Shown: positions 1-64,000 of the stretch, piece after piece
Position numbering within the stretch: position 1 is the first letter of the stretch
Layout: the number at the start of each line of letters is the position of its first letter
Assembly (NCBI GenBank): GCA_963717465.1
Contig: OY970340.1
Span: 1,248,001-1,312,000 of the forward strand
Source: Candidatus Bathyarchaeota archaeon
GTDB lineage: Archaea > Thermoproteota > Bathyarchaeia > Bathyarchaeales > Bathycorpusculaceae
Reading direction: 5' to 3'
DNA: 64,000 nt
Position numbers and translations under genes: made by a program
The notes under the pieces: generated by a model
What the model was told of the DNA's origin: nothing
What the model saw: only the letters and a program-made list of their open reading frames with translations
Databases searched by the model: none

Positions 1-382
1 AACTTCCCCAAGCGGTTCTTTTAGCGGTCATGCTCTGTTTATACCAGATAATTTCTGTTCGCATTATCATACCGATATCTCTAACAATTCTGGAAATGTC
101 ATGGTGTACTGGTCTGAAATTCTTTATACTGGTTGGTGCGATATTGATAGCAAGTCTGCCACCTTCCATGAGTACCCGGTTAGTTTCTGCAAAAATGTCT
201 TTTAGCCATTTTAGGTATTGGTCATATTCTAAGTCGTCGTTATATGTTGCGTAGTTTATGCCTAAATTATATGGTGGCGAGGTTATCGCCATGTGAATAC
301 TATTTGAGGGTATTTTCTTAAGGACTGCAAGAGCGTCTCCACAAATTATCTTATTTAGAAAGCTCTCTAGGCTTAGTTCCAC
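1..382 (-). CDS. Site-specific DNA methyltransferase (N4-C/N6-A, beta class), runs off the window
   Basis: Own translation from GTG at 382: MELSLESFLNKIICGDALAVLKKIPSNSIHMAITSPPYNLG...EIIWYK..AWGS; TSPPY motif IV; not in the ORF track. Confidence 0.9.
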   Translation of the reverse strand, partial: MELSLESFLNKIICGDALAVLKKIPSNSIHMAITSPPYNLGINYATYNDDLEYDQYLKWLKDIFAETNRVLMEGGRLAINIAPTSIKNFRPVHHDISRIVRDIGMIMRTEIIWYKQSMTAKRTAWGS

Positions 383-399
383 TCTACAAGACGCTCTCC

Positions 400-627
400 T
401 TATGTGCTATTTATCGTCTGTTCTGCCTTATCAATACCTATGTTTCCCTTGGAAGGCTCTTTAATTGGTCTAACGACTAGAATTATGTTATTGTCTTTAG
501 CTTCAAAGTCCCATTCAAGCCAATCACCAGCTTTAAGTTTGTAGTGTTTAAGGATACTCATAGGTACAGTGGTTCTTAGAGATTCTTTACCCGGTGTAGC
601 AATTGAGAGTTTACTTTTTTCACCCAT
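400..627 (-). CDS. AbrB/MazE/SpoVT-like DNA-binding protein
   Basis: SLRTTVPMSILKHYKLKAGDWLEW swapped-hairpin pattern, 75 aa. Confidence 0.75.
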   Translation of the reverse strand: MGEKSKLSIATPGKESLRTTVPMSILKHYKLKAGDWLEWDFEAKDNNIILVVRPIKEPSKGNIGIDKAEQTINST

Positions 628-630
628 AAT

Positions 631-763
631 ATTTACCTTCTTTAGGGTAATAAAGTTGGTGCGTAGTATATAAGTTTACCCGCTAAGAGATAAACTAAAA
701 TACCCTAAAGTTTATAAAGTGGCACACTATGTGGTAATGTTTAGGGTAAACAAGAGGGTAAAC
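631..763. promoter_or_regulatory. Divergent promoter with repeated (A/G)GGGTAA boxes
   Basis: TTTAGGGTAA 641-650 and 740-749, TACCCTAAA 701-709, GTTTACCC 674-681, GAGGGTAAAC 754-763; TATA-like TATATAA 667-673 and TTTATAAA 711-718. Confidence 0.55.
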
Positions 764-1897
764 GATATGATGAGCATTGAAACACTTGAGAAAGTTCGTG
801 AAGAAAGAGGTCTAGAGATAGCCCATAAGAAAGGAAATCAAGTTAATCGTATAGATGATTGCTTATACACTGTAAAATCTCAATCTGGAAGCGGTGAGTA
901 TGCTGTTTGTCAGGTTAACGGCGAGTTAGTTTGTGAATGCCCAGATTTTCAGTTTCGCCATGTAAAATGCAAACACATCTTTGCAGTTGAATTTTCCAAG
1001 TCACTAAGAGAAGCAACTAAACGGATTGCTCCAATAGAGAATCTTGGTGAATGTGTCTATTGTCAATCTTCTAATTTAATGAAGTATGGCGTTCGCAAAA
1101 ATAAAAGTGGAAATCTTCAAGTGTTCTATTGTCGAAATTGCCAAAAATACTTCACCGTTAATATCGGTTTTGAACGAATGAAGCATAACCCTCAAGCGAT
1201 AACCTCAGCTATGCAATTGTACTTTAGCGGTGAAAGCTTAAGAAATACTCAGAATTCGCTTAAGCTGTTGGGCGTTGAGGTTTCTTATCGAACAATTTTA
1301 AACTGGATTAAGAAGTATGTTGGTTTAATGAAGAATTATGTTGAAACTATCACTCCAAACGTTAGCGATACTTGGAGAGCCGATGAAATATACATCAAGG
1401 TAAAGGGCGATATGAAGTACCTTTTCGCTATGATGGATGATGAAACAAGATTCTGGATAGCTCAAGAAGTAGCAGAAACTAAGTATAGCCATGATGCAAG
1501 AAAGCTTTTGCAGATGTCTAAACAATTAATGGGCAAAAAACCAGTGACCTTCATAACTGATGGCTTGCCATCTTATCATGACGCATACAAGAAAGAGTTT
1601 TGGACACAGTTGAAAGAGACAAGAACCGAACACATTAACGCAATCAAACTTAGCGGTGATATGCACAATAACAAAATGGAAAGAATGAACGGAGAAATCC
1701 GAGATAGAGAAAAGACCATGAGAGGACTAAAAACAACCGACACAGCAATCTTGACAGGTTACCAATTATTCCATAACTTCATTAGACCACATGAAGCATT
1801 AAACGGTAAAACTCCGAGTGAAGCTTGCGGGATAACTATTGAGGGTGAGAATAAATGGAAAACTTTGATAGAAAACGCAAGCAAAAAGACAAAATAG
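719..1897 (+). CDS. IS6-family-like DDE transposase with N-terminal SWIM finger and Zn ribbon (start probably ATG 767/770)
   Basis: CECPDFQFRHVKCKH (SWIM); CVYC...FYCRNC; DDE motifs WRADEIYIK, FITDGLPSY, NNKMERMNG. Confidence 0.9.
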   Translation: MAHYVVMFRVNKRVNDMMSIETLEKVREERGLEIAHKKGNQVNRIDDCLYTVKSQSGSGEYAVCQVNGELVCECPDFQFRHVKCKHIFAVEFSKSLREATKRIAPIENLGECVYCQSSNLMKYGVRKNKSGNLQVFYCRNCQKYFTVNIGFERMKHNPQAITSAMQLYFSGESLRNTQNSLKLLGVEVSYRTILNWIKKYVGLMKNYVETITPNVSDTWRADEIYIKVKGDMKYLFAMMDDETRFWIAQEVAETKYSHDARKLLQMSKQLMGKKPVTFITDGLPSYHDAYKKEFWTQLKETRTEHINAIKLSGDMHNNKMERMNGEIRDREKTMRGLKTTDTAILTGYQLFHNFIRPHEALNGKTPSEACGITIEGENKWKTLIENASKKTK

Positions 1898-1967
1898 ACT
1901 TTTTCAAGTTACATTGGCTACCGTAAGTGTTAAGAACTTGAAATATAAAAAAGCTGATGGGGTTTGA

Positions 1968-2255
1968 ATGAGTCAGCATAAATATTACCATTTTAGCATA
2001 ACAGTTAAAACTGATATTAAATCAGTTCTCTATTGTTTACGGGCATTAAGTATGTATGCTCAAAAAACAGGTTTAAAGATGATTCCTTGGGGTGGTCAGA
2101 CTGACAAAAAATGGGAAAAGAGCAATCATCAGGTCACGTTCTACTTTACAAGTGAAGAATATCGTAACTCGTTTGTTGTTGAAGCTCGGAAATTGCTGCC
2201 TGAGTCGTGGGAAATTATTGAAAAAAGAGATGATAATTCGCCCATACTACAATAG
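1968..2255 (+). CDS. Hypothetical passenger protein, 95 aa
   Basis: Clean ORF with SD-like GGGGT upstream, between the transposase and the element end. Confidence 0.65.
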   Translation: MSQHKYYHFSITVKTDIKSVLYCLRALSMYAQKTGLKMIPWGGQTDKKWEKSNHQVTFYFTSEEYRNSFVVEARKLLPESWEIIEKRDDNSPILQ

Positions 2256-2310
2256 TTAACATGGACACAAAAACACCAAATGGTTTTTCACATGAACACC
2301 AAACCAAACG

Positions 2311-2326
2311 CTAACTTCACAGAACC
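2311..2326 (-). repeat. Putative right terminal inverted repeat of the IS6-like element
   Basis: CTAACTTCACAGAACC, reverse complement GGTTCTGTGAAGTTAG. Confidence 0.6.
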
Positions 2327-2407
2327 CGGTTCACGGTTCTCTTAACAACTTTTTTCATAGTTAGTCATTCTCGTTAAATTCAAAAGAGTTTTAAGCTTTT
2401 ATTCACT

Positions 2408-2459
2408 GACTATTATAGCCTTTGAATTAAGTGGACTAATATAGCCTTTGAGTTAAGGG
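2408..2459 (+). repeat. 26-bp imperfect tandem duplication upstream of egsA
   Basis: GACTATTATAGCCTTTGAATTAAGTG / GACTAATATAGCCTTTGAGTTAAGGG, 23/26 identical. Confidence 0.85.
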
Positions 2460-2465
2460 GTAAAT

Positions 2466-3524
2466 TTGACTTCAACTTACCATTACATGCAGCTTCCAAG
2501 GGAAGTGATTGTTGGGAAAGGAACAATTACACGGGTTCCCGAAGTTGTAAGACGGCTTGGACTTAGCGGGAAAGCCTTGATAATTGCAGGCGAAAAAAGC
2601 CATGAGCTAGCGGGGAAAAAGGTCTGCGAGTTTCTTGAAAAAGCAGGTATGAAATCTGATATTATAATTATTAAAGCTATAACGATGAAAGATGTTTTCG
2701 ACATAGAAGATGAGATTGAAAAGTTAAGGCCTCAAGTCATATTCGGTGTCGGTGGAGGAACAAAAATCGATGCAGCAAAAATTTGTTCTGAAAGCCAAGG
2801 TTTGCCTTTTATTAGTGTGCCGACGACTGTTTCTCATGATGGAATTGCAAGTCCCCTTGCTTCTATTAAGGGGTCAAATAAGCCGTACTCAATCTTAACT
2901 CAGGCACCTTTAGCGGTTATAGCGGATACTGATATTATTTCTCAAGCGCCTTGGCGTTCAGTTATTAGTGGTTGTGGAGACGTAATTGCCAAGTTTACTG
3001 CTGTTAAGGATTGGAAGTTGGCGCATGTAGATAACAGCGAGTACTATGGCGGGTACGCTGCTAGTTTAGCTCTGATGAGTGCAAAATTAGTCATTGAAAA
3101 CTCCAAGTTTTTTGTAGAAGGAAACGATGAGGGACTGCGTGTTCTTCTTGAAGCATTAATCAGCTGCGGAGTGGCAATGAGCATCGCGGGAAGCAGTCGT
3201 CCATGCAGTGGTTCAGAACACTTGTTCAGTCACGCCTTAGACATCGTTAACTCCCATCATGCGATGCATGGTGAACAATGCGGTGTCGGCTCAATTTTAA
3301 CTGCTTATCTCCACCATTCAAAGTGGCTAAAAATTAAGAGCACGCTCAAGAAGATTGGTGCTCCAACAACCGCTCAAGAACTAGGCATTAAAGATGAAGA
3401 ATTAATTAGGGCGTTGGAGGTTGCTGTGACAATTAGGCCCGAACGTTACACTATTCTCCATAAACTTAGTCTTAGTTTTGAGGAATGTGAGAAAGCAGCT
3501 AAAGAAACTGGAACAATAAATTAA
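2466..3524 (+). CDS. egsA: sn-glycerol-1-phosphate dehydrogenase
   Basis: GVGGGTKID, PTTVSHDGIASP, SSRPCSGSEHLFSHALD, HGEQCG. Confidence 0.95.
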   Translation: MTSTYHYMQLPREVIVGKGTITRVPEVVRRLGLSGKALIIAGEKSHELAGKKVCEFLEKAGMKSDIIIIKAITMKDVFDIEDEIEKLRPQVIFGVGGGTKIDAAKICSESQGLPFISVPTTVSHDGIASPLASIKGSNKPYSILTQAPLAVIADTDIISQAPWRSVISGCGDVIAKFTAVKDWKLAHVDNSEYYGGYAASLALMSAKLVIENSKFFVEGNDEGLRVLLEALISCGVAMSIAGSSRPCSGSEHLFSHALDIVNSHHAMHGEQCGVGSILTAYLHHSKWLKIKSTLKKIGAPTTAQELGIKDEELIRALEVAVTIRPERYTILHKLSLSFEECEKAAKETGTIN

Positions 3525-3545
3525 AATTAATGGTTTGCTTGGCTT

Positions 3546-4313
3546 TTATGCGTTAGGTTGATTTTCTTTTGTTTCTTCCTGCTTGGTTTCTTGTTGTTTT
3601 GGTTCTTCTTTTGGTTCGATTTTTGGTACTTCAGTTTTGAAAGTTTCGATGAATTTTATTTCTGATATGACCATGATGTATTTTTGGATGTCCATTGCGA
3701 TGCCTCGTTTGGCGATTTGTATTCCTTCAATGTAATAGGTTTCTTCAGGCATGTCGACTGTTAATGTCTGCTCTTGCACTGAAAGTTTAAATTTGTTTTC
3801 TTCAACGCTGGGTATTCTGCGGTGGATGAGAGCCGCGATTTTATCGTTAATTGCTTCTAATTTTTTGGTTATTGTAACATCGTAAACAAGTGTTCTTCCA
3901 GCTAATGGTGGATTAAAGTCAAGAAGTACTCTTCCTGCACCGGTTGAGCGGACTACTGCCATTTTTCCGTTGTACTCAATTCTTGCTCCCACGACAGGGT
4001 TAATTTGCTTTTCAAGTAACTGTTTGATTGGTACGCGTCTAATTTTTTCCGGATCTCTTTGTCCGAAGGCTTTTTCTGCTGGAATTTCAACGGTTGATTG
4101 CTTTTCGATTTCCATTGTTAGTAAGCTTTCATCAAGGGTTTTAAGAACCCAGCCTTCACCTGTTATGACAAGTTTCGGCTCGTATATGTCGCCTTCTCTG
4201 TGAAGGTGTTCTTTTTTGGCGACTTCATCAATTGTTGTATCAAAAACCTCGTTTGTTTCTTTAACTTTACCAACATAATTGATAAACACAAAGTCTCCTT
4301 TCTGCAGGGCCAT
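3546..4313 (-). CDS. Long-type FKBP peptidyl-prolyl isomerase (SlyD-like)
   Basis: VFDTT, IPAEKAFG, DFNPPLAGRTL, archaeal C-terminal domain. Confidence 0.92.
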   Translation of the reverse strand: MALQKGDFVFINYVGKVKETNEVFDTTIDEVAKKEHLHREGDIYEPKLVITGEGWVLKTLDESLLTMEIEKQSTVEIPAEKAFGQRDPEKIRRVPIKQLLEKQINPVVGARIEYNGKMAVVRSTGAGRVLLDFNPPLAGRTLVYDVTITKKLEAINDKIAALIHRRIPSVEENKFKLSVQEQTLTVDMPEETYYIEGIQIAKRGIAMDIQKYIMVISEIKFIETFKTEVPKIEPKEEPKQQETKQEETKENQPNA

Positions 4314-4426
4314 CTTGAATCTTCCTTTACATTAAGTTTTAACGGCGAATGTAAGTTTCATACGCTAATAAAAACTTTCTCTAGCCAAAAATGATAGGTG
4401 CTCACAACCATACGTAAAAAGGAAGT

Positions 4427-4744
4427 AGCGATGGACCACTGCGGTTCGACGCCTAGACTCCGCCTGAAACTTCAAGCCCTAGACTCTTACCCGTGCCCCC
4501 TTGAGCGCATAGCGTCCAAACTTAGGTTGCTCTCTCCCGAGCCTAGCCAGGTTCGCCTGGTGAACAATGAAACAACTCCCCTACGGAAGCTGCCCATAGA
4601 CCGCCAGCCCCAAAGGACGGATAGTCACTGGTTCGGAAATGAAGACTCAAGCGGCCTTTGACGCCTCATCCGCAGATGTCAGCCCGTCATATAGAGGGTT
4701 TACGGTATAATGGACCCCTACCCCACCGCCTAAGATCCATCGCC
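4427..4744 (-). ncRNA. ffs: Archaeal SRP (7S) RNA
   Basis: About 318 nt, GC-rich; 5' GGCGATGGATC pairs with 3' GGTCCATCGCT; helix 8 CTAGGCTC-GGGA-GAGAGCAACC; TATA TTTTATAG about 25 nt upstream. Confidence 0.92.
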
Positions 4745-4962
4745 ATTATAATCATTTTTAGTCTTTGCTATAAAAGTTTAGTTTTATTAGGAAATTCAGC
4801 TTTTTTTTATGCCTTCTTCATCCGCCTTTTAAATAAAAATTTGTAACGTCATTTTCTATTGATGGTTTTTGCCTGCATTAATTCGAATTTTTTCATCAGA
4901 ATTGTTTGTTTTTTTGTTAATGCGTTTTCGTTAGCAATTAATTTTTTAATTAATGCTGACTT

Positions 4963-6519
4963 GTGTCCTTAAATACATGCTTAGATATGGTAAATAAAAA
5001 ATGGAAGGTAGCAGCAATGGACTCAAAAAAAATTGCGGCTGCGTTGCTTATAGCAATTTTAGCGAGCATTATTGTTCCATGTGTATCGGCTTCTGATACT
5101 TTAACTAAAGATGATTTCAGTCAAACAAGTTTTTCAAAATCAATCGATTACTTTGACTATGTTCGCACATACCTTAACGATGTGGGCGTTACTGCGCCAA
5201 GCGGCTTTGACAATTGGCATGCGAACGTTTACATGAATTACGTTAACACAAGCGGCATTCAACTATTGTATGCTGGGCTTGAAAACATTTCTTCAATCAG
5301 CGATGTTTCATTAAATATTCCCATGCAGTCATTCATTTTGCATTACAAGACAGCCGATAATAGCGACGCATTTTTAAGTTCAACATTTTTAATGTTGATG
5401 GCTTTCAAAGAGGGGCCTAATACTAGTTATCCTGGTTCTCCCGACACAAATGATACTCTTTACGCCTCCTTTAGTTTTGGCGTTTCGGCCCTTACATCTG
5501 TATTGCCAATTTTAAACAGCCAAACAATCCTTACTCCTTTGACACATTCAAGCGACAATCTGCAATGGTCTTGGGGCATGACTTATACTAATTTGACAGC
5601 TTTGTGGTACACGATGTGGGCAGATCCGAATAATGCAACCTATAATAGCATTCCGGTAGCAGCGACTACCTATAACGAGTTAACATTCACCTATAACCTT
5701 ACCATTAACCCCACAACAGACACAGTAACATTGCAGGAAAATCATGTTATTGGTAGGATACGCGATTTAGTAGTTTTTGACTCTGATAGACTTAGTTACG
5801 TTCACTATAACAGCACAGGCGAATATGAGTTATTAGGCTTAGAAAAAATAAGCAACACAACGGTCTACGATTATCTGGATAGTAACAACATTAAAATGAG
5901 CATTTTAAACTATCAAACATCTACAGTAGTTGGTCACACAACATACTGTTCAACGCCGTCAGGCCAAGACGTGAACGGAACGACTGACACAGACGTTTCA
6001 GACTCATCAATCAATACTTATACTGATACGGGAGAGAAAATTTTCACCTCAGATTTCGGCTCAAAACAACAATACAAACTCTATAATTATACCGCCGATC
6101 CAACAGAAAGCACCTATAATACGTACGATTCAATTACGCGGATAGTTCCAATCGCTGGTTACGCTGCAGACACTGGTTTGTTCTCATACCAAATGGAGTT
6201 TGCAAGTTATTTGCCATTGACAATTTATCACATGTCTCCAGGATTGTACGATGATGTGAAAGATTCGGTGGCTAACATGAGTCGGGCTGATTACTTGTAT
6301 ATAATCAGTTATCCAACATACAGCGGATTCAAAATCGTTCATGACCCAACATTCACTGCATATGCAACAATAACTCAACCATCAACTCAAATCTCGACAG
6401 GCGCTGGATTGCTATTTTTAGTAATAATAGCGGTTATCTTAGTAGCGGTTATTGCATTGGCGGCAACTTCGTTGAAAAGACACAAACAGACAGAACAAAA
6501 ACAAAATACGAATTCATAA
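4963..6519 (+). CDS. Secreted, C-terminally membrane-anchored surface protein
   Basis: Signal peptide (KKIAAALLIAILASII..SA), Thr/Tyr/Asn-rich body with many N-x-S/T sequons, C-terminal TM and basic tail; true start probably downstream. Confidence 0.75.
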   Translation: MSLNTCLDMVNKKWKVAAMDSKKIAAALLIAILASIIVPCVSASDTLTKDDFSQTSFSKSIDYFDYVRTYLNDVGVTAPSGFDNWHANVYMNYVNTSGIQLLYAGLENISSISDVSLNIPMQSFILHYKTADNSDAFLSSTFLMLMAFKEGPNTSYPGSPDTNDTLYASFSFGVSALTSVLPILNSQTILTPLTHSSDNLQWSWGMTYTNLTALWYTMWADPNNATYNSIPVAATTYNELTFTYNLTINPTTDTVTLQENHVIGRIRDLVVFDSDRLSYVHYNSTGEYELLGLEKISNTTVYDYLDSNNIKMSILNYQTSTVVGHTTYCSTPSGQDVNGTTDTDVSDSSINTYTDTGEKIFTSDFGSKQQYKLYNYTADPTESTYNTYDSITRIVPIAGYAADTGLFSYQMEFASYLPLTIYHMSPGLYDDVKDSVANMSRADYLYIISYPTYSGFKIVHDPTFTAYATITQPSTQISTGAGLLFLVIIAVILVAVIALAATSLKRHKQTEQKQNTNS

Positions 6520-6523
6520 TTTC

Positions 6524-7342
6524 CTATTTTTTCTCTTTAAAAGTAGCTGCCTTTAAGCTATGTGCCGTTTCTTCAAGTTCCTTAAGCATCAAATCAGCCT
6601 TATTCTCATTCTTAGCGATAATGTTTACGAAGGCGCTTCCAACTATGACTCCGTCGGCTCCTGCCTCGATTATGAGCTTAACATGTTCAGGCTTTGATAT
6701 GCCAAATCCAACAGCCAACGGAATGCTCCCGGAAATTAGAGGCAAAACACGTTCAACTAGCTTTACCGTTTCCTTTTCCACTACCGATTTTGCCCCAGTT
6801 ACTCCGAAATGTGAAACCAGATAAAGAAATCCTGAAGAGTAAGCAACAATTTTTTTGAACCGTTCATCAGACGTTGACGGTGCCGCCAAAAAAATGGTAT
6901 CTAGCCCGCATGCGACTGCGGCTTTCTTGTAGTCACCTGCTTCTTCGACTGGTAAATCTGGAATTATTATGCCATCAACCATGCAATCTTTAGCAGAATG
7001 GCAAAAATGGTTAAGTCCCATCCTGAACACTGGATTATAGTAAGTCATGACTATCACTGGTAATTCATGTTTACTTTTAATTTGTTTAGCAACCTCTAAA
7101 ACTTTAACGGGTGTTGTGCCAGATTGTAAGGCACGCAGACTTGCTGCCTGTATTGTAGGTCCGTCAGCAATCGGGTCAGAAAATGGAAGTCCAAGTTCTA
7201 GAATATCGACGCCTCCTTTGATTAGGGCGTCAGCAATCTTGGGCGTTAGCTCTAGTTTTGGGTCGCCGGCTGTGACGTAGCCGATAAGTGCTCCACTTTC
7301 TTTGGCTTTTGTTTTCTGAAATGCTTTGCTTATAGTTTTCAT
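6524..7342 (-). CDS. trpA: Tryptophan synthase alpha chain
   Basis: [29 protein letters not shown]. Confidence 0.97.
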
Positions 7343-8536
7343 ATTTTTTCACCGATAAAGTCCGCTATTGTATTCACATCCTTGTCTCCACGTCCAGAAA
7401 GAGTCACAACAATCGCTTTATTCTTCGGCATTTTCTTTGCCAGTTTCATTGCAAAAGCAACTGCGTGAGCAGATTCCAAGGCGGGCAAAATCCCTTCCTC
7501 ATGTGACAGCGCCAAAAAAGCATCGACTGCTTCCTTATCCGTTATTGAAGCGTACTGTGCTCTTTTAATCGATTTCAAGAAAGAATGTTCTGGTCCAACT
7601 CCTGGGTAATCAAGCCCTGCTGAGACGCTGTGAGTGCTGCTTATTTGCCCAAACTCGTCTTGAAGGATATATGTTAACATGCCGTGAAAAACTCCTTCCA
7701 TTCCTCCGCTGAGTGACGCAGCATGTTTGCCCGTGTCTAATCCTTGACCAGCCGCTTCAACGCCGTATAGTTCCACGGTTTTTTCATCTTCAAACGGGTA
7801 AAAAGTACCCATTGCATTGCTTCCGCCGCCTACGCAAGCAACTAATGCATCAGGGTATCTTCCCTCTTTTTGCATGAACTGTTTTTTCAGTTCCTTTCCG
7901 ATTATGCTTTGAAAATCCCTAACTATCATAGGATACGGGTGAGGACCCACAACTGAACCAATCAAGTAGTATGTATCCTTGAGGTTTGTAACCCAATCCC
8001 TAAATGCTTCATTAATCGAATCCTTAAGCGTTTTAGAGCCTGAATCAACCGAATGCACTTGGGCACCTAAAAGTTTCATTCGGAAAACGTTCAGTTTCTG
8101 GCGCTCACAATCTTCAGTCCCCATGTAAACTTCAGCCTTCAAACCCAAAGTTGCACAAGCAATAGCAGTAGCAACGCCATGTTGACCGGCTCCAGTTTCA
8201 GCTATGACCCGTGTTTTGCCCATGCGTCTTAGCCAGCAAAGCCTGTCCAATAGTATTGTTTATTTTATGTGCGCCGCCGTGAGCTAAATCTTCACGCTTT
8301 AGAAAGATTTTTGCTCCGCCAATTCTCCTTGTCATATTTTGTGCATAATATAGTGGTGTTGGTCTTCCAACGAACTCTGATAGGTAATATGCAAGTTCTT
8401 TTTTAAACGTAGGATCTTTTTGCGCTTGTTTGTATGCTTCTTCCAACTCTTTTATTGCTTCCATGAGAATTTCTGGAACGAAGCGTCCGCCATATTTTCC
8501 ATATTTCCCATTAACTGGGTAACTTTCAAGTTTCAT
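7339..8536 (-). CDS. trpB: Tryptophan synthase beta chain (one frameshift near 8228)
   Basis: [38 protein letters not shown] across two frames. Confidence 0.95.
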
Positions 8537-9312
8537 TTTGCATTCACAAACTCCGAAATTTTCATTTCAATGTTGTCTGCTGCCATTACAGCTGTGCCGA
8601 TGAGAAATGCTGATGCACCACAATTTTTGAGAAATAGTAAATCTTTTGCTGTTTTGATTCCGCTCTCACTTACAATTACTCTATGTTTAGGGTCAGGTTT
8701 ATTTAGAATTTCTTTTGTGCTGTTAAAGTCCACGTTTAATGTCGCCAGGTTCCTGTTGTTGATTCCTACAAGATTCGCTTCTGATCGAATGGCACGGTTA
8801 AATTCCTCTTTAGTGTGGGCTTCAAGCAGAACTTCAAGGTCATTCGCCTGCGCTTTTGCTATCATTTCGTCAATGCCAATTTCAACGTAACCTCTGTCAA
8901 AGATTGCTTGGATCAACAACACAGCGTCAGCGCCCATATGTTTAGCAGCCTCAACCTGCCGTGGACTTACGATTATGTCCTTCATCAAAATCGGAAGCTT
9001 TACTGCTTTTCTAGCATTAACTAACATGTCTAATGAGCCATTGAAGAATTTTGGCTCAGTCAAGACTGATATGGCAACTGCACCGCTTTTTTCCATTGCC
9101 CTGGCAATCTTGTCTGCTTCCACGTGGCTTCTGATTGTTCCATTTGAAGGTGATGCAGATTTAATTTCAGTTATAACCGGTGTAACATGACAATTTTGGA
9201 TTGCTTGCCGTAGACTAACCTGCAGGTGTTCCACAGGTATTGCTGTTTCGTAATAGCCAGCGTCAACAGTTTTTTTCGCGTCAAGTGCAAGTGCATCAAG
9301 AAAATCACTCAT
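8533..9312 (-). CDS. trpC: Indole-3-glycerol-phosphate synthase
   Basis: [26 protein letters not shown]. Confidence 0.95.
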
Positions 9313-10357
9313 CAGCTTCCAACTCCTCAAGTTTAGACTTGTTTCCACCTGACGCTTCAATTAACGCCTCAAGCTTCCTAAATGCAGCTCCACTCTCAAT
9401 CGATTCGCGTGCAGCTTCCATGCCTTCTTGAAAATTATGCGCTTTTCCTCCAACAATAATTCCAGCAGCACTGTTTACTAATACAATCTCAGCTTTCGAG
9501 TCAGAGAGTCTGCCTGAGAGAATTCCGAAGATGGTTTTTGCGCTTTCATCAGAAGTTGAAGCTTGCAAATCAGTTAGTCTTGCCTTTTTCACGCCAAAAT
9601 CGCTTGGTTTGGATGTTATTTCTTCAATTTCTCCTTTTTTCAAATGCATGATGGTTGTTTTGCCTACAGTTGAGATTTCATCTAAGCCGTCTAGGCCATG
9701 GACAACCATTGCTTCTTCGCATCCGCTCTTCCTTAGGGCTTGAGCTAGTGGTTCTGTTAGTTTCGAATCGTAAACGCCTAATAGTTGGGCATTAGCGGAT
9801 GCTGGGTTAGTCAATGGGCCTAAAAGGTTGAATATGGTTCGAAACCCTAGCTCTTTTCTGGGTTCAGCAGCGTATTTCATGGCTGGGTGGAAAGCTGGAG
9901 CGTACATGAAGCCTACGCCGATTTTTTCAATCGTGTCTTGTACAGTTTTGGGTTCCATGTTAAGGTTGGCGCCTAATTTTTCTAGCACGTCAGCGCTGCC
10001 GCTTTTGCTTGAAACTGCCCTGTTTCCATGTTTAGCTACTGCTACCCCTGCGCCTGCGATAACAAAAGCGGATGCTGTGCTTATATTGAATGTTTTTATT
10101 TTGTCTCCGCCTGTTCCGCATGTATCGACTAATCGACCTTGTACTTTTGGTTGTATTTTCTGGCAGTGTTTTTTCATTATCGATGCAAAAGCGATGAGTT
10201 CTTCAACAGTTTCTCCCTTCATTTTCAGCGCAGTTAAGAAAGCAGCTGTTTGCGCGTTCGTCGTTTTTCCCGACATGATTTCGTTCATTATCTGTTCTGA
10301 TTCATCGACTGTAAGATTGTCAGCTTGAATTAATTTTTGTAAACCTTCCTTGATCAT
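9305..10357 (-). CDS. trpD: Anthranilate phosphoribosyltransferase
   Basis: DTCGTGGD, KHGNRAVSSKSGSAD, GLDE. Confidence 0.96.
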   Translation of the reverse strand: MIKEGLQKLIQADNLTVDESEQIMNEIMSGKTTNAQTAAFLTALKMKGETVEELIAFASIMKKHCQKIQPKVQGRLVDTCGTGGDKIKTFNISTASAFVIAGAGVAVAKHGNRAVSSKSGSADVLEKLGANLNMEPKTVQDTIEKIGVGFMYAPAFHPAMKYAAEPRKELGFRTIFNLLGPLTNPASANAQLLGVYDSKLTEPLAQALRKSGCEEAMVVHGLDGLDEISTVGKTTIMHLKKGEIEEITSKPSDFGVKKARLTDLQASTSDESAKTIFGILSGRLSDSKAEIVLVNSAAGIIVGGKAHNFQEGMEAARESIESGAAFRKLEALIEASGGNKSKLEELEADE

Positions 10358-10941
10358 TGTTGCTTTGCATCCAAAAAGTTCTTGATGATAATTTTTCCAT
10401 CTTCGCAAAGGATTGACTCAGGATGAAATTGTACTCCATCAATCGGGTAATCAACATGGCGTACGCCCATTATTTCTCCATCATCTATGCTTTCCGCCGT
10501 AATTTCTAGGCAGTTGGGAATTGAGTTTCGTTCACCTGCAAGTGAGTGGTATCTTGTTGCGTTGAAGGGGTTGCGGACGCCGTCGAAAATTCCTTTTTCG
10601 CAATGCTTTATGGTGCATGTTTTTCCATGCATTAGTTTTTTTGCGGGTATAATTTTTCCGCCGAATGCGTGAATTATTCCTTGATGGCCCAAACAAACGC
10701 CTAAAGTTGGTGTTGTGCGGCTCATGCTTCTGAGAATTTCTGTGCATACGCCGAAGTATTTTTCATCTTCAGGGGTTCCCGGGCCTGGTGAGATTACGAT
10801 TCTTTCTGGTTTTAAAGTTTTCAACTGATCAAGGTTAACTTGGTCGTTTCTGTATACTATGGTTTCTGCGCCAAGTTCACCAATGTACTGGACAAGGTTG
10901 TAGACGAATGAGTCGTAATTGTCGATTACTAAAACTTTCAT
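10354..10941 (-). CDS. trpG: Anthranilate synthase component II
   Basis: IDNYDSF, SPGPG, GVCLGHQ, QFHPES. Confidence 0.96.
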   Translation of the reverse strand: MKVLVIDNYDSFVYNLVQYIGELGAETIVYRNDQVNLDQLKTLKPERIVISPGPGTPEDEKYFGVCTEILRSMSRTTPTLGVCLGHQGIIHAFGGKIIPAKKLMHGKTCTIKHCEKGIFDGVRNPFNATRYHSLAGERNSIPNCLEITAESIDDGEIMGVRHVDYPIDGVQFHPESILCEDGKIIIKNFLDAKQQ

Positions 10942-12332
10942 GGTTTGCTTTCTCCTGCAATTTCAAGTGCTCTGATAAGGGCTCTTGCCTTATGGTCAGT
11001 TTCGAACCACTCTGTTTCCGGGTTTGAATCCGCAACGATTCCTGCGCCGGCTTGAATGTATGCTTGGTCGCCATCGGCAAAGAGGGTTCGAATTGTTATG
11101 GCAAAATCCGCATTGCCATTGTTTGAAAAGTAGCCGACTGCGCCAGCGTAAGGTCCACGTGTTGACGGTTCAAGCTCATCGATTATTTGCATCGCTCGCA
11201 CTTTTGGTGCTCCTGAGACTGTTCCCGCTGGAAAGACTGCCTTTAATGCGTCGTAACATTGGAGATTTTCTTTTAGGTCTCCTGTTACTTGTGAAACTAT
11301 GTGTTGAACATGGCTGTACTGATGAATTTTCATGAATTCTGGAACTGTCACGCTGCCGTACCTTGAGATTTTTCCTAAATCGTTCCTCGCTAAATCAACA
11401 AGCATCACATGCTCCGCTCGTTCTTTTTGGTCAGCAAGCAATTCTCTGCCTAACTGTGCATTTTCGCTTGGGTTATCAGTTACTGGTCTCGTACCAGCGA
11501 TGGGGAAAGTTTCAACTTTCCTGTTATCTACTCTGACAAGCATTTCTGGGCTTGAGCCTACGATTTGCCTGCTACCTGATTTGAAGAAGTACATGTAAGG
11601 CGAAGGGTTAATCCTGCGTAGACTTCTGTAGAATGCCACCAAGTTGCCTTTAACTTGGAAATTGTAGCGCTTGGATAGAACAACTTGGAAAATGTCTCCG
11701 GAAGTCACGTATTTCTTAGCTTGAACAACTGCTTTCTCAAAGTCTTCTTTTTGAATGTTAACTTTAGGCTGAGTAAACGACAGATTATCATTATCGCTTG
11801 GCTGCCCAAGCAGCCCTTCAACTTCATCTAAGCGATTTTCATCTTGAAAATAATAGTGTGCTCTTTCTTTTGTGTGATCAAACACGAATCCGTCTTCAAA
11901 GATGCCCATTTCCACGTCAGGAAAATTCAATTCGTCCTTGGGTTTTGTCGGGAGTTTTTCCCAGTAGCGAACAGCATCGTACGAGATGTATCCCACTGCT
12001 CCCCCCACTAATCGGAATTGATCGTTTTGTATGGCTTTAGCTTGGATTAATTTTTGAATTTGTTGCAAGGGATCGCTTGTTCGTTCACTGATTATTTCCT
12101 TAGTTTTTTCGTTTTGTATGGTGGCTTTTTGGTTTTTTACTTGAATTGTCAATGTGGGAGAAAAACCTATGAATGAATATTGAGCGAGTTTTTTTGGTCC
12201 TTCAATTGATTCTAAGAGGTAAATAGTTTTAAAGTGCTTGTAAAGCTTTGAAAATACTTCAAGAGGCTGTTGTGTGTATGGGATGCTTTCAAAATTTAGG
12301 GTGTTGGCTGATTGAGTGGCGGTTGTTTGCAT
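10938..12332 (-). CDS. trpE: Anthranilate synthase component I
   Basis: LLES, NPSPYM, SSPE, PAGTVSGAPK, QAGAGIV. Confidence 0.96.
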   Translation of the reverse strand: MQTTATQSANTLNFESIPYTQQPLEVFSKLYKHFKTIYLLESIEGPKKLAQYSFIGFSPTLTIQVKNQKATIQNEKTKEIISERTSDPLQQIQKLIQAKAIQNDQFRLVGGAVGYISYDAVRYWEKLPTKPKDELNFPDVEMGIFEDGFVFDHTKERAHYYFQDENRLDEVEGLLGQPSDNDNLSFTQPKVNIQKEDFEKAVVQAKKYVTSGDIFQVVLSKRYNFQVKGNLVAFYRSLRRINPSPYMYFFKSGSRQIVGSSPEMLVRVDNRKVETFPIAGTRPVTDNPSENAQLGRELLADQKERAEHVMLVDLARNDLGKISRYGSVTVPEFMKIHQYSHVQHIVSQVTGDLKENLQCYDALKAVFPAGTVSGAPKVRAMQIIDELEPSTRGPYAGAVGYFSNNGNADFAITIRTLFADGDQAYIQAGAGIVADSNPETEWFETDHKARALIRALEIAGESKP

Positions 12333-12350
12333 TCCAAAGGCGATCCCTCA

Positions 12351-12421
12351 TGTTCATGTACTCCGTGGAGCAAAATATACTTGAAAGCATTATTTAAGGC
12401 TTTTTAGTACAAAAATGTACA
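12351..12421. promoter_or_regulatory. trpE promoter with TRP-box-like hexamers
   Basis: AGTACA-AAAA-TGTACA 12406-12421, TGTACT 12357-12362, minus-strand TATA TTAAATA near 12391-12397. Confidence 0.5.
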
Positions 12422-12442
12422 TAAAAAGAGGATTGTTATCGG

Positions 12443-12763
12443 TTATTTAAGGACGCTCTGCATCCAATCTAAATAGTCTTTTGAACCAGCAACAATCGGA
12501 ACGGCAATAATCTCTGGTACTTCATAACTGTGAAAAGCCTTAACACGTTTCGATAACTCATCAAATAAGTCAGCTCGAGACTTCATGATTATGCGGAATT
12601 CTTCAGCAGTCTCTATTTTTCCTTGCCAATTAAAAACCGAGGAGATTGGTCCATAGATGTGTGCGCATGAAACCAGTTTTTCTTCAACGAGTGTCGTAGT
12701 AATTTTTTCTGCTTGTTTTTTATCTGCAGTTGTAACGTATACGATAATAAAGTCTTTATTCAA
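12443..12763 (-). CDS. cutA: Divalent-cation tolerance protein
   Basis: LVEEKLVSCA, FNWQGKIE, HSYEVPEII. Confidence 0.92.
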   Translation of the reverse strand: MNKDFIIVYVTTADKKQAEKITTTLVEEKLVSCAHIYGPISSVFNWQGKIETAEEFRIIMKSRADLFDELSKRVKAFHSYEVPEIIAVPIVAGSKDYLDWMQSVLK

Positions 12764-12824
12764 AAATTCTTACCCAAAAACAAATATTTCCTTTTTTCCT
12801 AAAAAGGTTTAGTGTTAAGGCAAA

Positions 12825-13286
12825 TTAATGTCTGTTTCTGTCTTTATCTATTTTTATTCGCCATTCTGGAACCCTAATATCTTTTATGGCATCCCACTTG
12901 TCATACGGCTTAATGTCTAAAACAGGTGTGCCGTCGTACGCGTCAAGACCTCTAACAGTCAGCATGTTGCCTTCTACTTTGAGGAGTTCCACCACGGTTA
13001 ATCCAATGGGGTTAGGACGCGTACCTGTCCTTGTCGCGTAAACGCCCACTAATGGCATATCCATCCTTCCTCGCGGATGAACCTTAAGCGCTACCTGCTT
13101 TGCTGCATACTCGTTCAAATAGAACAGGACAAACAAGTGCGAAAAATCACTTAACCCTTCCAAGCCCTTCACAAGGTCGTTTTTTAAAACGATTTGTGCA
13201 ATGCGATTCTTGTCTTTGACTTCATCGCCAACAGCTTCGGTCTTAACGTAGCCAATTGGCTTAAAAACTACATCCTTAAAAGACAT
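12825..13286 (-). CDS. tsaA: tRNA t6A37 N6-methyltransferase (TrmO/TsaA family)
   Basis: GVYATR..RPNPIGLT, GLDAYDGTPVLDIKPY. Confidence 0.88.
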   Translation of the reverse strand: MSFKDVVFKPIGYVKTEAVGDEVKDKNRIAQIVLKNDLVKGLEGLSDFSHLFVLFYLNEYAAKQVALKVHPRGRMDMPLVGVYATRTGTRPNPIGLTVVELLKVEGNMLTVRGLDAYDGTPVLDIKPYDKWDAIKDIRVPEWRIKIDKDRNRH

Positions 13287-13367
13287 AATAATCGCATAAT
13301 ATTTAGTTGAACGCGCTAATCAAATTATCGTGTTAAAAGCAGAAACGCTATGAGCACCCTTTGCCCT

Positions 13368-14297
13368 CTAATGTATTGCAATTTGAGCCTTCAAAACTTG
13401 TTCTATCTGATCCGTGTCTTCTGTAGTTTCATCGTCAAGGGGTATAATATTTATTTCATTAGCTGATGTTACGCCAAATCCAAGTTCAGCTGCCCGCTCA
13501 ATTTGGTCTTGACTAAAAACGTCCTCTTTGCCTAATTTTCCTTTAGCTCCATACATTTTGAGAATTGCAGCGCCAACTGCGTCGATTGCCACTCGATCTT
13601 TGCTTGCAAGCAAAAGGTTTGGCTGCACAACTTTTCCCTGTTCTGGGCCATCTGTAACAAACGCTTTGAGCCCATCCATAACTATCAAGTCTGTGTTGTA
13701 GTGACTGTTTATTTCGGCAATCATTTTTCTTTGGTAAATTGAACTATGAAGCTCCATCATATAATTGTATAATTCGCCACGCACTCTTTTAGCAACCAGA
13801 CCAACAGAATTCTTCATTGAAAGCGTGAAGTGACCGCCGAACCTATGCGTTTTAAGACAACATGTCTGCACAACTTTGTCTGCTTCCAAAAAAAGTTTCG
13901 CAATGTAGAAGCCGTTAAGCCAATGAGTGCCATTATGCTCGATTTTTTTCCATCCATTCTTGCCAAGGTCATCAAGTACAACGGCGTTAAACCCTAACTC
14001 TTTTGCAAGGTTAAAGACGCCCATTTGCTCTAGAACTTCTCTTGTGTCACCCATTCCGCTGCGTTCAGCTAAAGTGATGCTTTTTACATCAGCATTTTGC
14101 AAGTTTTCAACTATTGCTCGAAGAGTATCCAGATGAGTCGATGCTGGAAATGGGTCAGCACTGTTAAAATTAGCTTTCAAAGCAGCCTTTGCACCAGAAA
14201 AATCAGCTAAATCAAAATTTCTAAGCAATTCAGAAATACCAAAAGCCCTATCAAGCGTTCTTAGAACAAAAACTTTCCCTAAATCATTACGTGCCAT
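13368..14297 (-). CDS. DUF362 family protein
   Basis: LKANFNSADPFPAST, LKTHRFGGHFTLSMKN, DRVAID; start moved to ATG 14297 because the longer ORF runs across the tRNA. Confidence 0.85.
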   Translation of the reverse strand: MARNDLGKVFVLRTLDRAFGISELLRNFDLADFSGAKAALKANFNSADPFPASTHLDTLRAIVENLQNADVKSITLAERSGMGDTREVLEQMGVFNLAKELGFNAVVLDDLGKNGWKKIEHNGTHWLNGFYIAKLFLEADKVVQTCCLKTHRFGGHFTLSMKNSVGLVAKRVRGELYNYMMELHSSIYQRKMIAEINSHYNTDLIVMDGLKAFVTDGPEQGKVVQPNLLLASKDRVAIDAVGAAILKMYGAKGKLGKEDVFSQDQIERAAELGFGVTSANEINIIPLDDETTEDTDQIEQVLKAQIAIH

Positions 14298-14416
14298 AAA
14301 ATTTTCAGAATAAAATTCGCTATTATTAGTCTTCACTGCATCATACTGCAACAACAACAATAATGATACCGTAAGCTCTATATTATCCAATGAAGCTTTT
14401 TTTCGGAAGAAGTGTT

Positions 14417-14494
14417 GGGCCCGTAGCTCAGTCAGGCCAGAGCGGCGGACTCTTAATCCGTAGGCCGCGGGTTCAATTCCCGTCGGGCCCGCCA
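14417..14494 (+). tRNA. tRNA-Lys (CTT), intron-less, CCA encoded
   Basis: GGGCCCG acceptor stem; anticodon arm GCGGA-CTCTTAA-TCCGT; T-loop GGTTCAATTCC; ends GCCA. Confidence 0.97.
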
Positions 14495-14589
14495 CATCGT
14501 AAACGTTTTTATTTTTTAGATTTGAAACTTGTTTAAACTGAAATTGTAGCAACACCTTTTTGGTAATAAGGTTTTCTCAAAAACAAATT

Positions 14590-14605
14590 AATCTTGCGAT
14601 TTTAT
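14590..14605 (+). repeat. 16-bp direct repeat, left copy
   Basis: AATCTTGCGATTTTAT, identical to 19445-19460. Confidence 0.85.
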
Positions 14606-14650
14606 AAAAAGAAAAAATAAAAAGAGCGATTAGTGCAATCGGAATTATGC

Positions 14651-15033
14651 TTAGTATTCAACGCCTTTCATTTCTTTCTGAATAACTGCCATACGCTTTA
14701 GATTATTCTGGTTTTTCATTGCAAACATCATGTCAAGCTTTAGTTTAGCACCTTTCTGTGGATTAATCTCACCTTTAGCAATACCCGCGTGATTAGTGTA
14801 CGTAGCAGTGTTTCCGAACTTGGACTTTTGAGATCAGCGGCTTTAGCTTCACTAGCTGTAGTCTTTCCATTTTCCATCTTTAGGAGAAAAGCTTTGGGTG
14901 TACCATCGGCGTTAAACACGTCAGTAAAGATATACATAAAACTGGTAGTCAAGGCTGCCTTCATCCAAGCTTCATCCTTATTCATGGCTTCAGCATATGC
15001 TTGCCAATATTCCAATGTTCCAAATTTCACCAA
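14651..15033 (-). CDS. SCP2 (sterol carrier protein 2)-like lipid-binding protein (frameshifted)
   Basis: FGTLEYWQAYAEAMNKDE...continuing ATYTNHAGIAKGEINP..KLKLDMMFAMKN in other frames. Confidence 0.65.
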
Positions 15034-15118
15034 AATTTCACCTCCCTACCATAAGTGATTAAGCGACTTAGCATTAGATGAAAAAAGAGAATGGTGTTTG
15101 TTTATTTAGTTTTCCCCT

Positions 15119-15964
15119 TTAGGTCGAGGGTAAATAACCCGACGTGGCAAGATCCACTTGCCCAGTGTATATACCGCCTGCGAATCCATAGTCAACGAGA
15201 ACGTCTGCCCCGCTTACATAACTTGCCAAATCGCTAGTCAGAAAGACAAGCACCCAAGCCTGCTCAGTAGCCTTTGCATAACGCCCGATAGGCGATATTA
15301 TTTTTTTCCCTTCCTCATCTGACATTCCCTTCAACAGGGGCGTTTGAGTGACTCCAGGCATTATAGTGTTAATTCTAATGCCCCTTTCTGATAACTGAAA
15401 AGCTCTCTGTTTGACATAGCTAAGAACACACTCCTTCGAAAAGTTATATTCTCTAATGTTTTTCTTTGGTCCTCCGATGATCTCAGGGTCTTCTATACGC
15501 TGTTGTAGCCATGCAATTGCACCTTCCCAATCAGGTACGGCAATAAATTCAAGGCAATTCTGCATATTCATTGTCCAACCTAAGCCACCTAAAGATGAAA
15601 CCCACCCAATTGCCCCAGTGCCATTAGGCATGCGAGGAAGAAGGCCTTCAATAATGCGTCTGTGTCCCATGAAATTTACCACCACTGTATCAACTCGATT
15701 ATCCGATTCACCTATACCTGCAACATTGAATAGTCTGTCAATCTTTGAAGGCAACTTTGCGATGGCGGCATCTATGGATTCTTTTTTCCTCAAGTCTACA
15801 TTAATGTACTTAACGCCAGGAACCGTAGGCTCTTTTATATCTAAGCCATACACTATGGCGCCAAAATCGACTAGTATCCGAGCTATTGCATCTCCCATTC
15901 CTGATGAGGCGCCAACAACTACCGTTGTCAGCTTTTCATATCCAAACAAATTTTTCATATCCAT
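15119..15964 (-). CDS. SDR oxidoreductase, 3-alpha-HSD/coniferyl alcohol dehydrogenase-like
   Basis: GASSGMG, LFNVAGI, VSS, YNFSK, PGVTQTP. Confidence 0.85.
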   Translation of the reverse strand: MDMKNLFGYEKLTTVVVGASSGMGDAIARILVDFGAIVYGLDIKEPTVPGVKYINVDLRKKESIDAAIAKLPSKIDRLFNVAGIGESDNRVDTVVVNFMGHRRIIEGLLPRMPNGTGAIGWVSSLGGLGWTMNMQNCLEFIAVPDWEGAIAWLQQRIEDPEIIGGPKKNIREYNFSKECVLSYVKQRAFQLSERGIRINTIMPGVTQTPLLKGMSDEEGKKIISPIGRYAKATEQAWVLVFLTSDLASYVSGADVLVDYGFAGGIYTGQVDLATSGYLPST

Positions 15965-16108
15965 TTTTATCTACCTGTTTTTTTCTCCCTTCAAGAATCT
16001 AACATAATAGTTTACGTATAGTCATCTAATATAACCTTGTTCCAAGAGGTCTCTTCCCACAAAGCAATTTAAGATATTTTTTAAAACTAGAATCGCTACG
16101 AGGGAAAG

Positions 16109-17981
16109 TTGAGTATGCTAGGGTACTTTAACAAACTTCTAAGAGTAGATTTAAACACAAAAAAGATAACCGAAGAAAAAATAGAAGATGACACTCTAAA
16201 AACTTGGGTAGGGGGCACAGGTTTAGGATTAAAAATATTGTATGATGAGGTCCCAAAGGGAGTCGACGCTCTGGACCCTGAAAATAGGATAATATTTGCT
16301 ACAGGTCCTCTTACTGGAACAGCTACACCTGGGTCTGGCACTTACTGTCTTGTTTCTAAATCACCGTTAACTAATTGTGTTGCATCCGCTCAAGCCAACG
16401 GGTTTTTCGGCGCTCGGCTTAAAAAAGCTGGTTACGATGCTATTGTAATTCAAGGAGCCTCTGATAAACCCGTATACTTATGGGTGCATGATGGTGCAGC
16501 AGAAATTCGTGATGCTGAAAAATTTTGGGGTACTACTACCACATTGGAATGCGAAGAAAAGGTTAAGGAAGATTTAAACCAAAAAAATGCAAGCGTTGCA
16601 TGTATTGGTCCTGCCGGCGAGAACTTGGTGAGGTGTGCTTCAGTATTTAGTGATTTTGGCCATGTTGCCTCTTCAGGCGGTTTAGGAGCTGTTTTAGGCT
16701 CAAAGAAACTCAAAGCTATAGCAGTACTTGGAACGCAGAAAATCACTCTAGCAGACGAGCAAGAACTAAAAGCAGCCGCTAAAAGGTTGGTAGATGCTAA
16801 TAAGGAATCCATGTACGGGCAAATTTTACCTACGTCAGGTACAGCCGGTCAGTTTGCAATGGTTGTTGAACAAGGCTTGATTCCACACAAGAATTGTACA
16901 ACAAACGTTTACCCACCTGGAGTGCCAGAAAACTTTGCAAACCAAAGAAATACTGTTGATCGGTAAGCGGAATTCATGTTGGGCGTGTCCGATGGATCAC
17001 TGCCAAATTTTTACAATTAAAGAAGGCCCACATAAAGGGTTAGTTTTAGAAGAACCAGAATATGAAGACCTTTCTGGCTGGGGGTTCAATATAGGGAATT
17101 ATGATCTTGCAGAAGCTATGTATCTTACCCATGTAAACGATGGTTTAGGAATGGATGTAAAAGAGGCCTCATGGCTGATTAGCTTTGCAATGGAATGCTA
17201 TGAAAATGGCATATTAGGAATGGAAGACACGGAGGGCATAGAGCTTAAGTGGGGAGACACTAAGGCAGTGGAAACACTTCTTGGAAAGATTGCTAGAAGG
17301 CAGAGTATATTGGGAAACACTTTGGCTGAGGGCATAAAGAGGGCTTCTTACTTGCTGGGTGCGCCAGATAGGGCAGTCTACTGCTAAGAATGCAGGCATG
17401 CATGTGGTCGACTTTAGAAGCATGATCCAAGTTCTATTTGACATGGGTGTTTCTGAAACAGCTTCTGGTCAGGGTAATAGCGCGAGCTCGCTACACCTGA
17501 TCCAGAAGTAGAGGGTTTAATGAAAGAAGTTTATGTAAAGGGTTTAAATACACCATTTGTGCTTGGCAGATTTTCCAAAAGCAACTTCATAAACAGTCTC
17601 ATAATATGCTTCTTTAACGTAAACATTGCAATGGAACCAATTATGTTTGAGCCTCATGTGTTAGACTTAGTGAGAGCTGCTACAGGCTGGAAAGACTACA
17701 CCCTTCAAGATGCTCTGGCGGTTTCCGAAAAAATCATACAATTGGCGAGGGTATTTAACATAAAGCAAGGACTTACTCCAGAGGATGATACACCATCTCC
17801 CAGATTGCTTGAGCCTCCAGTAGATGGCCCATCAGAAGGTATAACGATGAAACAAGTCTACAAGGGACTATTATCGGCATATTATAGAATTATGGGTTGG
17901 GATGAGAAAACAGGTAAACCTCTAAAGAGTACTTTAGAAAATGTCGGCTTAGGCTATTGCTATAAAGATATTTACCCTTAA
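16109..17981 (+). CDS. Aldehyde:ferredoxin oxidoreductase family (W/Mo-pterin); frameshifts near 16955, 17380, 17490
   Basis: KSPLT, CIGPAGENLV, GSKKLKAIAV, CWACPMDHC, EPEYE, MGWDEKTGKP. Confidence 0.9.
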
Positions 17982-18032
17982 CCCATATTTTTATTTCTTA
18001 GGCTGTTATTTTTACAGATAGGGGCAACAAGA

Positions 18033-18306
18033 TTGCTCGTTCACGTTCAATTGATTAAACCTCTTACGGAAATGATTGGAGCAGACAAGGAAGTAGAGAT
18101 TAACATAGATGAGGGAGCAACAGTAAAAGCACTTATTGATAAAATAGTTGAGTTGTATGGGGAAAAATCTAGGGAGGTAATATTAGACCGTAAGAAAGAG
18201 AAAATTAAAATCGTTGTGCTTGTAGATGGAAAAGTATGGCGAATTTAAAACCAAGTTAACCGAGAAATCCAAAGTGGTTTTAATGATACCCTACGGGGGT
18301 GGATAA
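18033..18306 (+). CDS. MoaD/ThiS/SAMP ubiquitin-like sulfur carrier (frameshift near 18240)
   Basis: GATVKALID; C-terminus ..VLMIPYGGG* in the shifted frame. Confidence 0.85.
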
Positions 18307-18396
18307 ACTTTTTCTCCATTCTGCAGCATTAGCTTTTGCTGTAGCTAGCATGCCTGTAGAAACTAACATTTTTTACATACGTTAAGCTTAACCATT

Positions 18397-19244
18397 TTAA
18401 GTTTCGTAGAAAGACCTGGTGTGAACTATAGTTTTTGCGTCAGGATCTTTCCATAATCTTTCAAATGTTTCCTTTATGATTGTGCTCAGTTCAGCAGCGG
18501 TAGTTACTATAGCCAGCTTATTATCTAATGAAAGAATGGGAAACCATACCTCTTCTGAATCGTACATTGCAAAAAAGTGTTTGTTTGTATGCTGAAGTGT
18601 TTTTAATTCGAAGTCCGCATTTTTAGGCATTATTCTTTTGAATCCATCGCTAAGTGTACTTTCTTTTTCTGATAGAAGGATTAAGACGCGGATTTTAATT
18701 TTGCGTTTTGCCATATTCCTAAATTTTTCTTCTAAATATTCCAGCCATTCAAAAGGTGCATCTGGCAACACAACAGCGTACTCAAACCTTACTTTTTTGA
18801 ATGATAGTTCAGCCATATTAAAAGACATATTAAAAAGTTTTTCATAATCTAGAAGAACGAATTCGGCATTGGTTTCTTTTACGGTCTCTTATCATTCCGT
18901 ATTTCCGTTACGACCCCTCTAAAAGAGTTGTCTAAGGATGTAATTTTTTCCTTTAACTCTTGTTTCTTTAGAAGAAGAAGCCGACTCAAGCCTAATTTAA
19001 CTGGAATCTGTTTGATTACAATGGGCTTGTCATAGGTTTTGAGTATTAAGCCTTTTTTTTCAAGTTTAGCTAAAATTTTATATACATCTTGGGAGTGTAT
19101 GTTTGTTTTGCCAGAAATTTCCTTAACATTTGTGTAATTAAATTTAATTATGCAAGAATATACTCTTGCTTCGTTTCTGAAAGACCAAAAGAGCATAAGT
19201 TCTTCGATCTTCAGTTTGTCTTTTTCAATCGGTTCCTCTATCAC
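18397..19244 (-). CDS. TrmB-family transcriptional regulator (frameshifted)
   Basis: NEARVY..KEISGKTNIHSQDVYKILAKLEKKGL HTH; C-terminal domain ending FERLWK. Confidence 0.8.
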
Positions 19245-19363
19245 ACCTTACACCTAATTATTTTTAGGACTCTGAGACCTTTCAGTTAGTTGAAATATCT
19301 TAAAGAAACCGTCGACGCTTTCCATGTGAACCTTCATCACTTTTTTCACCGATATGCATCAGA

Positions 19364-19460
19364 AACAATATCGACATTAAATTTGTGCAACATCATAATC
19401 ATATTTATGCAACATCGTAATCATGTTACGATAATATCGTAATAAATCTTGCGATTTTAT
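19364..19460. repeat. Four 22-bp-period palindromic units ending in the right copy of the 16-bp direct repeat
   Basis: ATC cores at 19370, 19392, 19414, 19436; ATCGTAA-TCATG-TTACGAT 19414-19432 perfect; ATCGTAA-TAAATC-TTGCGAT 19436-19455. Confidence 0.8.
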
Positions 19461-19526
19461 GACAAATTTTAAAAATCAATAATCTATTCAAATTTGAGAT
19501 TTATAATGTACACGAAGGGTGCCGTA

Positions 19527-19550
19527 AACTACATGTCAAGTTATGTAGTT
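19527..19550. promoter_or_regulatory. Perfect 8-8-8 inverted repeat
   Basis: AACTACAT-GTCAAGTT-ATGTAGTT. Confidence 0.5.
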
Positions 19551-19769
19551 AACCCCTGGTTCAATTTATAATCAACCCAACACTTTACGGTATTTTTCCA
19601 TCAACTTGCGGGAAAAATTTAATTTTTTGTTGAGTTAACTTTTGTTAAACTATTGGTTGTCCAAATAGTGTAATAGAAAATTTGACTTTTAGTGGAAATT
19701 TTTTTGATAACCCTGTTAACTTAATTTAACAAAGGGCGTAATTGTGCTTTTCAAAAATGTATAAAATAG

Positions 19770-21305
19770 ATGAGGGCGATAGAAGAGGGTTCTCGGGAAG
19801 AGAGAGAAATGAATAAAGAGAGAATTAAAAAGACACTGCTATCCATAAAAGTCGTACGGAAACCTACAAAGCTAGCAGTCCTGTTCATCAGCGTTGTGTT
19901 CATAATTAGCATGTTTACAGTGCTCATGTCAGCAGATGCTTTATCAAATTCAGGAACTTTGACAAATTCATTGGCCCAAACAGCAATTTCCCAAACTCCA
20001 ATAACTTCAGGATTACACACAGACGGCAAATACATCGAAGATAGCTCAGGAAACATAATTTATCTGCGGGGTTTTCAAAAAGTGGAGATGGCTGATTATT
20101 CTGATGGTGTATGGATGGGAAGCCTAACATGGAATGCCACAAACGTAAAGACAGAATTAGAAGCGATGAAATCTCAGGGCGCAAATACTGTACGTTGCAT
20201 ACAAGCAATCGAAAACTGGAAATACGATTTAAGCACCCCTGGCGGCATACCCAACAGGGAAGCTGTAGAACAATTACTGACGATTGCACAACAAGAAGGA
20301 ATGTACGTTATATTCACACCCTACCGCGTTACAAACTACGTTGACGGGGGAAACCAAGACCCGTTACCATATCCTCCGTATCAAACCTCAGCCGGTGCAT
20401 CATCAGTTATTGGCAGCACACAAGATTTCGTTGATTACTGGTCAAGCGTAGCTTCAGTGCTCAAAAATTACCCAAATGCAATCTTTGAAATCTGGAATGA
20501 ACCTCATGGTGACGATGCAGCAATGACACAGTTCTTTGGTGTTCAGCAGCAAGTTATCAACGCAATCAGAGCCACTGGAGCACAAAACATAATCATGGCC
20601 CAATGGGACATGGGCAGCTGGGTAAACTTAGATGATCCAAGCAGTGGTTCAACAATGGCTTGGATAACTCAAGCAAACCTCACTGATCCATTGAACAATT
20701 TGGTTTACGTTACTCACATTTACCGTGAATATGGTGACACAGGCATTTACTCCGACCCTGCATCAATCGCAAAATGGGGAACAGACCACGCCTACGATTA
20801 CAATGAACTAATCAAAGCTTTCCAAGATGAAAAACTTGACTGGGTCTTGAACACATTGAATAAGCCACTGTTCGTTACAGAAATAGGCTGTGATGTTGCT
20901 CAATCCGGTCCTGAAGCATCTTATGAAACAACTGCCTTCGCTAACGCACTGAAAATATTTAACGAATGGGGAATCAACTACATTATTCATTGGTGGAGAG
21001 ACATAGGTATATTCAGCTTGAACAGCGGACCGCCGAATTTTACACCGACTGCAGGAGGCACTATTGCAGATTATTACTTACAACATCAACCAGCCGTACC
21101 AACTGGCACTTCAACAGGTTCCACATCAAATTCAAATTCATTAGTTGACGGCTCGCCAACATCTACAACTTTACCAGCATCCACACTCGCAATACTATCA
21201 CCAATGACCATAACAACCATAATGATGAGTGCAGTTTTATTGGCCCTATTGATCATTCTGCCCACTCTTGTCACACGCTTAAGAAGCAAAGGTAGAAGTC
21301 AGTAA
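19770..21305 (+). CDS. Glycoside hydrolase family 5 (cellulase-like), membrane-anchored
   Basis: GLHTDGKYIED, IFEIWNEPH (acid/base), HIY, FVTEIG (nucleophile); Ser/Thr linker and C-terminal TM. Confidence 0.88.
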   Translation: MRAIEEGSREEREMNKERIKKTLLSIKVVRKPTKLAVLFISVVFIISMFTVLMSADALSNSGTLTNSLAQTAISQTPITSGLHTDGKYIEDSSGNIIYLRGFQKVEMADYSDGVWMGSLTWNATNVKTELEAMKSQGANTVRCIQAIENWKYDLSTPGGIPNREAVEQLLTIAQQEGMYVIFTPYRVTNYVDGGNQDPLPYPPYQTSAGASSVIGSTQDFVDYWSSVASVLKNYPNAIFEIWNEPHGDDAAMTQFFGVQQQVINAIRATGAQNIIMAQWDMGSWVNLDDPSSGSTMAWITQANLTDPLNNLVYVTHIYREYGDTGIYSDPASIAKWGTDHAYDYNELIKAFQDEKLDWVLNTLNKPLFVTEIGCDVAQSGPEASYETTAFANALKIFNEWGINYIIHWWRDIGIFSLNSGPPNFTPTAGGTIADYYLQHQPAVPTGTSTGSTSNSNSLVDGSPTSTTLPASTLAILSPMTITTIMMSAVLLALLIILPTLVTRLRSKGRSQ

Positions 21306-21476
21306 ACGCCTTCCCTTTTTTGTTTTCTTAACTAAAAACCTATTTTTTCTATAACTGATTTTCTTAATTTTAAGTCTTAGGTCTCAAAACGAAACAATCA
21401 AACAAAAACAAAAAAAATGCCTTCTACAGATTATTTTTTTAGATTTACCGAAAAAGAAAAGAAAAACCGAAGTTCC

Positions 21477-23342
21477 TTATTTCCACAAATCATTCGCTAT
21501 TTCATTTAAGTCAAGCTGTATAAGCTTGTTTTTCGAAGGCTTACCGGTTTCCCAATCCCAATCCATTAACTTGTTGTACTCCTGCACCATGTCTTTTAGG
21601 TATGAAGCAATCGAATGCCCTTTTGCACCACCATCCGGCGGAGCCTCCAAAAATCTAGGTGAGACATCCAAATCCATTTCAGGCAAAAACCCATGCCTAA
21701 CATTAAATGCCCTCTGAACGTTAGCAATTCTCTCGCCAACAATTAACATTTCCTCAACACTAAGAGGCCACCCAGTGAGAGCAGTATACGCTTTAGACAT
21801 AGTATCCAAACTTACACAGCCCCACAAGCAGACACCCAACGTATCTATCGCAAGCTTCTTACACTGTGTCCGACGCGCAGCATCACTTTTCCCAGCAATC
21901 TCAAAAGGATCCAACGGCTCATTAATCCCAATTTCCGCATCTGTTTGCAAATCAGAACCTCCACTTTCATGCCTGGGACCTGCACCTCCAATGCAAAACC
22001 CTAAAAACATCCCCCACATAGCCCTCATATCATGCGCATGGTTCGATTCTCCTTTAATATGAGACGCAAAACTCGAGGCTTCTTTGCCACCTATTTTCTC
22101 TGGTCCAGCTTTCAACCCTAATGCCAGAATATCACCTATCCCTTCCCGGTAAGCTATTCTTCTCAGAAGTTCTGCCGCAGCTTTTTCATCACCCCAGCGG
22201 AGCTCCAATCCATTAAGGTTATCCTTGTTAAGTATGCCTTTCTCGTATGCTTCTATTGCCCAGCTTACTATTGAACCAGCCCAATTACCGTCAAAGCCCA
22301 ATTTATCCACATAATCAGTTAACCACAATACCGATCCAGGATCACTTATTCCGATGAGTGATCCTAAGTTTGTGCAATCTTCTAATTCTGGTTCCTCCCC
22401 TACAAACCCTGTATACGGGCCCTCGGTAACTTCCATCAGGTTAACATGTGCTATGGAGCAGCCAAAACATGGTTTTCGCGTAACTTTAAACTTCTCGCGC
22501 ATATAGTACCCTGTTAATTTTTCAACCCCTGGGAAAACTCCAGTTTGAAAATTCTTTACTGGTACATCACCCATTTCATGCATCGGCTCAAGAACTGCAG
22601 CAGTTCCAGCCGAGTTAAGCAATCCGGTCATCATTGCTGATTCACTCTCTTCCCGCCACTTCTTAGCTAACTCTCTAAACTCTTCTGGGTTTGCAATGGG
22701 AATTTTTCCTGTCCCATGAACAGCAATTGCTTTAAGACGCTTAGAGCCCATAACTATTCCGACGTTGCCTTTAGCTGCGATGTGGCCGTAATCATTCTCT
22801 ATACAGGCACTAGCACAAAGGTTTTCTCCGGCTGGACCAATAGCTAAAACATGGGGAGCGCTTTTCTGGTTTAATTCCTTCTTAATGAAGTCTTCAGTCT
22901 CAAACGTATTTGCTTTTCCCCAGATTTTGCTTGCGTCACGAATTTCATATTGACCATCGTGTATCCATAGATATACTGGTTTTTCAGAGGCGCCTTGTAT
23001 TATAATGCCGTCGTATCCAGCGAACTTGAGGTTTGCACCCCAAAAACCGTGAGAGTTAGCAACGGCTATGTTGCAACCGGTTATTGGGTTTAATGATATT
23101 ACTTGAAAGTTGGATGGTGATTGGACCATTGTACCTGTAAAGGGGCCGGTCATGAAGATAAGCCGATTTTCCGGGTCTGTCGCTTTTACTTCTGGAGAAA
23201 CTTCCTCATACATAATTTTTGCCCCGATGCCGAGTTGTCCGATAAACTTCTTCAAAAAGTTATCATCAAGTTTTTCTTCTACTATCTTTTTATTGGAAAG
23301 ATTCACGCGTAATAATTTGCCCATGCATCCCCCAAGTGTCAT
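21477..23342 (-). CDS. Aldehyde:ferredoxin oxidoreductase family protein, intact
   Basis: IGPAGENL, MGSKRLKAIAV, CFGCSIAH, EPELE, WDWETGKP. Confidence 0.93.
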   Translation of the reverse strand: MTLGGCMGKLLRVNLSNKKIVEEKLDDNFLKKFIGQLGIGAKIMYEEVSPEVKATDPENRLIFMTGPFTGTMVQSPSNFQVISLNPITGCNIAVANSHGFWGANLKFAGYDGIIIQGASEKPVYLWIHDGQYEIRDASKIWGKANTFETEDFIKKELNQKSAPHVLAIGPAGENLCASACIENDYGHIAAKGNVGIVMGSKRLKAIAVHGTGKIPIANPEEFRELAKKWREESESAMMTGLLNSAGTAAVLEPMHEMGDVPVKNFQTGVFPGVEKLTGYYMREKFKVTRKPCFGCSIAHVNLMEVTEGPYTGFVGEEPELEDCTNLGSLIGISDPGSVLWLTDYVDKLGFDGNWAGSIVSWAIEAYEKGILNKDNLNGLELRWGDEKAAAELLRRIAYREGIGDILALGLKAGPEKIGGKEASSFASHIKGESNHAHDMRAMWGMFLGFCIGGAGPRHESGGSDLQTDAEIGINEPLDPFEIAGKSDAARRTQCKKLAIDTLGVCLWGCVSLDTMSKAYTALTGWPLSVEEMLIVGERIANVQRAFNVRHGFLPEMDLDVSPRFLEAPPDGGAKGHSIASYLKDMVQEYNKLMDWDWETGKPSKNKLIQLDLNEIANDLWK

Positions 23343-23386
23343 ATATAGACCTCAAAATGATTAAATTTGATGCATACTTAAGTTTT

Positions 23387-23410
23387 CTTTATGCATTTCA
23401 ATGCATAACG
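23387..23410. promoter_or_regulatory. ModE-type operator upstream of the AOR
   Basis: CTTTAT-GCATTTCAATGC-ATAACG fits CGTTAT-N12-ATAACG; inner palindrome TTATGCATT-TC-AATGCATAA is perfect. Confidence 0.65.
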
Positions 23411-23565
23411 TTTAATGATGCTCTAGCAGATCACTGAAAGAAATGAGAAGACAAACAACCCTTAACCCAACAATTTAAAGGAAAATGAAGGTGACGTACT
23501 CCACTGAACGGGTACGAAATTTTTCCGAATAAATTAATTCTTTAAAAAAATAGCTCTGTTATCCA

Positions 23566-24183
23566 TCACGTTTGACCAAATTCTCTAATAAACTCGTCTA
23601 TGTCACCGTAAAAATAGTCAAGGTTTTCTCTGATTTTGTTTTCGTCCCAATTCCACCAAGCGATTGCTAACAGTTGCCGTATTTGTTCCTCGCTGTATCT
23701 GTACTTAATTATTCTTGCGGGTACTCCCCCAACTATAGCATAAGGCGGAACGTTGCGAGTTACAACTGCTCCAGCTCCGACAATTACCCCGTCTCCAACA
23801 GTTACTCTTGGAAGAATTATCGATCTTGCACCTATCCAAACATCGCTGCCAATTTTAACGTAGCCTCCTTTGTTTGGGAGAAAATATTTTTGTTTAAAAC
23901 CGTTTTTCTTTAGGTTTGCCAGTGGAAAAGTTGAAACTCTCTTATTCATATATTCGCTAAGTGGTATGTGCCCCATCGATGTTACAATAATCACATCTGG
24001 GCCAATTGAGCAATAATTACCAATTGTCACGTTATCTCTGAAGAACATGTACATGTATGGGGTCCCCATGCAATGCTTCCCTAGATTAACTGAGCCTTTC
24101 GGCATCATGTACATGCGCCACAAATACGTTAGAGTTGTCTTAAAATCCATGTTTAACCGCTCAAGTAAAAAATTCTTGTTCAC
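23566..24183 (-). CDS. CatB/Vat-related hexapeptide O-acetyltransferase
   Basis: [37 protein letters not shown]. Confidence 0.88.
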
Positions 24184-24372
24184 TTCTATTTTTCGTAGCC
24201 TTGTTTTTAAGAATTAGCTTGGTCAGTTGATGGAATAGCGATAGACTAACCATAAACTGAGATAACCATTTTTGAGAACAACTTGTTGCTTAAAAAAAGC
24301 TTACTCCATTAACAAAAGCCAGGCAAAACAACAAGATATTGATTACCTGGTCTTCCTTCATTAATGATAGAT

Positions 24373-24741
24373 TCAATGACTTTGCTTTAGGTGCATCCAC
24401 ACATCAATGCCTAGGAACAAATCAAAGAGTAAAAATCCTAAGAAAATTGTAAGGTTTAGAAATAAGTTGGCCGTCGAGCTTCCAAAAAGCATCTCAATTA
24501 ATACTATAACAGCTGCGACTGTGTTAATCGCAATGACGCCACGATGGAGCGGTTTGTTTTTGTTAGCATGAAACCTAAAGTCAGCTAAACTCATTGCCAT
24601 TACCACGAAAAGTGCCCCGGATACAAAAAGGGTAATCGCAAAACTATAGGGATTAACAACAAGAACAGCTATCCCTAAAAACCATCCTGCAAAAGCAAAA
24701 ACTGCATTTATGACTGAATGTTGACTCACTATTTTACTCAA
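24373..24741 (-). CDS. Hypothetical 4-TM membrane protein
   Basis: Four hydrophobic segments. Confidence 0.65.
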   Translation of the reverse strand: MSKIVSQHSVINAVFAFAGWFLGIAVLVVNPYSFAITLFVSGALFVVMAMSLADFRFHANKNKPLHRGVIAINTVAAVIVLIEMLFGSSTANLFLNLTIFLGFLLFDLFLGIDVWMHLKQSH

Positions 24742-24850
24742 GGTCTACTTCCACTTCGGTTTAGATTTAACTATGATTTCATTGGTTAACATTTAGATCC
24801 GTCTGAACGTATAAGTCAACAATGCGACAAGAATCAGGAATTTAACTTGG

Positions 24851-25330
24851 TTATTTTTTCTTAAGGAGGCGCCCATAACGGTCAATCTCTCCTTTACGGA
24901 TACGAGTAGTTGAAATGGGCTTTCGGTTTTCAGCCGGAACCATGCGAATTGTTATTATTTTAAGGGGCTTAAGCCTTGCTTCTTTTCTTTTACCGTTTAT
25001 TTTCTTTGCAATTCCCTTTGTTTCTTTGCTAACAACCAAAGCGTCAATTTCCTTATCAGATAACGTAACGCCGTATGAATCGTCTAGTTGAACAATTTCT
25101 GTTCTTGCTTTAACGCCATTTTTCTCCAAGAAGTCTTTTACTTCTTTAAGTCTCTCATCATAAGAAGCTGTCAGGTGAGGCTTATCCATTTTTGAAACAA
25201 ATTCGTCAGATGATAAGCCAACTAAAACATGTTCTCCAACTTCAATAGCCTTATCAAGCAAAGCTTCATGTCCCATGTGAAGCTCATCAAATGTGCCGCC
25301 TACTGCTACTTTCTTAAATTTCTTCATCAA
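24851..25330 (-). CDS. coaD: Phosphopantetheine adenylyltransferase (archaeal type)
   Basis: VGGTFDELHMGH, LVVSKET, ISTTRIR. Confidence 0.92.
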   Translation of the reverse strand: MMKKFKKVAVGGTFDELHMGHEALLDKAIEVGEHVLVGLSSDEFVSKMDKPHLTASYDERLKEVKDFLEKNGVKARTEIVQLDDSYGVTLSDKEIDALVVSKETKGIAKKINGKRKEARLKPLKIITIRMVPAENRKPISTTRIRKGEIDRYGRLLKKK

Positions 25331-26253
25331 CTTATCAGCCTGGCACCTTGAGAATCTATCTTGCTAACGATAACTTGCTTAATAGACTTAACCTGTTTGA
25401 ATACTTCAGCAACTTTATCAGCATTCTCTTGACTTACAAGGGAGTGCACTGCTTCACCAAGCATGTTCTGTGCTGAACCAATCGCACCAGCCTTTTCCGC
25501 TAAACGTGCAAGTTCTCTAATTTGAGGCGTCATAAACCCAGTTTTCTCAGCAAACTTCAGGGAGTAATCCAAGAAATTCTCTAAGGTAGGCTTATTCATT
25601 ATTTCTTGTAGCGTTTTGTTGCCCCACTGGTTAATTCTTCGCCGTTTCTCGGGTGAGGATAAAACCTGCTTAGTTGGAATCGGTCCGAAAAAACCTGCAA
25701 CAACAACGCAATCTGGACTTATGGGTAACCTATCTATAACGCTTATTCCAGGCGCTCCCGGCTCCAGCGTAAGGGCGCAACCGCCCAGCATCAGGGGACC
25801 AACAGTACCTAAACCAGTTTTGCATTGAATTTCAGCAACATGGGCTATCCTGCCAATCTGGTTATACGTTAATGGCAAATTCAATGCTTCTTTAAGAGCC
25901 AACCCAGTAGTTAATGCCCCACCAGCGCTTGTTCCAAAACCAGCACCTATAGGCACCTCAACAGTGTGATGAACTACCACATCATAGGGTTTTTCCATTT
26001 TGCTTAGAAGCATCTCTGCAACTGTTCTAGTTGTCTCCGCCTCCGGAGCCATCGAGTTATTAATAAAAACCTTAATATCTATTTTTTTTGCTTCCTTAAC
26101 ATTGACTTGGGTCCAAACGCCTTTTTGAATTCCAAAGCCGCCGCCTCTGGATCCAACACGCTCCAAATCCAGAATCGGTTTACCTTTTATTTTATCGCAG
26201 ATTTCAAAAAAACTGGAGATTCCTGCTGGGGCAAACGCCTTAGCGGTTTTCAT
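25327..26253 (-). CDS. Pantoate kinase (GHMP family)
   Basis: AFAPAGISSFF, GSRGGG, PIGAGFGTS, AHVAE..TGLGTV, SAQNMLG. Confidence 0.9.
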   Translation of the reverse strand: MKTAKAFAPAGISSFFEICDKIKGKPILDLERVGSRGGGFGIQKGVWTQVNVKEAKKIDIKVFINNSMAPEAETTRTVAEMLLSKMEKPYDVVVHHTVEVPIGAGFGTSAGGALTTGLALKEALNLPLTYNQIGRIAHVAEIQCKTGLGTVGPLMLGGCALTLEPGAPGISVIDRLPISPDCVVVAGFFGPIPTKQVLSSPEKRRRINQWGNKTLQEIMNKPTLENFLDYSLKFAEKTGFMTPQIRELARLAEKAGAIGSAQNMLGEAVHSLVSQENADKVAEVFKQVKSIKQVIVSKIDSQGARLIS

Positions 26254-27022
26254 TTTTTGCACTTTTTTCTTCTTGCTTTTTGGTTAGCTGTGGAAATGCT
26301 GCGTAGCAAGCTTTTATAATTGGCGGTGAAAGCAACATTAGAAATGGAATTTCTGTAGCAAAGGTCCAAACGAAATATAAAGGTATAACACTGGCTGACA
26401 ATGGTGCTGTAAAGGTGCCTGTGGGCGAAAAGAAGATTAGACTGTAAACCCATACGCCAACTGATAATATGACTGAGCCGATTACTTGGCCGATGATTGC
26501 GCTAACGCCGAAGTTTTTGAATTCTTTCCAATACTTAGTTATTAATAAAAACGATGGTATAGTGACTGCCATTATGACAACAAAGAGAATAGCTAAAGTG
26601 ATAGGTGTTAATGCATAAGCTGTCTGGGATTCCGTGGGAAAAATTAATGTTGGAGCCAATAAACCGAGGATTATTACTGCAGCACCCATTAAAAAGCTTA
26701 GGACCGTTTTTTTCCTATCCAACTTTGTCCTTGATAAGTACCCAACAATGAAAAATAAAGCAAAATTTGCTGTAACACCCGCAATTAGACTAAGCAATGG
26801 GTTACCTGTGACATACGCGTCTCTGATGAAGATGCCAATAGCGCCGCCTAATCCTCCAACCCAAGGACCAAAAAGGACTGCGAATATTGCTGGTATGAAA
26901 ACTGCCGGCCAAAATGCAACATTACCAAAATTCAAGTTATAACTTGTCAGATAGCCCACCACTGCATAAAGTGCCGCGCACAATGCAACAGCAATAATAT
27001 CACGGGATTTCAGTTTGACCAT
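26240..27022 (-). CDS. ECF transporter S component (QueT-like)
   Basis: VALCAALYAV, FWPAVFIPAIFAVLFGP; multiple TM segments. Confidence 0.75.
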   Translation of the reverse strand: MVKLKSRDIIAVALCAALYAVVGYLTSYNLNFGNVAFWPAVFIPAIFAVLFGPWVGGLGGAIGIFIRDAYVTGNPLLSLIAGVTANFALFFIVGYLSRTKLDRKKTVLSFLMGAAVIILGLLAPTLIFPTESQTAYALTPITLAILFVVIMAVTIPSFLLITKYWKEFKNFGVSAIIGQVIGSVILSVGVWVYSLIFFSPTGTFTAPLSASVIPLYFVWTFATEIPFLMLLSPPIIKACYAAFPQLTKKQEEKSAKNENR

Positions 27023-27157
27023 GTACTTAATGCTCCATTTTCGAATGGTTTAAGGCTTGAACGAATTCGTTATAGATAAAACTTACCTATGAACAGTTTA
27101 AATATGTTTAGACTTATCGCAAGTATCATCAAACTGGCTATTGATTAGAATCGCGGA

Positions 27158-27468
27158 TCATGTTTTTTGTCGCTTCATCAGTTCAGTGTGGTCTTTTTTG
27201 TACTCTTCATGCTTGTAAGTGTAAGGCTTGTTGCTTGCAGGCAGGGGCGTGTTGTGCTTGTAACCTCGTTTACGCATTTCTTGCACTTCCTCGCTGTGGC
27301 GAGCATAAATTGATCTAAGCGATTTCTGAACCGCAATGTTTCAGGATGATGACTAAAAGCTTTGTATTTTCCCTCCAATGCGCCAACTATACAGTGGAGT
27401 TCCGCATGTTCTCCCAGTAAATGTTGGCGATCAAACTCTTGGACTGGCACACTCCAAATCCGAACCAT
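27158..27468 (-). CDS. Pyrimidine-dimer DNA glycosylase / endonuclease V-like protein (frameshift near 27310)
   Basis: MVRIWS..LLGEHAELH..HPETLRF, then YARHSEEVQEMRKRGYKH in the shifted frame. Confidence 0.75.
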
Positions 27469-27575
27469 AAAAAACACCTTATAAAAACTAATTTTTTAAT
27501 CGGCTGCCTTGGAACTATCTTTTGATAGTCCTGCAAGCATCACAACGAATTGCCTTAATCAACTGACTTGAAGTT

Positions 27576-27932
27576 TTACTTTTTATGCCTTTTAATTCTA
27601 TCTTGCTTTTGAGTCGCCATGCGCCAATCTTTCTTTCTCTGAGTCTGCATTACGAATCTTTCTTGTCGGGGCATTGGCGATAATTTGCGGTGATGTGCAA
27701 TATTTTGGTAAAATGTTTCCAAATCACTCTTGTTCTCTTTTAAATCTAGTATTTTCTTGTTCAAGTCTTCTTTGTCTGCGGCACTATTTACTTTGTCAAA
27801 TGTTTCTGAATAAACAAGGTATGCCGCATGAAACTGGAAATTTGAGGTGTCATCGATTAAAAGTTTCTCAATTTTGAGGGGTTCGTTATTGTTTGTTTTT
27901 GATTCTTCGGTCATGTTTTTCCCGTTATGCAA
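27576..27932 (-). CDS. Hypothetical protein with a basic C-terminus
   Basis: Clean ORF. Confidence 0.6.
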   Translation of the reverse strand: MHNGKNMTEESKTNNNEPLKIEKLLIDDTSNFQFHAAYLVYSETFDKVNSAADKEDLNKKILDLKENKSDLETFYQNIAHHRKLSPMPRQERFVMQTQRKKDWRMATQKQDRIKRHKK

Positions 27933-28090
27933 TGGATGATGTGTTTTTCACCCTTTTATAGATGTGCCTCTAAAGTATTCCGCTGTACATTGAAAATAGA
28001 TTTAATCGCTTATTTAAAGGGCAATTATTAAAATGGTATTTCTTTGGAAGAAGAGATTAATTTTAATACAATTTCAAAACACTATAACTC

Positions 28091-29122
28091 ATGGATACTC
28101 TTGTAGATGATATCGGCAGTTTTCCATTCCCTTTAAATGCCAACAAAGAAAAATTTAATCGCGCTTATCAGATAGCAAGAGAAATGGCATTTAACAAAAA
28201 AGATTTTGCGAGCAATGATTTTTTAAAAGAAAATTTTAATTCTATAATCCTTAACGCATTTAAGAAGAAACTAGCTTCCGGACTAGATGTTGCTAATTAT
28301 CCTCAACTCTACAATGGAATGAACCAAGTGTGTGACCTTATCCATTTAGCCAAGGAAAAAGGCTCATACGTCGTCGAAGAGAAAAAAGCTTTATTGCCCG
28401 AAATCTGCATTCTTGAAAAAGAAGCAAAAACCCTCTGTGAAGAATTCGGAAAGAAAATTCAGTTACGGGTATCACTTTTTGGACCGCTAGAATTATACTA
28501 TCAAGAGATTGGAAGTATAGTTTACCCTGACGTATTATTAGCTTTAGCGGAAACTGTACGGCGAATTGCAAAGAATTCGGTTATTAACTCGAAGTACATT
28601 CAAACAAGGGTTGTATCCATTGATGAGCCCAGTTTAGGCTATACTGAGCTTGATGTTGAATCAGGCCTTTTCTGTGAGGTTGTAAAGAAAGCTTTTGATT
28701 TCAAAGACGCAGTAAAGCAGATTCATCTTCATTTACCTTACAAGTTTCATGAATTGTTAGGCGTTGAAAACCTTGACGTGTTATCGTTTGAGTATGCGGC
28801 TTCCCCCCAAAATATTGCTGTCGTGCCAAAGCGGCTTCTTGATCAAGCGGATAAGCAGATTAGGGTGGGCATTTCAAGGACTGACATAGACTCGTTGATT
28901 GCTGAACTTAAAGATAAGGGAATCTCTAAGCCTTCAAATGATCAATTAGTTGAGTCTGAAGCTACGATAAGAAAAAGGTATGTTTTCGCCAAAAAGAAAT
29001 ATGGCGAAACGCTCGCTTTTACGGGTCCTGACTGCGGTTTAAGCGGTTGGCCAAACCAAGAATCAGCACAGCTTCTGTTAGAGAGAACAGTAAAGGCTGT
29101 ACGGTCATCTGAAACAACGTAA
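28091..29122 (+). CDS. Core (single-barrel) MetE-like methyltransferase
   Basis: DDIGSFP, SIDEPS, FTGPDCGL; HLH in place of HxC. Confidence 0.8.
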   Translation: MDTLVDDIGSFPFPLNANKEKFNRAYQIAREMAFNKKDFASNDFLKENFNSIILNAFKKKLASGLDVANYPQLYNGMNQVCDLIHLAKEKGSYVVEEKKALLPEICILEKEAKTLCEEFGKKIQLRVSLFGPLELYYQEIGSIVYPDVLLALAETVRRIAKNSVINSKYIQTRVVSIDEPSLGYTELDVESGLFCEVVKKAFDFKDAVKQIHLHLPYKFHELLGVENLDVLSFEYAASPQNIAVVPKRLLDQADKQIRVGISRTDIDSLIAELKDKGISKPSNDQLVESEATIRKRYVFAKKKYGETLAFTGPDCGLSGWPNQESAQLLLERTVKAVRSSETT

Positions 29123-29126
29123 TTGC

Positions 29127-29978
29127 TTACTCTTGTTTAGCTTCCTTTGCTTTTTCCGTTCCACTTCCTTTTTGACTCTTGGGCATTTCTCCCTTAGGCA
29201 GTTCTTTAAAGCCGTATACGCCGACTGGGGGCCAACCTGCTTCAGGCATCGATGCAGGCACTAACATTATTGTGTTTGTACCTGCTTGTTGACCAAGTTC
29301 ATATAGGATGTTCATCCATCTAAGCCTTAATCCTTCTGCGCTTGACTCGTACATTTTTGCGGCTTCAATCATTTTTTGTGCGGCTTCAAATTCAGCTGTT
29401 GCTAAAGTAACTCGTGCAATACGTTCGCGTTCAGCTTGTGCTTGGCGGCTCATGGCGTCTTGAAGGTTGCCCGGTATAATAACATCCCGAATTTCTACGG
29501 CGGTGGCTTTTATTCCCCATGACTCAGTTTTTTCATCAATTATTTCCCGCAAATGTGCTCCTACTTTTTCACGTTCTGCCAATAACTCGTTGAGTGAAAC
29601 TTTGCCGATAACTTCCCTAAGGGTGGTTTGAGAAGCCAATTGGGTGGCTTGATAATAATTTTCAACTTGTAAAACTGCTTTTTGAAGATCAACAGGCTTC
29701 ATGTACAATACTGAATCAACGTTTACGGGGACGTTGTCTTTTGTGAGTGTTGACTCAGTCCTGAATTGTATAGTATCAAGTCGAGTTGAGATTTTTAAGG
29801 GTACGCGGTCAATGATGGGTATGATATATATGATGCCGGGGCCTTTCAAGCCCACAAAGCGTCCAAGTCTCAGCACGGGCACTCTTTCCCATTCTTTGAG
29901 TACACGAATACCGCTTAAAAAGAAAATTGCAACAAAAAATGCTATAATTCCAATAATAACTCCTGCAACTTCAGACAT
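29127..29978 (-). CDS. SPFH/stomatin (slipin) protein
   Basis: LTKDNVPVNVD, QTTLREVIG, QAQAERERIAR. Confidence 0.93.
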   Translation of the reverse strand: MSEVAGVIIGIIAFFVAIFFLSGIRVLKEWERVPVLRLGRFVGLKGPGIIYIIPIIDRVPLKISTRLDTIQFRTESTLTKDNVPVNVDSVLYMKPVDLQKAVLQVENYYQATQLASQTTLREVIGKVSLNELLAEREKVGAHLREIIDEKTESWGIKATAVEIRDVIIPGNLQDAMSRQAQAERERIARVTLATAEFEAAQKMIEAAKMYESSAEGLRLRWMNILYELGQQAGTNTIMLVPASMPEAGWPPVGVYGFKELPKGEMPKSQKGSGTEKAKEAKQE

Positions 29979-30015
29979 CTTTATTCCTCATAGCAGTTAT
30001 TTGTTAACTGTAGAG

Positions 30016-30414
30016 TTAAGCTTTTTCCTCAACAGACTTAACTATTAAAAATATGTCATCCACATCTAAAACTTCAACGGCTTGTCCCTTACTGATTGCT
30101 TGACCTTTGGCAGTAGCTTGCCAGAACTCTCCCATAACTCGAACTTCGCCTTTAGGTTTCAAATCTGTCACTGCAACTCCTCTTGCACCGATAAACGTTT
30201 CTCTGCCTGTTTTCACACGTGAATGCCGTGTTCTAAAAGCCGTGAAGGCTATGAACCCTGTAAAGGCTGCCAAGATAAGTAGGATCACTGCTAAAGCCAT
30301 CTCTGCTTGGGCTGTCACTCCAAAATAAGCAATTCCCGATAGGGCAAAATAAACAAGAAAAACTGCTATAATTAGCGAAATTGCAGATAAAAATGCTGCT
30401 ACCCAATGGTTCAT
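30016..30414 (-). CDS. Short NfeD protein
   Basis: TGRETFIG..GEVRVMGEFWQA OB fold after TM helices; adjacent to SPFH. Confidence 0.88.
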   Translation of the reverse strand: MNHWVAAFLSAISLIIAVFLVYFALSGIAYFGVTAQAEMALAVILLILAAFTGFIAFTAFRTRHSRVKTGRETFIGARGVAVTDLKPKGEVRVMGEFWQATAKGQAISKGQAVEVLDVDDIFLIVKSVEEKA

Positions 30415-30493
30415 TCTTATTCCATTGATAAGTGGATATTAAATGCCTTATAAGTAATTTGTTTCAATACTTAAAGAAAAAAGGTTTTGTTCC

Positions 30494-30628
30494 CTAATCA
30501 AAAACAGAAAAGGGAACCATTTTGGCAACTGCAGATTCCATAGATATCTGCGGCATCGGCGAAGGTCTGCGAGGTGATGGGCGTATCGGTTGTGGCGGTT
30601 CAAGGTCTAGTGGCGCCTGGTTGATCAT
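30494..30628 (-). CDS. Unannotated 44-aa proline-rich small protein coupled to htrA
   Basis: ATGA overlap with the protease stop; GAGGTGA SD upstream; MINQAPLDLEPPQPIRPSPRRPSPMPQISMESAVAKMVPFSVFD. Confidence 0.55.
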   Translation of the reverse strand: MINQAPLDLEPPQPIRPSPRRPSPMPQISMESAVAKMVPFSVFD

Positions 30629-31554
30629 TCTTCTTCGTCACCTCGGATGGTTGGAACAATTGTTGCTTCGATGAGGTTTTCTCTTCGTATGATGGTTAGT
30701 TTTGATTCTTTCCCAACGACATCTTCAATTAAGAATCTTGGCAGGTCATAGAAGTCCATGACTGGTTTGTCGTTGATTTTCACTATTACGTCGCCCATTG
30801 CTAAGCCTGCTTTGCGTGCTGGTGAGTCTGGCTCGACAGAGAATATCATTACTCCGGTTTCTTGTTCTAATCCTGCTTGTTCAGCTATTTCTTGTGGAAT
30901 TGCAACCGTATTGGCGATTATTCCTAAGTAGCCTTTCTTGACTGTTTTTCCAGTCATTAAACGATCAGCGATGGCCTTCACCTTGTTTACCGGGATAGCT
31001 ATTCCTCGTTGCCAAACATAAGCGGAGTTTATGCCTATCACTTTGCCATCAGCATCAACAAGTGGCCCACCGCTAAAGCCTGGATTCAATTGTGCATCTG
31101 TCGCTATGATATTCTCCATTTGTGTTCCTCGCCAGCCTCTAAGTGTGCTGTTTACGCCTGTTATGATGCCTGTTGTGGCTGTTGGTTGATTCCGGTTGAA
31201 AGGATTAGCGAGTGCCAGAACATATTGGCCTACGTTGAGTTTTTCAGAATCGCCTAGTTCGACGGGGGTGAATTCGCCGCTTTGAGTCTTCAGTAAGGCC
31301 ACGTCACTATATGGGTCTGTGCCTACAATTTTGGCATCGAATGTTTTTTCTCCTTTTCCTATTTTGACTGTGTTGCATCCTGCAAGCACATGGTTGCATG
31401 TAACTATGTAACCGTCAGATGTTAGAACGATGCCGGTTCCTCTTGACATCTCGGCTTTTACGCTGACTACGGACTCTGAGACTTTCTTGATTAAGCTGCT
31501 TGTTGCTTCTGATAGTTGCCTCAAAACTTCTAATGGATTCACAAGTTGAGTCAT
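30625..31554 (-). CDS. HtrA/DegP-like serine protease with PDZ domain, no signal peptide
   Basis: TCNHV, DVALL, LNPGFSGGPL, GYLGI PDZ start. Confidence 0.92.
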   Translation of the reverse strand: MTQLVNPLEVLRQLSEATSSLIKKVSESVVSVKAEMSRGTGIVLTSDGYIVTCNHVLAGCNTVKIGKGEKTFDAKIVGTDPYSDVALLKTQSGEFTPVELGDSEKLNVGQYVLALANPFNRNQPTATTGIITGVNSTLRGWRGTQMENIIATDAQLNPGFSGGPLVDADGKVIGINSAYVWQRGIAIPVNKVKAIADRLMTGKTVKKGYLGIIANTVAIPQEIAEQAGLEQETGVMIFSVEPDSPARKAGLAMGDVIVKINDKPVMDFYDLPRFLIEDVVGKESKLTIIRRENLIEATIVPTIRGDEEE

Positions 31555-31630
31555 TTACTTTTTCACCTATCCAGTATTAATAAGCAAAAAAGTATTTGTT
31601 GACTAAGGAAGGCAAAAAGTCAGTCACAAA

Positions 31631-32257
31631 TTAAGCAGGCATACTGAAAGGTGAATTCCCAAAGTATGCGACATGTCTCGCTACTCTTGAACCTTGGTAG
31701 AACTTGCTTATATTCGTCATTAGCTGATAAGAAGCTTTCAAGGCTAAATCCAGACTACTGCTTGTTAAAAACTTAGCATTAATATTCAAGGCTGAACCTT
31801 GGATGTTCGCGGTTATCTGGATCCCCCCATCTTCAGTAATCCACTTTAAAGTTACTCCTTGATTATTCTCCGACATGCCCAGCCAACGGAGAAGTCCAAA
31901 CCATCTTCCTTTAAGGTCGCTAATTAGTTGCTGCGTCATCATATCAGACGGTAGAAATGTCTGCAAAAGCGGTGTCGATTGGTCTTCTTTATGACCTGCT
32001 GTGTTCAGTTTTAGTTTAGTAATTTTAGGAGTGACTGAGTACCCCTCGCGCCCTTTTTTCACTATTCCTTCTTCTTCTAGTCTACTGAGGATACGGGAAA
32101 GCGTTTCTGGATGTATGCCTGTTCTTCGTTTTAAACCGTCAAATGTAAATACGGTTAAACCTTCTTCTTCTATCAATGACAGAACATCGCTATCGCGTTC
32201 GCTAAATGAATAGTTAGCAGGCAGACTTTGCCAATTAACATCTAGCAGTAATATCAT
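31631..32257 (-). CDS. Winged-helix domain protein
   Basis: FTFDGLKRRTGIHPETLSRILSRLEEEG. Confidence 0.75.
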   Translation of the reverse strand: MILLLDVNWQSLPANYSFSERDSDVLSLIEEEGLTVFTFDGLKRRTGIHPETLSRILSRLEEEGIVKKGREGYSVTPKITKLKLNTAGHKEDQSTPLLQTFLPSDMMTQQLISDLKGRWFGLLRWLGMSENNQGVTLKWITEDGGIQITANIQGSALNINAKFLTSSSLDLALKASYQLMTNISKFYQGSRVARHVAYFGNSPFSMPA

Positions 32258-32478
32258 TATTCTAAATTTTAGAATAGGAGTTACTTTTGAATGTTGCTCT
32301 TATATTTGGAACAAAACTATGTATAACGGCGTTTTAGTAGGGTAACCATAATGAATCAGACATTCTTTAAATAGAAAAATTAATGAGGCATAACTTCATT
32401 AATTAATAAGTAAATAGCCAAAGTTTCATGAAAACTATGCATTGAGTTTAGTTCTGATTCAAAAACTGCTTTTGAAAG

Positions 32479-34779
32479 GTGAAAGGTGAGTCTTGTTTGA
32501 ATAACACTTGTGAGTCTCAGGAAAAAGCAAGTGAGCCCTTGAGAATTAACGCTGAAACCATTCGTTCCACGCTAAATAACTCAAAAATTCCTGCTTCATT
32601 TAACATGATAACTTTTTCTCATAATGGAACGCCTACGGACTTTGTACATCTTGCCATAAACGAAGCCTACAAGAAATTAACAGGTCAAACCGAAGATGAA
32701 TTAGTAGACAAAAGATTCACCGATGCCTTTAAGGAAAGACCAGAAAATAATGCTGGTTTGATATCTCTTTTTGCAAGCGTGGCACTGACAGGTGTGCCCG
32801 CTGAAATCGACAAATATTTCAATAGTCTTCAAAAATGGGTTCATATTTCCATTTTGAGCTCTGAAAAAAATTTTTTCACTTGGCTTCTTGAAGACATAAC
32901 TGAGAAAAAACTGCTGGAATTAGAACTGGGCGGAAATAATCAAAATACACCATTAATGTCCAAACTTGACAGTGGACTGTGGGTGATAAACAATCAAGGG
33001 ATCACTACATATGTGAATTCTAAAATTGCATGCATACTTGGTTACTCAGTCAATGAAATTCTGGGTCGCTGTTTTCTGAAGTTTTTAGATGACCACGAAA
33101 TGGAAATCATTAAGGATGCTTGGCGAGAAAAAGATTCAATTGACCAAATTGAAATAGCATTTATTCGTAAAGACGGAACCCCCATTTACGCTTTAGTCTA
33201 CACTTCGCTTTTACTAGACGGCGCGGGCGACATTTCAGGGAAAATCATGCGGGTAATAGACATTTCTGAACGCAAGAGATTTGAAGAGATCCTATCAAAA
33301 ACTCAAACGAAGTATCAAAGTCTCTTTCAAAATATGGCTGAGGGCTTCGCTTATTTCCAAGTGCTATTCGACCAGCTTGGAAACCCTGTTGATTTTGTCT
33401 TTTCAGATGTTAATGAAGCGTTCAGGCGACTTGTTGGACTACAAAATAGGGCAGTCTTAGGGCGAAGAATTGGGGAAGTTTTTCCAATCTTAAGAAAGGA
33501 TCTTTTTGATTGGTTTAAACTCATCGGTAACGTGTCCGTGGGTAGGAATATAGCTTTTGAAAAGTATGTGCCGCAAATGAACAAATGGTTATCTTTACAC
33601 GCGTATTCTTCTGAGAAAGGCTATTTTGCTGTAATACTGGAAGATGTAACTTCTAGAAAAAGAATTGAACAGGATTTAAGGAAAAGTGAGAAAAGATACA
33701 AACAACTTGCCGATAGTATAACCGACCTTTTTTTTGCCGTAAATTCCAGTTTAAAATTCACTTACTGGAATAAAGCAAGTGAAATATTTACAGGACTTGG
33801 CAATGAAGAGGTTATTGAGCATCGTTTCTTTGATGTATTTGGAAAAGAGGATGATGTAGCTCAAAGAATTGCCAAGATCTGTCTTAACACAACTAAAACT
33901 AAGAAACCCCACGCTTATACTGGTAGACTGCCAAAATTCCATGGTGACCGCATCTTTGATGTCTATTTTTATCCGACTGGTAATGGCATCTCCATTTTAG
34001 CAAAAGATGTCACAGAGCGGAAAAAACTGCAGGAGACACTTGAGCATTACGCTCAACATTTAGAGGAACTCGTTAAGATTAGGACAGAAAAACTTAGAGG
34101 TGCTGAAAGGTTTGTTGCTATAGGCGAGACTGCTGGGATGATTGGCCATGATATTCGCAACCCCTTGCAGTCTATCATAGGCGAATTGTATCTTGCTAAA
34201 AATGAGTTACAAGCGCTGGATGACTGTGCAACCAAGGAAAATCTGTCTGAAAGCATTCGTTTTATTGAAGAGCAAACCGTTTACATCAACAAAATAGTTT
34301 CCGACCTGCAAGATTATTCTAAAGAAATAGCGCCTGTAATTGAGGAAACAAATGTGGAGGAACTTGTAAAGGCGGTAACATCCAAATTAGATGTCCCTGA
34401 TGACATCAAGGTTTCTTATTCGGTGACCAAACCTTTCCCAGCAATACTAACTGACCCGTTGTTTTTGACCCGCATATTGACGAATTTAGCTCTTAACGGC
34501 TTGCAAGCCATACCGGATTCTGGAGGAGAATTAACCATAAACTCGTCTATTAGGGAACAAAAGGTTATAATCACCGTAGCAGACACCGGAAAAGGTATTC
34601 CCGATGAGATTAAGAGTAAAATTTTCAAGCCATTATTCACGACTAAACCTAAAGGTCAAGGTTTTGGCTTGGCAGTTGTAAAGAAACTAGTGGAAGGCTT
34701 AAACGGTACAGTATGCTTTGAGACTAGCATAGGAAAAGGGACGAAGTTTATCGTTGAAATCCCTTTTCTAAAAGAGTAA
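32479..34779 (+). CDS. Multi-PAS sensor histidine kinase
   Basis: PAS repeats ending DIT/DVTER; HDIRNPL H-box; N, DTGKGI, FTTK, GFGLAVV boxes. Confidence 0.93.
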   Translation: MKGESCLNNTCESQEKASEPLRINAETIRSTLNNSKIPASFNMITFSHNGTPTDFVHLAINEAYKKLTGQTEDELVDKRFTDAFKERPENNAGLISLFASVALTGVPAEIDKYFNSLQKWVHISILSSEKNFFTWLLEDITEKKLLELELGGNNQNTPLMSKLDSGLWVINNQGITTYVNSKIACILGYSVNEILGRCFLKFLDDHEMEIIKDAWREKDSIDQIEIAFIRKDGTPIYALVYTSLLLDGAGDISGKIMRVIDISERKRFEEILSKTQTKYQSLFQNMAEGFAYFQVLFDQLGNPVDFVFSDVNEAFRRLVGLQNRAVLGRRIGEVFPILRKDLFDWFKLIGNVSVGRNIAFEKYVPQMNKWLSLHAYSSEKGYFAVILEDVTSRKRIEQDLRKSEKRYKQLADSITDLFFAVNSSLKFTYWNKASEIFTGLGNEEVIEHRFFDVFGKEDDVAQRIAKICLNTTKTKKPHAYTGRLPKFHGDRIFDVYFYPTGNGISILAKDVTERKKLQETLEHYAQHLEELVKIRTEKLRGAERFVAIGETAGMIGHDIRNPLQSIIGELYLAKNELQALDDCATKENLSESIRFIEEQTVYINKIVSDLQDYSKEIAPVIEETNVEELVKAVTSKLDVPDDIKVSYSVTKPFPAILTDPLFLTRILTNLALNGLQAIPDSGGELTINSSIREQKVIITVADTGKGIPDEIKSKIFKPLFTTKPKGQGFGLAVVKKLVEGLNGTVCFETSIGKGTKFIVEIPFLKE

Positions 34780-34898
34780 CTAGCCAATAGCCAATTGATT
34801 TTTTGGTTTGGTTGGTTATTTGCTTCTTTTTATTCATTTTTTGTAGTAGAAACATTTATGAAATAAGCTGAAGAAGGACTTAAGCTCAAGAGATTATA

Positions 34899-35558
34899 AT
34901 GGTTCAAAGTCGGTTACTAGCTAAAGGCATATTCTTAGATTTAGATGGTACAATAGTAGATTCCAGTGAAGCCTACATTGAAGCAGCAAGAATCGCCTAT
35001 ACCGCTGTTGGACTTAAGCCGCCTGAAGCAAAAACAGCACTACTAGAAATTCCACGTAGACTTGAACAACGCTTAGCTTTTGATGATATAATGAATGGGA
35101 ATAAACAAAAATTTATTGATGTTTACTTAAGAAGTTACTATTCGCTTACCTATGAGAAAACGAGGCTTATTCCTAAGGTTGCTGCAACGCTTAAAATTCT
35201 TTCAGAGAAAGCCAAGTTAGCATTAATCACCATGCGTTATGTTTCTAAAGAAACAATTATTACCGAATTAACACAATTTGATGTTGCCAAATATTTTACT
35301 CATGTTGTAACCGCTTTGGATACTCCTAAACCTAAACCTTTCCCTGATGGGTTACTTGCCTGTGTGAAAGCCTTGGATGTTGAAGTGTGCCAATGTATCA
35401 TTGCCGGCGATTCAATCAGTGATGTTCGGGCTGGAAAAGCTGCTGGAGCTAGGACAGTTGCCGTTTTATCAGGGATATTTTATCAGGAAGAACTTGCTAA
35501 GGAGCGTCCAGACTTAATTTTGCCTAATCTGAACATGCTTCCCGACTTTATCGAATAA
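34899..35558 (+). CDS. HAD-family hydrolase (phosphoglycolate phosphatase-like)
   Basis: FLDLDGTIVDS, KPFP, GDSISD. Confidence 0.9.
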   Translation: MVQSRLLAKGIFLDLDGTIVDSSEAYIEAARIAYTAVGLKPPEAKTALLEIPRRLEQRLAFDDIMNGNKQKFIDVYLRSYYSLTYEKTRLIPKVAATLKILSEKAKLALITMRYVSKETIITELTQFDVAKYFTHVVTALDTPKPKPFPDGLLACVKALDVEVCQCIIAGDSISDVRAGKAAGARTVAVLSGIFYQEELAKERPDLILPNLNMLPDFIE

Positions 35559-35693
35559 GTATTTTGTAATATTCCCAAGCTGGTAATATTGCAAAAAACC
35601 GCCTAAAGCAGTTATATGCGGAAGAAAAATAAAGTTTAATTAAAACCTCCATTACATAGGTCTAATGGAGAGGGCTTCAGAGCGGGAATCAGA

Positions 35694-36309
35694 ATGAACT
35701 TTGTTGAAATAATGATTGGGGAGAAATTAAAAGAAGCAGATCCAGCCTTAGACATTTTAGGCTCAGACCGCAAGGTTCTACAGGTTGCTTGCCAAGACTT
35801 CACAAACTACTTAAAGTTCCATTGGAACCTTATTGGAAATGAGTCAAGCCAATGTGAAATTGTCGAAAAACTGGAAAAAATTTTCCACGAAGAACCAAAT
35901 GAACTAGAGTCTTTTCTTACTGTTTGGATTGGCATGTGGTTCAAGAAGTGGAAGGAACGTGTTAAACTGCTTATTGGAGACCAAAACGCTAAGCAAATGG
36001 AACAAAGCATCAAAAGCATTGAGTAATGCCGAGCCGTTATGGCGCAAAATCGAACACAAACAAGAACTTCAAGAAGTCGTAGTCTTTTCCCTGCTGAAGA
36101 ATGGCGAAATCTGCGGAACTGAAATCTTATCTGAAAACCTGCTAAAAATGGAACTTGGCGAGAAAAACGTTCAATCAATGACAGATAAAGAACAAGTCTT
36201 CACAATCGTGAACAACGCTTTAAGAAAAGCTCGTGAAATGGCGCAAAGCAAAGGTCCGCTTATCTTCGTAAAGATTGATAAAGGATATTATAACTCATCA
36301 AACGAGTAA
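35694..36309 (+). CDS. Hypothetical protein (frameshift near 35990)
   Basis: Two overlapping ORFs join into about 200 aa. Confidence 0.6.
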
Positions 36310-36336
36310 AAATTATAACTCATCAAACGAGTAAAA
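36287..36336 (+). repeat. Perfect 25-bp tandem duplication spanning a stop codon
   Basis: ATTATAACTCATCAAACGAGTAAAA twice. Confidence 0.9.
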
Positions 36337-36458
36337 ACTCATTTTTTAACTCTACATTACTTTCTTGTAAGAGTCATATTGAGTCTTACTTAAAAGCTTA
36401 AAGAAATCGTGTAGCAATAAACACTAGAACAAGAAAATGCAAAAAAGCTTGGTTGCTA

Positions 36459-36647
36459 TTAAATTACTCTTTGGCGTTGCAGCGTCTTAGTCTGCCAGGC
36501 ATAATGCCTGATAGTTGTTGTTTCACCGTAGCCGCAAGCTGCACAGCGTTTCTTTCGTACATGGTAAGCGCGTCTTCCGCATCGTCTGCATTTTATATGC
36601 ACGGTTTTGCCTTGTCGCTTACCCATTGATGGAGTGCCTTTTCCCAC
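36459..36647 (-). CDS. rpl37e: 50S ribosomal protein L37e
   Basis: KGTPSMGKR..HIKCRRCGRRAYH..CAACGY. Confidence 0.96.
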   Translation of the reverse strand: MGKGTPSMGKRQGKTVHIKCRRCGRRAYHVRKKRCAACGYGETTTIRHYAWQTKTLQRQRVI

Positions 36648-36652
36648 GGCGA

Positions 36653-36880
36653 TCACCTGGGCGGAGGCGAAATCAGGACTACGTTATCTCCACGAACGAT
36701 TATCAGTCCAAGTTTCATCTGGTTTTCAATCACGGTTGTATCTTCTGTTTCTTCTAAAACAAGATTTAAGTGCTGGTCGAAACCCTTCAATCTTCCTCTA
36801 AGGCTTTTTCCGCCTTTAAGTCGCACAAGTACTATTTTGCCCAAGTTTTGCTCAAGAATTTCAGTGGTCATTTCGCTCAT
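36653..36880 (-). CDS. Sm/LSm archaeal protein (SmAP1)
   Basis: GRLKGFDQHLNLVL, IVRGDNVVLISP; conserved position before L37e. Confidence 0.95.
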   Translation of the reverse strand: MSEMTTEILEQNLGKIVLVRLKGGKSLRGRLKGFDQHLNLVLEETEDTTVIENQMKLGLIIVRGDNVVLISPPPR

Positions 36881-37089
36881 TCTGGAATCCTCATGTACAT
36901 TTATGTCAATCTATACTTTAACTCTTTCAATTTAAACCTATCTAAGGAGAGATTCAAATTATTGCAGGTATGTTTCCATCCATTGATATCCAAACAACCA
37001 TTTTCTGAGCATAAGTGTATATAGAAATATACGCACCGCATAGTGCACGAACTAATCATGTGCGTTCCTCATTATTTAACAGGTCTGCT

Positions 37090-38152
37090 TTAGTGATCGG
37101 CATAGTATTTGGCAATGGCTTCAAAGGATTCTTTTGGTTCCCATGGCATATCAGGATAAGTTTTGCCGTGCTTTCCATCATCGTAATATTTCACTAAGCT
37201 TGAGCTTGCCATGTTCTAGGTCAAAGTATGGGTTTTCAGAGTAAGGAGTAATCTGGGATATGAATTGAGATATGAATGCACCCTCTACTCCAGCTTTATC
37301 CAAAACATTGAGCTGATCAACGAGTTGACTGACTTGCCAAGCTTCGTCTCTGACATAATTGCCGCGAAGATGTGGACGCACTAATAAACCTATCAATGGT
37401 AATTGATGGAGAAACTGAGACCTGACATCAATTATGTTCGTGTTCAGACCCGCGGAACCTAATAGGCCTTCTGAGCCGATTCCTCCTTGATATGTTGCGT
37501 AGCCAAACTCAGTTATAACGACTGGTTTGCTAAAGGCAAAAAGCGGCTTCATCATGTCTACATATTGATCTTTGATTCGCTCGATTCGATAATGGTCGAC
37601 TCCTACAAAATCGAATATGTTCCAATCTACCGCTTCAAAAATTAGTGAAACGTACGTAAGCTTCCCCTGAAACTCTTTTCTAACAGCCTTATTTACGGAA
37701 AACAAATAGTCATTTAATGGTTTGTTGTGCTCTCCAGCCATTATACCTGATTTTAAGTTTGGGTTCTTAATGCGTGAAACAAAGTTCCTGCCCTCAATTA
37801 TTCCATTCATAAACAAAGTTAACTCAGAACCGACGCTGAGCACTATGGAATCTGACCAACGCTTATGCAAGGTTTCTGCCGCTATAGCGACTTTGCTCAT
37901 GTACTTAAGTGTCTTCTCTGGGCTTTTGTTCCACATTTGGGGAGAAAGCCAAACTTCCAAACCCTGTCTAAGAGCATCCTCAGCGATAGTTATCAAACGA
38001 TCAATGCTAAGACCACAGATTCTAACTGCATTGCAATGCAAATCATTCTTCATAATCTCCAGCTCTTGATGGACAATCCTTGGATTAAAATCAGGACGCC
38101 AATTATAACCCATTGAACATCCGACATCATAAGAAACTCCCTTTCGCTTCAT
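37090..38152 (-). CDS. Glycoside-hydrolase-like TIM-barrel protein (family often labelled abortive infection protein); frameshift near 37215
   Basis: KGVSYDVG, DLHCNAVRI, SVGSELTLF, VITEFG; C-terminus DMPWEPKESFEAIAKYY in the shifted frame. Confidence 0.7.
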
Positions 38153-38348
38153 TTTCTCATCTTTTCTAAACCTTACTCTGTATATCTTTTGTGCCGAATT
38201 TTCTTTAAATTTTCTGATTTCTATTAAATTTTAATTGAATAATTTTCAGATTTTTTCATGTTGCTCTAATTTAACTTTGCAGTGTTAATTATTAAATCGA
38301 AATAATGATTTTATATTTGACCTTTATTTTTATTGGTGGAGGGCTGAG

Positions 38349-41127
38349 GTGAATAGGGAGTTGGCAACGGGAGTTTTTTTAACTGGTAGTAATGGTTTCA
38401 TCGGTACGCAGATTGCCAGAAACCTGATTCTTGAAACGAATTCCCAAATTACGGCTTTAGTTAGAGGTGAAAATCAGGAAAATGCTGTTCTGCGCCTTAA
38501 AAGGGCTTGGTGGGAATGGCCAGAGTTGAAAGATCAAGTTGGCAAGCGTGTTGTTGTCCTTAATGGGGATTTGTCAGCGCCTAACATGAGTTTGTCCGAT
38601 TCCGATTATGATTATCTCGTTAATGATACTTCTTATGTCATTCATGCGGCTGCCAATACGACTCCCAATTTGCAATTGGAGGAACTTGAGAAAATAAATG
38701 TTGTTGGATCAGCCAACATAATGGAGCTTGCTAAAAAAATTCAGAATGACCATGGATTGAAGCGGCTTTCGCATATTTCTACGGCTTTTGTTGCTGGTCG
38801 GCGAGATGAATCAATCAGCGAAAACGACCTTACTGATAAATATGGTTTCAGCAGCCTTTATGAGAAAACAAAGTATCAAAGCGAGCTACTGATGAATGAT
38901 GCAAGAAACGTATTGCCCATTTCGATTTTTAGACCAAGTCTCGTAGTAGGGGATTCAAAAACCGGCGCCATAAGGACGTTTAACACGGTTTACTACATGA
39001 TAAAACTGTACATGACTGGGCACCTTAGGCTGGCGCCAGCTTCACCAGCACTTAAAATAAACATTGTTCCAGTGGACTATGTTGCCGACTCAGTTGTCAA
39101 ACTAACGTTTGATGATAAAGCAAGCGGTTTAACCTTTCATCTTACATCACCAGCTGACAAGACGCCAACTGCTTCCGAACTATTCAAGTATGTCCGGGTG
39201 TGGGCAAGAGATAATATGAAATTGAATTTGCCAAATCTCATTTTTGCTCCATCGTTAGGAAAGGCAACGCAAAGCTATCTTTCGCTCACAAGCCATCAAA
39301 ATCCATCCGCTAAGAAAATCAATGACGCCTTTAAGACGCTATCACCCTATTTCAGTCAAAACAAAGATTTCAAGCGTGAAAATATAGATCGACTGATGGG
39401 ACCTTACACCCTTAACTGGATGGATTATCTTGGAAACTTGCTTCAATACGCTGTTCACTATAGCTTCTTCCACCGCTCTGAAAGAACAGTACATGAGCAA
39501 ATTCTATTTCGTCTGCAAAGCGAAGCAAAGCCAATAACTTACCATGAAATATGCGACGGAAAAGTCATCACTTATAAAACAAAGGACGTGCGAGATGAAA
39601 TATTAACAGTAGCCGCCGCCATGAAAAACATGGGCATTAAAAAAGGCGACGCTGTAGCTATAATAACACCTAATACCATTCGATACTTACTGGTTGACGT
39701 TGCCACCGGCTTGTTAGGTGCAGTTCTAAGCCCGTTGTACATCACAACACCGGTTGCAGAACTGAAAAAGATTCTTGCAGAGAATAAAGCAAAAATCTTG
39801 TTCGTAGGATCCGCTAAACTTTTGAAAGAAATTGCCAAAATAAACATCGATATAACAATTGTTTCTCTTCTTAAAGAGCACTTTGACTCAAAAGAATTCG
39901 ATCAAGTATTATCTTGGCAGCAATTCGTGAGCAAATCAAACAATGAGAAAGTATCTGATATGGGACCTATGGGTTTTGAGGACCTCGCAACGATACGGTA
40001 CACTTATGGATCAACAGGTGACTCCAAAGGTGCATGCCTTGAACACGGCGGCCTACGCTATCTTGCAGAGTCTTTAGCCTCAAATCTTCCTTGGAAGATT
40101 CGAAACTCGGAAATTCGTTACCTTTCGTTTCTTCCTTTAAACCATGTCGCCGAAGGCATAAATGCAGCATATGCTCCTTACTATGTTCCAGCCAAGATTG
40201 ACCTTTACTATCTTGAAGATTTCAAATTCTTGCAGCAAGCTCTTAGAATAACAAGACCGAGCATATTCTTTTCTATTCCAAGGTTTTACGAGAAACTCTG
40301 GGAAGCCTTGTTAGCTAATCCAGTAGGGAAACGTTATGTCGAAGCAAAAAACGGGCTTGTGAAGAATTTACTAAGAAGATTGGTGCATAATAGTCTCCTT
40401 AGTAAGTCGGGCTTAGATGAATGTTCCGAATTCATTGTGGGAGCGGCTTGTACAAGTGACATATTGATTAAGAATTTTAAAGACTTAGGGATTGAAATAC
40501 AGAATGCGTATGGGCTGTCGGAAGCGCCTCTTGTTACTATGAACAGGCTTGGTTTAAGCAAAGCAGATACGGTGGGTCCACCGCTTTTAGGTACTAACAT
40601 ACGCATTGATGAAGATGGCGAAGTTCTAATCAAGGGACCACAAGTAATGAAAGGATATCTTGGTTCTAAAAAAGAACAGCCTTTCAAGAACGGTTGGCTG
40701 GCAACTGGGGACATTGGAGAAATAACAGTTGATGGGCATTTAAAAATAAATGGGCGGAAGAAAACATATTCTCGTCACTTCATATGGCAAAAAGATTCCA
40801 GTTGATAAGATTGAAGCTTCACTAAAAACGATTGAATGCGTGAAAGATGCTTTGCTTGTAGGTAACAATCAGCCTTATTGCAGTGCGGTTATTTGGGTTG
40901 ACAAGAATGAGCCCTATGATAAAACGAAAATAGCTCAAGCAATCGATGAAATCAATAAAGGCCTTGAAGGACCAGCGCAAATTAAACGCTTTGAAATAGT
41001 GGAAGAAGAATACTCAAAAACACCCGAAGACAGCTTAAAAATAAAAAGGCAAGACTTGCTTCAGAAAGCAGAGAAGACTATCGAACTTATATATTCTCCT
41101 CAAAACGCAAGCACCCAAATTAACTAA
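38349..41127 (+). CDS. Thioester reductase (NAD_binding_4) fused to a long-chain acyl-CoA synthetase-like adenylation domain; frameshift near 40765
   Basis: TGSNGFIG, HAAA, HISTAFV, YEKTK; then YTYGSTGDSKG, SFLPLNH, YGLSE, GEVLIKGPQVMKGY, ATGD, GRK, LKIKR. Confidence 0.88.
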
Positions 41128-41536
41128 TGATTGACCAGTTTATCATGAAAAGCGACTTATGTAACCTTTAAAGAAGGATAGTAATGCCGTAAATACTGGC
41201 TTAACTAGTTTTGTTTTGTCAGGATTCGTCTGATTTCTCGCTGCTCGCCATTTTCCAAGTCTTCACTGCTCCCTCGTAATTATTGTGAATCGCCATGTAA
41301 CTAATTCAGGAGATAATTACTGATAATTCTTTCAGCCCTGATCGGCTTTGCCAAAATGAATGGTCTTTTAACAGTCTCTATGGCTTCACCTTTGCCTCTG
41401 GCGCGCGATGCAACTGATATGCGAGAATATAATTAATCATAAAAAATGAGAGATTGAACGCGAAATTGATTGTTCGGATTGTTACTTGATCGTCATTCCT
41501 TGCTTAAAAGTCACATTCACCAAAGCTTTTTAATCA

Positions 41537-41570
41537 AATCTAACGTAATCTTCAATCTAACGTACTCTTC
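41537..41570 (+). repeat. 17-bp tandem repeat upstream of the epimerase gene
   Basis: AATCTAACGTAATCTTC / AATCTAACGTACTCTTC. Confidence 0.8.
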
Positions 41571-41608
41571 ATTAGAAATATTAGAGTGAGACTGGGAGAA
41601 GGCATATT

Positions 41609-42619
41609 ATGAAAAATATGAAAATCTTTATGACGGGTGCCAGTGGATTTATTGGCCAACAGGTCGCTAATATTCTGTTGGAAAAGGGTCATGACCTTGT
41701 GTGCTTAACGCACCAGAAGAGCATAGACAATGCCCGCATCAAAACGGTGCAGGGTAACATCTTGGATAAAAACTCCTTGATAGCCATGAAAGGCTGCGAT
41801 GCGGTTATTGCTGCCGCCGCCGTTTACGTGATCGGACCGACAAAACCGGTGCGTCGGACCATGCATGACATCAACGTGACTGGCGCCAAAAACACCTTGG
41901 ATTTAGCCGTAGAATTGGGAATCCCCAAAATAGTCTATGTGTCCTCGATCGTGGTGTTCAATGACACCACGCCCTTCGGCGTCGCGAGTGAAAAAGATTT
42001 GGGAAATTATGCGAAACCGTGTTGGACGCTGTATGGCCAAACCAAACGGGATGCGCATATTTACGCCCAAAAGCTGATCGATGAAAAACACGCCCCGATT
42101 GTGATAGCAATGCCAAGCATGGTATTTGGGGAAGATGATCATTCCGTGACTGATGCTTTTCTCAAGCAAATTGTGCAAGGAACCTTAATGGGACAGATTC
42201 AATTTAAAGTGAGCGAAAATTTTAATTATGTGACAGATGTCGCGCAGGGAATTGTGCTCTGTTTGGAGAAAGGAACCCCTGGCCCGTATATCATCGGGGG
42301 GCCACCCGAAAATAATTTAAATCCCAGTACGTTTCTGGAAAAATGTGCGCAAGCGGGGGGATATCAACTACCAAAGCGAAGCTTCTCAGTGCGCGCGTTA
42401 AGCATATTTGAGAAATTCTATCGATTGCGGGGGGCCATCACAGGCAAGTATGAGACTGTCAATGCCGAATTGATCAAAATGAATTATTCTAACCTCCAAG
42501 TATCCAACGCCAAGGCGGTTCGGGAATTAGGATATCAACCCCGCCCCATCGAAGAGGGCATTCAGCGCACTATGGCGTGGTACAAGCAAAAATATGACAA
42601 ACGAGTGGCGGAATCGTAA
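41609..42619 (+). CDS. NAD-dependent epimerase/dehydratase (HpnA/DFR-like extended SDR)
   Basis: TGASGFIG, YVSS, YGQTK, KAVRELGYQPR; visibly higher GC than its flanks. Confidence 0.88.
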   Translation: MKNMKIFMTGASGFIGQQVANILLEKGHDLVCLTHQKSIDNARIKTVQGNILDKNSLIAMKGCDAVIAAAAVYVIGPTKPVRRTMHDINVTGAKNTLDLAVELGIPKIVYVSSIVVFNDTTPFGVASEKDLGNYAKPCWTLYGQTKRDAHIYAQKLIDEKHAPIVIAMPSMVFGEDDHSVTDAFLKQIVQGTLMGQIQFKVSENFNYVTDVAQGIVLCLEKGTPGPYIIGGPPENNLNPSTFLEKCAQAGGYQLPKRSFSVRALSIFEKFYRLRGAITGKYETVNAELIKMNYSNLQVSNAKAVRELGYQPRPIEEGIQRTMAWYKQKYDKRVAES

Positions 42620-42735
42620 TTTTTTTCTATAACTTTTTTTAACTCTTTGTCCAATTATTATATGAGTTAACTGGTACCTATGCTTGATTAAGAGAAAAGC
42701 TAAATTAACCTGCAAACAGAAAAATCCTTGATGAT

Positions 42736-43230
42736 ATGCCCACAAAAAATCGTAGGTACAGCCTAAAAGGCAAGGAATCAAAACAGGTTCTAAGTGAGCT
42801 TTCAAGTAAACTAAAAATTGATTTAGATACAAAAGATAATGTTGAAGTTGTCGAAGCTGAAGTTGGCACGATTTACCTGTTAAATGGCAAACCATGCTTT
42901 TTCAAAATAGAAAATGAGGAAGCTTTGCCTACCTTAACATGCAAAGAATTCTCAGACAAGGCACCTAAAATCGTCGTTGATATGGGCGCTGTTCCATATG
43001 TTTGCAAGGGAGCGGATGTTATGGCTCCAGGTATCGTGCGCTATGAAGGTAGCTTCTCTAAGGGTGATGTCGTGCTTGTTGTTGATGTAAAGTATGGTAA
43101 ACATCTAGCATTAGGTGAAAGTCTATTCAACTCGGAAGAAGCTAAGAGCATTAAAAAAGGGGCCATTCTTAAAACTAAGCATTATGTTGGCGACAAAATT
43201 TGGAATTTCTCTAAAGCATTTTACGAGTAA
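42736..43230 (+). CDS. DUF1947/PUA RNA-binding protein
   Basis: VVDMGAVPYVCKGADVMAPGI, HYVGDKIW. Confidence 0.9.
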   Translation: MPTKNRRYSLKGKESKQVLSELSSKLKIDLDTKDNVEVVEAEVGTIYLLNGKPCFFKIENEEALPTLTCKEFSDKAPKIVVDMGAVPYVCKGADVMAPGIVRYEGSFSKGDVVLVVDVKYGKHLALGESLFNSEEAKSIKKGAILKTKHYVGDKIWNFSKAFYE

Positions 43231-43283
43231 TTTTCGAAAATAACATATATTCAATAGTATTTTAATGATTATTGGAGTATTTC

Positions 43284-43904
43284 ATGTCAGCGCTAAACAA
43301 GATCGCCTTCTACCAGAATAGGCGTGATGATGTTCCTAACCAGCAGCTTGCCAAAGAACTTGCGCAAACAGAAAACAAATCAGGCATAGCTGAACTCGCC
43401 AGTAACCTGCAAAACAAGAACAAGAACGTCCAAAGCGATTGCCTCAAGGTTCTGTACGAAATCGGCTACCTTAAACCTGAACTTATCGCTGATTGTGTAT
43501 CTGATTTTTTAGGATTACTTAAGAGTAAGAATAACCGTTTGGTGTGGGGCTCCATGATTGCACTTGCAACAATCGCAGACAAAAAACCAAAAGAAATTTA
43601 CGATAACCTTGAAGATGTTATATCGCATAGTAGATAAGGGACACTTATCACTGTAGTGTGGGGCGTAAAAGCCTTAGCCAAAGTTGCAGCTGCAGACAAA
43701 ACTTACAAACAAAAAATTTTTCCGTTCTTACTCAAACAGCTTAAAAATTGTATTCCACGTGATTTACCTGTTCACGTTGAAAGTATCTTGCCTGCCATTG
43801 ATGACCAAAATAAACAGGAAGTTCTCCGCATCATCGAGGCAAGAAAATCAGAAATGACATCCTCGCAACTTGCAAGGCTAAAGAAGGTTACAAAGAAGAT
43901 TTAG
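43284..43904 (+). CDS. HEAT-repeat-like hypothetical protein (frameshift near 43630)
   Basis: RRDDVPNQQLAKELA, DCLKVLYEIG, NNRLVWG; helical repeats. Confidence 0.7.
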
Positions 43905-43906
43905 CC

Positions 43907-44460
43907 TTATTTCTTTGGTTTTTTGTTTTCATCGATTGCTTTCTTGCACAATGCTTTATCGATAATTCTTACGTCTAAGCTGTGTTTTCCTGCGGTTTTT
44001 CTAAGTGCCATTAGAAGTTTTTGATAGTTTGCAGTGGATAACAGGTTAGGCGGCGGGTTACCAAGCAGCGGCTTCCATACTGCTACATCAAGAATGCCGT
44101 ACTGTTTAGGATCAAAAAACGCCAAAATAACACTGGCTAGCACTGGGCTGACTCCTTCAAGCGTTAAGAGGCAGTTCATTCGATAAGCATCATCCGCAGA
44201 TGGCAAATTGAAAACTTTGCTTGAAACGCCTTCCACATTGGCAGGATGTCATTTCGGGCAACCAACTCCAAAGCTCGCTTTTTCTTTTCAGGTTCATCCC
44301 AAAACTTCCATTCAACCACCAAAGCCAAATCATCCAATGTCAAAATCTTGTTTTTGCGAAACCTGGCACCCAGCTCCTGCTCCCTATTCAGTCGCCAACC
44401 CATACTTTTATCGTATTTGCGACTCCAAAGAACAAAATCAGACTTATCCAAAGAAACCAA
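43907..44460 (-). CDS. Helix-hairpin-helix protein, HhH glycosylase-like (frameshift near 44250)
   Basis: LVVEWK, LLTLEGVSPVLASVIL, YGILDVAVW. Confidence 0.65.
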
Positions 44461-44558
44461 CCTTTAAACATGCACGCAAACAAGATAAAGTTTGCATTTT
44501 TTCTTAATCCAAAAAGTCAATCAAAGTTTAAAAATCAAAAATATGGGAATAAGAGGTT

Positions 44559-44683
44559 TTAGTCTTGGTCTACTAAGTGAACTGTTCCGTCTGGACAGTA
44601 GACTTTCTCATCCTTGCCTACACGCCTGTAGCGTTCGTTGCAAAGCGTAATTGGGTGCAACCGTCGCAGTCTCGACTTAGCAT
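44559..44683 (-). CDS. Small Cys-rich protein, about 41 aa (one-base frameshift)
   Basis: GGAGG SD, then MLSRDCDGCTQLR / CNERYRRVGKDEKVYCPDGTVHLVDQD. Confidence 0.5.
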
Positions 44684-44918
44684 TTATTCGCCTCCTTGGG
44701 GCATAAGAGATTGCATGCAGAATAACTAATAAGCTTATGTAACATGCACATATACACAAGCATATTTACAATTAAAAACCATGCGAACTGCACGTTTTTA
44801 GGACATGATTATAGTCAGATAAACTTTTGATATGGGTCTAAGATTGCGTTAATGAGTTATTGCATAATTTGTTTAAAACAAGCAGTTGTAGCTAACTTGT
44901 AAGACGCTTAATTCGTTA

Positions 44919-45458
44919 TTAAACAGTCAAAGGCTGATGCTCTAAACGTATTTTCATCCACGTGTACAGAGGTTTACCCATAACGTCCCTTATTTGTTCA
45001 GCAACCTTAAACGGGGACTGAATGAACAATAGCTTGGTTGTATTTTCGCTCTTAGAATGCACTATTACGTTTCCATAGCGAAAAATTCTTCCGCCTAATG
45101 ATTGGTGGACTTCCAAGTCAGAGAATCCGTTAGGCGTGATTACAAAGGAATGCAATGTTATAAGCCCATGCTTAGCTTCCAAGCTGTCTCTTCGCAGAAA
45201 ATAATGGTTTGATAACCATAAAAAAACCAGATGTAAAAGGGAAATTAACCAAGCAACCATAAGCACGATAATAGTCCACGCATAAACTGGCACGCCGATT
45301 AAATTGATGAATGCTACCTGAAAAAACAGTTCAAACCAATAAAACAAGACTATTACAACAAGAAAGGTAATTGAACGCACAATCGTAGATGGCACAATAT
45401 AGGGTTTACCTAACCAAATAACCATCTCAGAAGACAAAAGAGGCTTAGTAGTTGGCAA
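44919..45458 (-). CDS. Membrane protein with a bacterial PH domain
   Basis: Two TMs, then QSLGGRIFRYGNVIV. Confidence 0.75.
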   Translation of the reverse strand: MPTTKPLLSSEMVIWLGKPYIVPSTIVRSITFLVVIVLFYWFELFFQVAFINLIGVPVYAWTIIVLMVAWLISLLHLVFLWLSNHYFLRRDSLEAKHGLITLHSFVITPNGFSDLEVHQSLGGRIFRYGNVIVHSKSENTTKLLFIQSPFKVAEQIRDVMGKPLYTWMKIRLEHQPLTV

Positions 45459-45668
45459 AAAAAGCGCCTAAAGAAAAGTAACTTGAAAATAATATTTAGC
45501 GTTTTCCTTTACAGTTTCTATTTCCAGCTGAAATCCTTCCTTAATGAGGAAGGCTGAACGCCTAGAGCCTCAAAAAATCGCATCTGATTGGTTTGACTTA
45601 AAATTCATTTTTCCTTGATTACTACTTCCATTCACCCTACCATACAACTAACCATTAAGCAGCAAAGC

Positions 45669-46391
45669 CTAAGATGCTAATAACAATTTTTGCCAATAAG
45701 TGGAACTAATGTGCGACCAAAAGGCCCTGTACAATGTTTTAGTTAGCGAGTGTTTTTCCGTTTTTTCGGGTTTGCAATTAGGCCAGCATTTTTGGCAGTA
45801 AATTGGTTTGTCGGCTTTTGGCTGAAATGGTACTTGGCATTCAATTCCGCAATTACTGCATACTGCAGTGTAGACTGGTTCCTTATGAAATCGCTTAAAT
45901 AATTGATACTTTTTTAGCTTTGGCCACCCTGTCTTTGCATACACAAGCATCTCTGGATTGTCTTTCAGCCAATGCATCATGTGGAAGAAGCTTTTTCCTC
46001 GTTTTTCTTCTCGTTCAATCAATGGTTCGTAGCCTAAATTGCGTATTTCATCTAAATAGGCGATTTCGGTTAGTCTTTGGGCTTCGCCGACAACTCTGAT
46101 CCGTTTAACTCGGTCTTCGCCGTAAACTTTTCTGAGCTCTTCAGCTGCCACGTCAAAAATGCATCCTTGGCAAATATGTATTGCCTCATCTGGCTGCAAA
46201 TTAAACAAGGAGACAAGCTTTGAGACGATACGCGAAGATTCTTGTAAGTACTCTTTTTCTCGGAATATTTCTTGGTAAAATCGAACATTGATCAAGTCGT
46301 ACTTAAATTCGCCTGTTTCTTCTCGATAAGCGCCCACTACCACTCCCCAAAGCAAGTCACCGCTGCCTGCATCATCGACTATAACCGTCAA
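45669..46391 (-). CDS. RNase HII-like fold protein with a C-terminal CxxC-x17-CxxC zinc domain
   Basis: IVDDAGSGDLLWGVVVG; AVCSNCGIECQVPFQPKADKPIYCQKC. Confidence 0.65.
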   Translation of the reverse strand: MTVIVDDAGSGDLLWGVVVGAYREETGEFKYDLINVRFYQEIFREKEYLQESSRIVSKLVSLFNLQPDEAIHICQGCIFDVAAEELRKVYGEDRVKRIRVVGEAQRLTEIAYLDEIRNLGYEPLIEREEKRGKSFFHMMHWLKDNPEMLVYAKTGWPKLKKYQLFKRFHKEPVYTAVCSNCGIECQVPFQPKADKPIYCQKCWPNCKPEKTEKHSLTKTLYRAFWSHISSTYWQKLLLAS

Positions 46392-46625
46392 CTACTAAAT
46401 TCCCCTCTATGTCAGCCAACCAATTTAAGTACATGTATAAAAATAGTTCCACTGAAAAGAAACAAAAACACCATTAAATCTCACAAACAAGTATTCTCAG
46501 TATTCTGTAATCTTGAATAATAATATACAATTAAATAAAGTAGTTTATCCTAAGGCCCAGACAAATCATCTGTTTTTGCCCGATTTCTTCGGGCAAAGTT
46601 TATTTCTGATAAAAACAATGGCATT

Positions 46626-47374
46626 ATGTTTATGAATATATTAGAAACTGAGAACTTGTCAGTTAAAGTTGAGAATAAGCTGATCTTAAAAGACGTGAAT
46701 TTCAGCTTGAAAGCTGGCGTTAGTCACATTCTTTTTGGACCTAACGGTTCAGGGAAAACAACGCTTATCAGTACGCTTATGGGGCTTCCAGGATACGAGG
46801 TTGTTTCGGGAAAAATACTTTTCACTGGCATAGATATAACCAGCAAAAGCTGTTGAAGAAAGAGCAAAACTGGGTATGGTTGTAAGTTTCCAGAATCCTC
46901 CAGAAATAACTGGTGTAAAGCTTGGTGACCTGCTTAAGCTTTGTTTGGGTAAATCTTCAACTGATGAATTCAACTATGGAAGAGAAGAGAATGATTGATA
47001 TTTTTAGGCTTAACGACTTTTTGGGTAGAGACATAAATGTTGGTTTTTCTGGAGGAGAGCGGAAACGCAGTGAGATACTTCAACTTATTTTCCTTAAACC
47101 AAAACTTATGCTTCTTGATGAACCTGACAGTGGCGTAGATGTTGAGAGTCTTAAGCTTATTGCATCGGAAATTCAACGCTATGTGGAAGGCTCAAAGAGT
47201 TCAGCGTTGATTATTACGCATAAAGGCGATATTCTGGAATATGTGAAAGCTGAGTATGGCTGCATTTTGCTTGATGGCCAATTCTACTGCTACAAAGACC
47301 CAAGCGGAATATACAATGATATTAAAAAACAGGGCTACGAGGGATGTGTAGCCTGTCGACACAGGGTGATATAA
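46626..47374 (+). CDS. sufC: Fe-S assembly ATPase SufC/SmsC (frameshifted)
   Basis: GPNGSGKT, FSGGERKR, LDEPDSGVD, C-terminal GYEGCVAC. Confidence 0.88.
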
Positions 47375-48507
47375 TGAGTAAGGAAAACGAATTAACCCAA
47401 ATTCCTCATAGGATTCTTGAAGAAGCACAGAAAGCCGGGATAGAATCTGAGGAGAAAAATCGTTCCGGAACCTTTTTCCACTTAAACCAGGAAACCATTG
47501 CATCAAAGGTTAACGAGCTGTATGAAGGCAAAATTGAACTGATGGATGTCAAAGCTGCACTGCGAAAATATTCTTGGCTTGAAGGTCACATGTGGAAATT
47601 AGTCGACAAAAACAAGGATGAATTCACTAAAAAAGTAGCTGAAGACTACAGCGGTGGCTACTTCATGCGTATTCTTCCAGGAGCTGAAATAGCTTTTCCA
47701 CTTCAGTCATGTTTAATGATAACTCAGAGTAACTTGGAGCAGCGTATTCATAATATTATCATTGCTGAAGAAGACTCAAAAGCACATATAATTACAAGTT
47801 GCGTTCAGCATTCCACTGTTCCAAACGCATCCCATCTGGGCATTTCAGAGATTTTCGTTAAGAAAAACGCAATGCTCAACTTCACGATGATTCATCAATG
47901 GAGCGAGAACACACTAGTACGCCCCAGAAGTGCTGCTATAGTGGAGGATAAGGCGACCTTTGTTTCAAACTATGTCTGTATGCGTCCAGTTAGAGATGTG
48001 CAAATGTACCCTGCAGCTTACTGTGTAGGTGAAGACTCTCGAGTGAGCTTTAACAGTATACTTTATGGACAAAAAAACAGTCAACTCGATATTGGCTCCA
48101 AGGCAGTGCTCACAGGCAAAGGCAGCAAAGCAGAAATGATAAGCCGTGCCATCGCACGCGAAGGCTCCAAAATGATTATTCGAGGCTTGATCGATGGCGA
48201 CAATGCGGATTGCAAAGGACATTTAGAATGCCGCGGCTTGCTTATGGATGACAAGTCGCTAATGCAGTCAATTCCAGAGCTTATCGCTAAGAAAAAAGGC
48301 GTAGAAATTACACATGAAGCGGCGGTTGGCAAGATTAGCGAGAAAGAAATTATCTACCTGATGACACGAAAACTATCGCGGGACCAAGCAGTTTCACTGA
48401 TTATTCGAGGCTTCATGGACGTAGGAATTTTAGGTTTACCCGAGGCATTAAATAAAGAAATCAAAACAATAATTGACGAGCTCCACAGAAACTTCTATAA
48501 CAATTAA
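47374..48507 (+). CDS. sufB: Fe-S scaffold SufB/SmsB
   Basis: PLQSCL, GHLECRGL, THEAAVGKI, YLMTR. Confidence 0.9.
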   Translation: MSKENELTQIPHRILEEAQKAGIESEEKNRSGTFFHLNQETIASKVNELYEGKIELMDVKAALRKYSWLEGHMWKLVDKNKDEFTKKVAEDYSGGYFMRILPGAEIAFPLQSCLMITQSNLEQRIHNIIIAEEDSKAHIITSCVQHSTVPNASHLGISEIFVKKNAMLNFTMIHQWSENTLVRPRSAAIVEDKATFVSNYVCMRPVRDVQMYPAAYCVGEDSRVSFNSILYGQKNSQLDIGSKAVLTGKGSKAEMISRAIAREGSKMIIRGLIDGDNADCKGHLECRGLLMDDKSLMQSIPELIAKKKGVEITHEAAVGKISEKEIIYLMTRKLSRDQAVSLIIRGFMDVGILGLPEALNKEIKTIIDELHRNFYNN

Positions 48508-48559
48508 AAGATCAAGAAAGGATGTACAGCCTTTTAATCTTAGTTTCTGGTACGATTCA

Positions 48560-48780
48560 CAAAAGAAAGGAACAACTTAAGCGAAGATTCAGAGGGCTGA
48601 AATTCCATTTAGAACTTGAAGAGTTTCAGGCTGCCCTTGAAAAAATTTTTGGTGACGGAGTCCGTTGTAATGAAATTTCGATTACGATAAACATTTTCTA
48701 AAATTGGTCTGTCAATCATGGTTGAAAGTGAAAAAAGCTCTAATTTATACCTATTTGAATGCGCTAGGGAACTTTTTTAG
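48560..48780 (+). pseudogene. Degraded small ORF
   Basis: Fragments EIPF..EEFQAALEKIFGDG with stops and shifts; family not identified. Confidence 0.3.
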
Positions 48781-48896
48781 AAAAAATAGTTTCTTTCGTA
48801 CTATTTGTAAATTCATATCATGAATTCATAAAGGCTTTATCAGTAGACTTAGATTTCAAAGTTAGGAATGTTGAAAGTTAAGGGTGAAAAGGAAGA

Positions 48897-49400
48897 ATGT
48901 CTGAAGTCGCTAAAATACTCTTAATTGATGATGATGAAAATATTACGGAGCGTTCTTGAGACAATACTTACAGATGAGGGGTACAGTGTTAAGCCTGTTG
49001 GAACCGCAAAATTAGGTATAGAGGCAAGTGAAAAAGCCTTTTTCAATTTAGCGTTAATCGATGTTCGTTTGCCTGACATGGAAGGAATAGAACTTCTTTC
49101 AAAGCTGCGTAAAACTAAACCTAAGATGCGAAAAATTATTGTTACTGGTTACCCGACTCTTCAAAACGCTGTTGAAGCTGTAAACAAAGGTGCTGATGCC
49201 TACGTTATGAAGCCGTTTGAAGTTGAAAAAATTCTCGTAACCATAAAAGAACAATTGGCAAAGCAACAGGAAGAAAAGAAGTACAGCGAAGCAAAACGTC
49301 GTTGAATTTATTGAAACGCGAATTAAAGAGTTAGAGACAACTGGACGGCCAGTCTGCCAGCTAAAAGGTGAAATTAAAACCAAAAAACTTGCAATAATTT
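48897..49400 (+). CDS. Response regulator receiver protein (frameshifted, end approximate)
   Basis: MSEVAKILLIDDDENI, LIDVRLPDMEG, VTGYP, YVMKP. Confidence 0.85.
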
Positions 49401-49566
49401 TCTATTTTTTGAGTTAAAGAATTTTTACGTTTTAGATATATATCTTTTTTTCCAAACAAAGACTGCTTGCTAGTTTTTTTATTTCTTAAATTTTGTTTAT
49501 TCTCTCCGTTAAAATTTTTTGTCTTGAACGCATATTTTTAAGATTTATGTATAAACAGCTTATTAA

Positions 49567-49614
49567 GCTCTAAATGTAGTGTGTTTACTTGCTTGTCGGC
49601 ACTATAAACAAAAC
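49567..49614 (+). promoter_or_regulatory. Tandem NrdR boxes
   Basis: GCTCTAAATGTAGTGT 49567-49582 (12/16 to ACACWATATATWGTGT) and GCACTATAAACAAAAC 49599-49614; 32-bp period; directly after TATA-like TTATTAA. Confidence 0.7.
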
Positions 49615-49635
49615 TGAAGCGTGGGTTGTTAAGGC

Positions 49636-50082
49636 ATGAAATGTCCCTATTGTGGCTCTGAAAATTTCAAAACGTTGGAGACACGCGATTCCCCAGAGAA
49701 CACTACGCGTAGACGGAAAGAGTGCATCAGTTGCAGTAAGCGCTTTACAACTTACGAGTACTTGGAAACTATAGAGTTTATGGTGAAAAAGAAAGATGGT
49801 AAGCTTGAGCGTTTTGACGTTAACAAGATAATTCGAGGTCTACAAAAAGCGTGTGAAAAAAGACCTGTAACTATGAATCAAATCAACGAGTTAGCAGCCC
49901 TTGTGCGGCAAGACCTCATGATTAAAGGTGCAGAAGAAGTTGCGTCTCAAGAAATCGGGGATTTAGTAATGAAATACCTTAAAAAAATTGATAGAATAGC
50001 GTACATCCGATTTGCCTCAGTTTATAAAGAATTTGAGGAGCCTGAAGATTTCAGGCGGTTATTGCTTGAGGTGAAAAAATGA
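49636..50082 (+). CDS. nrdR: Transcriptional repressor NrdR
   Basis: MKCPYC, RRRKEC..CSKRFTTYE, ATP cone, AYIRFASVY. Confidence 0.96.
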   Translation: MKCPYCGSENFKTLETRDSPENTTRRRKECISCSKRFTTYEYLETIEFMVKKKDGKLERFDVNKIIRGLQKACEKRPVTMNQINELAALVRQDLMIKGAEEVASQEIGDLVMKYLKKIDRIAYIRFASVYKEFEEPEDFRRLLLEVKK

Positions 50083-52211
50083 AATATGTATTAAAAAGAG
50101 ATAGTAAACTAGAACAATTCGATCAAGAAAGAATTACAACCGCCATTTGGAAAGCGGCTAAAGCCGTTGGCGGAAAAGATAAAGAGCAAGCGAAAAGAAT
50201 AAGCGACGAGGTAGTTGTTGAGCTTCACAAACGCTTCGGCGAAGACGGAGTGCCTACTGTTGAAGAAATTCAAGATATCGTTGAAAAACGGTTAATTGAA
50301 AATGGACATGCACAGACAGCTAAAGCCTACATCCTTTACAGAAAGCAGCATAATGATATGCGTGAGTTAGCTGCACTTTTAAGCTCTGCAGATATGGTGG
50401 ACCAGTACCTTGAGGTCGAGGACTGGCGTGTTAAAGAGAACTCGAACATGAGTTATTCACTTCAGGGTTTAAACAATTATTTATCATCAACTGTTATAGC
50501 GAAATACTGGATATCCCGAATTTACCCATCGAATATTGCTGACGCCCACTTTTCAGGCGACATTCATATCCATGACTTAGGCGTTCTTGGACCATACTGT
50601 GTTGGCTGGGATTTAAGCGACCTACTACTTTCAGGATTCGGCGGCGTCTCGGGAAAAATTGAAAGCAAACCAGCAAAGCATTTCCGCACAGCTTTAGGTC
50701 AAGTTGTGAATTTCTTCTATACGCTGCAAGGTGAAGCTGCAGGCGCTCAAGCATTCAGCAACTTTGACACTTATCTTGCACCATTCATACGGTACGATAA
50801 CTTAAACCAAAAAGAAGTGGAACAGGCACTGCAAGAATTCTTTTTCAACATGAATGTTCCAACAAGAGTTGGTTTTCAAACACCATTCACGAATTTAACT
50901 TTGGATTTAACAGTTCCAGACTTCATGAAGAACGAGGCAGTTCTCTACAACGGTAAACTTGCTCCTGACACGTACGCTGACATGTCTAAAGAGATGGAAA
51001 TGTTCAATTCAGCTTTCGCAGAAGTCATGCTTCAGGGAGATTCTAAAGGCAGAGTCTTCACTTTCCCAATACCCACCTACAATATCACCAAAGATTTTGA
51101 TTGGGATCAAAAGTTGCAAAAGGAATCTTTGAAGTAACAGCCAAGTACGGCGTGCCCTACTTCTCAAACTTCATCAATAGCGACATGAAACCAGAAGATG
51201 TTCGAAGCATGTGTTGCCGCCTTAGAATAGACAACCGTGAACTGCGCAAACGAGGCGGTGGATTCTTCGGCGCTAATCCACTCACAGGCAGCATAGGCGT
51301 AGTTACTCTGAACATTCCAAGAATTGGCTACCTATCAAAGAACGAAGACGAATTCTTCGAACGCCTAGGAAATGTTATGGACGTTGCTAAATCAAGTTTG
51401 GAAATTAAACGTAAGATGCTTGAAGCATTTACCGACAATGGTCTTTACCCCTATTCACGACATTACCTACGCCACATTAAAGAAGGCTATGGAAAATACT
51501 GGAAGAACCACTTCGCAACCATAGGTGTAGTCGGAGTAAACGAAGGCGTCATTAACCTGTTAGGCCAAAATATTGCTACAAAAGAGGGGCAGAACTTTGC
51601 AGTTAAAATGCTCACTTTCATGCGCAATCGCTTATCAGACTATCCAAGGGGAAACAGGAAACATCTACAATCTTGAAGCAACACCCGCAGAGGGGACATC
51701 TTATCGCCTTGCACGCATCGATAAACGCCGATACCCAGCTATAATTATGGCAAACCAAAAACAGGTGATAGCAAATCATGCAGAGCCATTCTACACTAAC
51801 TCTTCACAGTTACCAGTAGATTATAACGGCGACTTGTTTGAAGCATTGGAGCACCAGGAAAGCCTTCAAACACTGTACACGGGAGGAACAGTATTCCATA
51901 TTTTCCTTGGCGAACGACTGCATTCTTGGCAATCAGCTGCTGAATTAATCAAGAAAGTCGCGTATAATTCCCATTTACCATACTTCACGTTAACGCCTAC
52001 ATTCAGTATTTGCCCGACACATGGTTACACAAGCGGTGAACATTCACAATGTCCAATCTGTGGTTCAAAAAGCGAAATCTACTCTCGAGTTGTCGGCTAC
52101 TTAAGACCAGTTGACCAATGGAACGATGGAAAACAAGCAGAATTCTCAATACGCAAAACCTTCGACAAATCAACCATGATGAATACCGTACCTATGCCCA
52201 TTTCAACTTAA
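50079..52211 (+). CDS. nrdD: Class III anaerobic ribonucleotide reductase with ATP cone (frameshifts near 51100 and 51645)
   Basis: VLKRD ATP cone, RSMCCRL, EATPAEG, CPTHG..CPIC, SRVVGYLRP glycyl-radical motif. Confidence 0.95.
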
Positions 52212-52224
52212 GTGAGCCTGAAAA

Positions 52225-52902
52225 ATGAAGTTCTGCGGCATCCAAAAAACCAGCTTAATAGATTACCCTTCCAAAGTAGCTAGTGTACTATTTACGCCAG
52301 GCTGCAACTTGCGGTGCCCGTTTTGCTACAACTGGCGAATAGCAGTCGACCCTCAACCGCCTTTCTTGCAGGAAGCAGTTGCATTAGAAATTCTTGAAAG
52401 CCGCAAGAAATATGTTGATGCTGTTGTGGTTACAGGCGGGGAGCCATGCATGAATAAAGATTTACCAAAGTTATTAGCGAAGCTTAAGGAGCGTGATTTT
52501 TTGGTTAAGCTCGACACAAACGGGTTCTATCCAGACGTGCTGGAAGAATGTTTAGGAACCGTAGATTACGTGGCAATGGATGTTAAGACAAGTGCTGATA
52601 AATACAAGCTGGTGGGTGCTAAGGACACGACTGGGTTCATGAAGAGCATTGAAATGCTGAAAACAGGCAAAGTACCATACGAGTTTCGAACCACGGTTGC
52701 TCCAGAAATTATAACCGCTCAAGACATCGTACGCATTGGCGAAATGGTAAAGGAAGCAAAAACATTCGCTCTACAACAGTTTATTCAAAAAGACACTTTG
52801 GAAAAAAGATTTGAAACACTCACGCCCTACACTCCAGAAACCATCAAAGAGTTCGCTGAAGTGCTGAAGAAATATTCAGAGCAAGTGATTTTACGCATTT
52901 AG
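52225..52902 (+). CDS. nrdG: RNR-activating radical SAM protein
   Basis: SLIDYP, GCNLRCPFCYN, TGGEP. Confidence 0.93.
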   Translation: MKFCGIQKTSLIDYPSKVASVLFTPGCNLRCPFCYNWRIAVDPQPPFLQEAVALEILESRKKYVDAVVVTGGEPCMNKDLPKLLAKLKERDFLVKLDTNGFYPDVLEECLGTVDYVAMDVKTSADKYKLVGAKDTTGFMKSIEMLKTGKVPYEFRTTVAPEIITAQDIVRIGEMVKEAKTFALQQFIQKDTLEKRFETLTPYTPETIKEFAEVLKKYSEQVILRI

Positions 52903-53109
52903 CAAAGTCGCAGGTCAGAGCTTGTCCTAAGCTATCTCGCAAAACTTATTTTGTCGATTCTTTTCTTTTTTTGAAGTTATTAATTTGAATATACTGAAAA
53001 TTTTACGGTTGACCATTTCCAAATCCTCAAGCATGGACTTTGCAATAACAAGGAAAGTCACTATCAATGATCGACTTGGCGGGTTTTTGGCTTCTTTCTG
53101 TTTGAATTA

Positions 53110-53961
53110 TTAGCTTCTCATTGCTCTCAAAGCTGCGACATTATTCAAAACGTTGGTTCTTCCATTTGTAGGTCGTAGTTCTAAAACCAAGTTTCGTAAC
53201 CTCGATTTGTCAATAGTTCCAAATACTCTATGAAAGTTGATATTGCCTTTACCCATTGGAAGATGCTGGTCCCCAAATTTACCGTCTTCTGTTCCTTGTA
53301 TGCCAAAGTTGTCGTGAACGTGCATGTGAACCATATAAGGTTGCAGTAGCGTTACAAAATCCAAAATGTCAAATCCATACAAGTTTGCAGCTAGATTGGC
53401 GTGGCCGACATCGAAGCAGAATTTTAGATTTTCTTCTCCTACAACTTCGATGACCGTGAGGACTTCATTGGGCAATATGCCTATTCTGCCATTTTTGTTT
53501 TCTCTGGCCAGGTTCTCGATTAACAATACAACCGAATACTCATAAGCTCGTTTTGTAAGCTTTTTAAGGTTAGCTAATATGTTTGAGCAAGATTTTTTGT
53601 AATCACTGCCAACCTTGTCCCCGTGCATAACTATGTACTTGGCGTTCAAGTGATTCGCTATTTTGAAGACGTTCTCCATGATTTGGTAGTTCCTCTTGCA
53701 TTTTACACCTAAATCAACTTTGTTTCCATTCCACGCAGTGGTTGTAGGTCCATGGATCGAGAATTCGTTTCCAAGGGAAGCTAGGTTTTCAAGCAATTTG
53801 AAATTGACCTCGCCATTTTTCAGAATTCCAGTTTCGTTTATGCCTATCTCTATTAGCTCTACTTCTTTTGCTAGGATGGGGCCATTAGAAATTTCTTTTA
53901 TCATTCTTGAATTAATTCCAACTTTTAGGTTAGAATTCAAGATACATTGAAGCTGTTGCAT
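53110..53961 (-). CDS. Sugar phosphate isomerase/epimerase (AP endonuclease 2 TIM barrel)
   Basis: LIEN, CFDVGHA, HMHVHDN, DQHLPMGKG. Confidence 0.85.
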   Translation of the reverse strand: MQQLQCILNSNLKVGINSRMIKEISNGPILAKEVELIEIGINETGILKNGEVNFKLLENLASLGNEFSIHGPTTTAWNGNKVDLGVKCKRNYQIMENVFKIANHLNAKYIVMHGDKVGSDYKKSCSNILANLKKLTKRAYEYSVVLLIENLARENKNGRIGILPNEVLTVIEVVGEENLKFCFDVGHANLAANLYGFDILDFVTLLQPYMVHMHVHDNFGIQGTEDGKFGDQHLPMGKGNINFHRVFGTIDKSRLRNLVLELRPTNGRTNVLNNVAALRAMRS

Positions 53962-54234
53962 TTATTTGACGCTCAATGTTAAAGTAATATTTAAATCTTA
54001 TAGAGATTTTCAAGATAAACTATAGTTAATTAAATTATCTAAATATAAACTAAATCATCTATATATTAAAAAGCATCAACAGCCCATGATACCATGAAAT
54101 AGTAGTATGATTTGTGGGAATTGAACCCAAAGTTTTCGCTAAAGGATCACAAGTAACGGAGTTTTTGTTATAGTTATTATGCTATCACACATTTAGAAAA
54201 ACCAAGCTTTTCTTTTATTATTAGAGGAAAAAAT

Positions 54235-54816
54235 ATGAAAATTGCAATTATAGGCAAAGGCAATGTCGGAAACTCGATTGCTTCTGGTTTAGCAAGAAGC
54301 GGTCATGAAGTAAAGTTTGGGACTCGAGATCCAAATGAACCAGTGGATAAGGCTGCAAAATGGGGCGAAGTGATAGTTCTCGCTGTCCCGCATGGAAATG
54401 CCAGCGAAGCTGTAGAAGCGATGGGCCAATTTGCTGATGAAAAAATCTTGGTCGATGTGACTAACGCTATCGGCCCGGATATGACTTATGCTGCAGGTTG
54501 CCCAAATTCAGCTTCTGAAGAAATACAGAAAATGTTGCCGAAAGCAAAAGTGGTTAAAGCATTTAACACTGTATTTGCTCAAAACCAAGGCGTCGGCAAA
54601 GTTGGCAACCAGCAATTAACCGCTTTTATCGCTGGGGATGATGCCAAAGCTAAAAGTACAGTTATGCAGTTGACAAAAGAGATAGGTTTTGATCCAGTCG
54701 ATTGTGGCCCATTAAAATCTGCTCGAAATCTTGAGTCAATGGCAATATTAATTATTAACTTGGCTTTTAAGCAAGGAATAGGCACACAAATGGGTTTTAG
54801 ACTTGTGAAAGCCTAA
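54235..54816 (+). CDS. NADP oxidoreductase, F420-dependent family
   Basis: IIGKGNVG, VLAVP, VDVTN, VVKAFNT. Confidence 0.88.
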   Translation: MKIAIIGKGNVGNSIASGLARSGHEVKFGTRDPNEPVDKAAKWGEVIVLAVPHGNASEAVEAMGQFADEKILVDVTNAIGPDMTYAAGCPNSASEEIQKMLPKAKVVKAFNTVFAQNQGVGKVGNQQLTAFIAGDDAKAKSTVMQLTKEIGFDPVDCGPLKSARNLESMAILIINLAFKQGIGTQMGFRLVKA

Positions 54817-54856
54817 GTCAACTTGGTTATAAAGAAAGGGAAAAAATTAGGTTGGG

Positions 54857-55378
54857 TTAAATTGTTGCCTTCATTAACAATGTGTAGTTAGCGTCATCTG
54901 TTTGCAATTTAGCTCCGATTCTAAGGATAGTGCTGCCTTGTGACCACGAATATGCATAGAATGCCTCAAGTTTCATGGTAATTGTTTGTCCATCCGCTGA
55001 TGTGCCTTGAGATTTCATTAAGACTATGTGTCTGCCAGTTAGTACTGCACCGTTCCCACTAGTCAAAGTGTAAGAAATGCCGTTAATCGTTAATGTTCCG
55101 CTCACGACGCTGAATATTTTTACTGTGCCATTAGTTGATGTCGGCTGAAGCGTCAGGGTTAAGTTTGCTGGATAGTACTTTATTGTGTCGTTATCGATGA
55201 CTTGGTAAGCGTTGCCGTAGGCTGTAATCGTTTTCATGTTTGAGGCTTGGTTGTCTGCAGTTACTTGGGCGCCTACGAGCGGTACAATTATCATCATGGC
55301 GACTGCTACGGCAGCTATTGTTATGATAGCTACCTTGCTTTTCTTGGTTAAATGGACCATTATTCTTTTCACCTCCAC
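54857..55378 (-). CDS. Secreted hypothetical beta-rich protein
   Basis: N-terminal signal/TM segment; Thr-rich. Confidence 0.65.
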   Translation of the reverse strand: MEVKRIMVHLTKKSKVAIITIAAVAVAMMIIVPLVGAQVTADNQASNMKTITAYGNAYQVIDNDTIKYYPANLTLTLQPTSTNGTVKIFSVVSGTLTINGISYTLTSGNGAVLTGRHIVLMKSQGTSADGQTITMKLEAFYAYSWSQGSTILRIGAKLQTDDANYTLLMKATI

Positions 55379-55455
55379 CTTGCTTGCAATGTAGCTTCTA
55401 AGGTGTGGTGTTTAAAAAGTAAGCCGCACTTTTGATGTTCACCTTAAGTGAACAG

Positions 55456-55806
55456 TTAAGCCTTGTCTGTATCCAGTTTTTCCTGCATTAATTCGTCTTC
55501 AACATGTTGCAGTAAGCCTATCCTACGCTCCCATTTGTTGAAGAAACGGTATTGAGAGTACGCGGCGTAAATGCTGTAGGCTAAAAAGATTCCTGCAATT
55601 ACTAATAATGTAAAATCTATTGGCCCTAATTCGAAACGCCTGAAACGCAGCAAAATTAAAACTACGACTATAAAGAGGGTTCCGGAAGATAGAAGCCCAA
55701 TTATGGAACCATTTCGGAATTTGCTCCATTCCTTATCCAATTCGAAGAGAAAATCATGTAATGAAGCAACTGGACCCTGATGTTTCTCCTCTGATTCTTT
55801 GGTCAT
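55456..55806 (-). CDS. Hypothetical 2-TM membrane protein
   Basis: Two hydrophobic helices. Confidence 0.7.
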   Translation of the reverse strand: MTKESEEKHQGPVASLHDFLFELDKEWSKFRNGSIIGLLSSGTLFIVVVLILLRFRRFELGPIDFTLLVIAGIFLAYSIYAAYSQYRFFNKWERRIGLLQHVEDELMQEKLDTDKA

Positions 55807-55871
55807 TTTTCATTTCCTTCTTCTTTAACCAATTATTCTTTTTTATACATGATGCATCTTAAGGTGAACTG

Positions 55872-56129
55872 TTACAGTATTGACGGAAGTGACTTGCGAA
55901 GTTCGATGTAAATTCTTCTTCCTTCTTCAGTCAAAAGGCAGCAGTTTTCAGTAGTTTCTTTTATTAATTTCTTGTCCTCTAGATACGTTAAGTGTTTTAG
56001 AAAATCGTCGTAGGAAAGATTTGTCGATTTTCTCCAGATTGCAGTTCTCAATTGTGGCTTTGGGCTGAAGAATAGATACTCCAGAATTTCAAATCGAATC
56101 TGGGCGGCGCTTTTTCTGGGTTTTCCCAT
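55872..56129 (-). CDS. Small archaeal winged-helix regulator
   Basis: RKSAAQIRFEILE..TAIWRKSTNLSY..LEDKKLI..LTEEGR. Confidence 0.8.
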   Translation of the reverse strand: MGKPRKSAAQIRFEILEYLFFSPKPQLRTAIWRKSTNLSYDDFLKHLTYLEDKKLIKETTENCCLLTEEGRRIYIELRKSLPSIL

Positions 56130-56334
56130 TTCTAAGGATGCACCAAGACAGTTGAGGCTAACTAGTTAGGCAAGTATATAAAATGGCATCCTCAATCTGT
56201 TGCTGTTTCCTACTATCTTAAGTCATCTTTGATGAGAGTGAGCAAATAAAAATGTATTGCTGGGTTGTGCAGTAGGGAAAAGTTTAAGGGACATGTTTGT
56301 TTTATGGTTTCGCGTAATCTTTGAGGTTTGTAGT

Positions 56335-56887
56335 TTGAGTCCTAAAATGCAATCAATCGAGGAACGCAAAGCGGAAGTCCTAATTAAACTTAAGAAAATA
56401 CAAGCTTATAAAAAAGGAGAAGTTTGAAGAAGCCCTCGCTTACATCATTGATATTCCACAGGATAAAGAGAAAGCTCTTGTCTGGTGTATTCCTGGGGAG
56501 GCAACCGTCGGTATTGCTGCTATGAATACGTTGTATAAGATAATGAAAGAAAAGGAAATTGAACGTGCCATAGTAGTTACGGAGGGACGATACACGCATG
56601 CTGTTAAACTTGTGGCAAAAAAGAAGAACGTGGAGTTGCTTCCAAAGTCGTTTCCAGTATTTGATATTTTCGAGCATGCGCTTGTGCCATTTCATGAGAT
56701 TTTGAGTGAAAAAGAAAAGAATGCGTTACTCGCGCAATTCAGGGTTCAACCGTATCAGATGCCTCAAATAAAATCAGCTGACCCCGCGGTCAAAGCAATA
56801 GGTGCTAAACCAGGCGATATTCTAAAAATAACCCGGAAAAGCGCAACAGCTGGAGAGCACGTTACCTTCAGGTACGTTGTAGAATAA
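56335..56887 (+). CDS. rpoH: RNA polymerase subunit Rpo5/H with an N-terminal RPB5-like extension (one frameshift near 56392)
   Basis: HALVPFHEIL, MPQIKSADP, GDILKITRKSATAG..RYVV; about 105 extra N-terminal residues; SD GAGGT before TTG 56335. Confidence 0.93.
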
Positions 56888-56901
56888 AAAAAAGATTTAT
56901 T

Positions 56902-57462
56902 TTATTTTGCAACAATAATTTCTGTTGATTTTATAATTGCTGTAACTTCATCGCCGACTTTTATATCTAAGTCTTCAACTGCTTCTTTAGTTATTACTGA
57001 CGTAATGGTAACTGGCATTTTTACTTCCACCTTAACTTTTGCTGTGATAACGCCTTTTTCAACAGATACTACTTTTCCTTTTAACTGATTTCTTGCACTT
57101 AACTTCAATTCTCTCACCTTCAAACTATTTGGCTCAGATAAGACTTTATTCAAGTACGTTTCTACTTGCCTAAACTCTGCGAGCAAACTTTTCCCAAGGT
57201 CAGTGAGGATTGCGCCGCCTCCGCCTGATTTGCCGCCTTTGTAGGTTTCAATGATCGGAGCTTCTACTGCATTTTGTATGTCTTGAAGGTAATTCCAAAC
57301 GTAACGGTATGACATCCCTAAGTTTTCTGCTGCTTTAGAAATGGATTTTTCTTTTTCTATTTGTTGAAGAATTTCTGCGCCGCCTTCGCCTATGACTGGA
57401 TTGCCTTTGTATTCAATCCAAATTTTGCAGGAGAGCTTGTGCTTCTTGTTTGCTAGCATCAA
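56902..57462 (-). CDS. modE: ModE-family molybdate/tungstate regulator with TOBE domain
   Basis: SISKAAENLGMSYRYVW, GGKSGGGAILT, SARNQLKGKV, IKSTEI. Confidence 0.9.
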   Translation of the reverse strand: MMLANKKHKLSCKIWIEYKGNPVIGEGGAEILQQIEKEKSISKAAENLGMSYRYVWNYLQDIQNAVEAPIIETYKGGKSGGGGAILTDLGKSLLAEFRQVETYLNKVLSEPNSLKVRELKLSARNQLKGKVVSVEKGVITAKVKVEVKMPVTITSVITKEAVEDLDIKVGDEVTAIIKSTEIIVAK

Positions 57463-57609
57463 ATTAAGCTATGCATTCAATTAGATATAAATGTGATTCA
57501 TGAACAGCCGTTTTTAAAGCGAAACTCTTGATTAAAAAATTAAAAGTGAGAAAAAAATTGTAGGCAAAAAACCGTTTTTTTGGAAAAAATAGTGTGTCGT
57601 TTTATGAGG

Positions 57610-58426
57610 TTAGCTTTTCAATGCGGCGATGATGCCACCGTCGACGAGTATTTCAACTCCAGTAACGTAGGATGCTTTTTCGCTGAGCAAGAAGTCCACA
57701 ACATTAGCAATTTCTTCGGGTCTGCCTGGTCGATGCTGAATTGCCAAGTCAATCATGGGCTCTGTCGTATCAGCGGAAGCTTGGCGTTCAAGTTTAAGCA
57801 TAGATGTATCTATCAATCCTGGCGAAAGTGAAACGATCCTAGCTTCTTGTGCGCCCCAAGAAGCAGCTTTCTTTGCACATAAGCGGATTACCCCATGTTT
57901 GCCTAAACAATAAGCTGTATTTGACTTGTCTTTTTCATCTCCAGACAATAGTGGCTCCATCTTCTCAAAGAAGTCTGGGTCTAATGGCTGATCCATTACA
58001 GCGTCTATCTCTGGCGTGCTATCCATCATGTAGGCAGAGTTTGAGCCGAAACACACGGCGGCAGTTCCGTTTCCAGCCAAAGGCAGGAGGGCTTCGAGCA
58101 AACGAGCTGTGCCGATCAAGTTAACATTAAAGATGCGTTTCCAATCTGCCATGCTCGGTGAAAGTCCAGCAGTATGTACGATGCCAGCAAACCTTCCTAG
58201 TGATGCAATGGTTTTTGCCAAAGTCTCAGCATCCTGCTCTTTAGAGACGTCGCAGACTAGTGTTTCAACGTCGAAGCCTTCTGAGCGAAGCTGTGTAGCA
58301 GCTTTTTCAATCGGTCTGCACTAATATCGACTAAAGTAATGTTCCTCTTTTTCCCAGAAGTCGCGCGCAAGCGACGCCCATTCCGCCGCCTCCGCCCGTA
58401 ACTATATATATGTCAGATTTTCCCAT
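57610..58426 (-). CDS. SDR oxidoreductase (frameshifts near 58310-58340)
   Basis: MGKSDIYIVTGGGGGMG, VHTAGLSP, YCLGK, SPGLIDT, VDGG. Confidence 0.85.
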
Positions 58427-58853
58427 TTTCAACACTTTCCAAGTCTCAATACTTTTTCGTTGTATTTGAAATTATTTCGGATTTGTATAACATAATGCTG
58501 GCAAGTCGTATATGAGAATTGCTATTAATCTATTGCAACATTGTTCCATGAACCAAAGCATAAATGAATAAACATTCTAGGAAATCAACATTATTTGAAA
58601 CATGTTAAAATATTATCTATTGATTCATTTTTAAAGAATTTATGCTTGCACGTTGACTTTCCATCAATATACAACATCAAAAGCAAAATAGACTTTAACA
58701 GAGGTTAATTCAAAATTCTGAATGACTGTTTACGAATTTTGGAGCTTAATTCAGCATTTTCAAACAGCTTTTTTGTAAAGCAACTTCAATTGGTTTTGGA
58801 GCAAAACAAATCCTATTATTTTTCAAAGGTATCTAATCAAACATGCAATAGCC

Positions 58854-59087
58854 TTAAACTTTGCCTTTGCGCTCTTCAGCTAATTCGCTTAAAATTACAA
58901 GCGCCTCTCCAAAAGGCATATTTAACCTAGAAGCCAACTCGTTTGGAGAAATATCGGCGGCTGAAGGGATAATGCTGTCTCTTGTGTAAGCCTTATGCGT
59001 CGGGTACATAACTAAGGAGTGAACTGTTTCAACAAGCAGTTGCCAAAGCTTTTCCTTAGTATACTCGTCCAAACTCATAGTCATCAA
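58854..59087 (-). CDS. Small hypothetical protein with an HTH-like end
   Basis: ISPNELASRLNMPFGEALVIL. Confidence 0.6.
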   Translation of the reverse strand: MMTMSLDEYTKEKLWQLLVETVHSLVMYPTHKAYTRDSIIPSAADISPNELASRLNMPFGEALVILSELAEERKGKV

Positions 59088-59162
59088 CGATGAATGCGCT
59101 CTATAAGTTATTAGTCTACCGCAACACCATCAGAAATTATTCAACAATGTTAATACTAACCG

Positions 59163-60167
59163 ATGCAATTTCAATTATTTTTGAGGATGCTCTTTTTGAA
59201 AGCCGCTGTCTACCATGGTCCACATAAAATTAAAATTGATGAAGTTGAAGAACCAAAAATTTTAGGCACAAAGGTCCTTGTAAAATTTAAGGCTGGAGGC
59301 ATTTGCGGGACTGACATGCACTTTTACAGGGGCGACTGGAAAATCAAAAAAGGAAGAATAATCGGGCACGACGCATGCGGAGTGCGGGAAGATACTGGCG
59401 AACGCGTAGTTATGGTTCCGGTTTTAAATTGTGGTCACTGCTACTTTTGTTTAAGAGGCTTGCCAGCAAGCTGCGTGCATGGAAAGTTTTATGGGATAAC
59501 GAGTGATGGATTTTTCGCAGATAGTAAAGCGTTAAGCCCGAGGAGCCTAATTCCTATACCAGCGAACGTTGACGATGAGGAAGCCGCGGTTGTGGAACCA
59601 GTAGCGTTGGCGCTTCGTACGCTAGATTATCTCAAGCCAAACGTGGCTGATTGGGTAACCATTATTGGTCTAGGGCCAATAGGCTTGTTGATGACGCAGA
59701 TTGCTCATCTTAAGAGTTGCAAAGTCATAGCTATTGATTTGAAAGATGACCGGCTGGAACTTGCCCAAAAGTTTGGTGCAGACGCAGTTATTAACGCGCA
59801 AAAAGAAGACACAATTGAAACAGTAAGGATGCTAACAAAGAAAGGATCCGACATCGTGATTGAATCAGCTGGGACAGTCAAAACCGTGGAGCAGACGCCA
59901 TTCATAGTGAGGAAAGCTGGAAAGGTTGCTTTAGTAGGCGAATCTGAGGGCTATTTGAACCTTGGCAATGCAAGGGAAGCATTGTTTTTCACAATTTATA
60001 TTTCGCCTGTAGAGTACCCGTTGGCGGTTGAGTTAATCGCTAAAAAAGAAGTGGACGTAAAGAGCTTGATATCTCACAGGTTCAAGTTGGACAATTTCGA
60101 AAATGCACTGCAAACAATCGAGTCTCAGGTTCAAAAACCGTTGAAAGTAATTATAACCGATAAGTGA
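59163..60167 (+). CDS. Zinc-dependent alcohol dehydrogenase (MDR family)
   Basis: GICGTD, GHD, CGHCYFC..C, GLGPIG. Confidence 0.9.
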   Translation: MQFQLFLRMLFLKAAVYHGPHKIKIDEVEEPKILGTKVLVKFKAGGICGTDMHFYRGDWKIKKGRIIGHDACGVREDTGERVVMVPVLNCGHCYFCLRGLPASCVHGKFYGITSDGFFADSKALSPRSLIPIPANVDDEEAAVVEPVALALRTLDYLKPNVADWVTIIGLGPIGLLMTQIAHLKSCKVIAIDLKDDRLELAQKFGADAVINAQKEDTIETVRMLTKKGSDIVIESAGTVKTVEQTPFIVRKAGKVALVGESEGYLNLGNAREALFFTIYISPVEYPLAVELIAKKEVDVKSLISHRFKLDNFENALQTIESQVQKPLKVIITDK

Positions 60168-60374
60168 ATATGCAAGCTCCCAATTCGTTAGGTTTTAGAA
60201 AAGTGAAAAAGTGGATTCTGCAGTCTATTAAGACTAAGATGAAGTTGCCCGAATTACACTCGGCACTCGGATACCTGTCTTCTACTAAAAACTTTTCATA
60301 ACTATATTTCGACGTTTGAACGTTTGGAACCATTTGGCATTTTCAACGGATTTATGGGTGGAACACAACTAAAT

Positions 60375-61052
60375 CTAGTTTAACTGTTGCTTAGAAGTGC
60401 CGTCACCAAAAGTGATAGTAAAGTTAAATGAATTTTTCGTGTTCATAGCCGCTTGAATATTATAAATTCTTTGTTCTATAGTTGGATGGGTGTGAGGCAT
60501 CAATTTAGAAAGCCAACTTGTTTTTTGTGGACGAAGCCTCGCCAGGGCAGATATCATGGCAGCCCCATTAACGAACTCGATGGCACTAAGGTCAGATTCA
60601 GCTTCTTGTTTCCTAAACCATTTAGCGTTAACATAATACGAACCAAACAAAAAGAAAAGGAAAGACAAAACCACTGCCGATGCAATGAGCAGAAATGAGG
60701 CAGAGTTAATAAAAAACAGGTAACCTATCACAACAGCAAGCACTGCAGCTGGAAGAACCGTTCGAGGTAACCTTTTTGCAATATGCTTTTTTGCTATGTG
60801 ATTAAATTCGTGGGCGCCAATAGCAAGAACCTCATCAGACGAAAGCATTTGGTAGTAATTGGAGTTAAAGACAAGCGCGTCAGAGTAGGCTAAGCAAGGA
60901 ATGGGAAGAATACTCGATTTATAATAGCGATGGAACCTATCTTTTTTAAGGATTGAAGTTGCTTTCATACTCTCTGCTAGTGTATCAAGTGCTTGCATTT
61001 CAAATGGTTGCGCTCCAAGCAGCCGAACCATAATGGAGCTTATTAATCCCAT
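60375..61052 (-). CDS. M48-family zinc metalloprotease
   Basis: AHEFNH, QEAESD, THPTIEQR, TM helices. Confidence 0.85.
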   Translation of the reverse strand: MGLISSIMVRLLGAQPFEMQALDTLAESMKATSILKKDRFHRYYKSSILPIPCLAYSDALVFNSNYYQMLSSDEVLAIGAHEFNHIAKKHIAKRLPRTVLPAAVLAVVIGYLFFINSASFLLIASAVVLSFLFFLFGSYYVNAKWFRKQEAESDLSAIEFVNGAAMISALARLRPQKTSWLSKLMPHTHPTIEQRIYNIQAAMNTKNSFNFTITFGDGTSKQQLN

Positions 61053-61562
61053 TTTCTATCATCCAAACGATTGATGGTTAATATAAAGGGGCTTGACTTT
61101 TAAGAGCGTGCGTGTGTTGCAACCTTGTCTGTGCTTATAAATATGGTTAAACGATACTGTGTCTTTGTGGTATTTTTGAAAGTATTTTAGTCTTCTAAAT
61201 GCCCGGGTTGCGACCCGTTTCCTAGGTTATGTGCACGTATTTTTGTTCATTAACGATATAGTTCCATTAATTTAGCTTAGCTTCAAGGATATGATAGCTT
61301 TTTGAGGGCAAACACTGACGCATTTCCGACAGCCTAGCATGCTTTGCCTCAATTCTAAAAAGCTTCTGAATAAAACTTGCAGATTCTCAGGTTAGCCAGC
61401 GTTAGCCGCATTCTGACATAGTTTGCACTATTTTGGCGCAATACACCATCTTTTCTCTTTTTTTGATGACCTCTTTTGAATGTACTGTCAGTACGTATCG
61501 GCGGTGAGAAAGAGGTATAGTTCTGGAAATCCGAGAGTTGGGTCCATAGGAAGTATGTTAAA

Positions 61563-62498
61563 ATGAAGTCCGTAGAGGTTAAGTGTCTAAGAAAATATTA
61601 TGGCAGCATAAAAGCGGTGGATGGGCTTTCATTCACCGTCAACGACGGCGAAGTGTTCGGGCTTTTAGGACCCAACGGTGCCGGCAAAACAACAACCATA
61701 GAAATATTGGAGGGCTTGCGGAAAAGCGATAGCGGAGACATTAGAGTGCTGGGGCTTAACCCTTGGCGGGACGGCGCTGAACTCCACAAAAGAATCGGCG
61801 TTATCCCGCAGCATTTCACCTTCTTAGAAAAAACCACACCATACGATGCAGTCAAATACTACGCCAAGATCTTCGATGAGGACGTGAAAGTCGACCAGCT
61901 TCTTAGAGAAGTGCTGCTTGAAGAATCAGCCAACAACAACTTCGAAAACTTATCTGGCGGGCAAAGACAAAAACTTGGACTTGCGCTTTCCCTGGTGAAT
62001 TCTCCTGAGTTATTGTTTCTTGATGAGCCCACAACTGGTCTTGATCCAAGCGCTAGAAGAGCCATCTGGGATGTCATACGTAAGTTGAAAGCTGTAGGCA
62101 AAACAGTAATTTTGACTACGCATTACCTTGAGGAGGCGCAGCAACTCTCGGACCAAGTTGCTATTGTTAACCGTGGGCGCATCATAGCCATGGGAACAGC
62201 AGACCAAATCATACAGCAGTATGGTTCAGGCGAAAGACTTGAAATTCAAGGCACTGAGGAACTGGCAAACTACATTAAAGCAAACACAAAACTGGACGTT
62301 GAATACAACTGCAAAGGTTTGATTACCATACAACTTCGAGACAAGAATGATGCCTTCAAAGCTTTATTCGCTGTTGAAGAGTCCAAGTTAAATTGGAGTG
62401 ACCTTCAGACACGCCGTGATAGCCTTGAAGACGTGTTCGTGAAGCTATGCAGCGAGCAACCTGCCAATTTGGAAGATAAAAGCGTGAGCCAACTATAG
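61563..62498 (+). CDS. ABC-2 transporter ATP-binding protein
   Basis: GPNGAGKTT, LSGGQ, FLDEPTTGLD. Confidence 0.93.
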   Translation: MKSVEVKCLRKYYGSIKAVDGLSFTVNDGEVFGLLGPNGAGKTTTIEILEGLRKSDSGDIRVLGLNPWRDGAELHKRIGVIPQHFTFLEKTTPYDAVKYYAKIFDEDVKVDQLLREVLLEESANNNFENLSGGQRQKLGLALSLVNSPELLFLDEPTTGLDPSARRAIWDVIRKLKAVGKTVILTTHYLEEAQQLSDQVAIVNRGRIIAMGTADQIIQQYGSGERLEIQGTEELANYIKANTKLDVEYNCKGLITIQLRDKNDAFKALFAVEESKLNWSDLQTRRDSLEDVFVKLCSEQPANLEDKSVSQL

Positions 62499-62511
62499 GG
62501 AGGCAAGCAGT

Positions 62512-63603
62512 ATGGTTAGCATAAAAAGAATCTTAGCAGACTTTAATGTGTTCAGACATGGTTATGTCAAAAACAGGATGGGACTGTTCTTTGCCCTGGC
62601 GTTTCCAGTCATTTTGATCATGATTTTCGGCATGATCTTCTCGACTAGTTCGGGAACTGTAACTGTTTATGTCCAGAACCAGGATGGCGGAGTAGTTTCA
62701 ACACAGTTTCTAAACGCACTCAACAGCACTGGCACCGTTAACCTGCAGATAGTCAGCAACTCCCAGAACTTCACACAGTACCTCCTAGATAATTCAGCAG
62801 CTGACGGCATAGTTATTCCCGCGAATTTCTCTGCTGCCTACCAAGCGGGCGACGCAGTCAACATAACCGAATACGGCAACCCTGCTTCAAGCACAAGCAG
62901 CATAGTATCAAGCGCTGTTAATGGAGTATCGAACTACTTTAACATGCAACGGTATCACGGCTCCATCATAATAAGCGTCTCCCATACTACAGTTAACGTT
63001 GAGCAGGCATCCTATGTTGACGCGTTGATTCCCGGATTGATTGGGTTCTCAATGCTGGCTAGCTCGATGTCTTCGATGGTTAACCTCTCATCGGAATACA
63101 AGAAGGAGAAAATTTTTAAACAGTTGAGCCTGACGCCGCTGACGAAGATGGAGTGGCTAATCGCAAAGATCCTCTGGTACACCTGCCTTTCAGCCATTAG
63201 TCTCTTGCTCATGTACAGCATAGGAACCTTCATTTTTGGAGCCCAAATCACGTTGACCGTTTGGTTACTGCCGTTTCTAATCTTGGGTCCAATGTTGTTT
63301 GCGTCGCTAGGCATGTTGGTGGGCACCGTAACAAAGACCGTTGAAACAGCAGGCATAGTTGGAAACTTAATATCCTATCCAATGATGTTCCTGGCTGGCT
63401 CGTTCTTCCCCATTAGCCTGATGCCTCAGTACTTGCAAACAATCGCCCACGCATTGCCCCTATACTACATCGTTGACGGCTTAAGCGCAACCATGGTGTA
63501 CGCAGACTACACGCAAGCAATCATTGACATCGCTGTAGTTGCAGCAATCACTGTCGTGGTCTTCGTCGCGGCGACAAAGTTGTTCAAATGGAGGGAGGAT
63601 TAA
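62512..63603 (+). CDS. ABC-2 transporter permease
   Basis: FALAFP, PGLIG, PMMFLAGSFFP, FKWRE. Confidence 0.92.
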   Translation: MVSIKRILADFNVFRHGYVKNRMGLFFALAFPVILIMIFGMIFSTSSGTVTVYVQNQDGGVVSTQFLNALNSTGTVNLQIVSNSQNFTQYLLDNSAADGIVIPANFSAAYQAGDAVNITEYGNPASSTSSIVSSAVNGVSNYFNMQRYHGSIIISVSHTTVNVEQASYVDALIPGLIGFSMLASSMSSMVNLSSEYKKEKIFKQLSLTPLTKMEWLIAKILWYTCLSAISLLLMYSIGTFIFGAQITLTVWLLPFLILGPMLFASLGMLVGTVTKTVETAGIVGNLISYPMMFLAGSFFPISLMPQYLQTIAHALPLYYIVDGLSATMVYADYTQAIIDIAVVAAITVVVFVAATKLFKWRED

Positions 63604-63666
63604 GGCAGCTTCCAAGCTGAAACTCCCTTCTTCTAAAATTTGCAATGTTCAGGAGGTGTCTTAGCA

Positions 63667-63855
63667 ATGAATACTGCGTACAGAGGAATTTTTTGGGCAG
63701 TCATAGGGGTAATCGTGGCAGCCGCAGGCATAGTAGACATGTTGCAGGAAGTCAATATAATTACGATCAATGAAGACGTGTTCGGTTCACTTATCCTTAT
63801 TTTAATCGGCGTTTGGATAATAGTTGCGGCTGTCATTAGGGCAGGCAAACGCTAA
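63667..63855 (+). CDS. Small 2-TM membrane protein
   Basis: GGAGGTG SD before ATG 63667; two hydrophobic helices. Confidence 0.6.
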   Translation: MNTAYRGIFWAVIGVIVAAAGIVDMLQEVNIITINEDVFGSLILILIGVWIIVAAVIRAGKR

Positions 63856-64000
63856 GGGGTAGAAAGAGTTAAAACCATTTCTTATCCATCTTTCTTTTCA
63901 ATTCTTGAAAGCTTGTTAAGGCTGAGTATGGTATGACAAAAGATAACGATTCGGCGAAAAATGAGCCCGTAGAGAGCATCGATGCAATCTACCTTCCATT

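Follow-up and report, generated by a model that had tools for sequence, protein, structure and literature searches.

A putative carrier-less fusion of a thioester reductase and a long-chain acyl-CoA ligase in a Candidatus Bathyarchaeota archaeon

Introduction

Can the adenylation of a carboxylic acid be coupled to its reduction within one polypeptide that has no phosphopantetheine carrier? Carboxylic acid reductases (CARs), which are in wide use as biocatalysts, depend on a carrier domain and on a separate transferase as helper; the question is raised by a locus of Candidatus Bathyarchaeota archaeon (assembly GCA_963717465.1, contig OY970340.1, positions 1,248,001-1,312,000 of the forward strand). 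This stretch of 64,000 nt, the whole of the DNA analysed, is referred to here as the window. The genome is a single contig estimated to be 88% complete, which weakens every result below in which something was not found in it. An initial annotation, made from the sequence alone, had placed in this locus a protein of about 920 aa with a thioester reductase before a full acyl-CoA ligase (order R-A, reductase then adenylation), and had regarded the host as an archaeon. The latter is in keeping with the genes for LSm, L37e and Rpo5 within the window and with the nearest named relatives of the protein, which are from Bathyarchaeia.

Results

Reading frames and the frame break

The gene is covered by two open reading frames on the forward strand. 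ORF1 (38349..40805, 818 aa) includes the whole reductase domain and, of the adenylation domain, the large N-terminal portion up to motif A8 (GRKK), past which it continues for 13 out-of-frame codons to a stop. ORF2 (40750..41127, 125 aa) is in the +1 frame and includes the C-terminal ligase subdomain (AMP-binding_C_3). The frame is broken by one extra A in a run of four (40761..40764, forward strand; cgg aag aaa|a cat att) inside the GRKK motif, and with three A the reading gives GRKKHILVTSYGKK, matching the homologs. ORF1 and ORF2 read as one gene only when this one-base break is read through, as the initial annotation had implied by speaking of a repaired gene; the single protein annotated initially was found with the Pfam reductase, adenylation and C-terminal ligase domains in the expected order.

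An assembly or sequencing error in a gene that is intact in the organism is the most likely cause of the break, because the piece after it is as well conserved as that before it (69% identity to the intact homolog P0002 upstream of the break and 69% for ORF2) and at least four other window genes are frame-broken, NrdD and AOR being split into three ORFs each, SufC into two and TrpB probably into two. The three of these breaks that were inspected (one in SufC, two in NrdD) were each at or beside a short homopolymer run. A true pseudogene, in which the extra A is real and only a truncated protein without the C-terminal ligase subdomain is made, seems unlikely. Such a reading would agree with the broken frame of the deposited sequence, with the accessory nature and patchy distribution of the R-A gene, and with two other interrupted copies, one in three pieces (G012) and one with a single internal TAA (G262). 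However, NrdD, SufC and probably TrpB, which are normally indispensable, are broken likewise in the same window, and the identity of 69% on both sides of the break reveals no further decay past it.

Upstream of the GTG start, a TATA-like TTTATATT (38310-38317, forward strand) and a purine-rich GGTGGAGGG (38335-38343, forward strand) were read by eye, both being patterns only, with no evidence of function. A scan of bacterial-type promoters and terminators, which is ill-suited to an archaeon, gave counts no higher than those in shuffled sequence.

The reductase half

The N-terminal half of the protein is a terminal thioester reductase by its catalytic motifs and fold. The R domain is complete (38349..39473, forward strand, residues 1 to ~375) and matches Pfam NAD_binding_4 (PF07993) at 38379-39092 (residues 11-248, E 6.4e-52) with 177 bits (cut-off 20), while its TIGR01746 score of 170.4 bits is below the curated cut-off of 213.35. 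The motifs on which the initial annotation of a thioester-reductase SDR had relied are all present. These are the Rossmann motif TGSNGFIG (38382..38405, residues 12-19), of which T12, G13, G16 and F17 are invariant in the family alignment, the pair S144-T145, and the catalytic YxxxK in the form YEKTK (38859..38873, residues 171-175, with Y171 and K175). Across 58 aligned sequences, stand-alone reductases among them, G13 and G16 as well as Y171, E172 and K175 are invariant.

An AlphaFold model of residues 1-400 of the window protein (pLDDT 90.6) was superimposed on the R domain of MxaA (PDB 4u7w) with TM-scores of 0.79/0.80 and an rmsd of 3.1 over 384 columns, the C-terminal subdomain included. 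MxaA was also the best PDB match of these residues by sequence (E 3.7e-28), and in the fold ranking of the model it was at the top, followed by CAR, with sugar epimerases lower.

The ligase half

The second half is assigned by its Pfam matches and by motifs A3, A5, A7, A8 and A10 to the long-chain acyl-CoA synthetase type (COG1022-like). AMP-binding (PF00501) was matched at 39552..40661 on the forward strand (residues 402-771, E 1e-47, 163 bits) and AMP-binding_C_3 (PF23562) on ORF2 (E 9e-10, 39 bits), both above cut-off. PDB sequence matches of this half included fatty-acyl-CoA synthetases, malonyl-CoA synthetase and the CAR A domain, the last being the best.

The P-loop, or motif A3, is YTYGSTGDSKG (39999..40031, residues 551-561). 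It had been called atypical, and it does differ from the YTSGTTGxPKG of the rest of the family outside its subclade; yet G554, S555, T556, G557, K560 and G561 are invariant in all 24 aligned sequences of the subclade, so it is taken as a clade variant and not as decay. Motif A5 is NAYGLSEA (40503..40526, residues 719-726), and in this region A720, Y721, G722, E725, A726 and P727 are invariant in the family alignment, as are T786, G787, D788, G802, R803, K804 and K805 of the segment from motif A7 (TGD, 786-788) to motif A8 (GRKK, 802-805). This segment, NGWLATGDIGEITVDGHLKINGRKK (40704..40763), resembles the fatty-acyl-CoA-synthetase signature motif. The A10-region lysine motif LKIKR (41035..41049) is in the C-terminal subdomain on ORF2, and LKxKR is almost invariant among the homologs.

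The junction and the absence of a carrier

As the initial annotation had it, the reductase (residues 11-248) precedes the ligase (402-771) and no phosphopantetheine carrier is present: a Pfam search found no PP-binding (PF00550) match in the window protein, and the precomputed Pfam lists gave PF07993 and PF00501 in 120 of 120 listed homologs and PF00550 in none of them. Alignment of stand-alone enzymes to the query places reductases of 370-390 aa on residues 8-380 and ligases from about 380-410 onward. As the R fold reaches ~375 and the ligase begins at ~380, there is no space for a carrier between them. The full-length model of P0002 (70% identical; pLDDT 86.8, pTM 0.85) is a single confident body without an extra domain.

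The boundary between the R domain and the first helix of the A domain, modelled at 377-385 in P0002, is marked by FFHRSERTVHEQ (39465..39500, forward strand, residues 373-384). This is the most conserved stretch of the family, with F373, H375, S377, R379, T380, V381, E383 and Q384 invariant in the family alignment. Longer, carrier-bearing forms were absent among the proteins of 1433-4090 aa, which included only distant NRPS, PKS and ElbD-like proteins. Foldseek with the full-length model gave matches to the ligase domain only (TMq <=0.50), which indicates that there is no solved structure with the R-A arrangement.

Family and distribution

The R-A order without PP-binding recurs in over 100 intact homologs (905-983 aa), which are 46-70% identical over 96-98% of the query, with E-values down to 0, far beyond chance. 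Their hosts are Bathyarchaeia, Methanobacterium, Thermoplasmata, Chloroflexota and others, among them the cultured Methanobacterium oryzae DSM 11106 and Methanobacterium sp. ACI-7; the window copy is in a subclade made up only of Bathyarchaeia. The domain-architecture check proposed with the initial annotation accordingly returned a combination that recurs across archaea and bacteria and is not a one-off. As to whether the domains are separate genes elsewhere, a single ORF of 800 aa or more contained both halves at 73 of 80 genome loci.

Closer to the window, 2 of 300 other genomes sampled from the class have the gene, as do 6 of 24 from the genus, to which G012, with its copy in pieces, also belongs. 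Searched with the single protein, metagenomes gave no relative; searched with an alignment, they gave 73 loci, none above 59% identity and the closest on short contigs.

By these sequence comparisons the R-A fusion represents a conserved, widespread and uncharacterised family, whose architecture public databases already contain, though only with generic labels: the source names of its members are 'SDR family oxidoreductase', 'AMP-binding protein' or 'long-chain acyl-CoA synthetase'. No publication on a carrier-less R-A enzyme, or on an assay of a member, was found in the literature searched, which lay largely outside subscription journals.

Gene neighbourhood and genome content

Most family members are in a four-gene cassette in the order pyruvyl-transferase-like, R-A, ATC-hydrolase-like and GMC/FAD oxidoreductase-like. 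The cassette partners are absent at the window locus; the queries used found neither the GMC-like nor the ATC-hydrolase-like partner in the genome, and the pyruvyl-transferase-like one had only a weak match of 26%. As the window copy lacks the partners of most relatives, its genomic context is uninformative on its role. Nor do its own neighbours recur beside R-A genes (97 loci), save for weak histidine-kinase matches.

Two neighbours were rejected as partners. An SDR gene (41609-42619) lies 481 bases downstream of the R-A gene and was considered as an ElbE-like partner; a search of 40 related genomes at E<=1e-30 gave no relative of it, and it was not recurrent beside R-A genes. The other, a divergent upstream gene of 324 aa, occurs in 8 of 24 genomes of the genus; seven of these genomes lack a fused R-A gene, and the eighth (G009) has only an R-A fragment at a contig end. 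Genes for aldehyde-handling enzymes are also nearby, namely two AOR genes, an Fe-ADH and a Zn-ADH.

Searches of the genome found neither PF00550 (control matched in 11 of 14 genomes) nor PF01648 (PPTase; control matched in 10 of 14), and no PlsC-type acyltransferase or acyl-CoA dehydrogenase. The WS/DGAT search gave no match in this genome, its control having matched in no genome either. There were four AMP-binding matches, and the other three are in open frames of 658, 449 and 438 aa, which we tentatively read as one gene of acetyl-CoA-synthetase-like type plus two short genes, and not as ligases of the long-chain type.

Discussion

Comparison with known enzymes

CARs (A-T-R; Nocardia, Segniliparus and Mycobacterium; PDB 5msc, 5mso and 5msp) likewise combine an ANL adenylation domain and a TIGR01746-type reductase in one polypeptide. 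Their R domain is among the best PDB matches of the reductase half, and their net chemistry, from acid, ATP and NADPH to aldehyde, is that predicted here too. The window protein differs from them in its reversed order, in the absence of a phosphopantetheine carrier, together with that of a PPTase from the genome, and in its fatty-acyl-CoA-synthetase-type C-terminal subdomain (PF23562), and it scored 124 bits against the cut-off of 1300 of the CAR profile NF041592 (NCBIfam). With no carrier and a C-terminal subdomain of this type, the role of the swinging arm would have to fall to free CoA.

Another enzyme with the reductase before the ligase in one protein is ElbD of Myxococcus xanthus, an ether-lipid enzyme described in PMC9131029 as FAR-ACS-ACP-AGPAT. 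The initial comparison with ElbD was right in outline, but the kinship is distant: ElbD-like proteins are only 27-28% identical to the window protein over parts, with a different reductase (eukaryote-like FAR) and ligase subfamily, which ruled out a truncated ElbD. Such proteins (for example P0121, 1457 aa) also bear PF03015, PF13193, PF00550 and PF01553, whereas the window protein ends after AMP-binding_C_3 without ACP or AGPAT-like domains. Neither of the elb operon neighbours ElbB (HAD hydrolase) and ElbE (epimerase-family protein) is conserved beside the window gene.

The two-step route via free acyl-CoA that is predicted here is also that of FadD/FACS with a separate FAR (Maqu_2220-type, plant DPW), and the rice FAR DPW (7eoz) was among the top structural matches of the reductase half. 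Here, in contrast to the separate enzymes, the two steps are fused via a rigid, highly conserved junction, and the reductase is nearer to terminal PKS/NRPS reductase domains such as that of MxaA than to FARs. MxaA, of the myxalamid PKS-NRPS, receives its substrate from a fused carrier, whereas the R domain of the window protein is N-terminal and is followed by a CoA ligase.

Proposed function

The reading we prefer, at a probability of roughly 0.6, is that a single gene product of about 925 aa, with a reductase fused before a long-chain ligase and no carrier, converts an acid to acyl-CoA and then to an aldehyde, possibly an alcohol. The ligase would use ATP and free CoA for the activation of a hydrophobic carboxylic acid, the reductase would then use NAD(P)H to convert the acyl-CoA to the aldehyde and possibly onward to the alcohol, and free CoA would act as the shuttle between the two sites. 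We infer this CoA relay from domain homology alone. Against it count the score of the reductase below the TIGR01746 cut-off and the nature of its closest solved relatives (MxaA, CAR, PKS and NRPS), which act on carrier-bound thioesters and not on free acyl-CoA; the accessory gene and the fragmented G012 copy count against the main reading as well.

The low TIGR01746 score might also mean that the two domains are uncoupled, the ligase supplying acyl-CoA or acyl-adenylate to another enzyme and the SDR acting as a reductase on some other group (for example an aldehyde or ketone). Terminal reductase domains do reduce aldehydes to alcohols too, and most relatives adjoin the pyruvyl-transferase-like, ATC-hydrolase-like and GMC/FAD oxidoreductase-like proteins. 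We nevertheless regard uncoupled domains as improbable, as the fusion and the junction motif are kept family-wide, the fold ranks as a thioester reductase above sugar epimerases, and no other long-chain acyl-CoA-using enzyme was found in the genome.

The carrier-bound substrates of the solved R-domain relatives would also suit an acceptor thiol other than CoA, either an unrecognised carrier protein or a small thiol such as pantetheine. COG1022-like ligases include acyl-ACP synthetases, and the PDB match 8hsy covers residues 405-895. This seems very improbable, given that neither PP-binding nor PPTase was found in the genome, that the conserved cassette of the relatives has no carrier gene, and that CoA would be the thiol common to the archaeal and bacterial hosts of the family.

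Least credible, with hardly any weight given to it, is a reaction in the reverse direction, in which an aldehyde is oxidised to acyl-CoA and this to acid with ATP formed from AMP and PPi. An anaerobe with the AOR, Fe-ADH and Zn-ADH genes nearby might have use for it, and AMP-forming ligases are reversible in some syntrophs. We know of no precedent, however, for a reductase of this type as a CoA-acylating aldehyde dehydrogenase, and no result of the analysis supports it.

If the CoA-relayed reduction of acids is accepted, the substrates are probably medium- or long-chain aliphatic acids and the product would be an aldehyde or an alcohol. A dedicated conversion of imported free fatty acids, for detoxification or for an aldehyde or alcohol product, may be favoured as a speculation, because neither beta-oxidation nor acyl-lipid genes were found in the genome. 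The initial annotation had proposed an enzyme that could make fatty alcohols; any part of it in fatty-alcohol lipids would be conjectural, and the genome shows no sign of a pathway to acyl lipids. To a wider proposal we give even odds: that the family would be a natural carboxylic-acid reductase without carrier or PPTase, using free CoA between rigidly fused sites, that it would provide archaea without ACP with a route from free fatty acid to aldehyde or alcohol, and that in its cassette form it would be the core of a small-molecule pathway common to methanogens, Bathyarchaeia and anaerobic bacteria.

Significance

The case is tempered by a function read from domain content and by an architecture that was already public. 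If the reading is true, a natural fusion working with free CoA would be a simpler biocatalyst and would show that adenylation and reduction can be coupled in a second manner. It would also place fatty-acid-handling chemistry in archaea with isoprenoid membranes, in this genome with no detectable beta-oxidation or acyl-lipid genes, and would raise the question of the use of fatty acids by such archaea. As cultured strains of Methanobacterium are among its members, the family is open to direct testing.

Gene structure and frame break

The gene, in which a reductase (R) precedes an acyl-CoA ligase or adenylation (A) domain, occupies two forward-strand frames, ORF1 (38349..40805, 818 aa) and ORF2 (40750..41127, 125 aa, frame shifted +1), located exactly as in the initial annotation. 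ORF1 matches the Pfam families NAD_binding_4 (residues 11-248, E 6.4e-52) and AMP-binding (residues 402-771, E 1e-47), and ORF2 matches AMP-binding_C_3 (E 9e-10). ORF1 ends in INGRKK followed by 13 unrelated codons up to its stop, ORF2 reads GGRKHILVTSYGKKIPVDKIE..., and intact homologs carry INGRKK-H/N-[IL][IV]VT[SA]YGKKIPV at this site. As the DNA here is cgg aag aaa a cat att, one surplus A in the run 40761-40764 explains the whole break, which is most likely an assembly or sequencing error.

A frame break might instead mark a true pseudogene, but this is unlikely. NrdD (50079-52211, three ORFs covering Pfam profile positions 1-218, 224-400 and 397-562), a SufC-like ATPase (46626-47374, two ORFs), one aldehyde:ferredoxin oxidoreductase (16109-17981, three ORFs) and probably TrpB (7342-8536, two ORFs) are broken within the same 64 kb, and the piece after the break is as close to P0002, an intact homolog, as are the 818 aa before it (69% identity for each). 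Short homopolymer runs coincide with or adjoin the three breaks that were read, the one in SufC and both in NrdD. The assembly, which is a single 3.05 Mb contig and has an estimated completeness of only 88%, seems rich in indel errors, and error remains the preferred reading of the break in the R-A gene.

Other interrupted frames were noted. In two other genomes of the group the R-A copy is also interrupted, lying in three pieces in one (G012:C4:65349-67738) and containing one internal TAA in the second (G262:C15:289194-291389). In the window, a HEAT/Cnd1-like ORF (43272-43904) closes at an in-frame stop at 43635-43637 and an 82-aa ORF resumes at 43656 without a change of frame; the stop may be genuine, may result from a substitution error or may separate two genes.

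The motifs recognised in the initial annotation are all present in the window protein. In an alignment of 58 sequences that also takes in stand-alone reductases, G13, G16, Y171, E172 and K175 never vary, and motifs A5 (YGLSEA), A7 (TGD) and A8 (GRKK) are invariant in the homolog alignment. The P-loop had been called atypical, and YTYGSTGDSKG does depart from the usual family form YTSGTTGxPKG; on the alignment, however, it is a clade variant rather than a sign of decay, since each of the 24 subclade sequences has G554, S555, T556, G557, K560 and G561.

A fused protein with no carrier domain

Among the 120 best homologs in a collection of 5.8 billion proteins (46-70% identity to the window protein, most of them 905-983 aa long), all contain PF07993 and PF00501 and none contains PF00550. 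At 73 of 80 genome loci a single ORF of 800 aa or more spans both halves, the other loci being split or cut by contig ends, and the two domains thus form one fused protein, as had been proposed, rather than separate genes.

The absence of a carrier domain was borne out by the domain boundaries as well. Stand-alone reductases (370-390 aa) from a cluster-representative library align to query residues 8-380, and stand-alone ligases (545-610 aa) align from about 380-410 on. An AlphaFold model of window residues 1-400 (pLDDT 90.6, pTM 0.89) superimposes on the complete terminal reductase of MxaA, the myxalamid PKS-NRPS (4u7w; TM 0.79/0.80, 384 columns, rmsd 3.1); the next structural matches were a PKS thioreductase, the rice fatty acyl reductase DPW and CAR (carboxylic acid reductase) reductase domains. 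The alignment limits and the MxaA superposition place the reductase at residues 1 to about 375, and the ligase's first helix comes immediately after, inside the most conserved stretch of the family, FFHRSERTVHEQ (373-384). The full-length model of P0002, 70% identical to the window protein, forms one confidently predicted body (pLDDT 86.8, pTM 0.85), with a ligase half similar to ANL enzymes in the adenylate-forming state. Among solved structures, none was found to match the whole model (TMq <=0.50). No longer, carrier-bearing form of the family was found among proteins of 1433-4090 aa.

Within the limit set by 88% completeness, searching all six frames of the genome, a single contig, by protein family gave no match to PP-binding domains (control positive in 11 of 14 genomes), ACPS-type transferases (control positive in 10 of 14), PlsC-type acyltransferases or acyl-CoA dehydrogenases. 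Because of the first two results a carrier protein supplied in trans is unlikely, and because of the last two the predicted acyl-CoA product of the ligase would have no evident user except the fused reductase. A search for WS/DGAT carries no information, since its control was positive in no genome. The genome has four AMP-binding matches in all; the three outside the R-A gene fall in open reading frames of 658, 449 and 438 aa and are probably one acetyl-CoA-synthetase-like gene and two shorter genes rather than long-chain ligases.

Distribution and gene context

Relatives are encoded by 327 genome-contig stretches, not necessarily all as fusions; both halves were matched in 76 of the best 80, the other four being cut by contig ends. 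Archaeal hosts include many Bathyarchaeia, Methanobacterium (including M. oryzae DSM 11106 and strain ACI-7), Methanocella, Thermoplasmata, Methanomassiliicoccaceae and Methanomethylicaceae, and bacterial hosts include Chloroflexota, Acidobacteriota, Bacillota, Vecturithrix and a Sphingomonadaceae bin. In a FastTree phylogeny of 74 full-length sequences the window protein falls in a clade of 10, exclusively from Bathyarchaeia (support 100), divided from all other sequences by a long stem (0.46). The gene is accessory: 6 of 24 other genomes in the genus were found to carry it, as were 2 of 300 others sampled evenly across the class.

Relatives outside this clade are mostly found in a tight cassette with overlapping genes, with a polysaccharide-pyruvyl-transferase-like gene at -1 (61 of 80 loci), an ATC-hydrolase-like gene at +1 (51 of 80) and a GMC/FAD-oxidoreductase-like gene at +2 (52 of 80), often preceded by a TetR regulator and followed by a small protein of unknown or SRPBCC type. 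Locus L041 (6054-13169) is an example, with TetR, the pyruvyl-transferase-like gene (408 aa), R-A, the ATC-hydrolase-like gene (203 aa), the oxidoreductase-like gene (434 aa) and the small protein; the same cassette is present at L042, L061, L096 and about 50 other loci, and is common to Bathyarchaeia, Methanobacterium, Thermoplasmata, Chloroflexota, Acidobacteriota and Bacillota. Within the window's clade, six loci (L021-L026) instead have an ArsR-type HTH gene and a beta-propeller gene (PF09826, 667-671 aa) upstream of R-A (L026:4820-7348, for instance). Both are absent from the window, and the window locus and three other loci have no conserved neighbour. With the queries used, the window's genome yielded none of the cassette partners.

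Downstream by 481 bases, on the same strand, lies an HpnA-like SDR of the NAD-dependent epimerase/dehydratase family (41609-42619; TIGR03466 160 bits, below cut-off). None of 40 related genomes carries a relative of it at E<=1e-30, so it may be another acquired gene. Upstream and divergent, on the minus strand, a 324-aa protein (37178-38152) matches no Pfam or NCBIfam family and has a 51%-identical paralog in the same genome (2066923-2067885); its gene occurs in 8 of 24 genomes of the genus, seven of them without a fused R-A gene and one (G009) with only an R-A fragment at a contig end. Across 97 loci, none of the genes flanking the window's R-A gene appears again next to an R-A gene, weak histidine-kinase matches aside; for this reason, and for want of a close relative, the SDR was rejected as an analogue of ElbE.

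The R-A gene shares the 64 kb with several aldehyde/alcohol-handling genes (2466-3524, 16109-17981, 21477-23342 and 59163-60167): an Fe-ADH gene, two genes for aldehyde:ferredoxin oxidoreductases, of which one is intact and the other split, and a Zn-ADH gene. An IS240-type DDE transposase gene (392 aa) is located at 719-1897.

Comparison with known systems and proposed chemistry

CAR shares both catalytic modules but has them in the order A-T-R, whereas the window protein is R-A; CAR also requires a PPTase, and the window's genome yielded no transferase of the ACPS type. None of three defining CAR features was found in the window protein or genome. The R-before-A order recurs in ElbD, the ether-lipid enzyme of Myxococcus xanthus (PMC9131029; PMC11948995; bioRxiv 10.64898/2026.06.23.733905). 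The parallel with ElbD drawn in the initial annotation holds for this order; ElbD adds ACP and acyltransferase domains and uses other domain subfamilies, and ElbD-like proteins are only 27-28% identical to the R-A family.

By its sequence the ligase half is of the long-chain fatty-acyl-CoA-synthetase type, as indicated by a PF23562 C-terminal subdomain, the JGI name 'long-chain acyl-CoA synthetase' and one stretch that resembles the FACS signature motif. The reductase half is of the terminal thioester-reductase type, and MxaA, its nearest structural relative, makes an alcohol via the aldehyde. A two-step, CoA-relayed acid reduction is the most economical reading: acid, ATP and CoA would give acyl-CoA, which NAD(P)H would reduce to the aldehyde and perhaps onward to the alcohol, free CoA replacing the swinging arm of CAR. 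The observation first made on this gene is confirmed, and its interpretation in part.

We infer the substrate class, product and physiological role of the enzyme; that it converts toxic free long-chain fatty acids is a speculation. Searches of full-text literature yielded no paper describing the carrier-less R-A family. The family is uncharacterised but widespread, and the window protein is a member that stands outside its usual cassette.

Follow-up and report, generated by a model that had tools for sequence, protein, structure and literature searches.

A two-domain Rpo5 in Bathyarchaeia with a predicted inactive nuclease-fold front domain, probably related to the RPB5 jaw

Typical archaeal Rpo5 is a protein of about 75-85 aa that corresponds only to the C-terminal assembly domain of eukaryotic RPB5, and its gene heads the rpoH-B-A operon. 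Does an archaeal polymerase exist whose Rpo5 also carries the jaw domain of RPB5? The question is raised by a gene in a 64,000-nucleotide stretch of Candidatus Bathyarchaeota archaeon DNA (contig OY970340.1, positions 1,248,001 to 1,312,000; hereafter the window), for which an original prediction had proposed that removal of one extra base near 56392 yields a product of about 183 aa with an RPB5-like jaw segment in front of the Rpo5 core. The features of the gene, in window coordinates, are as follows.

56335..56887, plus strand: two-domain rpo5 (rpoH) gene of 183 codons when read through a one-base insertion, from comparison with congeners (homologues of 183-199 aa)
56335..56388, plus strand: first 18 codons, in the upstream frame, forming the start of front-domain helix 1 and matching EERKAEVLIK of 19 congeners
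56390..56393, plus strand: single extra base with a shift of frame, most likely an assembly error, judged from the codons of 19 congeners and the frameshift rate of the assembly
56393..56644, plus strand: remainder of the N-terminal domain, a predicted inactive Mrr-type restriction-nuclease fold, probably homologous to the RPB5 jaw domain
56660..56878, plus strand: Rpo5/RPB5 C-terminal (assembly) domain, matching PF01191 over its full length (1-73, E 1e-28)

The C-terminal domain is that of archaeal Rpo5/RpoH (PRK09570; PDB 4qiw_H, 2pmz_H, 1eik), scoring 100 bits on PF01191 against a cut-off of 23.5 and 102 on PRK09570 against 83. The protein differs from the short archaeal form by about 100 extra N-terminal residues and by a gene that stands away from rpoB, the latter as predicted: rpoB lies at 1,780,199, about 475 kb from rpo5, and the place in front of it is taken in this genome by unrelated genes, with no short rpo5. 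The gene gave the only PF01191 match in a profile search of the genome (one contig, 88% complete), and because it is the only Rpo5 there, the long protein presumably serves as polymerase subunit H of this cell. Rpo1 of this genome is one fused chain of 1281 aa (L032:11567-15409), followed by L30e and nusA. In the window, rpo5 stands tail to tail with a ModE-like regulator with a TOBE domain (56902-57462, minus strand), a neighbour kept in 16 of 29 relatives' rpo5 loci among those listed, and a small winged-helix gene (55872-56129, minus strand) diverges upstream. A scan for sigma-70-type promoters and terminators, which is not suited to archaea, gave results at chance level.

The N-terminal domain was compared using an alignment of 36 sequences from across the class Bathyarchaeia. 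All 36 match both Mrr_cat and NA-iREase1, with weak sequence similarity, whereas none matches Pfam RNA_pol_Rpb5_N (PF03871) at E<=0.1; thus, of the two families against which a HMMER comparison had been suggested, only the nuclease one was recovered directly. A profile of the N-terminal domains alone, searched with HMMER against PDB sequences, nevertheless places eukaryotic RPB5 first, over the human segment named in the original prediction, and RPB5 accounts for 11 of the 13 matches at E<=10 (best E 1e-5). For the full two-domain profile, the best PDB sequence match is plant RPB5, in an alignment continuous across the domain junction. Profile comparison with one eukaryotic RPB5 gave a probability of 39% (E 3e-4). 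A search of 1.84 billion representatives with the class N-profile gave diverged two-domain proteins, one of them in a cluster named Heimdallarchaeota: of the best 150 matches, 30 carry the C-terminal domain, none of these 30 looking eukaryotic, and Mrr proteins occupy much of the same 150. In the ESM Atlas, which serves here as a lead only, the nearest clusters have the Mrr_cat plus Rpb5_C architecture.

The fold was examined using a structure model of the N-terminal domain of one congener (101 residues, pLDDT 94). It superposes on residues 5-131 of mammalian RPB5 with Z 10.1 and rmsd 2.9 over 96 of its 101 residues, so that structural similarity to the RPB5 N-terminal domain is present over nearly the whole model. 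The same model is equally near, or slightly nearer, to nucleases: EndoMS and AF1548 give Z 10.7 and rmsd 2.6, a wide structure search ranks AF1548 (10.7) and NucS (9.5) above plant RPB5 (8.6), and the top Foldseek match is EndoMS. Since the scores for RPB5 and for the nucleases are so close, the fold alone cannot choose between them. Taken with the profile matches and the common domain order, these results uphold the alignment by eye from which the original prediction started, and support a tie between the front domain and the RPB5 N-terminal domain, as judged by sequence comparison and modelling. A model of both domains together (pTM 0.53, rmsd 14 to RPB5) leaves their orientation undefined, and a predicted complex of the N-terminal domain with the last 477 residues of one congener's Rpo1 scored 0.00, which speaks neither for nor against an interaction.

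Several variants of the domain were met. One long Rpo5 (L059:1492-2187, minus strand, G145) carries, close to where its front domain ends, an insertion that resembles a zinc ribbon (CxxC...CxxC), and another (L078, G043) is without the last helix and strand of that domain. Among the closest relatives of the front domain outside Rpo5 is a family in which the same dead nuclease domain stands before a helical, cysteine-rich domain instead of Rpo5 (L367 of the present genome, 2677672-2677944, minus strand; P0164, P0167, P0170, P0174, P0178, P0187); two members tested gave no NCBIfam match. The present genome also encodes a stand-alone protein of 120 aa from the same fold family (L368, 68386-68553, minus strand).

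The long form is not special to this genome. An Rpo5 match was obtained in 149 of 151 genomes of the class, and among the 145 class genomes listed, 84 have frames of at least 167 aa and 61 are short. In the remaining phylum, none of 122 among the matches listed exceeds 147 aa (hand count). Asgard genomes match in 139 of 141 cases, with frames of at least 164 aa in 97 of the 139 (hand count), and the long form is thus carried by most Asgard genomes sampled. Frame length is a proxy in these counts; the N-terminal domain was confirmed by profile in the loci taken as long, 57 of the class and 56 of Asgard archaea. According to source names, which were available for 13 of 20 proteins and included a lineage name for 8, long forms occur in Heimdallarchaeaceae, other Heimdallarchaeota, Thorarchaeota, Jordarchaeales and Borrarchaeum, and short forms in Odinarchaeum and Baldrarchaeia. 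As a rule rpo5 is single copy per genome.

Further architectures occur among the Asgard proteins. In eleven genomes (L113 and 10 others), long rpo5 is present as a tandem pair spaced by about 650 bases; the L113 form resembles the one named Thorarchaeota. Three proteins of 436-498 aa (L247, L248, L249), one of them named Heimdallarchaeota, have two or three nuclease-fold repeats before the C-terminal domain. Six long proteins of Heimdall type (L244, L245, L246, L250, L270, L271) end in lysine/alanine/proline-rich C-terminal tails of 90-170 aa, and one such tailed protein weakly matches the histone H1-like HC2. One Heimdallarchaeota record (L083:752-2280) has, after its long rpo5, a gene similar to 2-phospho-L-lactate transferase.

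The two forms differ sharply in their surroundings. For loci that extend 700 bases or more downstream, the class has rpoB directly after 0 of 55 long rpo5 genes and after 18 of 19 short ones. In Asgard archaea the figures are 0 of 52 for long genes and 15 of 15 for short genes, and pooled they are 0 of 107 against 33 of 34. These are counts of loci, not of independent lineages; six duplicate or fragment loci were left out, and six long loci had less room. The single short gene of the sample not preceding rpoB is L057 (G058). In all of 15 long-form genomes, no rpo5 stands before rpoB, two of these having fewer than 450 bases upstream. Four class genomes with several matches were checked and hold no second short rpo5, their extra copies being long or broken. 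Two genomes (L362 in G048, L363 in G103) carry second, frameshifted long copies beside an intact one. A quick tree was made from 36 rows of RpoB. All its long forms fall in a single clade (SH-aLRT 97), which has 15 long and 7 short members; on the deeper branches and in the outgroups, rpo5 is short and keeps its place in the operon. The outgroup is not monophyletic in this tree, and the long/short pattern on it needs at least three changes. Because of the operon counts and this tree, the long gene seems to have replaced the copy in the operon, either through a gain within the class or through retention with differential loss.

Eukaryotic RPB5/RPABC1 (PF03871 plus PF01191; PDB 1dzf, 8uhd_E, 7eu0_E, 9mu7_E) has the same order of two domains, with a dead nuclease fold first. 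It differs in its length of 205-215 aa against about 183 aa here, in about 30 extra residues, inserted behind the first strand of its N-terminal domain, that the long Rpo5 is without, and in scoring on PF03871, which the class N-domains do not. A set of eukaryote-type RPB5 was collected by a metagenome scan (119 loci, 16 near-complete frames) and 13 N-terminal parts were used as a profile. The first 13 ranks in its search are Asgard long forms (best 46 bits), the best class sequence comes 14th (28.9 bits), and the best active Mrr-type domain reaches 27.2. Medians are 22.4 for Asgard forms, 19.9 for the class and 15.2 for active Mrr-type domains; the gap between the class and these decoys, which had been chosen for likeness to the class profile, is small. 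With Pfam Rpb5_N, three of seven Asgard forms match under the cut-off, the best (E 1e-4) being of Heimdallarchaeaceae type, and both eukaryotic controls pass.

Quick trees of the two-domain proteins place eukaryotes with Heimdall-group forms and Borrarchaeum (SH-aLRT 57 with 60 rows, 91 with 35 rows) and apart from the Bathyarchaeia class; an AU test of eukaryotes and the class as one side gave p 0.056, so that this arrangement is not rejected. A tree of the C-terminal domain (101 rows, 77 columns) is mostly without resolution. The two-domain and C-domain trees come from short searches and are weakly supported. The tree comparison that the original prediction had suggested does recover a link between eukaryotic RPB5 and archaeal two-domain forms, on weak support, but the link leads to the Heimdall group rather than to the present lineage. 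Judged from these sequences, eukaryotic RPB5 appears closest to the Heimdall-group forms.

Whether all these proteins descend from one fusion must be weighed against convergence, in which Rpo5 was joined more than once to an inactive Mrr-type domain, in the class, in Asgard archaea and in eukaryotes, and the front domain is an analogue of the jaw. This main rival agrees with the tie in fold between RPB5 and the nucleases, with the universal match to Mrr_cat and the missing match to Rpb5_N, and with the patchy spread on the RpoB tree. Two other proteins of this genome belong to the domain family as stand-alone members and are possible donors. In addition, the C-terminal domains of class long forms are 57% identical to class short forms against 47% to Asgard long forms; identity thus tracks the class, as a separate fusion would also produce. 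On the other side, a search with the class N-profile finds both RPB5 and the long forms of Asgard archaea, with the same start, length and junction, and the eukaryotic N-profile favours Rpo5-linked domains over Mrr. Moreover, in both the class and Asgard archaea the long form is always paired with loss of the operon position, which is most simply read as one event. Repeated fusion of similar dead nuclease domains is consequently an improbable account, while a single fusion origin shared by the N-terminal domain and the RPB5 jaw domain is likely.

The second alternative concerns the present gene rather than the family. From the probable start at TTG 56335 (ATG 56347 is possible), the upstream frame closes at TGA 56425, and a second frame, which is open from 56384 up to its stop at 56887, contains the jaw-like segment and the Rpo5 core. 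The listed ORF, as the original prediction noted, is only 121 aa long and starts at ATG 56522. In a codon-by-codon comparison, all 19 congener loci run in a single frame through the break site (...K-L-R-K-Y-K-L), and the present sequence has one extra base within 56390-56393. The product with X at the break has 183 aa and aligns end to end without gaps with the four intact homologues compared (85.8-89.6% identity), so that the proposed extra base and product length hold. The assembly is indel-prone: when it was compared with the proteins encoded in 400 kb of a congener genome, 25 of its 145 matched genes change frame, against 6 of 154 congener genes in the reverse comparison. About one gene in six thus shifts frame, and split genes of this genome should be distrusted. 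The anaerobic ribonucleotide reductase gene nrdD (50079-52211, plus strand) lies in three consecutive frames that span one profile end to end, which fits such an assembly. Given this error rate, the break in rpo5 is very likely an artefact and the gene intact. Programmed frameshifting was ruled out, because the break is shared by none of the 19 congener loci.

A frameshift that is real in the strain would leave the 121-aa protein as sole product, an ordinary short Rpo5 with a remnant of the extension. The break is present in the assembly, the C-terminal domain is intact behind an in-frame ATG, and broken second copies of long rpo5 occur in two other genomes. Nevertheless, the part before the break is conserved as well as the rest, and together with the intact congener loci and the frequency of frame changes in this assembly this makes a real frameshift very unlikely. 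If it were real, the finding at the level of the family would be unchanged.

The front domain shares its fold and a weak sequence similarity with Mrr-type and NucS (EndoMS) PD-(D/E)xK nucleases (PF04471, PF22722; PDB 1y88 for AF1548, 5gkj for EndoMS), and differs from them in the loss of conserved catalytic residues and in its fusion to a polymerase subunit. The catalytic positions are taken here to be the aspartate and the (Q/E)xK motif of the Mrr family, the motif being seen also in the Mrr matches of this study. An aspartate stands at the catalytic site in 4 of the 36 class N-domains, W-C-I mostly occupies the strand where Mrr proteins carry (Q/E)xK, and no acidic residues are conserved at the nuclease strands. 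Helix 1 holds the only residue that is invariant among the 36, an arginine. The domain has a basic character, with a median net charge of +5. Alignment and model together show an Mrr-type nuclease fold that is predicted to be catalytically dead. That the domain keeps a nuclease or repair role, such as cutting DNA at stalled polymerases, instead of forming a structural jaw is hardly credible in view of these replaced catalytic positions and the lone invariant arginine, even though its closest folds include the repair nuclease EndoMS/NucS and some Asgard forms retain an aspartate at the first catalytic position.

The preferred reading is that of an intact Rpo5 with a dead nuclease domain at its front, acting as a jaw-type subunit H and sharing its fusion with RPB5, for which a probability of about 0.7 is estimated. 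The C-terminal domain would dock on the C-terminal part of Rpo1, as is established for the family in archaea, and would carry the basic N-terminal domain to the downstream end of the cleft. By analogy with RPB5, it is reasonably probable that the N-terminal domain lengthens the lower jaw, touches the DNA downstream and provides factors with a surface. Rpo13 of Sulfolobales is a separate small subunit of another lineage, and no homology to it is claimed. As to history, the fusion may have formed away from the rpoH-B-A operon, and the fused gene would then have taken over from the short copy of the operon in one Bathyarchaeia subclade and most Asgard lineages; eukaryotes would have taken it from the Asgard side and later gained the insertion of about 30 residues. 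A single fusion of a dead Mrr-type nuclease to Rpo5 in early Asgard archaea, passed to one Bathyarchaeia subclade by transfer or hidden paralogy and to eukaryotes through a Heimdall-group ancestor, is slightly favoured as the full course of events.

In the portion of PMC2847245 available, the RPB5 N-terminal domain is described as unique to eukaryotic polymerases and is proposed as the reason why the archaeal lower jaw rearranges in elongation and that of Pol II does not. The same portion reports that H binds the C-terminal part of Rpo1 near downstream DNA and that yeast Rpb5 rescues archaeal polymerase without H (PMC2847245). Rpo5 of Asgard archaea and Bathyarchaeota has been modelled with AlphaFold3, the N-terminal domain being treated, in the part of that article available, as part of eukaryotic Rpb5 (PMC13257274). 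No description of a two-domain archaeal Rpo5 was found in the literature searched, including the available parts of PMC7289017, PMC13607799, PMC13556214 and PMC13539645, and likewise of PMC8160253, PMC10833476 and PMC13545438; Asgard signature-protein tables could hold one. Databases already display the Mrr_cat plus Rpb5_C architecture, without comment.

The two-domain archaeal Rpo5 is real and conserved, contrary to the textbook statement that restricts it to eukaryotes. A natural archaeal form of this kind puts the origin of the jaw module before eukaryotes, and since Asgard archaea commonly carry this long form too, the RPB5 jaw module of eukaryotic polymerases probably arose in archaea. 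On present sequence comparisons, the Bathyarchaeia lineage is a side branch and the Asgard forms are nearest to eukaryotes, the long Rpo5 being an added marker that points to the Heimdall group. The proposal on jaw rearrangement, as given in the available part of PMC2847245, becomes testable with archaeal two-domain Rpo5. If the course of events with a single early Asgard fusion is the true one, the RPB5 jaw would be an unrecognised eukaryotic signature, the lower jaw of the polymerase in these archaea would be of eukaryote type, and a direct test of what the jaw contributes could be made in sister lineages that differ in having short or long Rpo5.
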